Origin: Callorhinchus milii | Taxonomy: Eukaryota | Assembly: GCF_018977255.1 (NCBI RefSeq) | Contig: NW_024704748.1 | Location: 25,978,001-26,042,000 of the forward strand | Direction: 5' to 3' | Length of the DNA stretch: 64,000 nucleotides | Part shown: in pieces, positions 1-64,000 of the stretch | How the letters are laid out: each line of letters starts with the position of its first letter | How positions within the stretch are numbered: the first letter of the stretch is position 1 | Notes under the pieces: generated by a model | Seen by the model: only the letters and a program-made list of their open reading frames with translations | Databases searched by the model: none | What the model was told of the DNA's origin: nothing | Program-made: the position numbers and the translations under genes

Positions 1-26714: not shown

Positions 26715-29700
26715 ATGACTCAAGTTAGCATTGTAAGACCAGCGTCACATCTAGGGGTATCAGCCAGATTTCCCGAAATACCACATCCCTTGTCCAGGCT
26801 GGGCAATCCTGAAACGATTTTGATCCACGGAGTTTCCCAGCTTTCAGTCCGGGAATCGGTTGCTGGAAGATCCCCCCTTACAAAGAGCAGGCACCTGAAA
26901 CTTAGTGAGCGTACTTCCTCCAGAAGGAAGGAATCTGCATCGGATAACATTTACCCAGAGGTTGGAAAAGAGGACCTGGAGAATTGGAGAAAGTTGGATC
27001 GTTGGATTAATCTCAGTAAGTGAAGATATGAAGTGAATATCAATAGGTGCCTGAATGGTAACTGATCTAACAAGCAGAGGGGAGGGTATCCCAGGGGCTC
27101 AATTTTGCAGAGAACAAATTGGAAGCAGAAATGATTGTTTGCTTCAAGAACAAATTAGATAGATTTCTGCTAGAAAATAATAGCTCGGGATACGGTATAT
27201 GGTTTGGGACCCAACATGACATGACTGCCAGGATGGTGGAAAGCGAACTAGATGGCCCTAGTTAGCTCGGGATTCCCACTGATTTTGCCCAGCAAATTCT
27301 TATGTTCTTATGTTCTTTAACAATATTAATTGCAAATAGTAAATAGAAGTGTGCATAAGGGGCAGGGGATAATCTCTCAGAAAATGTTCTTTGACGGTTT
27401 GCGCTCTTATGTCTGTTCTTTCAAACCTTCCTCCTATTCCGTGTATGTGAGCCTTCCTCTGACCTCCATCGCAGGCTTTTGTCAATTTACAATGAATGTT
27501 TCCTTGGATTTTTTTAAAAAAAGTGACATTTCTATCTTTGCCTGACATTAGTTAGCACTTCTAATCCTCCTGAATACTATGGAGACCTGTAGCTCAGCAA
27601 TTACAGCGCTCGCCTTGCAAGCGAGAAACCTGGGTGCGATTCCCGGCAGGGCAAAACCCTGGGCAAGTTTCCTTACTCCACACGCCTGATAATAATCCCT
27701 CAAGAAAAAAACAATAATAAAATTGGTCACTTCAATCCACAACTGTTTGTGGGACGCTGCCGGCGCAATTGGCTGCCGCGTTTCGCCCACAACTATACAA
27801 TCAATTCACTTTACAGGATATTCTGTGGAGCGCTTTGAGACGTCTCGAAGACTTGCAAAGCGCTGTGTCAAATGCCAGGGTTATTATATATTACAATGGG
27901 AGCAATTACTGTGAGTTGAAGACTAACAGAGCTGGCAGAGCTGGGTTTTTGATTTCCAATATTTACTTCCACAATAGCAAATGGGAGTAAACATAACACG
28001 CGAGAGGTTAAGCTTTATCTACACCATCGACGGCACATTCTGGTGAATGACCGAATGATAGGAAGACCTAAAGAGATTAAAACGGGCCATTAGCACACAC
28101 TCACACACACACACGCACACACAGTATAGGAGTGATGTACAGAAATAAAAGTGCAATTAAATTGGCAAGGCAGAATATATATGGGTTACCCAACACTCAG
28201 AACATTTATTTACGTATTTTCTTTGTGGTTATCAGAAAAGTGTTGGGCCAGTGGACCTAGAATAACTGATGAGGACGATGAGACAGTTTTCTCGTCAAGG
28301 CCTGGAACCCAGATGAGACTCCAGGTAGATGAGGTGAGCAATTATGGAGCTACTGTTCATTTCTTTAGCTTAACGAAGGCCAGTGGTCCTGTTGTAATTC
28401 CATACAAAACATCCTCCCTGCCTCCTTTGGCTCAGGGTCTTAGCCAGAAGCAATAAGCACTCTGAGACACATGAGAGGCACTGATGTAAATGTAAAATAT
28501 ATTGTGTACGAAATGTTAACTCGGGATTCCCACTGATTTTGCCCATTGATCTGAGGGAAAGTCACGGCAGTTCCATTAGAAAAAAGGATCTGGGAATTTG
28601 CCACAGAGCTATTATTTTAAGACATATATTGCTGAGGCGGAGAACTCAGCTTCGAATGCTTGTTAAATGGAAGACTCAACGCATTCTACTTGACCACTTA
28701 ATTGAGAAGAGGTTCACAACGGGTGCGTTTAAGCATCAACAACAACAACTTGCACTTACACAGCGCAAGGGTAGGGTCCCAGAGCGCTTGGGAGTGGCGG
28801 AGCACGATGCCGAGCCGGGAGGGGGAGGCGGGAGGTGACGGTAGGCACGGTCGAAGGGGAAGGTCTTCAGGCGCGACCTGAAGATGGGGAAGGAAGGGGG
28901 CAAGGCGGAGGGATAGAGAAAGAGCGTTCAGTGGAGAAACATTTAGTGGTGCTTGGTTGAAAAAATTCTCCCCACCTCCTTTGGCTCCCAGCCCCAGCTC
29001 GGGGACCTAGCGATAAACACTCTGAGTCATTCAACCTCTTGAATATACCCCAACTCTCCTGTTTGGTTTTGCAGCTTGAATATCTTCTGCGACAGAAGAT
29101 CAAATCTGGCGGATTCTACACTTTACGGCAACTCTTTCAAGCAAACGACCCCAATGGCAGGGGTCAGGTGACAAGGTGAAGCACTTTTCTTTAACAATGT
29201 CACGTCTGGTCATTGCTCCTCCGAGCAAATTTGATCAAACTTTTACTTTAATCAAAGAAAAAAGTTTTTTGGGGGAAGATAATATAACAAATTATTTTTA
29301 ACCTGTTAAACCTGCAGGGGTTAGGTCTCTTTTCAACAAGGTAAACTGAATACATTGCAATATTTAAAATACTGAGACATAAAAATATTAACAATAATAA
29401 TCTTGATATGTGGTATAGCGCCTTTCACATCGGGAGGACATCCCACAAAGATTCCCCGGATATCATGTGAAGTGTTGTGAATGTGAAGGGCGCAGTGTAA
29501 ATGCAAGTTGTTGTTGTTGTTGTTGTACTTAATCTACCGCAATTCACAGGAAAAGGTACGAATGAATAGTTCAATCTCTTTTTCTTTCTCAACTCTGTGT
29601 GCACTGCAGAGAAGTGTTGCTGATAATTCTAACTCGATTTCTGGGAAGATTCATTACTGCAAAGCTGTTTCATCATCTTTTACTTAGGTACGTTGGATTC

Positions 29701-32700
29701 TTTGTTGGATTCGTTCATTCTTTCTAATAATAATAATAATCCTTGCACTTGATACAGTGCCTTATCACGTCTTTGCACTGGAAAGCGAATTGACTGTACA
29801 TTTTGTGGGCAAAACGTCTTTCACCAATCATTTTTTGTGTTGCTGATTGAGTAAGGTATACTGTTTGTTCTTTACCACTTGTCTTATTGCAGACTTAAAC
29901 TTAACGAAAAGCCCATCATCACATACGAAGACTTTTACGTGCACTTTAAAGAACAGGAACCTAAAGGATACCCAACGTGGATGGATCCTGTAAAGGGATC
30001 TCAAGAGAACAGAAAGATGAGCGCAACTCAAGTTCATTTGCAACTGAAGGCAATGGTTAGCGAGAGGTATTGTCCAGACGCATTCGAGATACATGACAGA
30101 TCACCGGGGCGGGAATTACAGGTACACGTTTCAGCTACAGGGAGACTCGCTCGATACAGCGGTCAACAGTGAATGTCTGGGGTAAATCTTCAGAAATTGT
30201 AACGATGGAACTGAACAGGAACCGCATTATACCGTAATGTGACACGTCACAGGGCAGCAGGTTGTGCTTTTTGGAAGATGGAAGAAGCCTCTATTTTTCT
30301 CAAGGAAGCCATCAATCCCACTGCTGCGACTCGCTCAACATATCGACTTTGTTTGAATTTCAGGCCGTGGGAACTGAGGGCTCTTTTCAACAAGATGGAA
30401 AATGGCAGAATGCAGCCGCTGGAATTTCAGAAGCTCCTGCACCGGCTCGGAATGGAAACGGAACACGAGGAATTCATGAAACTGTTGAAGCGGTAACTAT
30501 TATTATTGTCAGTATCTGTCATATCAATTCAACAGAGTGGTAATGTAACAATATATAATAATAATCCTTACATTTGTTACAATCGTATAAATAATTCTTG
30601 CATTTGACATAGAGCCTTCGAGACGTCTCAAAGCGCTTCCCAGAATATACTGTAAAGTGAATTGACTGTGTATTTTGTGGGCGAAACGCGACAGCCAATT
30701 GCGCACAGCAGTGTCCCACAAACAGTTGTGGATTAAGTGACCACATTTTTTATTATTATTTTTTAAGGCTTATTAGCCTCAGAAATAATAATCCCTCCAA
30801 AAACAACAAAAAAAACAATAATAAATTGGTCATTTTCAATCTACGACTGTTTGTGGGACATTGCTGTGCGCAATTGGCTGCCACGTTCGCCCACAAATAT
30901 ACAGTCAATTCACTTTACAGTGTGTTCTGTGAAGCGCTTTGGGACGTCCTCCCGACGTGAAAAGCGCTATATCAAATGCAAGCATTATTACTATTATTAG
31001 AAAGCAATCCACCAATCGACTAACAACCGGGTTCCTACTGTACTGCTAGGTAAACGGAGTTAAAGCGCATCACATGTCGGCAGAACGTCTCAAGGTGCTT
31101 CAATTCCTCCGTATTTGTGCCATTATTTCCATCAGTGTGATGAAATACGCATTCTACACGTGCCGACAAGCGCTACACTCGACAGCACCTGTGAGGTGCT
31201 TGGGATGGTCTGACATTAATGGCCCTACATTGAGTATGAGGATTGTTAAACGTTTTTGCTGTTTTAAACTGGTGTCGTTAAACTACACACAGTTCTCCCC
31301 ACACAAAAAAAGCAGAAGAGCTTTTACTCTTTCTCTCATCAGTTGAGCTAAGTTCTGCTGAATTCTTTTTCCTTTCTCGCCGCAGGTATGACCCGGGCAA
31401 TCTTGGTGCTGTGCAAGCTCGGATCCTGATGAGAGCTTTGGGCTTCCAAACTGGAGCTGAGTGTCGGGAAGGATGGAAGTCAGTCCTTTCAGCATCTGGC
31501 AGGATAACAAAAGGTAATGTATCACAAGATGGAGCCAAATGTGCACAGAAGTGTTTCCATATTAGAATTGAGACAGAAAAAAAATCATATACTTCAAAAA
31601 TGTTAGCGTTAGAGACACCAAAATTGTGGCTTACTGGTCCTCCTGTCTTTACTTTCCCCTTCCACGTACGTGCGTGCGCGTGCGTGTGTGTGTGTGTATG
31701 CGAACATGTTTGTGCGTGTATCCGCGCTGTTTTAACGTATGTTAAGATATACCTTGTCGTGCATTCACATTCAGGCTCCTCGAGAAGAAGAAGCTGGACA
31801 AAAGCAGAAATGGAGAGAAAACTGACGCTGGATATCGAAAACTGGCTGAAGGAAAAGTTTAGGGAGGGTTTTAAGCGTATGATGGCAGAATTCTATTCCT
31901 TTGACCAAGATAATTCTCAAATGGTAATGGAGTGCCCCAGGCAGTACAATGAGTATCTAATGATAATAATCCTTGCATTTGATATAGCGCCTTATCACGT
32001 CTTCAAGACGTCTCAAAGCGCTTCGCAGAATATACTGTAAAGTGAATTGACTGTATGTTTTGAGGGCGGTTTTATTAGGAAGGAGCTGTCCGTGTCAAAA
32101 TGTTGCTGAATCGATATCGTCGAGAGTTAAGTACACACTCAGATACTTCTCTAGTTGCTCTGCTGCAGATGCCTGTTAGAGAAGTCCTTCAGTCTGAGCG
32201 AGGAAGAGTCAGAAAGCTCAAAATAAGCCGTGGAAATCTTCCCATGTCGTGAATCCAGCCCTCGCATGAGATATTAAACCGTCAAATGGGCATTAAAAAT
32301 ATAAATTGGCCGCAGCATTTCGGCCACAAAATATACAGTCACTGCACTTTACTGCACTTTACAGTGTATTCTGTGAAGCGCTTTGAGATGTGATAAGGTG
32401 CTATATCAAATGCAAGGATTATTTTTTTTAAAAAAAACACAGTTTGGTGCAAATGGAAAACTCCAAAATGTTACGTTTGTTTGTTTTTTAACCGCCTCAA
32501 TTTGATTGGTTTGGAGTGGAGATATATAACGTCCATGTTTCACATCACTGGGGGAGCCAACGGACTTGATTCCCAGCAGTATAAGCACAGCATAAGATTG
32601 AGGTGCGTGTCAGAGTAATGGAGGAAACCATGTGTCTGATTCACAATATAGTCGAGAGCTCGATCCAGACAAAAGCATCATTCCCAGAAGGTTTTAGAAA

Positions 32701-35700
32701 TGCTGATAACCAGATGTTGTGTCTTTTCAAAAATCTTGTTTTTACTGCTTGTAAAACTGAATCACATCCAAACTGTGAACCCCCCCACCCACCACTCTCC
32801 CCCCCCACCCCACTCTCTCCACCCCCCCACTCTTCCCCAGAATATTTGTCAAACCACCATAGCTTCGTTATTCAGCCTCATGGACATTGTCCCAACCAGT
32901 GTTGCTTCTACTGAGAGTCTGTTCCAGCGTTAACGGCCCTGAAATAATATACGAGTCAGTTCACCCAATTCTATGATTATACCATCCATCAAAGGTTACA
33001 AGAGAAATCTTCTTACGTGTACTGGAGAAATTCAAGCTTCGACTCAAAGAGGAGCAACTAGATACTTTCCTAGTTCGCTGTGGCCTTCAAGAAGGTGCTC
33101 CCTTTGTCAACTACATGGAATTTCTCCATAAGTTTCAAGACAGGAGTGAGAAACGGGTGCCTCACAGGATCATATCTGACGTAAATCACAGGTGGGTTTC
33201 ACGGGCAAATTCAAGCGCTCTTAAGATGGCATCATTCTTGTGATGTAGCACCTTTGCCGAACAGCGCAAACAGCTGCGATTGCTATGATTGTACATTAAT
33301 ACAATTAAACCATAATTCCTATAATTATCATTTCAAGATGAACCCTCTGATAATTTGGGATTATTAACAAATAAATGCGTACAAGATGTTGGTTAGGCTG
33401 CAATTAGAGCACTGCTTGCAGTTCTGGGCACCCTGTGAATTGACAGTATATTTTGTATACTGTGAAAGGTATCAAGACATGGTGAGGATCCAGTCTAGGT
33501 TCACACCCAATGAATCCAAAGGCAAGAGGTTAGTTACACTTATGAGGATAGGGTTGAATAACTGAGGATCTATTAGACATATTCTGAAAAGGTATGGAGG
33601 ATGGAGCAGGGTTAGGGAAAGAGCATGGAGTTGGGGTTAGAGTGGGTCTATCCAATGGAGGAGTTAGCACCAGCATTGAATCGATTGAATCAAGGCTTCC
33701 TTCCTTCTGTGCTGTAAATTCTATAACGCTGTGATTAACAGCTGCTCATTGTTTCGAATAGATTTAACAAACTCGGAAGTGTTGGCCCACAATCAACAAT
33801 CACTGCGTTGGAGACAAAGCTAATAAACCTTTTCCAGTCTGACTTCCTTTCCCTGTTGGGAATTTTTCAGTAAGCAATATGTTTCATTTTTTTTTTGGCA
33901 TCGATGTTTTGCTATTCTTATAACACTGTGCAAACTGAAGGATTTTCCACGGATTAAAAATCTTTGCCCGTGCAGTTGTGAAGTGTTGCTATTATTTTGC
34001 TTGACAGCAAATTTGACAACCAGAGACTGGATGTGATCAACCAGCAAGTATTCTGGACGATCCTAAAAAGCAGGTAAAATTTTTTCATTCTTTAATGGTT
34101 TATTCCTGAATGGTTTATTCTTTAATGGAGTCCTGTAGCGTAATGGTTAGAGCACTCGCCTCGCAAGTGAGAGGACCTAGGTTCGACTCCCAGGCAGGGC
34201 GAAACATTAGGCAAGTTTCCTTACTCCACACACCTCTGTTTACTTAGTAGTAAGTAGGAACCCAGTTGTTAATCGATTGGTGGATCACTTTTCCGGGGCT
34301 TCACAAAAAATAATAATAATTTGGTCACTCAATCCATGACTGTGCACAATTGGCTGCCATGTTTTGCCCACAAAATATAGTCAATTAACTTTACAGTATA
34401 TTCTGTGAAGTGTTTGAGATGTCTGAACACTTGATAAGGCGCTATATCAAATGCAAGGATTATTATCATTATTATTTTACTTTTATGCCAAGTTTCTATC
34501 TCCTATTTCACTTGGAAGCACTGCAGTATTACCAGGAAGAGTAAAAGAGCTTTGTGATTAAGTAAACCACACTTTTGAACGCTCAATAGAAGCTGTTGAT
34601 GGCAACCCAACCAATGAAGGAGCAAGTCTAACGGGTATTATCCCCTTGTTTCCTTGCAAGGTTTGGCATTCATATGTCTGATGAAGAAATGAGTTATTTC
34701 ACGGATAGGATGCCACTTGATGCCAAAGGCAATGTAAAATACCTTGAATTCATGGCCATGTTCGACAGCAGGTAAGTGGATACCTGCTGTAAGGTGCAGT
34801 TTGGGAGTTGGTATACAGGGAGTGAATATCATCATAAACCATCATCTAACATCCAGCAGATTCCTCACCCCGATTCCGACTTTAATAAGAAACTGTGCAT
34901 TTAAGCATAATTATTATAAATAATAAATTCAGTAACCGGTCTATGAGTGCAGTCCTGCATCTCAGTGGTTAGAGCACTCGCCTCACAAGCGAGAGGACCT
35001 GGGTTTGATTCCGGGCAGGGCGAAACGTTGGGCAAGCTTTCTTACTCCACACGCCTCTGTTTACCTAGCAGTAAGTAGGAACCCGGTTGTTAGTCGATTG
35101 GTGGATTGCTTTTCCAACGCTTCACAAAAAATAATAATAATTTGGTCACTCAATCCACGACTGATTGTGAGACACTACTGTGCACAATTGGCATGTGTCT
35201 TCATTACTCGACAGCAAAGGTGCAAAAAGTCTGTTGGATGACAAGTCTATCATGACACATCACCGCAAAGCATGGCCACAAAGTAATTCTCTAAGGACTG
35301 GTACTTCTGAATCAATAAATAAAGTGCACAGTTCAAAAAGGACCACTGACCAGGTAAACATTGCTATTTTATACTTAAAGCTATACAGTTCTGTAAGGAT
35401 AAAGTGGACCCAGGACAAGATAATGAAATGCTATATCAAATGCGAGGATTATTATTATATATTACATCAACGACATGTGTCTCCTTTACATCAAACAGAC
35501 ATCAAACAGGAACAAGTGGATGGATTCAATTTATTCTAATTCTGTTAATTCACTTTACAGTATATTCCGTGAAGCTCTTTGAGACGTCTCGGAGACGTGA
35601 TAAGGCGCTGTATCAAATGGAAGGATTATTATTATTATTATTATTATTATTATTGGCTGCTGCATTCGCCTACAAAAAACAGAGACACTACTTTATGATA

Positions 35701-37907
35701 ATTCCCATGAAGGGCTCTGAGATGTCCTCCCGACGCTGTAACAAGTGCAAGATTTATTTCTTGTTTTAGATGATATACACAGTAAGAACATTACCAGAGC
35801 CTTGGGATGTGAAAGGCGCTATACAATCGTTGTTCTTTGAGCAAAGTTAAGTTGTGTCTTACTGCCTAATTCACCTCTCCTTTCACTTCAGATCACTAAA
35901 ATAATACATGATCTCTTGAAGAAAAACTACCGAGCAGTGGAAGAAGCTTTAACTGAACTGGATGGAATGAATACACATCGACTTTCCCCAGAATCTACGT
36001 ACCAGCTACTTAAGCGGTTCAGGAGACGTTCCTTATTACAATTAACATTCACTGAATTTTCAATAGCCGCAATTTTTTTTTCTCAGATACTTGCTGATGA
36101 GAGCGTATATTGTCTTCCACAGCTTTGACATTCATCCGTTCATCTCGAGAGCTGAAGTCAGGAAACTCTGGAGGACTTTAAGCACCAGTCAGGACGATAC
36201 ATTGGATTTCTATGAATTTGTCCGACACTTTAGATTCTCGCCCAAAACAGCCTGCTTCCCAAACGCCAGACTACAGCCTCCAGTAAAAGGAGACGGCGAC
36301 TTTCTCATTCGATCGAGAAAGTTAAACTGTGACGCAGAAATCGTTGAGGATAGCCTGCGAGCTAAAGTTGAGTGAATTCCTTTAGGAAATTATTTTTTTT
36401 TTCACCTGTTATTATCCGGAGATGATAATAATAATCCTTGCATTTGATATAGCTTTTTATCGTGATGTTGAGATGTCTCAAAGCGCTTCACAGAATACAC
36501 TGTAAATTGACTGTATATTTTTGTGGGTGAAACGCAGCAGCCAATCGCACTCAGCAGCGTCCCACAAACAGTCAAGGATTGAGTGACCAAATTATTATTA
36601 TTATTATTTTTTTGAAGGGATCATTACCCCTAGAAAAGTGAACCGCTAATCAACTAACAACCAGGTTCCTACTTACTGATTGGTAAACAGCAGTGTGTGG
36701 ATTAAGGAAACTTGCCCAATGTTTCGCTCTGCCCGGGAATCGAACCCGGGTCCTCTTGCTTGCGAGGCAAGTGTTCTAACCACTGAGCTACAGGGCTCCA
36801 CAATATCAACTTTTAATTACCTAATCAGCCTGCTAATTACCTAAGCTTCTCTCTTGTCAAAGGTTGTCTTCTTGCTGGAGCAGCTTTGGAAACACTTCCA
36901 TGAGTTGGACCAGTTTCACACGGGCTTTGTGAGCAAAGAGGAATTTAAGGACGTCCTCACAGACCTGTGTGTGGAGCTGAATGAGCAGGAGTGTGAAACG
37001 CTCATCAGCAAGTATAACCATGGAGAGAACAGGTTCGTTAATAATAATCCCTGCATTGCCCGGGAGAGGATGTTTCAAAACCTTTCAGGGGATTTACTGT
37101 GAAGCGAAGTGACTGTGTGCTTTGTAGACAAACCTGGCAGCCAATTTGTGCACAGCAAAGTCATGTTGCATTCTGGAATTTAGTGATACACAGTTTTTAT
37201 TAAAATATTCACATTCCCCTTGTTTAGGATATCTTACCTTGAGTTTCTTCGGCCTTTCGAAGTACGTAGGAAATCTCCCAGGCTCGGCAATTTAAAGAAA
37301 CAGAAAGATGTGCCTTTGCCCACTGTGTACACAGACTCGGTGCACAAAGGCCTGAACATCATCACAGGGAAACTTCGGCAAAAGGTAAGACACCATACAG
37401 CGCAGTTTATCCTTGAATTTACCTTGAGTTCCCAAAAGTGCAACGGCTGGGATGAGGTGGAGCCTTATTTCTAGATTAAATATGATCGATTGTGATCCTG
37501 TGTCAGATTTCTTACCATCTTTTCCACTCAAACTTGCGTCTTGATGTGGTGCTGGCTATCTTACGATTATGCTACTTGTTTTAGATTTACCACCGGCTTT
37601 AATCCCCCCGTTTTCCTCAATACAGCGCAACTTATTATGAGATAAATACTGAACAATGCTGGAGCTTTCCCTTTGTTTTCTATTGCAGTTGGCCGATGAC
37701 TGGAAGATACTCCAAGGAGCGTGTAAAAAGCTGGATTGTCGCAGCTCGGGATATCTCAGTGTGCCCGAATTCCGATCTGTTCTCCAGCTCTGTAACATAA
37801 TCTTGGAGGAAGATGAAATTTATCACATCATGTCGAAATGTGATGAAGACACAGTTGGTAAAATCGACTACTCGAAATTGATCAGCAAACTTTTCAAGGG
37901 CACATGA
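26715..37907 (+). CDS. Multi-EF-hand protein, EFCAB6-like (~877 aa, 18 coding exons)
   Basis: Exons 26715-26960, 28241-28333, 29075-29175, 29610-29687, 29893-30066, 30364-30492, 31386-31513, 31775-31923, 32995-33191, 33762-33869, 34008-34073, 34661-34771, 35215-35353, 35892-36016, 36123-36366, 36863-37032, 37228-37384, 37689-37907 join in frame (2634 nt). Repeated degenerate EF-hand pairs: [85 protein letters not shown]. The first junction is the least certain. Confidence 0.8.
27120..27317 (+). mobile_element. CR1-type LINE 3' end with (TTCTTATG)n terminus
   Basis: Encodes FKNKLDRFL and ends in an octamer terminal repeat. A related copy lies at 58915-59090. Confidence 0.75.
27579..27890 (+). 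mobile_element. Near full-length SINE
   Basis: tRNA head, body and tail. Confidence 0.85.
28735..28925 (-). mobile_element. L2 3' fragment
   Basis: Reverse complement of an L2 tail; (CAA)n at its end. Confidence 0.6.
30560..31060. mobile_element. Nested SINEs: a young + copy (about 30781-30998) inserted into an older - copy
   Basis: The older copy resumes colinearly after the inserted tail. Confidence 0.8.
34126..34475 (+). mobile_element. Full-length SINE, long subfamily
   Basis: tRNA head through to the tail. Confidence 0.85.
34948..35192 (+). mobile_element. 3'-truncated SINE ending just before the exon acceptor at 35214
   Basis: Head and body only. Confidence 0.8.
36424..36800 (-). 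mobile_element. Full-length SINE, long subfamily
   Basis: tRNA head through to the tail. Confidence 0.88.
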
Positions 37908-38485
37908 ACATCTGTCACTGTATTAATTTAGCACATTGTGCTACATTCTAGATTGATTGGCAATGTAGTGTGTTCTTTACCTTGTTTTAAGCGCCTCGGG
38001 GCACTATCCTGCGTGAAGGGCGCTACATAAATGCAAGTTGTTGTTGTTGTTTTAATTGTTTTGTACCAAGACCGGAAGGGATCGGAAATCTTTTGGTAAC
38101 GCAGTGGCGATCTTTCCTTTTGCAGTTGGCAAGTTACACTTCCACAATCTGTGCCTAAAGTATACAAAGTGATGGATAGACCTTGCTCTGTGGACGGCGT
38201 GTTGGGTATGTTATATCTTATTGCGTGACGCTGAGCTTGACGCTGATTTGAACACAAGTGAAACATCAAGAAATTCATTTGCACTTTAAACAACTCAAAA
38301 TAAGTTTACGCTGAGCGGGTGATTTCAAACGATATGGTCTTAAGCAAGTTTGAAAACATTTGGATGCCTTTTTATGAAATCACGTTAAGAAATGGAACCC
38401 CTCTGTTTCTAATACTTTGGTGGTAATGTGGGTTGCTTTTAATGGCCATAAAGGTGCGTGTAACTAAATGGATATTTTTAATTTG

Positions 38486-38491
38486 AATAAA
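38486..38491 (+). terminator. Candidate polyadenylation signal of the EFCAB6-like gene
   Basis: AATAAA followed by a GT-rich element (TGTGGTTTGCTGCGGTTG). Confidence 0.5.
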
Positions 38492-39277
38492 GCTTTTCTG
38501 TGGTTTGCTGCGGTTGGGAACGCTGTTTGACTCTATTAAACCCAGACTCGAAAAAGCTCAGTACTTTCTTGCGGAAGAAGTTTATTGCTTTTGACACATC
38601 AATTAAATTGCCTGCTGTGAAAATGAACAAGCTTAAAATGTACTACTGAGAGTGAAATGAATATTTAAAGCAGTAAAGAACCAACACTTTTTAATGTCTC
38701 AGCCTGTTGGATAAGATGACACAAAGACATCTGTGTATTAAGGAGCAGGCATTCAAGTGTTATGTTTGTTCTTTATTAGATTAATCATTTCTTTTTTACT
38801 TGTTCGTGTATTTCTTCTGTTTATCATGCAAATGCTAAGGGTTAAGAATACACCATCAAACCACTTTGCAGTATATTCTGTGAAGCGCTTTGAGATGCCT
38901 CAATGACGTGATAAGGCGCTATATCGAATGCACGGATTATTAATATGACGATTATTATTATTTAAAAGAGCTGAGTTTCTGAGGTTTAAAATAGACTGTT
39001 TTGTTTTGGCTTTGCACAACGTCTCAAGTTCCTTCCTTACCTGAAATCATCTATCTCTTGTGACAAGCTTGCCTACAAATGCAAATGTACTCGATTGTAA
39101 TGAGCTATGTTTTTCTGATCAGCAATAGCAAATTTCCACCTGTGTTTTTTTTGCTGATCTCGTCTGTTTCTGATCACCCTCATCTCCACCTGCCGGTGGT
39201 AAGAAGTTACTGCCAGGACAATTTATTTATTGGTCCAAAAGCTGATTGTGGCGTTCTGTACCGTATCGTAAGGTAAC

Positions 39278-39461
39278 GCAAGCGAGAGGACCTGGGTTCG
39301 ATTCCCGGGCAGGTCAGGGCCAAACATTGGACAAGTTTCCTTACTCCACACGCCTCTGTTCACCTCGCAGCAAGCGGGAATCCGGTTGATAGTTGCATGG
39401 CGGATCCCTTTTCCGGGGGTAATAATCCCTCCCCAAAAAAGGCGCTATAACAAATGCAAGG

Positions 39462-39499
<38 letters not shown>

Positions 39500-39500
39500 C
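39278..39500 (+). mobile_element. Internally deleted SINE with a long (TTA)n tail
   Basis: The head/body jumps directly to GGCGCTATAACAAATGCAAGG. Confidence 0.75.
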
Positions 39501-40749
39501 ACTATTCAGAAAGAGCAGATATTTCAGTTACAATTAACAGCTGACCTTCAGGTAGCTTTATTCAGTGAATTTATCAGGCGAGGATAAAGAGCTTTGCTAT
39601 CAGAAAATAAGTAAGAAATAAATGCTGAATACAATAAGATAATTAGAAACCCATTGACTTCAATGGACTCCTCTTATGTGTTTGTACTCCAGCTCCTATT
39701 ATTTTGCTGTTATTTTGCACTTCTGGGGAATAATTAGGGAAGTTCTTGTCAGTGACACCCAATCTCAGACTGCCATAAATTGATGCAGTTACTAACCTAT
39801 GTACCCAACGTACCTTTAAAGAAGTGTGATTAAACTTTGTCTTTTCATATCTTTGATATCTTAATAGGAAGCAGTGAGTTTATTTTTTATGTGTGATGGA
39901 CATGTCTTCTGTGAAAAGTAAAGGAAATCTATTTATTCTTATCCAGGAAAATCCAATTATAATAATATAATAATAATAATCCTTGCATTTGATACAGCGC
40001 CTTACCACGTCTTTGAGACGTCTCAAAGCGCTTCACAGAATATACTGTAAAGTGAATTGACTGTGTATTTTGTGGGAAAAACAGTTATCCATGAAAAAGG
40101 AACCTTTAGTTTTTTTTAATCCACTGTGTTATTGTACGCATGATTAATCCCCGATTTCCCATTGGGTTCTCCTTGTCTTAAACCTCTTCCAGCTATAAGA
40201 TTGCAGATTATATTGTGGTGCTCTCTGTGGCTTCGGTAGCTAATACACTCTGCGCAGAATTAACAGGGGACATCTTTGTTCCTGAGATCAGCGATGGGTC
40301 AGGTTCCATTCCTCCTGACCTCGCCCTCACAGTGGGACGAAAAACATTATGACGTGCCTGTTTTAGCAGCCCAGCTGAGAGTTGACCTGGATTTGTATGT
40401 CACAGCCTTCAACACATCTCAGCTCTTGACAACTATTTAGCTTCCCTTTTGATGAGGGTTAATATATAATGCATCTGGGTGGGTGAGTTACTAGGCTGTA
40501 ATTGCAGGATATGAAATTCAATTGAGCCCTATTTTATACAGTGCACCCCATTCTATATAATGTAATATTTCTTTATCAACCAGCCTGATTGATGCTTCAT
40601 TTTATTGGTATATTAAGGCAAGTTCTCTGCTTGCATTTACACTGGAGACTTAGTGTACAGTGTTCGACTGCCTTGCAATTGGCAGACAGAAGCTATTTAC
40701 TTCCATGTGTCGGGGCAGGTTCAAGTTCAGGCCTCGGCATAAAAATAAC

Positions 40750-40960
40750 AATGATAATTATCCTTGCATTTGACATAGCGCTTTATCAATGTTCAAAATG
40801 TCTCAAAGCTCTTCACAGAATATACTGTAAAGTGAATTCACTGTATATGTTGTGGGCAAAATGCGGCAGCCAATTGCGCACAGCAGCGTCCTACAAACAG
40901 TCGTGGATTGAGTGACCCAATTATTCTTATTTTTTTTTTGGAAGGGATTATTACCCCTGG
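40750..40960 (-). mobile_element. SINE 3' half
   Basis: Family sequence. Confidence 0.8.
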
Positions 40961-43602
40961 AAATGCAATTATTGTACTCAAACCCAATGTGTCATTCAAT
41001 TCCTTGTTGCTCGGGGTTTAAATCTATGTCTGAATAATTAAATAAATTGCTTAATTAACTCTAAAATCATATTGCACACCTCAAAAAATACAAATTAGAT
41101 TATTTTGTGATATAATATTGTAACAGTAATTGGAAAGGTGCTTTGAATTTGGACAAAATTTAAAATGGTGAGATTCTAGCATCTAAATTTAATCCACAAG
41201 GGAATCGTTTTACAATTATTTTATTTATGGTTTGCCTTTTTGGCGTTAGTTTCTTAAAGTTACCGTAAGAACTTAGTATTTAGTTTATTGTTAAGCTTGA
41301 TCAATATTGGAGCTGGAACAGAAATACAGTATATGACTAAGATAAGCCCTTAATTTCGGATGGAGCAAATCATTCTGACTGTGGAGGCAATCCATGCGTG
41401 AATGCCCACAAAATATACAGTCAATTCACTTTACAGTATATTCTGTGAAGCGCTTTGAGATATCTCGCAGACCTGATAAGGCGCTGTATCAAATGTAAGG
41501 ATTATTATTATTGTTATCCACTGCTTACATTATGTGATCAATCAGGTGTTCAATGAGCCTTGTGTTAATGTTGTGTCAATGAACACTCTTTAAAAAGAAA
41601 TGGATCAATATTCCCTTGGAACCAGAATATTATAAAAATAACAGAGGTAAAAGCTACAGAAAACATACATATATCATGTCATGTAAGGCAACCTTTGAAG
41701 GACAGTGGACTCGAAAAGCATTCTTCTGCTTTTGGAGGGAGTTAGCGAAGGAGCAATTTGATTGAACTTTTCTTCAGCGGATGGAATGGTAACGCTATTA
41801 TGGTCATCGATCAAGAATGACCATGCAGTCCTGAAATCAATTAAACACTAACTTACCGACCCTACATCACAAACAGATTCCAGGCCATGCAGCAAACCAG
41901 ATCAATGCCATTGCTGCCTCTAGTTATAACGTTCCCTCTGGAGAGTGACGACGAATGCCTGAAAATTATTTTTTATTGTCGGCTGGAGTCATTCAGAAGA
42001 TCACGTCAGCTCACTGAAACGTGATGGCTCCTCAGTTCACAATCAAAACAGCTCAGGATGCCTGTGCTGATCTGAAAGAGACTTCTTTTCCTTTTTTGAT
42101 GGCGGACAGACAGCTGTCTGTCAACAGCTTGTGCCCCTCACGCAGGGTAGCGTCCCAGAGCGCTTGATGGAATGCTGAAAGAGACAACCATTGAGAAGAA
42201 AATCATTTTGATCCAGCTCTAAATCTGTAGCTGTACAAATCTACTGCCTCACTGGCTCTCTCCACTCTTTCACTGTCAAGGCACCGCTCAGGAATCCTCC
42301 TTGAGAATATTGTTCAACGTGAAAGAAGGTTCTCATTCCAAAACACCTGCCGCCCAGTGAAGGTGAGGAGAGAAAATTGACTGCAAGACGTAATAAAGGA
42401 AGTAGCCAAATTCAGTTAAACACATTGTTCTTTTATTAACTTGTATAGTACTGTACCTCACAGTCAAGCATTTTGACCACTCAATTTCCCCACTCGATTC
42501 GTTTCCCACTAAATACACAGTCAAACGGCTTTACATTATATCTTGCGTAACACTTTGGGATGTCTCGATGATGTGAGAAGGCACTATATCAAATGCAAGG
42601 ATTATTAATATTATTATACATACACACACATATGAATATTATTAATTAATAACCCTGAAACCCTTTAGTTGCCCCCCACAGCTCCACCCTCTATAAATTC
42701 TAGATCCATCCTTCCCTCTTTTGGCAATCTGATACAGGTCCAACCCTCATAAGAACTTTAATATTCCAATTATACACAGCCTAGACCTTTGTCCATTATC
42801 TAAATTGCTGTGAGAATCTACCATCGTAACCTAAGCGCCATTACACTAGGTTAACTGTTGCAAATTTCTAGTTAAGCATTTCTTTCTCTTCAGGTAAGGA
42901 GTCTTTATTCTCCAGACTGAATGCTGTTGCATCACCAGACCAAAGTTGATCGGTAAATATCTAAACGAGTAAGTCGCAGAAATATGATTAGTCTTTTCAT
43001 CACCTTTGTGATCGGCCACACTTTTCATCCTCCACGTATCCCTTAAATCTTTGCACCTAAGATGTCCCATTACATTGTCGTCTGGAGGATTCACTGTTGA
43101 CATTACTAACACTCCACCATTCTCATTGTGTCCAAAGGTGAAAATCAAAGTCAGAAATTAAGTCCAATGTCTAATTTCTCTTCTTGAAAATGTTCTTATG
43201 CCCAGGTTGGATATGTGTCTTTTTGTGGGGGGAAGTGGGAGAGGGTCACAGGTAAATATTATCAAGTGCAGTGACTGTGCATTTGCACCAGCAAAATCCC
43301 CCCAAAAAGCCATGAGGTGAATGACCAATTGATCTGGAGGTTTGTTTGCCAACAGCTCCATCGTTTTCAGAGATTTTTAAGGTCCACCTGAATAGGCAAA
43401 CGGAAATTTGGTTCAACATCTTTAAACCCGAAAGAATCTGAATTGGTCGTTCACCTGGTGGCTTTTTCTGGGACCTAGCCTACAAATCCACAGTCACTAC
43501 CCTTGAAAACAATTGACCTGTGAAGTCCTTGGAGAACTTTTGGTACGTCCTCTTCATTTCTTCTGTGGGCGGCAGTGACATTGATGCACAAATTAAAACA
43601 AT

Positions 43603-46600
43603 TTACAGCGGTTTCGAATCCGAACAAGACTGTTCAGCCTGAGGAGAGAAAACCATCATTCTAAAGTTACTCACCCTGAACATTATCTGATCACGTCACT
43701 TCCATATTTTATTGATCTTTCGGTAACACATAAAAGAAAAAGCCCAAGCATAGAGAGTTGATGGGCCGAACGGCCTGTGTCTTGTCTAAATTAAGCGCTC
43801 CGAGACGCTGTTCGGTGTGAAGGGCAAGTTGTTCTGTGCTGTAGGGTTCTTCAATTCTATTTGAAAACTTATTACAGTGCATAACATCACCCATTGCTCT
43901 CAAGTGAACAGCTATGACTTAGCCTGAAAGCAAACCAGAGCACGTTCTGGCAACACTTCAAATTCCTTAGACTGATTACTGCATGGTTTGCACAAAGTAG
44001 GGCATGTATGACCACTTCACGCAAGACAAAGCTGGTCATGCCAAAACCTAAGGTTGATGTGCATCGTCTGAAACTAATTGAGACAAATAAAATTTGGTCC
44101 GAAACAAATAAAACATCTAATCTAATCAAAAGAGATCACCGGTGCATAATGTCAATCATCTGGTTGTTCAACAAAACTTCATTGTATGGGAGGAAATGGG
44201 TTGCTCACAGGAACCAAGTAGAATATTCATAAAGGTTAAGAGTCAAGAACTCGAAGCTACTGCATGCAGTGAGTCAACTTGGTTTAACCTCGTCATGTAA
44301 CGTACTCGTGTCTCTAAATAAACAAGCGTGAAAGCCCAGACTTTGAAGAAAAAATTACGTGGAGAAGGAAATGTACTTAAACAGTGTGCTTGAGTCAGGG
44401 CTAGAGGCCGAGGCCGCGTGTGAGGGGAAATGTGTTCTAAACGCTTAATTCAGACCAGTAACATTTTTCACCGTTGCCAATGTATCGTTGATTTTCCACA
44501 CATTCCGTGTGTGGAGGCATGTACGTGCGTTGATAATGTGTATGTATATATTTCTGGACATGTATATGTTTTTACGTGATGGAGGAATTCTTGTATCAAT
44601 ACAATAGTTTTTTTTAAACTGAATTTATTTTTGAATAATTTTTTTTTTAGTAAGGCCCAAATTGGCACAGACCAGGTAAACCAAGTAGCCTCCATCTGTT
44701 GCTCCTTTCCTATGGAGATAAAAACCCTTTAGACGAACGTAGTTTGACAAGGAATATTAATTGAGAAATGTATTGAGTCTCTGGAATAGTATTGCGTGGA
44801 GTCCTGTAGCTCAGTGGTTAGAGCACTCGCTTTGCAAGTGAGAGACCTGAGTTCAATTCCAGGCAGAGGGCGAAACCTTGGGCAAGTTTCCTTACTCCAC
44901 ACAGAGAGCCTAATAATAATCCCTCCAAAAAACCCCAAACAATAATAAATTGGTCATTTTCAATCTACGGCTCTTTGTGGGACATTGCTGTGCGCAATTG
45001 GCTGCCGCGTTCGCCCACAAATATACAGTCAATTCACTTTACAGTGTGTTCTGTGAAGCGCTTTGGGACGTCCTCCAGACGTGAAAAGTGCTATATCAAA
45101 TGCAAGGATTATTATTATTATTATTATTATTACTGGTACGTATCTACCATGTGCCAGTTCGATTTTTCTCATAGACATTCTTACCTTCGGTGAATCTTCA
45201 CAATCGTCAACCAAATCAAGATCGAAATCAGGCAGAGGCATATTCAACCCCTCCTTGTTTCTAAGCCAGTACGTTGTTTGCTTTTCTTTGCCCTTATGAG
45301 GAGTTAAAAAGTGGGTCATATTTCATATAAATTTAAAAATCAGCTTCTAAGGTGGTCAATAAATCACTCCCTTCCAACTCGATTCTCTTATTACTCTCTG
45401 ATGGTGAGATGCAACTGTTTGTGGGACGCTGCTGTGCGCAATTGGCTGCTGCGTTTCGCCCACAAAATACACAGTCACTACACTGTAGAGTGAATCCTGT
45501 GAAGTGCTTTGAGACGTCTCAACGACATGGTAAGGCGCTATATGAAATGCAAGGATTATTATTATTATTATTATTAGTAGTAGTAGTAGTAGTATACCTT
45601 CAATTCAATGATTCCTCGTTTCATCAGTTCATATCCTCCCAGAGCTTTTAGTAGCTGAGCAGTGCTCTCTGATACGTGTATTTTCAGGGCTAGGCATCAA
45701 AAGAAGAGCACAACTAGCAGAGCAAACCTCCCGAAATTATGTTCTGCCATTCTTTCACTGTGTTTTGCTACAGCCAAAAGTGTTGAATAAACACAGCAGA
45801 AGTGTCGTCAAACAAAACTCATTACCCACACGGCACTCACAGCTAAGTTATGTCCTCGGCCACCGGGTTAGTTAACCGTTTCAAACAATTTATGGAAATC
45901 TGGCAAAATGTGGGTCTTTAGCTGTGTTGGACTCGTGGTGGGAGTCAGGAGGACTAATGTAAGCAACCTTTAACTGGCGGCTTTACTGAAAGAGTGGGTA
46001 AAGAGTGACTTTTACACCAGGTTGTTAGAGAACGCAGGAAATCTCTCACAAAAGACACTTAGTATCTGGCGAAACTTCTGCAGCTATTTTGCTGCCAGGG
46101 ACTGCCAGGGTCAAGTGAGTGAAACAACTAGAGACGAGCTTTGACTAACCGTTGAGGAACATTGACTTCATGAACAATGACAGGTTAATGTCTCAAGTAG
46201 AGTAACTGTGGGGTCAAACCCATGCCTCCAAGGGAAAGCAACGCTGGACATTCAGACGAATCGAAGATGAAAAGATTTGACAAGAAGGAAAAAGACTTGA
46301 AACTTACGCAAACCGTTACTCTCCATCCTCGAGGCTACGTTGACAGTGTCTCCAAACAGGCAGTATCTTGGCATAGATGTTCCGACAACTCCGGCAACCA
46401 CTGGGCCTACAAAAAGAGCAAAGGACCAAAGAATGAAGTGTGCGGAGGCCCTGGGATCATTCACTTCCCTCAGCTCCGACCAGCATCTTTCGAATGTGGA
46501 GTTAAGATAATCCTCCCCCAACCTGTAGCGAAAGTTGGGGCATCCACTTGGTGGCAGTTCAAAAGCTGCAGCAACCAGCTACGGGGAAAACCGTTTGAAC

Positions 46601-49600
46601 AAAATTGGAGGGAGAGGGAGATGGGTTTCGCTTGCAACAGACAAGCGCTCCGGGACACTACCCCGCATGGAGGGCGTGATATACATACAAGTTGTTGTTG
46701 TTGACGTCTTCAGAAGTGGAATGTCCCATGATATTAGAGCTAGCGCCTGTGACGATTATGAGATCCCGCCCTGAAATTTCTTTTCACTGCCATGTCCAAT
46801 CCACGACACAAGCAGAGCAATCAAAAACCTTTCTAATTGAGCTGCGCAAGGCTTTCCCTGTTACCTGTATTGATGCCTATACGCAGCCTGAGCTGTTCGT
46901 TCATCCACTTTAATTCGAAGCTTGTAATGGCACTGAGGAAATGCAAAGCCATGGTACCAATTTCACCAGCGTGTCTTATTCCATTGCAGATGGGCATTCC
47001 GCTTACTACCATGTAAGCGTCTCCTATTGTTTCAACCTGTATTTGAGATCCCAACACAAATGGTTCAATCAAACATAATTTTTCACAGTAATAAAGTGCT
47101 GGGGAAACAGATGGAATATCTGGGGTGAAGAGAGGATAACGGTAACTTTACAACCGACAACAACTTTCATTTATGTGTGTGTGTGTGTGTGTATATGCAT
47201 AATATATAATAATAATATTCTTTGCGTTTGATATAGAGCCTCATCACGTCGTTGAAACATCTCAAAGTGCTTCACAAAATATACCTTAAAGTGAATTGAC
47301 TGTATATTTTGTGGGCGAAACGCGTCAGCTTTTAATAGCAGGTTTTATAACTTTTATATATATACCATCTGAGTGCTGTAAATACAATGTAAATGCTGAT
47401 TTATTATTCCAATCATCGTTTTGTAATGCTGCCACGAAAAAAAAACTAATTTTGATTCGACTGTTATAAAACGGCCAAATTAAAACATTTTCACAGAGGC
47501 CGTTTTAAAGTTGACAGATATATATATATATACATTCATCCAAACATGTTCTCTCCTACCTTGTACACATCATACGAATTGATAATGTCATCAAATAAAC
47601 TGTACAGATCATTGAGCAGGCCCACAACCTCCAATGGAGTGCTGATGGAACAGATGCTTGTAAAGCCAACTATATCTGAGAAGAATACAGTGACGGATTC
47701 GAACGATTCTGGCTCCACACATTTGCCTTGTATGAGCTGCTCTGAAATGAAACTGTGGAAAAGTGTCGCGTGTAAATGCGGTCCAAAAAGTCAATCCAAA
47801 AAAGTAATAATAATAATACTTGCATTCGATACAGCACCTCGCCTCGTCTTCGAGACGTCTCAAAGCGCTTCACGCGTATACCTGGGCAACATGCTCGACA
47901 GAAGCTTGTCTGTCCTTCTCTTCTCCACCATCAGTTGGTTTGTTCTCTCTTCGACCACTTCTTCCAGATGATTTGCGCATCTTTCCAGTTTGTTCACCAT
48001 GTTGTCCAGAACGCTGGATTTACTGTCAAGTAAGTAGAAATTGATTAGCCCTGACCAAAATAATTCTCGAGAGCGTTGACCAGAACCTGACAGTTCAACC
48101 ACCAGCCATTAAAATAACAATAACAATAATAATCCTTGCATTTGATCTAGCGCCTTAGACTGTATATTTTGTGGGCCATTAAATAATTTTCTGTATTGTC
48201 TGCCGCCCCCGAAGAGCACAGTTGGCAATGAGGGACATTGTAGGGAGGTTGAAAAAATGATAATAATTCTCTCAACTTGGTAATAGCGAAAGTGACCTCT
48301 ATTCCCCAACCACAGAATTAATTATTTTGCTTTCTGTGACCCTCGCTGGCCTGAGAGTTACCTCGTATTGAAACACATCTGGAGTCAAAGACAATAAGAT
48401 AAGGTTGGGCATTATACTACAATTGTAATGTTCAAGGCAAGATTGAGAAAGGAGTTTCTGCAGTAGTAAACAAGTCGTAAAGTTTGTGATTAATTTTATT
48501 ATCCTATTGAATCTTACTTTTATTTATTTTACCTAATCTGAAGAGTGAGAAAGAAACTGCAGAAGTTTCATAAGTTGAACAAAACTTATTTTCACAGCAG
48601 GAATATTGGATTTGAACCATATACTTATGTAACCAATACATGATTTGTTTATGGAAAAGAAAAATTGTAGAATACAACAATAACAACAACAAATTACACT
48701 TGTATAGCCCTCTTCACGTCGGAAAGACATCCCGGGCGCTGAATAATGTGCACATTGGTATAAGTGGTTGAAAATAATTTAATTTTAATGCAGCAACTTA
48801 GGAGAACGGGCTCAGAAACAATACCTGCACCTTTGAGAAGTGGTGTTGAATACTTGCTTGATGGTACATGCGTTACCGGCATTATTACTTCTTTGATAAA
48901 TTACAGAAATAGAGCAGTGATCCAAAAACATCATCAAGGAGATAATGGTGCCACTTGGATGATAACCGTAACAATATGGTTTATAGAACAGACGGACTGG
49001 GTAACAGCTCTGGTCACCTCCTCTCTCCCCCCGGCTCGGGGCCAGCCTCCACCACTGTTAAACGGCTCTGAGATACAGCCCTCCCCCCCCCCGTGAAGGG
49101 CGCTATAGAAATTCAAGTTGTTGTTGTTGCAGGGCAAGATCACTCACCGAGTCACCTTTTCCACACACTCTTTACACTGGGCACAGTGTAAAGTTTGGTT
49201 CTAAAATCCAATGGTCACATGCAGGATAACAATTCTTAAAAAGCATTCTATATCTTCACTCCTGTTTTTATATGTCTAAAAGGTGAACAATCTATACGAT
49301 CTGAAAAAAAAAACAGAGCACACTCGACCCAATGTCAAGATTGAAGAAGATCTCTTTTAGGACTGACCCCTCAGGAGTGCTCTGTTGCAATGCTTGTTTG
49401 ATTGAGCGGAAGTTCGGCCTTCTCTCTGGACGTTCATCCCAGCACGACGTCAGCAAGGCCATTATATTCTTGTTACTTGCTTCTGCAGGCAATGTGGGTC
49501 TCGTTGGTGTCCCTGAACCAGGGTTTTTAATTTTATAAATGATTTCTACATGAAATAAAACGAATAAAGACACGACTTTGTGTTTATTCCTGCTACTCTT

Positions 49601-52600
49601 TTTCTATCTATCATCCCCCCACCCCTATCCCCCCACCTTCTCCTCCACAAAAACATGGCTCATTTTCCTGGTAACATTGCAGGAAATCTTTATATGTGAG
49701 GACTATCGAATCCATGTAAAATGTAAAATGTAGGCAACAAAAGTGGAATTGTCTCCTGCAATGTGACTCACAATATTGAGTTTGAGTTTCGATTTGTTTG
49801 CTGTACAGATATACCAAACAGGTTGTTTAATTCATTCACTCAAAACCTATCCTGATCTGCTCGCCTCTTGCTCGCTGTCATGCCTCTTCTATAGTCCTCC
49901 CAGACTGCATGGCGTTGCAAAGTCTGCAAGGTGTCTATGACATAAGAACGCAAGGACATAAGAAAATGTGGACCGAGGCAAGGCCATTACACACATCAAA
50001 CTTTTCAGTCCAAACTATGCCAACTAAAAATTTTACCAAATTCATTTAGTCGTCTGCAGAAAGTTTTTTTTTAAAAAATTTGTTTCTTTGTCCTCTAACT
50101 CTAAATGAATCAAGACTGCATCCTTACATCCCATATCTTGCATCAATCAATGCTTCTTTCTTGGCATACCATTTCAATGAGCCAAGATACACAGAAAACA
50201 TCATGTAGTACGTACCATTCAATACTCTCTCTTGCCTTGTCCGTAGAAGTTCCCTCCATCTCCTTCCTAACCAGATTATCCAGTCAGTTCAGATTTAAAA
50301 GTTAATTATCACAGCACTAAGTCTACATTCAGTATCTGCCCGTTGGCTAAAAACTATTCTTTTAATTGGAAGCTTTTACTTGTTACATCCTCTAGTTGTT
50401 TGCCTCCAATCCAAGTTAAACTAGTTTTTCATTGATGTGGGCTAAGCTCTTTCCCCTTCTGTTTAGTGCATTTTGCAAAATAATTGTCTCTGGACATTGA
50501 CAAATAATGCTGTACTGAAAAATAAGTAACATTAACTTAGAGTTTTATTTTTTTCTTTATCCCTTGAGATTGCTTTGTGGTGCCTTTGCGATTGGAGCGT
50601 GCATGACTGATCATACTGTATAAATATCCCAGCACAGCAGGAGTACACATGCAAGGTACATGTGAGGCCTTTGAGTCATTGGACCCAATGCAGATAAGAT
50701 GTCAGTATAAAGTACTTTGGGGTTCAACTTACAGTTTTCCTCCGACAAACGTGATTGATGCCATCATTTCAAAATACGTCGGAGTTGTAGCTTTTTTTAT
50801 TATACAATGGTGTGGAATTTTTGTTATAAAGAAATAAACTTTTTTTTTACCCTCTGGGTCCATATGTAAGTCATGATAAGGCCCCTGTTCACCATCGTAC
50901 AATAGCTCCTTCATGATGATAGCAAAACTATAAACGTCTCCTTTCTGTGTACCATTGAGTGGGTAGTCATTAAGCCACAACAGTTCTGGAGCGGTCCAGT
51001 ACAGCTCTGCAGGAAGACAAAATATACAGTCAATTCACTTTATAGTGTATTCTGTAAAGCTTTGAGACGTCTTGAAGATGTGAGGAGGCGTTATATCAAA
51101 CGCAAGGATTATTATTATTATTTTAACGTATGTATCTTAGTGTACATTCATTCACATTCAGGCTCCTCGAAAAGAAGCTGAACAAAAGCAGAAAGGGAGA
51201 GAAAACTGACGCTGGATATCGAAAACTAGCTAAGGGTAAAGTTTAGGGAGGGTTGTAAGTGTATGATGACAGAATTCTATTACTTTGACCAAGATAATTC
51301 TCAGATGGTAATTCAGTCGATGCGAACATTCCCTAAACTACTCTCTAAAAATGTTTGAAAGTACATACCTTCAAATGCCATGTTTTCTCCAGTGATTACT
51401 TTCCTTTTTGTTCCAAAGCGAAACTCCCACAAGCCGAATTCTGCTATTTTCACTTGCATCCGACTATCTATCAGGCAGCTCTTGGGTTTTAAGTTACCGT
51501 GAGATTTTAGAGGGCTGTTATGCAGAAACATCATTCCCTAAAATATAACATGTCAACACCATCATCAGTGCACTTTCTCTCGCCTTTTGCTCCAAGACAT
51601 TTCCTGCAAATGATAGTTAATATTCACCATGTGAATCTGTGTATTGTCCTACTGTACATAATTATTAAAATAATAAATTGGTCACTCAATCCATGACTGT
51701 CTGTTGGACACTGCTGTGTGCAATTGGCTGTCGCCTTTCGCCCACAAATATACGGTCATTTCACTTTACAGTATATTCTGTGAAGCGCTTTGAGACGTCG
51801 AGAAGACGTGAAAAGCGCTATATCAAATGCAAGGATTATTATATCATTATGATATCAAATGCAAGGATTATTATTATTGTAAAAAATACAGGGGCCTTTA
51901 CATGAAAGAATGCAAGAAACCATGAGATAAGGAAAGACTCTTTGTTGCATCAATCATTTTGCTGGGAACTGTAGTTCCCATGTATTTTTTAGGGAATGGC
52001 GGGACAGCACTTCCAACAATGTAGTTAAACCCACAACCTTCTGACTCAGAGGCAAGAATACAACTAACTAACTGAGCCAGGTTGACATGGGCTAACAACT
52101 GGGAACAACTGTCAAACAGTGAAATCTGAAAACCTTTCAGGCAGTGGTCTATTGTGAACGGGCAGTTAATGCTCCACATCTCAAATTATAACATGCATTA
52201 ATCACGGTCAAATGTAAAACGATGATTTGATTTGTTTTCTGCGTATGTGTAATGGGTGTATATTGAATGACAAATGATACATGTCGTGGAGAGAAGGGCT
52301 GGTACCGAGCAGAAGTATTTAGTTTGATGGGGTGAATGGCATTACTAGTATGAAGCATGCATCATGTATTTCGAATACAGGGGCAACGATTGATTGATAA
52401 GATATGATAAGATTTTCCCACAACCACAAACCGTAGCCCTCTCTGGGAAGAATAACACAAGAGTGCGTCTCAAGTTAGCAAACAGACTCTAACCAAGCTG
52501 GATTGTCGTAAATCCACACTTTGTCAATGCAGAAGCTGCTGCAGAAACTAATTAACTAATTAACTAATTAATGAATTAATTAATTAATATTAAGACAGAT

Positions 52601-55600
52601 AATAGCTGGCTAGGTATTAATTAATTAAAGTGGATCTGAGAGACAAAACCCCTGAAATTAATTTTTAAAGCTGTGCCTCCTTTAAAATGTACATTGCTTG
52701 TAATGGAGAATTCGATCCTTTTTTAAATACGGTTTTGACCAAAGTCAATGAACGTCATCAACTTTAACTTGCACTTTCCTAACGTCAGAATTCCAAGCCG
52801 TTTGCTCCCAGTTACCAACTCACATTTACTATGTCATAAGCGAGGGAGAGCTTCAAGATCCAGTCCAGGTCAAACTTTCTGGTTTTCAGGACATCCTGGT
52901 GAAAATAAATGAAATATATCAAAATACATTTTGGCGGAGTCAATTTTTTCCCTACAAAATTAAGTTGTCCTGTATTAAGTGTAATGCAACCTCAACGGGC
53001 TGTGAATATGCAAGGACTCCTGTCAAATGCCTGATTCCACACCACTGGAAGCTCTAATAACTGGATAATGTTGAGAAAATGCAGGCGGTCGCAGAGAGCT
53101 GGTAATTAGGAATTCCTGTCTGGTTCTGCACTTCTTACTTAAGGTGGTGACAATCCACAAAGTGCTCTTCGTGATTTATGGTTTAATATTAACGAAACCA
53201 CTCGCAGAAAGATCTCTCTTTTGGCAGCTGATCTATAAAAAAAATGCTTGTGTTTTTCTCACAGATACTGATAGCTAAGAACCTAGACAGTATTTACAGA
53301 CTGAGCGGAATTAATAATAATAATAATAATAATCCTTGCATTTGATGTAGCGTCTTAGCACGTTTTCGAGACGTCTCATAGATTAGACTGTAACGTGAAT
53401 TGACTGTATATTTTGTGGGCAAAATATCAAATTCTTTGATTTCTAAATAAAAGAACATACTCTTCAATAAATTCGCCAATGAAAGTTGGCAATAGTATTT
53501 TATTGTGAATACTGGCTCAGTAAAAGGGCACACAGAGATCCTGATAATCAATAATAATAATCCTTGCATTTGGTATAGCGCCTTATCACGTCTAGAAGAC
53601 GACTCAAAGGGCTTCACAGTGAGGGCTGGAATAGCAATGCCAAGGGTTGACTACCATTTTCCCAAGATGCCAATCAGATAGGGACATTGAAATTTGCTGT
53701 TGACATTGTTGGCTGACATTTCAATCAACTTACCTTCAAACTTCCCTTTTTGCAATATTGTGTAATGATGCATATATTTGGTGGCTCGATACAGACACCA
53801 AAGAAGCTAATTATATTTTCGTGCTTTAGATTTCGCATCTGGAAACAAAATGGATTAATTCAGATATACATCATCTTAAAATAGTTGTCTTGAAAACAAA
53901 TGGATTTTGTACCAGTGGCTTAGCTAATCTGAAATCATAACGCGCGGCAATGTAAACTCCTGAGTTCAAGAAATCATAAATTGTCTAGTTCCTTATAGTC
54001 CTTTACATTGCTTATTGAAGTCTGAGATGTGGTATTTCTAAACAGAATTTTAAATCAGAATAGCCAAGTCTTGCAAATTGAGACTCTTCCTGGCAACTGG
54101 AATTACGTCACATAAACCCACAGAAACCTCACTCTGCAATCTCCTTCCGGAGGAAAGTTGCCGTGAGGGTGACGTTCACTACCAACACAATTCCTTATTA
54201 AAAAAAACTGCAAATTAGATCAATGCATTAATCCAGCAGAAATGCCAAATTGGTGATTGGGATACATTATGTTTTCTAGTCATCTGTGGCTAAGTCTTTT
54301 TACGTAAAAAATATATTACGACATAATAGCAGTGACATAATAGCAATTGGCAGATCGCTTTCCGGGGGTAATAATCCCTCCAAAATAATAATGATAATTT
54401 GGTTACTCAATCCACGACTGTTTGTGGGACGCTGCTGTGCGCAATTGGCTGCTGCGTTTTGCCCATAAAATACACAGCCACTACACTTTACAGTATATTC
54501 CGTGAAGCGCTTTGAGATGTCTCTCAAAGGCATGAGAAGGCGCTGCATCAAATGCAAAAATTATTATTATTATGATCCTTTTTGCCACACGTCTCATACC
54601 ATGTCCAGCTCTTGACGGATTGATAGTTTCTTCACATCTGGAGAGCTCGTAGTGTCGAGGTACTTAATTGCAACTTGGTTCCCCTGTCACGGAAGAAATG
54701 AGTTAATAAAATGGTGGTGTGTAGAACATCAGTGCCTGGCTTTATTTTTGGTCGACGTTCTTTTTAGTCAATTTACTGACTAAGCATTTTTCTCATTAAA
54801 TCAGACACTTAGTTCATCATGACTCATCTCATTGAATGAGATTGGATAACAATCTAACTATTTGCCAACTCACCTGATAAAGCCCAACTAAGGTATCCAT
54901 TGCCACATTTTCTTGCTTATCCCTGAGACTGGAACTCGAATGGCTCGATATCATGGTTTTAGGGGTACAAACAGATGATGTGCCAAAATGAACCTGTGTG
55001 TTGATATGAGGATGGGTTACATTCTGTGCAGCAACTGGCTTCATATTATAGAATAGAATCATAGAATATTACAGCATAGAAGGAGGCCATTCGGCCCATC
55101 GCGTCTGTGCCGGCTATTTGGAAGAGCTGCCCAATCAGTCCCACTCCCCCGCTCTTTCCCCGTATCCTTGCAAATGTTTCCTTTTCAAGTACCTATCCGA
55201 TTCTCTTTTGAAAGTTGTAATCAAATCTGTTTCCACCAGCCTTTCAGGCAGTGCATTCCAGACTGTAACAACTCTCTGTGAAAATTATTTCTCCCCTCTG
55301 TTTTCTTTTGCCAATTTTCTTAAATCTATTTCCCCTGATTACCGACCCACCTGCCAGTGGAAACAGTTGATCTAGGATAACTGCAAAAATGGCGTACAGT
55401 GCAAATCTTAGTCCTTATCATATACCTTGGTCTCCTCCAGGATGATGATATCTTCGAAGTTTATTTTCCACCACATGTCCTGAAGTTGATTTTGCAATTT
55501 ACATTTCTGTGCCATTAAGACAGCAACGAACACACCGGCAGCCAAAGCAGTCACCAGGAAGGCAACCACTAAACTCAGAACCAAGCCACCTGAAGAAACA

Positions 55601-58600
55601 CAGCTGATCAGGCGAGACCATGACCAAGATATGTATACCGACTCACCAACAAGTAATACCAGGGCTACAATTCCACACAGATCAACTCTCTGATCGTTGG
55701 ATTTCAGTGCGCACAGAATTTGGCAAATTCTGAAATGCAACCTTAATTTTGTGGCCAGGTCTCTGTAAGTTCTTTTACTTCATTGCAACAAATAACAAAA
55801 AAAAATGTGCCTTGTGAAACTGAGGATAGGCTGCACCCACATTGCTATTGAATCATACTTTAATCACTAACACATATCCGTTCCACATATCAGTTTGATT
55901 AGATCTTATCACATACTACAAAATCTGCTATTTGTGCAACACGCCCATTCCATCATCGTTTCTGTTTAATTGCAGCCTTCAAGATTACAACATGTCAGGA
56001 ATAGAAGTTCCAGCTGGTTCTAAATTTACTCTATTAACATAACATTTCAGAGTGTGCAGAATCTGGCTTATTGTTGTGTTCAGTTTGAGCCTTGAAGTTG
56101 GCTTTCTGTAGTTCTTCTGTCAAATGCAAAGAGTGTTACTTATTGATTGATGGCTTTGGTGGAAATAATAGGGGATTATGTACTTGTCCAACAGTGAGTG
56201 TTTATCAGATTCCTGGCTGTGTGAATCTGGCAAGTTCTTATCCCCCAACCTAACTGAAAGGACATTAGCTCTCATTAACATGGGGGAATGCGACTCAATG
56301 AAATACCTACTTGTGGAGCTGCTTTTGCAAAGCTCATTGTGAAATCCACAATTGGGTCTGTCTTTAAAAGGAGTGCCAGCTGGCCACGATATGTGAGCAA
56401 ATTGACCTGTGGACCTGCAACAACAAAAAATTATTATTGTTTAAAAATGACAATAAGTACTCGGACCTCTATGGCTCATTCTATACACCTGACTTCACCT
56501 ACGCTGCTTTGCGGCAACAAATCATTGTCCTGTACATCATGTATTCGTGTTTGAAAAGTATGGAAACTATGATCTGAGCAGGTCAGCTGAGGAGATCCAT
56601 TGGCTGATGGTATCAGTTTTGGTTCAGTGGGAAAGAATATAACAGTTACAATATTCTTCAATAGGTTTCAAGACTGAACAACACACAGCAATGCTCCACA
56701 TTGGTTGTTGCTCTTCTGTGCTTTTTGCTATTCTTCAAACAAAGAATATGTTATTTGAAGCCCTACCCGTTAGGGTTTTGGTTTGCAGGGTACAAGGGGC
56801 TGAGTGGGATGATCTCTGCCCCCAGTGACTTAGACTGAACAACCTACCTTACTGATTGATTGTAGCTGTTGTAATAAAGCACAGGAACAAATTTTGTCTC
56901 GTTTCCGTCCTGCTGCAGGTCGTATACAGAATAATCCATAGACCTTTCTCCAGAATTATCAATATCCACCAGACCAATTGCACCTGATAAAATAGGAAGG
57001 CTTGAGTTATTGCTCTGAACTCCTTTTGGAATCTATATTGCTGCAAAAGAGGAATGTTCTTTTCATATACACGTTAACTATATACCTCAAACAACACTCT
57101 TAGACATAAGAGAATGTTCAATTCTCTAATCTTCTCAATTTTGTATAGTCTGATGAGATTTTGTGTACTCTGCTATTTTGCAATTGGAGAATTGGAGCAT
57201 TTCTCATCTTACCATAAAATTGGGTTCTATTGTAACCTTTCAAGCTCTTAATAAGAGCTCTTCCGTCCCGAGGGTTCTTTCCTGCCATTATCATTTTGTG
57301 CGCAGTAATGGCGTACAGCATCACTGCATCATGAAGATAAATTGAATAATCGCTCACCTGCAATACACCACAGAACCCTCAGGTTAAAGTCACGCAGGAA
57401 GTCACACAGAACACCGTCTCTTTCACTGTCCACTATCTTTTCTCTTTTCTTCCTCCAAATTGGCTGAACACTAAACCTAATTTGCATGATTTTTATCCAG
57501 GGCTCTGCTACTCAAAAGTTTGAGCTCCACCCTTTGGAACTCCATTCCACAGTCCTTTCGCCTCACTCCCTCCATTGCTTCTTTCAAGGCATGTCTCAAG
57601 ACCCTTCTCTTCGACCTCACCTTCGGTCACCCTCCTGTGGAGTCCTGTAGCTCAGTGGTTAGAGCACTCGCTTTGCAAGTGAGAGACCTGAGTTCAATTC
57701 CCGGCAGGTCAGGGCGAAACCTTGGGCAAGTTTCCTTACTCCACACAGAGCCTAATAATAATCCCTCCAAAACCAAAAACAATAATAAATTGGTCATTTT
57801 CAATCTACGACTGTTTGTGGGACATTGCTGTGCGCAATTGGCTGCCGCGTTCGCCCACAAATATACAGTCAATTCACTTTACAGTGTGTTCTGTGAAGCG
57901 CTTTGGGACGTCCTCCTGACGTGAAAAGCGCAATATCAAATGCAAGGATTATTATTATTATTATTATTACCCCTACCCTCCCTGCCCTCCACCCTCCCTG
58001 ATCTCAATCCCCTGCTCGGGTCCTAATCCCTGATAGTTCAGTGCCTTGGGATGTCCTCACAACACGAAAGGTGTTATACAAACATAATTTGTAGTTGTTG
58101 TTGCTGCACATCTTTCTAGGTAATGCTTCCCTCATTCTTGTCCTGGAAAAATTCATGACCATATTTTACCCTATTGCTTATTGCCTCATTTTGTGCAAAT
58201 TATTTTCTTCCAATGAGTTTTATTCCAGTAAAAGTGAATTAATTCTGATGATTTCTCTTTTAACAAAAAATACAACAGAATAATTCTGGTTTAACATGGT
58301 AAAATAACTCATCTCTGCCTTGCATTTTGATAATCCTTGCATTTGATATAGGGCCTTGTCATGTCTTCGAGCCGTCTCAAAGCGCATCACAGAAAATAGT
58401 GTAAAGGGAATTGACTGTGTATTTCGGGGAGCAATTTTTTTTATTATTTTGAAAGGATTATTACTCCCGGAAAAGCGATCCGCCCATTGACTAACAATCG
58501 GGTTCCTACTTACTGCTTGGTAAATAGAGGTGTGGGGCGTAAGGAAAGTTATCCAATGTTTCTTAAACATAGATAAGCTGCAATAGCAAACCTCTTTCTC

Positions 58601-60953
58601 TGAAGTCAGATGACTGTAGAAGGGCGGTCCTTTCAATCGCTGATAAACCTTTTGTACAAAGTCTTGGTAATTGCGTCCCCTGTTGACAGGCAGCCCAATC
58701 AGAAACGTTGATTCATACGCATTCAAGTGACTTGTATCCGTCCCAACCTTCAAACAGATTTTCCAAATGTTATCCTGTGGGGAAAACTGAAACTTTGGAG
58801 CTAAAATATGCATCGTGCACATGTATGTGAGGAGGGTGGACTATGGACTGTGAGGGTGGAATCTTGCTGATTTAAAACAAAGAAGAAATTGAGAGGAAAT
58901 CTAGGGAGACAGACAGTGGAAGCAGAAAATGTTTCAAGAACAAATGAGAAAGATTTCTACTACAAATTAATATCTCGGGGATACAGTATATAGTTGGGGA
59001 CACGACATGTCAAGTGACTGCCAGGACGGTGGAAGGCAATCTAGATGGACTTTGGTCTTCTTTCGCCCATCAATTTCTTATGTTCTTATGAACAAATCAA
59101 GTTGAGGATATCCCTGTTTCATAACTTGAAATCACTGACCCAGTCTGCATTCATATAAAGTTTTTCACGTAAAATAAACTTAAGAATTTTCCACAATTCT
59201 GCAAGTTGTTAAGTTTGAAGACATATTACAGTGGAGGGCACGGTTATAATGAATACTCACTCCCCTTTGTTGCTGACAGAGGACAAGTGTAATTAGTTGT
59301 AAAATGCTGCTTCTCAGGTCAAACTCACCACGTCATCACTGATCATAAACTGTTGCAGTATAAAGAACACATACTTTCCCCCAGTCATGCCAAGATGCTC
59401 AGCTTCCAGCATGATGGATCTTGAAGCTTGAGAAGTACAAATCAAAATGATAACTGGAAAAGCAGATGGAAGGAGCCACACAAACTCTATTACTGCATTG
59501 GTATTTTTCAAGAAGGGGCAATCATTAAACAAAATTAAAAAAGAATAATAATTTCGTCCCTTAATCCACAAATTGACTTTACAGTATATACTGTCAAAGA
59601 GCTTTTTATATGTCTCAATGATGTGATAAGGTGCTCTAAAATATGCACACCAATATTCTACTTATTATTAATGTGAGTATGCTCTGCCTGACACTTACTT
59701 CTAGCGAGACTGGCTATGTGCTTGAGATTGTCCCTGTGAAGGCTTGAGTTGCTTGTGTCGTATTTGGCTTGAGCTGTAATGATGAATTTGGCTTCGAGCT
59801 GGCTTTCGACCGCTTCCCAGAGGTCGTCCGTTTCATCCCAAATAGAGCCACTGGGAGATCCTCCGAACAAGGCTACGTATCTCCAGGCGAAAAACTCCAG
59901 CGTTTTCTCAAGGACAATGGCCATCCTCTGGATGGGGGACACCAGTATCACTTGGGTGTCATAGACAAGGTCATCACCTAATTTAGATGTCTGGCCCACA
60001 AATCCAAACATAGGGATGTTCCATTGAGAGGCCAGCAGACCTATGATCTGGAGAAGACATTTCGAGAGATGTCAGTGAACACATCCGACCAGTGAAAGAG
60101 CAAGCGTTAATTTATACAATACCATATATACAGTACAGTAGTTATACCCTTTATCTTTCCCCTTTCTACACTATNNNNNNNNNNNNNNNNNNNNNNNNNN
60201 NNNNNNNNNNNNNNNNNNNNNNNNNNNNNNNNNNNNNNNNNNNNNNNNNNNNNNNNNNNNNNNNNNNNNNNNNNNNNNNNNNNNNNNNNNNNNNNNNNNN
60301 NNNNNNNNNNNNNNNNNNNNNNNNNNNNNNNNNNNNNNNNNNNNNNNNNNNNNNNNNNNNNNNNNNNNNNNNNNNNNNNNNNNNNNNNNNNNNNNNNNNN
60401 NNNNNNNNNNNNNNNNNNNNNNNNNNNNNNNNNNNNNNNNNNNNNNNNNNNNNNNNNNNNNNNNNNNNNTACAATTATCATCATTCTTCCACGTAGTTTC
60501 AGTTGTTGGTGGTTGGCCAGGGCACTATAGGAAAAAAACACATGGGGGGTAAACAGGAATTTACGAACACACTGTACATCAGCCAAATGGGAACCTAAAG
60601 ACTTTGATTGCGCTCGAACAATCATGATCACTTACCTCTGCCACCTTGGGGCAGGCTGGTCCAAAAATAGCTGAGACATTGTCATCCTGGACCTGGCTGA
60701 TGAATGCGCTTAGCGATATCTTGGGGTCACACTGAGTATCGTCATAGACAAACCCTAGTGTGTAATTGATCAAGAGAGAGGCGTTGGAATTCACCTTTTC
60801 AATGGCGAGCTGGATGGCTGATCCCAGTCTCAAGGCACTAAAAGGGAAGGAGAAATTTCTGGGAGTCTGAAATCCCAACAAAAGCGTTGAGTTCTCAAGA
60901 CAGTCGGAGCAGGAAAAGAAAAAGGCGAGCAGCAGAATGGGTTTTGCCACCAT
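43603..60953 (-). CDS. GUCY2G: Receptor (membrane) guanylyl cyclase, GC-G/GUCY2G type, ~1092 aa, 22 coding exons
   Basis: Exons 60953-60636, 60047-59699, 59453-59329, 58774-58592, 57357-57213, 56983-56848, 56414-56311, 55589-55426, 55023-54874, 54683-54600, 53838-53734, 52895-52824, 51537-51369, 51006-50851, 49545-49368, 48022-47882, 47752-47560, 47036-46865, 46406-46308, 45689-45598, 45292-45185, 43638-43603 (3279 nt, in frame). Signal peptide; extracellular domain [18 protein letters not shown]...[21 protein letters not shown], matching the GC-G pattern; CGFHNELC; TM helix; kinase-homology domain (HGNLK, WTAPELL, GDVYSF); cyclase domain ([35 protein letters not shown]). The last small exon is less certain. 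Confidence 0.88.
44796..45132 (+). mobile_element. Full-length SINE, young short subfamily
   Basis: Near-identical to 57637-57968. Confidence 0.9.
51121..51312 (+). pseudogene. Decayed duplicate of EFCAB6-like exon 8 plus flanks, inside GUCY2G intron 13
   Basis: Matches 31730-31928 at about 92% over the exon (manual count), with a 3-nt deletion and two TGG-to-stop changes. Confidence 0.9.
55048..55380 (-). mobile_element. CR1-type LINE 3' fragment
   Basis: Starts with TAGAATAGAATCATAGAA followed by GAAGGAGGCCATTCGGCCCATCG, the reverse of a CR1 tail. A related piece lies near 62920-62990. Confidence 0.65.
57520..58105 (+). mobile_element. L2 3' fragment split by a full-length young SINE (57637-57968)
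   Basis: The L2 halves are colinear with the intact copy at 26170-26372. Confidence 0.88.
58330..58560 (-). mobile_element. SINE fragment
   Basis: Family tail and body with an internal deletion. Confidence 0.75.
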
Positions 60954-61096
60954 CGTGCAATGCTGACAGTGAAGGCACACAGCAAGTTGCGTGAGATGAA
61001 GGATGGATGGTTTTGGTATCGTTCTGTGTGTAGAATGTTGCAGTTGTGTTTGGTGGTGTACGTTGCATTAATACTCCAGCTAGCAGCGTTGTCTTA

Positions 61097-61102
61097 TTTA
61101 TA
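61097..61102 (-). promoter_or_regulatory. Candidate TATA box of GUCY2G
   Basis: TATAAATAAG on the minus strand, ~145 bp upstream of the ATG at 60953. Confidence 0.5.
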
Positions 61103-62289
61103 CCTGCTGCAACAGGTGGATGGGACCCATTAATCCTCAAGTGCCGTTGATGGGACAGGTATTGTTCTGTCTTTAATTAACACAAATCTTGGTTTCCTGA
61201 CTCTGATTAGCGATTGCGATTTAATTTGAGGTTCGGATTAAATGGCATGTATTTCAGAAGTCACACCTGGGAGACAATATTTTTTTCCCACTTGCCCTCT
61301 CCAGCATTGTGACTACTTCATGTTATTACACCCGCTACCGGTTGATTTAATAAGACTTAATGAGATGTAAGCCTGGACAAAGGAGCTATCAAAAGGCAGG
61401 AATCAGCTCATGCTGTAAGGCAAACTACCAGAACAATCCCAATAAATAATAATAGTCCTTGCATTTGCCTAATATAATGCCTTTCATGTCCGGAGGATGT
61501 CTCAAAGTGCTAAAAAGGATAAAGTTCTGATCGGAACATAATTTCAAATGCACACTCTAGCGTGCATTTTGGTAAGAAGTGTGCAAACCTCTGGGGAGAG
61601 TGTGCGCATTCCAAAAAGGAAATCAAAGCAGTATTACACTGACCAGCAATACAACACGCAACCCAGCCAGCCTCTACTAACAGTGGAATTAACCGAAGTT
61701 AGGAACAGAGATAAAGTTGGCTTGACATGTTCCAAACCGATTAGAACAATAGGCAGGTTATTAACAAGAGACGGCAGATAGATTTGAACTAAGGCGCAGT
61801 GCACATTCCGATGGACAGGGAAAGAGTGAGATTTGAAAAACTTCCATGTGAGTTGGAATAATATAAAGGATCCCATTGCCACAACCAGAAGGAACAAATG
61901 AATAGATACAGAAGGTGGATCAGGGAAAAGCAACCAAGACGTTCCTAAGACAATTCAATTGAGCTGCACCGACTTATCTTTCACTTTGTACTCAGTCTGC
62001 CAACCTAAAGGCTTGTCTTAGCCATTTTCTTATCTTTCCTAGCGGAGTCCCTAATCATAGAAGGCAGAAATCTTGAGTTTGGAGTCCACTTTTCTTGTGT
62101 GTTGGTTATTAGAACCATATGACATTTTGATGGCTGGTAACTGATTAATAGCCCACTCTCATTCAACGGTGCAAAGAACAGGTCTTAGCAAAACGTGGTA
62201 ATATCACAGGCAAAGTACAATTTAGTTAAAAAAAAGATGAACAGAAGAAACAACGCTATATTTTACAATACAATGTTCACTGATACAGC

Positions 62290-62575
62290 ACCTTGCATGA
62301 GGAGGAGGGAGGGAGGGAGGCGAGAGTGGGGGAGGGTAGTGGAGGGAGGGAGGAAGGTAGGTGAGGAAGCGAGCGAGGAAGTTGGTGGGAGGGAGGGATG
62401 GAGTTCCAGAGAGCGGGGGCAGAACGGCTGCAAGCTTGCTTGCCGTGCTGGGGCGGACCGGGCAGGGGACATGAAGCAGGCCGGAGTTCACTCAGTTTAG
62501 GAAGTGGCCAGGTCAGTGTGCGGCAAGACTATGGAGGGATTTGAATGTGAGAATAAGGATCTTGATGATAGATTA
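62290..62575 (-). mobile_element. L2 ORF2 C-terminal fragment
   Basis: Minus-strand frame resembles SGLLHVP...LWNS-type L2 sequence; degenerate. Confidence 0.55.
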
Positions 62576-64000
62576 ATTCAATCTGCTCAGGGCTGGGGAT
62601 CTAGTGGAGCATTCAATAAATTCAACATAATGCTTTTATTTTCCAAAGAGGTTCTTTTGGGGTTGAAATGTTTTTCATGAGGAATGCACAGACAAGAATC
62701 TGGCTAGGGTTTGCTCAGATCTGTGTTCCACCTAATATTTCTGCTTTTACTTGCCAAAAGGCAATGAGATTATCCTTCAATGTTGGCCTCAATTTTAACA
62801 AAGAAAAATTCGCAGATCACAGATTCAAAAAATAAATGAAAACAAGCAACCATTGAAAATTACAGCTGTGCACTCTAGAGGACGAGATCAAAGGGGCTGC
62901 TTGCATCTGTCTGACAACCGTAGAAGTTTACAGCACAGAAGAAGGCCATTTGGCCCATCGTGTTTGTGCTGGCTCTTTTGAAAGAGTGATCCAATCTGGA
63001 AACATCCAGACAGTTAATATTTACATTTGATATTGCTGCTTATCGCAAGAAATGTTTCAAAACGCTTCAGGCATTGAATCATTTTCGAAGCGTTGTGATT
63101 GTAGCTCTATAGACAAATGCAGCAACGCTAATGTGCACCAGCAAGGCCCTGCGAAACAGCAGAGGCAAGAAAAATAATGAATATCTTCTACAGTATTGCC
63201 ACTGAGTCAACAGGGACGGTGGGTGGGGAGGAAGGTGCGGGAGAGAAACTGTGCTTATGGCAACCCTTTGTTGAAAGAGTTAAAGACCAATAAAAACGAT
63301 TGAGTAATGATCGCTTGAGACTGTCATTGCAACAATCAGTATTGTTTGATTAAGCTAAACCTTTGAACCCGGTAGAAGTGTAAAGATTATCGGAGTGTAG
63401 TAACCTATGCACCAGATCTACCCAGCAAAGCAGCCAGAGTGAAATTGCACCATGGAAAAAGCAACTCCTGCAACAAGTGCAGTGTAAGCAGTGAGTAGTT
63501 GTATGTGTATGTATATATACTGTATATATAAGATCAAAGGTCAGACTTGGATTGGGTTTACTGCCCACTGTCTCCAGCAAAACAGGTAGGATCTGCAGCT
63601 TCTTTCATTGCGTTCTGTTATTATAAGAATATATCAATTATTTATGACTTTTTGCTGTTATTAATTTAGTGGGTGATCTATATTCAAAAAAGGTTTTTTT
63701 AAAAAATGATGTGAAAGTTGTCTTGCATTTATTACGATAAAAATATCGGGAAAATCTGTTGCTTTGCTTCACCATTGATAAATCTATGATTATCCAATGC
63801 ACATTTACTGTATAAACATTGCACGGTATTGTGTTCACCAGATTGTTCACCACAACACTGGGAGAAACTACCTTTTCTTTGTGAATATTGGCATGAGATT
63901 GTTAACATTCACTTGAATAGGTGTTTACTATAAAACTGTCTCCTTCACAAATAACTTACAAGAATGTCACCACTCGCACAGTGTTAACTTTAGTTGGTAA

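What the first reader, a model, noticed from the sequence alone, without database searches (positions are those of the whole stretch)
51121..51312. Exon of the EFCAB6-like gene copied 19 kb away into an intron of the neighbouring guanylyl cyclase gene
Seen: 51121-51312 duplicates 31730-31928, i.e. exon 8 with ~45 nt of upstream intron, its CAG acceptor and its GTAAT donor. Identity is about 92%, with a 3-nt deletion and two nonsense changes (TGG>TGA, TGG>TAG). The copy starts immediately after the (TTA)n tail of a SINE fragment (51020-51122). Together they fill most of the 362-nt GUCY2G intron 13, antisense to the host. Inference: because intron sequence was copied, this is not a processed mRNA retrocopy. 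It is more likely a DNA- or pre-mRNA-templated insertion, for example template switching during SINE/L2 reverse transcription or repair-associated copying. That would be a snapshot of local exon shuffling.
Basis: partly seen in the sequence, partly recalled or inferred. Interest (0 to 1): 0.7.

Follow-up and report, generated by a model that had tools for sequence, protein, structure and literature searches.

The report
Dead exon copy in neighbour's intron
In the elephant shark, one exon of a calcium-binding-protein gene sits copied, with two stop codons, in an intron of the neighbouring gene 19 kb away; it is likely an old scar of DNA-break repair, a known kind of accident, and a probable RNA assembly shows the host intron still spliced out exactly.

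Summary
Real, but ordinary. 51121-51313 copies EFCAB6-like exon 8 with both splice sites (91% identical; two hits genome-wide) into GUCY2G intron 13 of Callorhinchus milii. Contigs from two runs cover its junctions. A related species dates and orients it. The copy branch carries 8 changes in 101 sites (7 nonsynonymous or nonsense), roughly 80 My (34-160). The '3-nt deletion' is more likely an insertion in the source. One RNA-like contig splices intron 13 exactly. A missed feature: 20 of the 26 bases after the copy are two exact 10-mers of the donor, one from each strand (1 of 5000 controls). Filler, no target-site duplication and no poly(A) fit a repair-mediated duplication. SINE tails are not enriched at 26 other local duplications (1 of 52 members). 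Open point: the donor has its own antisense SINE fragment 29 nt after the exon, so SINE plus exon could be one inverted, twin-priming-like event (about 1 in 4). Sequence cannot decide. No sign of exon shuffling. The scan has noted this kind before, in this genome and others.

The parts
51007..51368 (-). GUCY2G intron 13 (362 nt), host of the insertion
   Evidence: exon map of P0016; spliced out exactly in an X5 contig
51017..51122 (+). 3' fragment (~106 nt) of a tRNA-Ala-headed SINE with (ATT)5 tail; in host sense it supplies a branch-point-like TTGAC at -27 and part of the pyrimidine tract
   Evidence: branch-point use is inferred
51121..51161 (+). copy of the last ~45 nt of EFCAB6-like intron 7 with CAG acceptor; 2-nt TT overlap with the SINE tail
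   Evidence: the middle resembles organism D's intron more than today's source does (local score 20 vs 10)
51162..51307 (+). dead copy of EFCAB6-like exon 8 (146 nt), stops at 51179 and 51227
51308..51313 (+). copied splice donor GTAAT(T)
   Evidence: organism D's contig aligns through 51313
51314..51339 (.). junction filler: 51320-51329 equals 31698-31707; 51330-51339 is the reverse complement of 31856-31865
51340..51368 (-). ancestral 5' end of GUCY2G intron 13
   Evidence: loose ends of X8, X10 and X15 contigs resemble it by eye
31775..31923 (+). donor: coding exon 8 of the EFCAB6-like gene (149 nt, open frame)
   Evidence: 100% to P0001 residues 337-387
31698..31774 (+). donor intron end (31730-31774) and source of the first filler 10-mer (31698-31707)
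31958..32068 (-). donor-side SINE 3' fragment, 29 nt after the copied segment, starting within ~5 nt of where the copy's SINE starts
51369..51537 (-). GUCY2G coding exon 13
50852..51006 (-). GUCY2G coding exon 14

Best explanation
A 193-base copy of EFCAB6-like exon 8 with its splice sites lies, broken by two stops, in GUCY2G intron 13; it is likely a patch made when a germ-line DNA break was repaired by copying from the neighbouring gene. Shown: two copies only, unspliced donor, filler made of donor pieces from both strands, no poly(A), no target-site duplication, neutral decay. Inferred: a broken end primed on the donor 19 kb away, copied 31730-31929, hopped twice for 10 bases each and was joined back to the intron (SDSA/MMBIR or polymerase-theta-type synthesis; DNA template likely, nascent RNA not excluded). 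Inferred and weakest: the SINE fragment is a separate L2-driven insertion of about the same age, present before the break or added at the TTTT junction afterwards.
For: Two genome hits. Intron on both sides of the exon. Filler: 20 of 26 bases covered by exact donor matches of 8 nt or more. Controls reaching that: 1 of 5000 (26-nt windows), 6 of 5000 (40 nt), 32 of 5000 (56 nt) with a donor free of SINE and microsatellite; 11 of 6000 with the wider donor. No poly(A) signal or tract; the only 6-nt flank match is not at the insert ends. Against organism D, the copy branch has 8 changes in 101 sites (1 synonymous, 7 not) and source versus D has 6 synonymous and 3 not; Fisher p=0.050. Such copies are common here: 27 two-copy local matches in 1.464 Mb, median 118 nt, 21 within 5 kb. 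The two SINE fragments share only one derived base, a CpG change in 19% of copies, and 168 of 266 other copies share at least one. Starting points near this one are common: 80 of 783 within 6 nt.
Against: The empty site was not seen, so deletion and microhomology at the target are untested. The filler window was chosen after looking, and one 10-mer could be a fold-back on the copy itself. At 19 kb it falls outside the 5-kb class that Pace et al. call confidently repair-mediated. Both donor and copy have a SINE tail within 35 nt: about 0.02 squared per pair, about 1% over 27 pairs (my arithmetic), which argues that the SINE is not independent. The polarity rests on one contig of one relative.
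Confidence: 0.47

Rival explanations
1. One event copied everything from one 370-base donor stretch: the donor's SINE (32062 to 31958) backwards, then 31730-31929 forwards, then the two 10-mers. Read from the minus strand this is inverted 5' part plus colinear 3' part with a 29-nt gap, the layout of twin priming, in which both break ends prime on the same (sense) strand. It could be DNA template switching or reverse transcription of unspliced pre-mRNA.
For: A tail lies within 35 nt of both members, against 1 of 52 members in 26 other pairs. The copy's SINE is nested in the donor's and starts within ~5 nt of it. The donor SINE ranks 5th of 261 in identity to the copy's SINE. The tail run is equally long up to the switch point. 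The filler already shows switching between both strands. Internal deletions at the inversion point are typical of twin priming (10.1101/2024.08.27.596794, passages).
Against: No private shared variant. Private changes are 2 (donor) against 8 plus a 2-nt deletion (copy), one-sided p=0.03-0.05. The rank of 5th follows from the donor SINE being close to the family majority (3 of 98; 3 of 238 copies are that close). The piece would have to begin and end exactly at SINE boundaries. No poly(A) or tail at the first priming end. 5' inversion was seen only with human L1 in PMC4245944 (passage). Organism D's 30 loose bases after the exon are not a significant SINE tail (1684 of 20000 controls score as well).
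Confidence: 0.27
2. The SINE piece came from SINE RNA or cDNA in the same event: synthesis began on the exon template at the right end and jumped to the 3' tail of a SINE transcript, or a SINE cDNA was captured at the other break end.
For: It explains an intact tail exactly at the junction (2-nt TT overlap) and a usual 5' starting point. SINE and exon copy are of similar age (9 of 96 and 8 of 101 changes). Two-donor repair patches exist (20 of 1,136; PMC2671141).
Against: Known chimeras put the foreign sequence 5' of the element. No enrichment of tails at other local copies. It leaves the donor-side SINE a coincidence. The opposite-strand filler needs a DNA or cDNA template.
Confidence: 0.2
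3. The copy is or was a working exon, for read-through EFCAB6-like transcripts or as an antisense regulator.
For: Acceptor, donor and a branch-like TTAAC are intact in the assembly.
Against: Two stops; neutral substitution pattern. It lies 13 kb past the last EFCAB6-like coding exon and antisense to the host. An X4 contig (depth 5.6) lacks 5 nt at the acceptor.
Confidence: 0.03
4. Assembly artefact or member of a repeat family.
For: No single contig spans the SINE; X1 may be the assembly's own sample.
Against: 9% divergence from the donor. All three junctions occur in contigs of two runs, and X4 differs from the assembly at several sites. Two hits genome-wide. The spliced contig fixes both intron ends.
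Confidence: 0.01

Closest known systems
Repair-mediated duplications (RDs), Pace, Sen, Batzer and Feschotte 2009, PMC2671141 (parts 1-3 of 8 and passages read; supplements not opened)
   Same: Two copies on one chromosome, 50-619 bp, filler, no poly(A); whole exons with flanking intron copied and decaying neutrally (ACSBG2 exon 7, C17orf57 exon 20); two-donor patches occur; also found in zebrafish.
   Different: Distance 19 kb, outside their 5-kb class; beside rather than inside a transposon; lands in a different gene; empty site not seen here; no chondrichthyan among their species.
Class 2 templated sequence insertions (TSI/TSIP), Onozawa and Aplan 2016, PMC5110952 (parts 1-2 of 4 read)
   Same: Patch from elsewhere with intact donor, no target-site duplication, no poly(A) or signal; size near their 191-bp median; RNA or DNA template left open.
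   Different: Their donors are distant and the insertions polymorphic; this one is local, old and present in both conspecific DNA-like runs laid.
MMBIR-linked templated insertions (MMB-TI), PMC8421209 (passages read)
   Same: Short pieces copied by repeated template switches, including inverted ones, accumulating in the germ line.
   Different: Their templates lie within 100 bp of the insertion; only the inverted 10-mer (80 nt away, in the copy) fits that; junction microhomology is 0-2 nt or untestable here.
LINE chimeras and twin priming (10.1101/2025.02.02.635956; 10.1101/2024.08.27.596794; PMC4245944; passages read)
   Same: SINE and exon are in the same sense, as in template switching; donor-relative layout equals a twin-priming inversion if the SINE is the donor's.
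   Different: The element's tail is internal, not at the target; no poly(A) or target-site duplication; foreign sequence is 3' of the element.
CmiSINEs (SINE2-1_CM, SINE2B-1_CM) and SacSINE1-CM, PMC5499810 (part 2 of 6 and a word search read)
   Same: tRNA-Ala head on full-length relatives in the window, high copy number, about 10-12% divergence.
   Different: Not compared with Repbase sequence; the paper says the 3' ~160 bp is shared between the families, so a 106-nt fragment cannot be assigned to one.

Membership tests
Repair-mediated duplication (Pace 2009) | Insertion of 50 bp or more found at exactly one other place | tested here: met
   2 matches in the assembly
Repair-mediated duplication (Pace 2009) | Donor within 5 kb (their confident class) | tested here: not met
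   19.2 kb; belongs to their 'distant' bin
Repair-mediated duplication (Pace 2009) | Filler, deletion or microhomology at breakpoints | tested here: inconclusive
   Filler-like 26 nt with donor-derived pieces and 2-nt overlap on the left; deletion and target microhomology need the empty site, not seen
Repair-mediated duplication (Pace 2009) | No poly(A)/poly(T) tail | tested here: met
Class 2 TSI | No target-site duplication, poly(A) signal or tract; donor intact | tested here: met
   an 80-My-old duplication could have decayed
Class 2 TSI | RNA-derived template | not testable with these tools
   All donor pieces lie in the pre-mRNA, but one is from the opposite strand; strand skew of G>A changes not significant (p=0.31 and 0.14)
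Processed retrocopy / class 1 TSI | Spliced sequence or poly(A) with target-site duplication | tested here: not met
   intron on both sides, no tail
LINE/SINE template-switch chimera | Foreign sequence 5' of the element, element tail at the target | tested here: not met
   order is SINE tail then exon (papers)
SINE 3' transduction | Element followed by its own 3' flank, colinear | tested here: not met
   the donor SINE's 3' flank is the antisense exon; the copy is sense
Twin-priming inversion | Inverted 5' part joined to colinear 3' part of one template, small internal gap | tested here: inconclusive
   geometry fits with a 29-nt gap, but descent of the SINE piece from the donor SINE is not shown
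Twin-priming inversion | Poly(A) primed end, endonuclease site, target-site duplication | tested here: not met
CmiSINE / SacSINE1-CM | tRNA-Ala head on full-length copies | tested here: met
   6 tRNA-Ala calls in the window, at SINE positions; Rfam tRNA hit on the reference copy
CmiSINE / SacSINE1-CM | CORE domain and L2-2_CM tail identity | not tested
   no Repbase sequence at hand

The most novel reading that the evidence does not exclude
The whole ~320-base insert is one twin-priming-like event outside L1: both ends of a break primed on the same sense strand of the unspliced EFCAB6-like transcript, copying the donor's SINE backwards and the exon forwards. It would be a fossil of RNA-templated break repair in cis, 19 kb away, that also handed the host intron a new branch point.
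Probability: 0.1. Interest if true: 0.55.

Novelty: new member of a known kind. Interest (0 to 1): 0.22.

Why it matters
As best read it matters little: one more repair-type local duplication, of a kind catalogued in primates, chicken and zebrafish, and common on this chromosome (27 candidates in 1.46 Mb). It has small value as a fossil, since it likely keeps the older form of the donor exon and intron, and as a case where a SINE fragment appears to supply a host splice signal without harm. It would matter more if orthologues showed SINE and exon arriving together from the donor, as a dated example of same-strand double priming without L1 marks.

Tried and rejected
Organism D's loose end after the exon looked like an antisense SINE tail (donor SINE ancestral). 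Rejected: profile score -2.8, reached by 1684 of 20000 controls and below all but 1 of 232 true tails. Shared SINE start as proof of common origin: rejected, 80 of 783 start within 6 nt. G>A strand skew as a cDNA-editing mark: not significant. Target-site duplication: none at the ends, but this family rarely shows one (9 of 152 with 7 nt or more, 3% in shuffled pairs), so absence says little about the SINE. 3' transduction and classic chimera: wrong geometry. No RNA holder was listed on record. X5 has no contig on the copy or on the donor exon, which is no evidence on expression. Relatives X8, X10, X15 have no contig across 51314-51361, and X10 and X15 contigs leave with 99 and 138 unlike bases; this suggests absence but no contig was seen joining across the site. 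One search's tables were swamped by SINE contigs and cut. One search's line '6 of 66' was a counting error (pairs, not members, and mostly one large inversion); recounted after dropping 6 pieces of that inversion and this pair. Paper searches: 'Callorhinchus' with 'gucy2g' gave 0; 'repair-mediated duplication' appeared only in PMC2671141 among the 10 listed. Subscription papers and supplements were not searched. The scan's notes had nothing at this place.

Full report
Observation. 51149-51312 matches 31762-31928 at 152/167 with one 3-nt gap, and 51121-51133 equals 31730-31742. The assembly (991.5 Mb) gives two matches only. The donor is coding exon 8 (31775-31923) of an EFCAB6-like gene, 100% identical to a Callorhinchus milii protein. 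The host is GUCY2G intron 13, 51007-51368, minus strand. The copy keeps acceptor and donor and has stops at 51179 and 51227. A SINE 3' fragment fills 51017-51122. Full-length relatives have a tRNA-Ala head, which fits the CmiSINEs of PMC5499810 (part 2 read); the family was not checked against Repbase.

Reality and host splicing. Contigs of two conspecific runs from one study cover all three junctions, though none spans the SINE. X4 differs from the assembly, including a 5-nt loss at the copied acceptor in one contig of depth 5.6. One contig of X5 (RNA by guess, depth 4) joins 51369 to 50977-51006, so the intron is removed exactly.

Direction and age. Organism D (X15; coded, probably another holocephalan, inferred from ~92% exon identity and the shared SINE) has one contig on the copy, 163 bases, 25 differences, no gap; I take it as D's donor exon. 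In the 101 sites at least 31 nt from its ends, D sides with the source at 8 of 9 copy/source differences and with the copy at 1. The copy-branch changes are 1 synonymous and 7 not; source versus D are 6 and 3 (p=0.050). The copy therefore decayed neutrally. D's ungapped match, and six residues rather than seven before the conserved T in shark and ray proteins (read by eye), make the 3-nt gap a likely insertion in the source. D's intron also resembles the copy more than today's source (score 20 vs 10), so the mismatch in the copied intron likely arose in the source. At the rate in PMC5499810 (about 1.05e-3 per site per My, itself an assumption; that paper's other rate gives far older dates) the copy is about 80 My old, range 34-160. 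Chimaera and Callorhinchus split about 187 Ma (PMC12952989, passage). Contigs of X8, X10 and X15 leave the stretch near 51362-51366 with bases resembling 51340-51365, so that part is old intron; none was seen on the insert site, and the empty site itself was not seen.

Junctions. Between the copy and the old intron lie 26 bases; 51320-51329 equals donor 31698-31707 and 51330-51339 is the reverse complement of 31856-31865. Controls reach this coverage in 1 of 5000 26-mers, 6 of 5000 40-mers and 32 of 5000 56-mers. There is no poly(A), no signal and no target-site duplication at the ends. These are the marks listed for repair-mediated duplications (PMC2671141) and class 2 templated insertions (PMC5110952); multi-piece inserts from both strands are described for MMB-TIs (PMC8421209, passages).

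Background. In 1.464 Mb around the window there are 33 two-copy matches 50 bp-50 kb apart; 6 belong to one large inversion, leaving 27, median 118 nt, 21 within 5 kb. Their two-copy status was tested only in that stretch. Local copying is thus common, and the scan's earlier notes report similar scars in this genome and others (unchecked AI notes).

The SINE. Of 52 members of the 26 other pairs, 1 has a tail within 35 nt, against 413 of 20000 random segments, so tail fusion is not a general habit. In this pair both members have one, because the donor has an antisense fragment at 31958-32068. SINE backwards plus exon forwards, with a 29-nt gap, is the layout of a twin-priming inversion (10.1101/2024.08.27.596794, passages) or of one more DNA template switch. 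Descent is not shown: the fragments share one CpG change found in 19% of copies, private changes are 2 against 8 plus a deletion (p=0.03-0.05), and similar start points are common. The donor fragment is unusually close to the majority under either reading (3 of 238). My odds, by judgement and not from a call: separate SINE 0.47, co-copied donor SINE 0.27, SINE RNA or cDNA captured in the same event 0.2. The first two share the core claim of repair synthesis from the local donor.

Verdict. A real, old, dead exon copy; a new member of a known kind. It works like a repair-mediated duplication but lies outside the 5-kb class and lacks a seen empty site. No evidence of exon shuffling. I found no paper on this locus (open-access library only; supplements not opened). 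Interest 0.22.

Noticed in passing
window 51538-51606 (-): The X5 contig joins GUCY2G exon 12 to an upstream acceptor at 51604, adding 66 nt with an in-frame TGA after 12 codons (my reading of the sequence); one contig, depth 4.
   Followed up: partly
window 51007-51040 (-): The host 3' splice site leans on the SINE: a branch-point-like TTGAC at -27 and part of the pyrimidine tract are SINE bases.
   Followed up: partly
window 51007-51032: An organism C contig aligns 16 nt into the SINE's start and then goes on for 219 unlike bases. Either old target homology to the SINE or a remnant of an older insertion; the bases were not shown.
   Followed up: no
L128-L130 (G000:C7:26694030-26713173): A young inverted duplication, six unmasked pieces at 96.6-100% identity, arms about 7 kb with a 5-kb spacer; could also be an assembly feature.
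   Followed up: no
window 31743-31761 and 31929-31957: The donor's introns appear to have changed after the copy was made: a short in-place inversion upstream, and a 29-nt spacer unlike organism D's bases downstream.
   Followed up: partly
window 51629-51853: Organism D has an antisense SINE-like tail right after 51629, where this genome has a sense SINE at 51658-51853: apparently independent insertions within 30 nt.
   Followed up: no
SINE copies in 664 kb: 5' starts of 331 tail-bearing copies peak at reference positions 200-209 (61) and 270-279 (52); may mark the boundary shared with SacSINE1-CM and the L2 tail.
   Followed up: no
window 12389-12665, 16433-16703, 44846-45122, 57687-57962: A closely related SINE subgroup (93-96% identical to each other) clustered in this window.
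   Followed up: no
window 31387-31923: The predicted C. milii protein lacks about 10 residues at the exon 7-8 joint that most sharks and rays have, and reads NSQMV where they read NSGKV in an EF-hand-like loop.
   Followed up: no
window 17937-21294 (+): Exons of a peroxiredoxin-like gene (name recalled from the translations, not searched).
   Followed up: no
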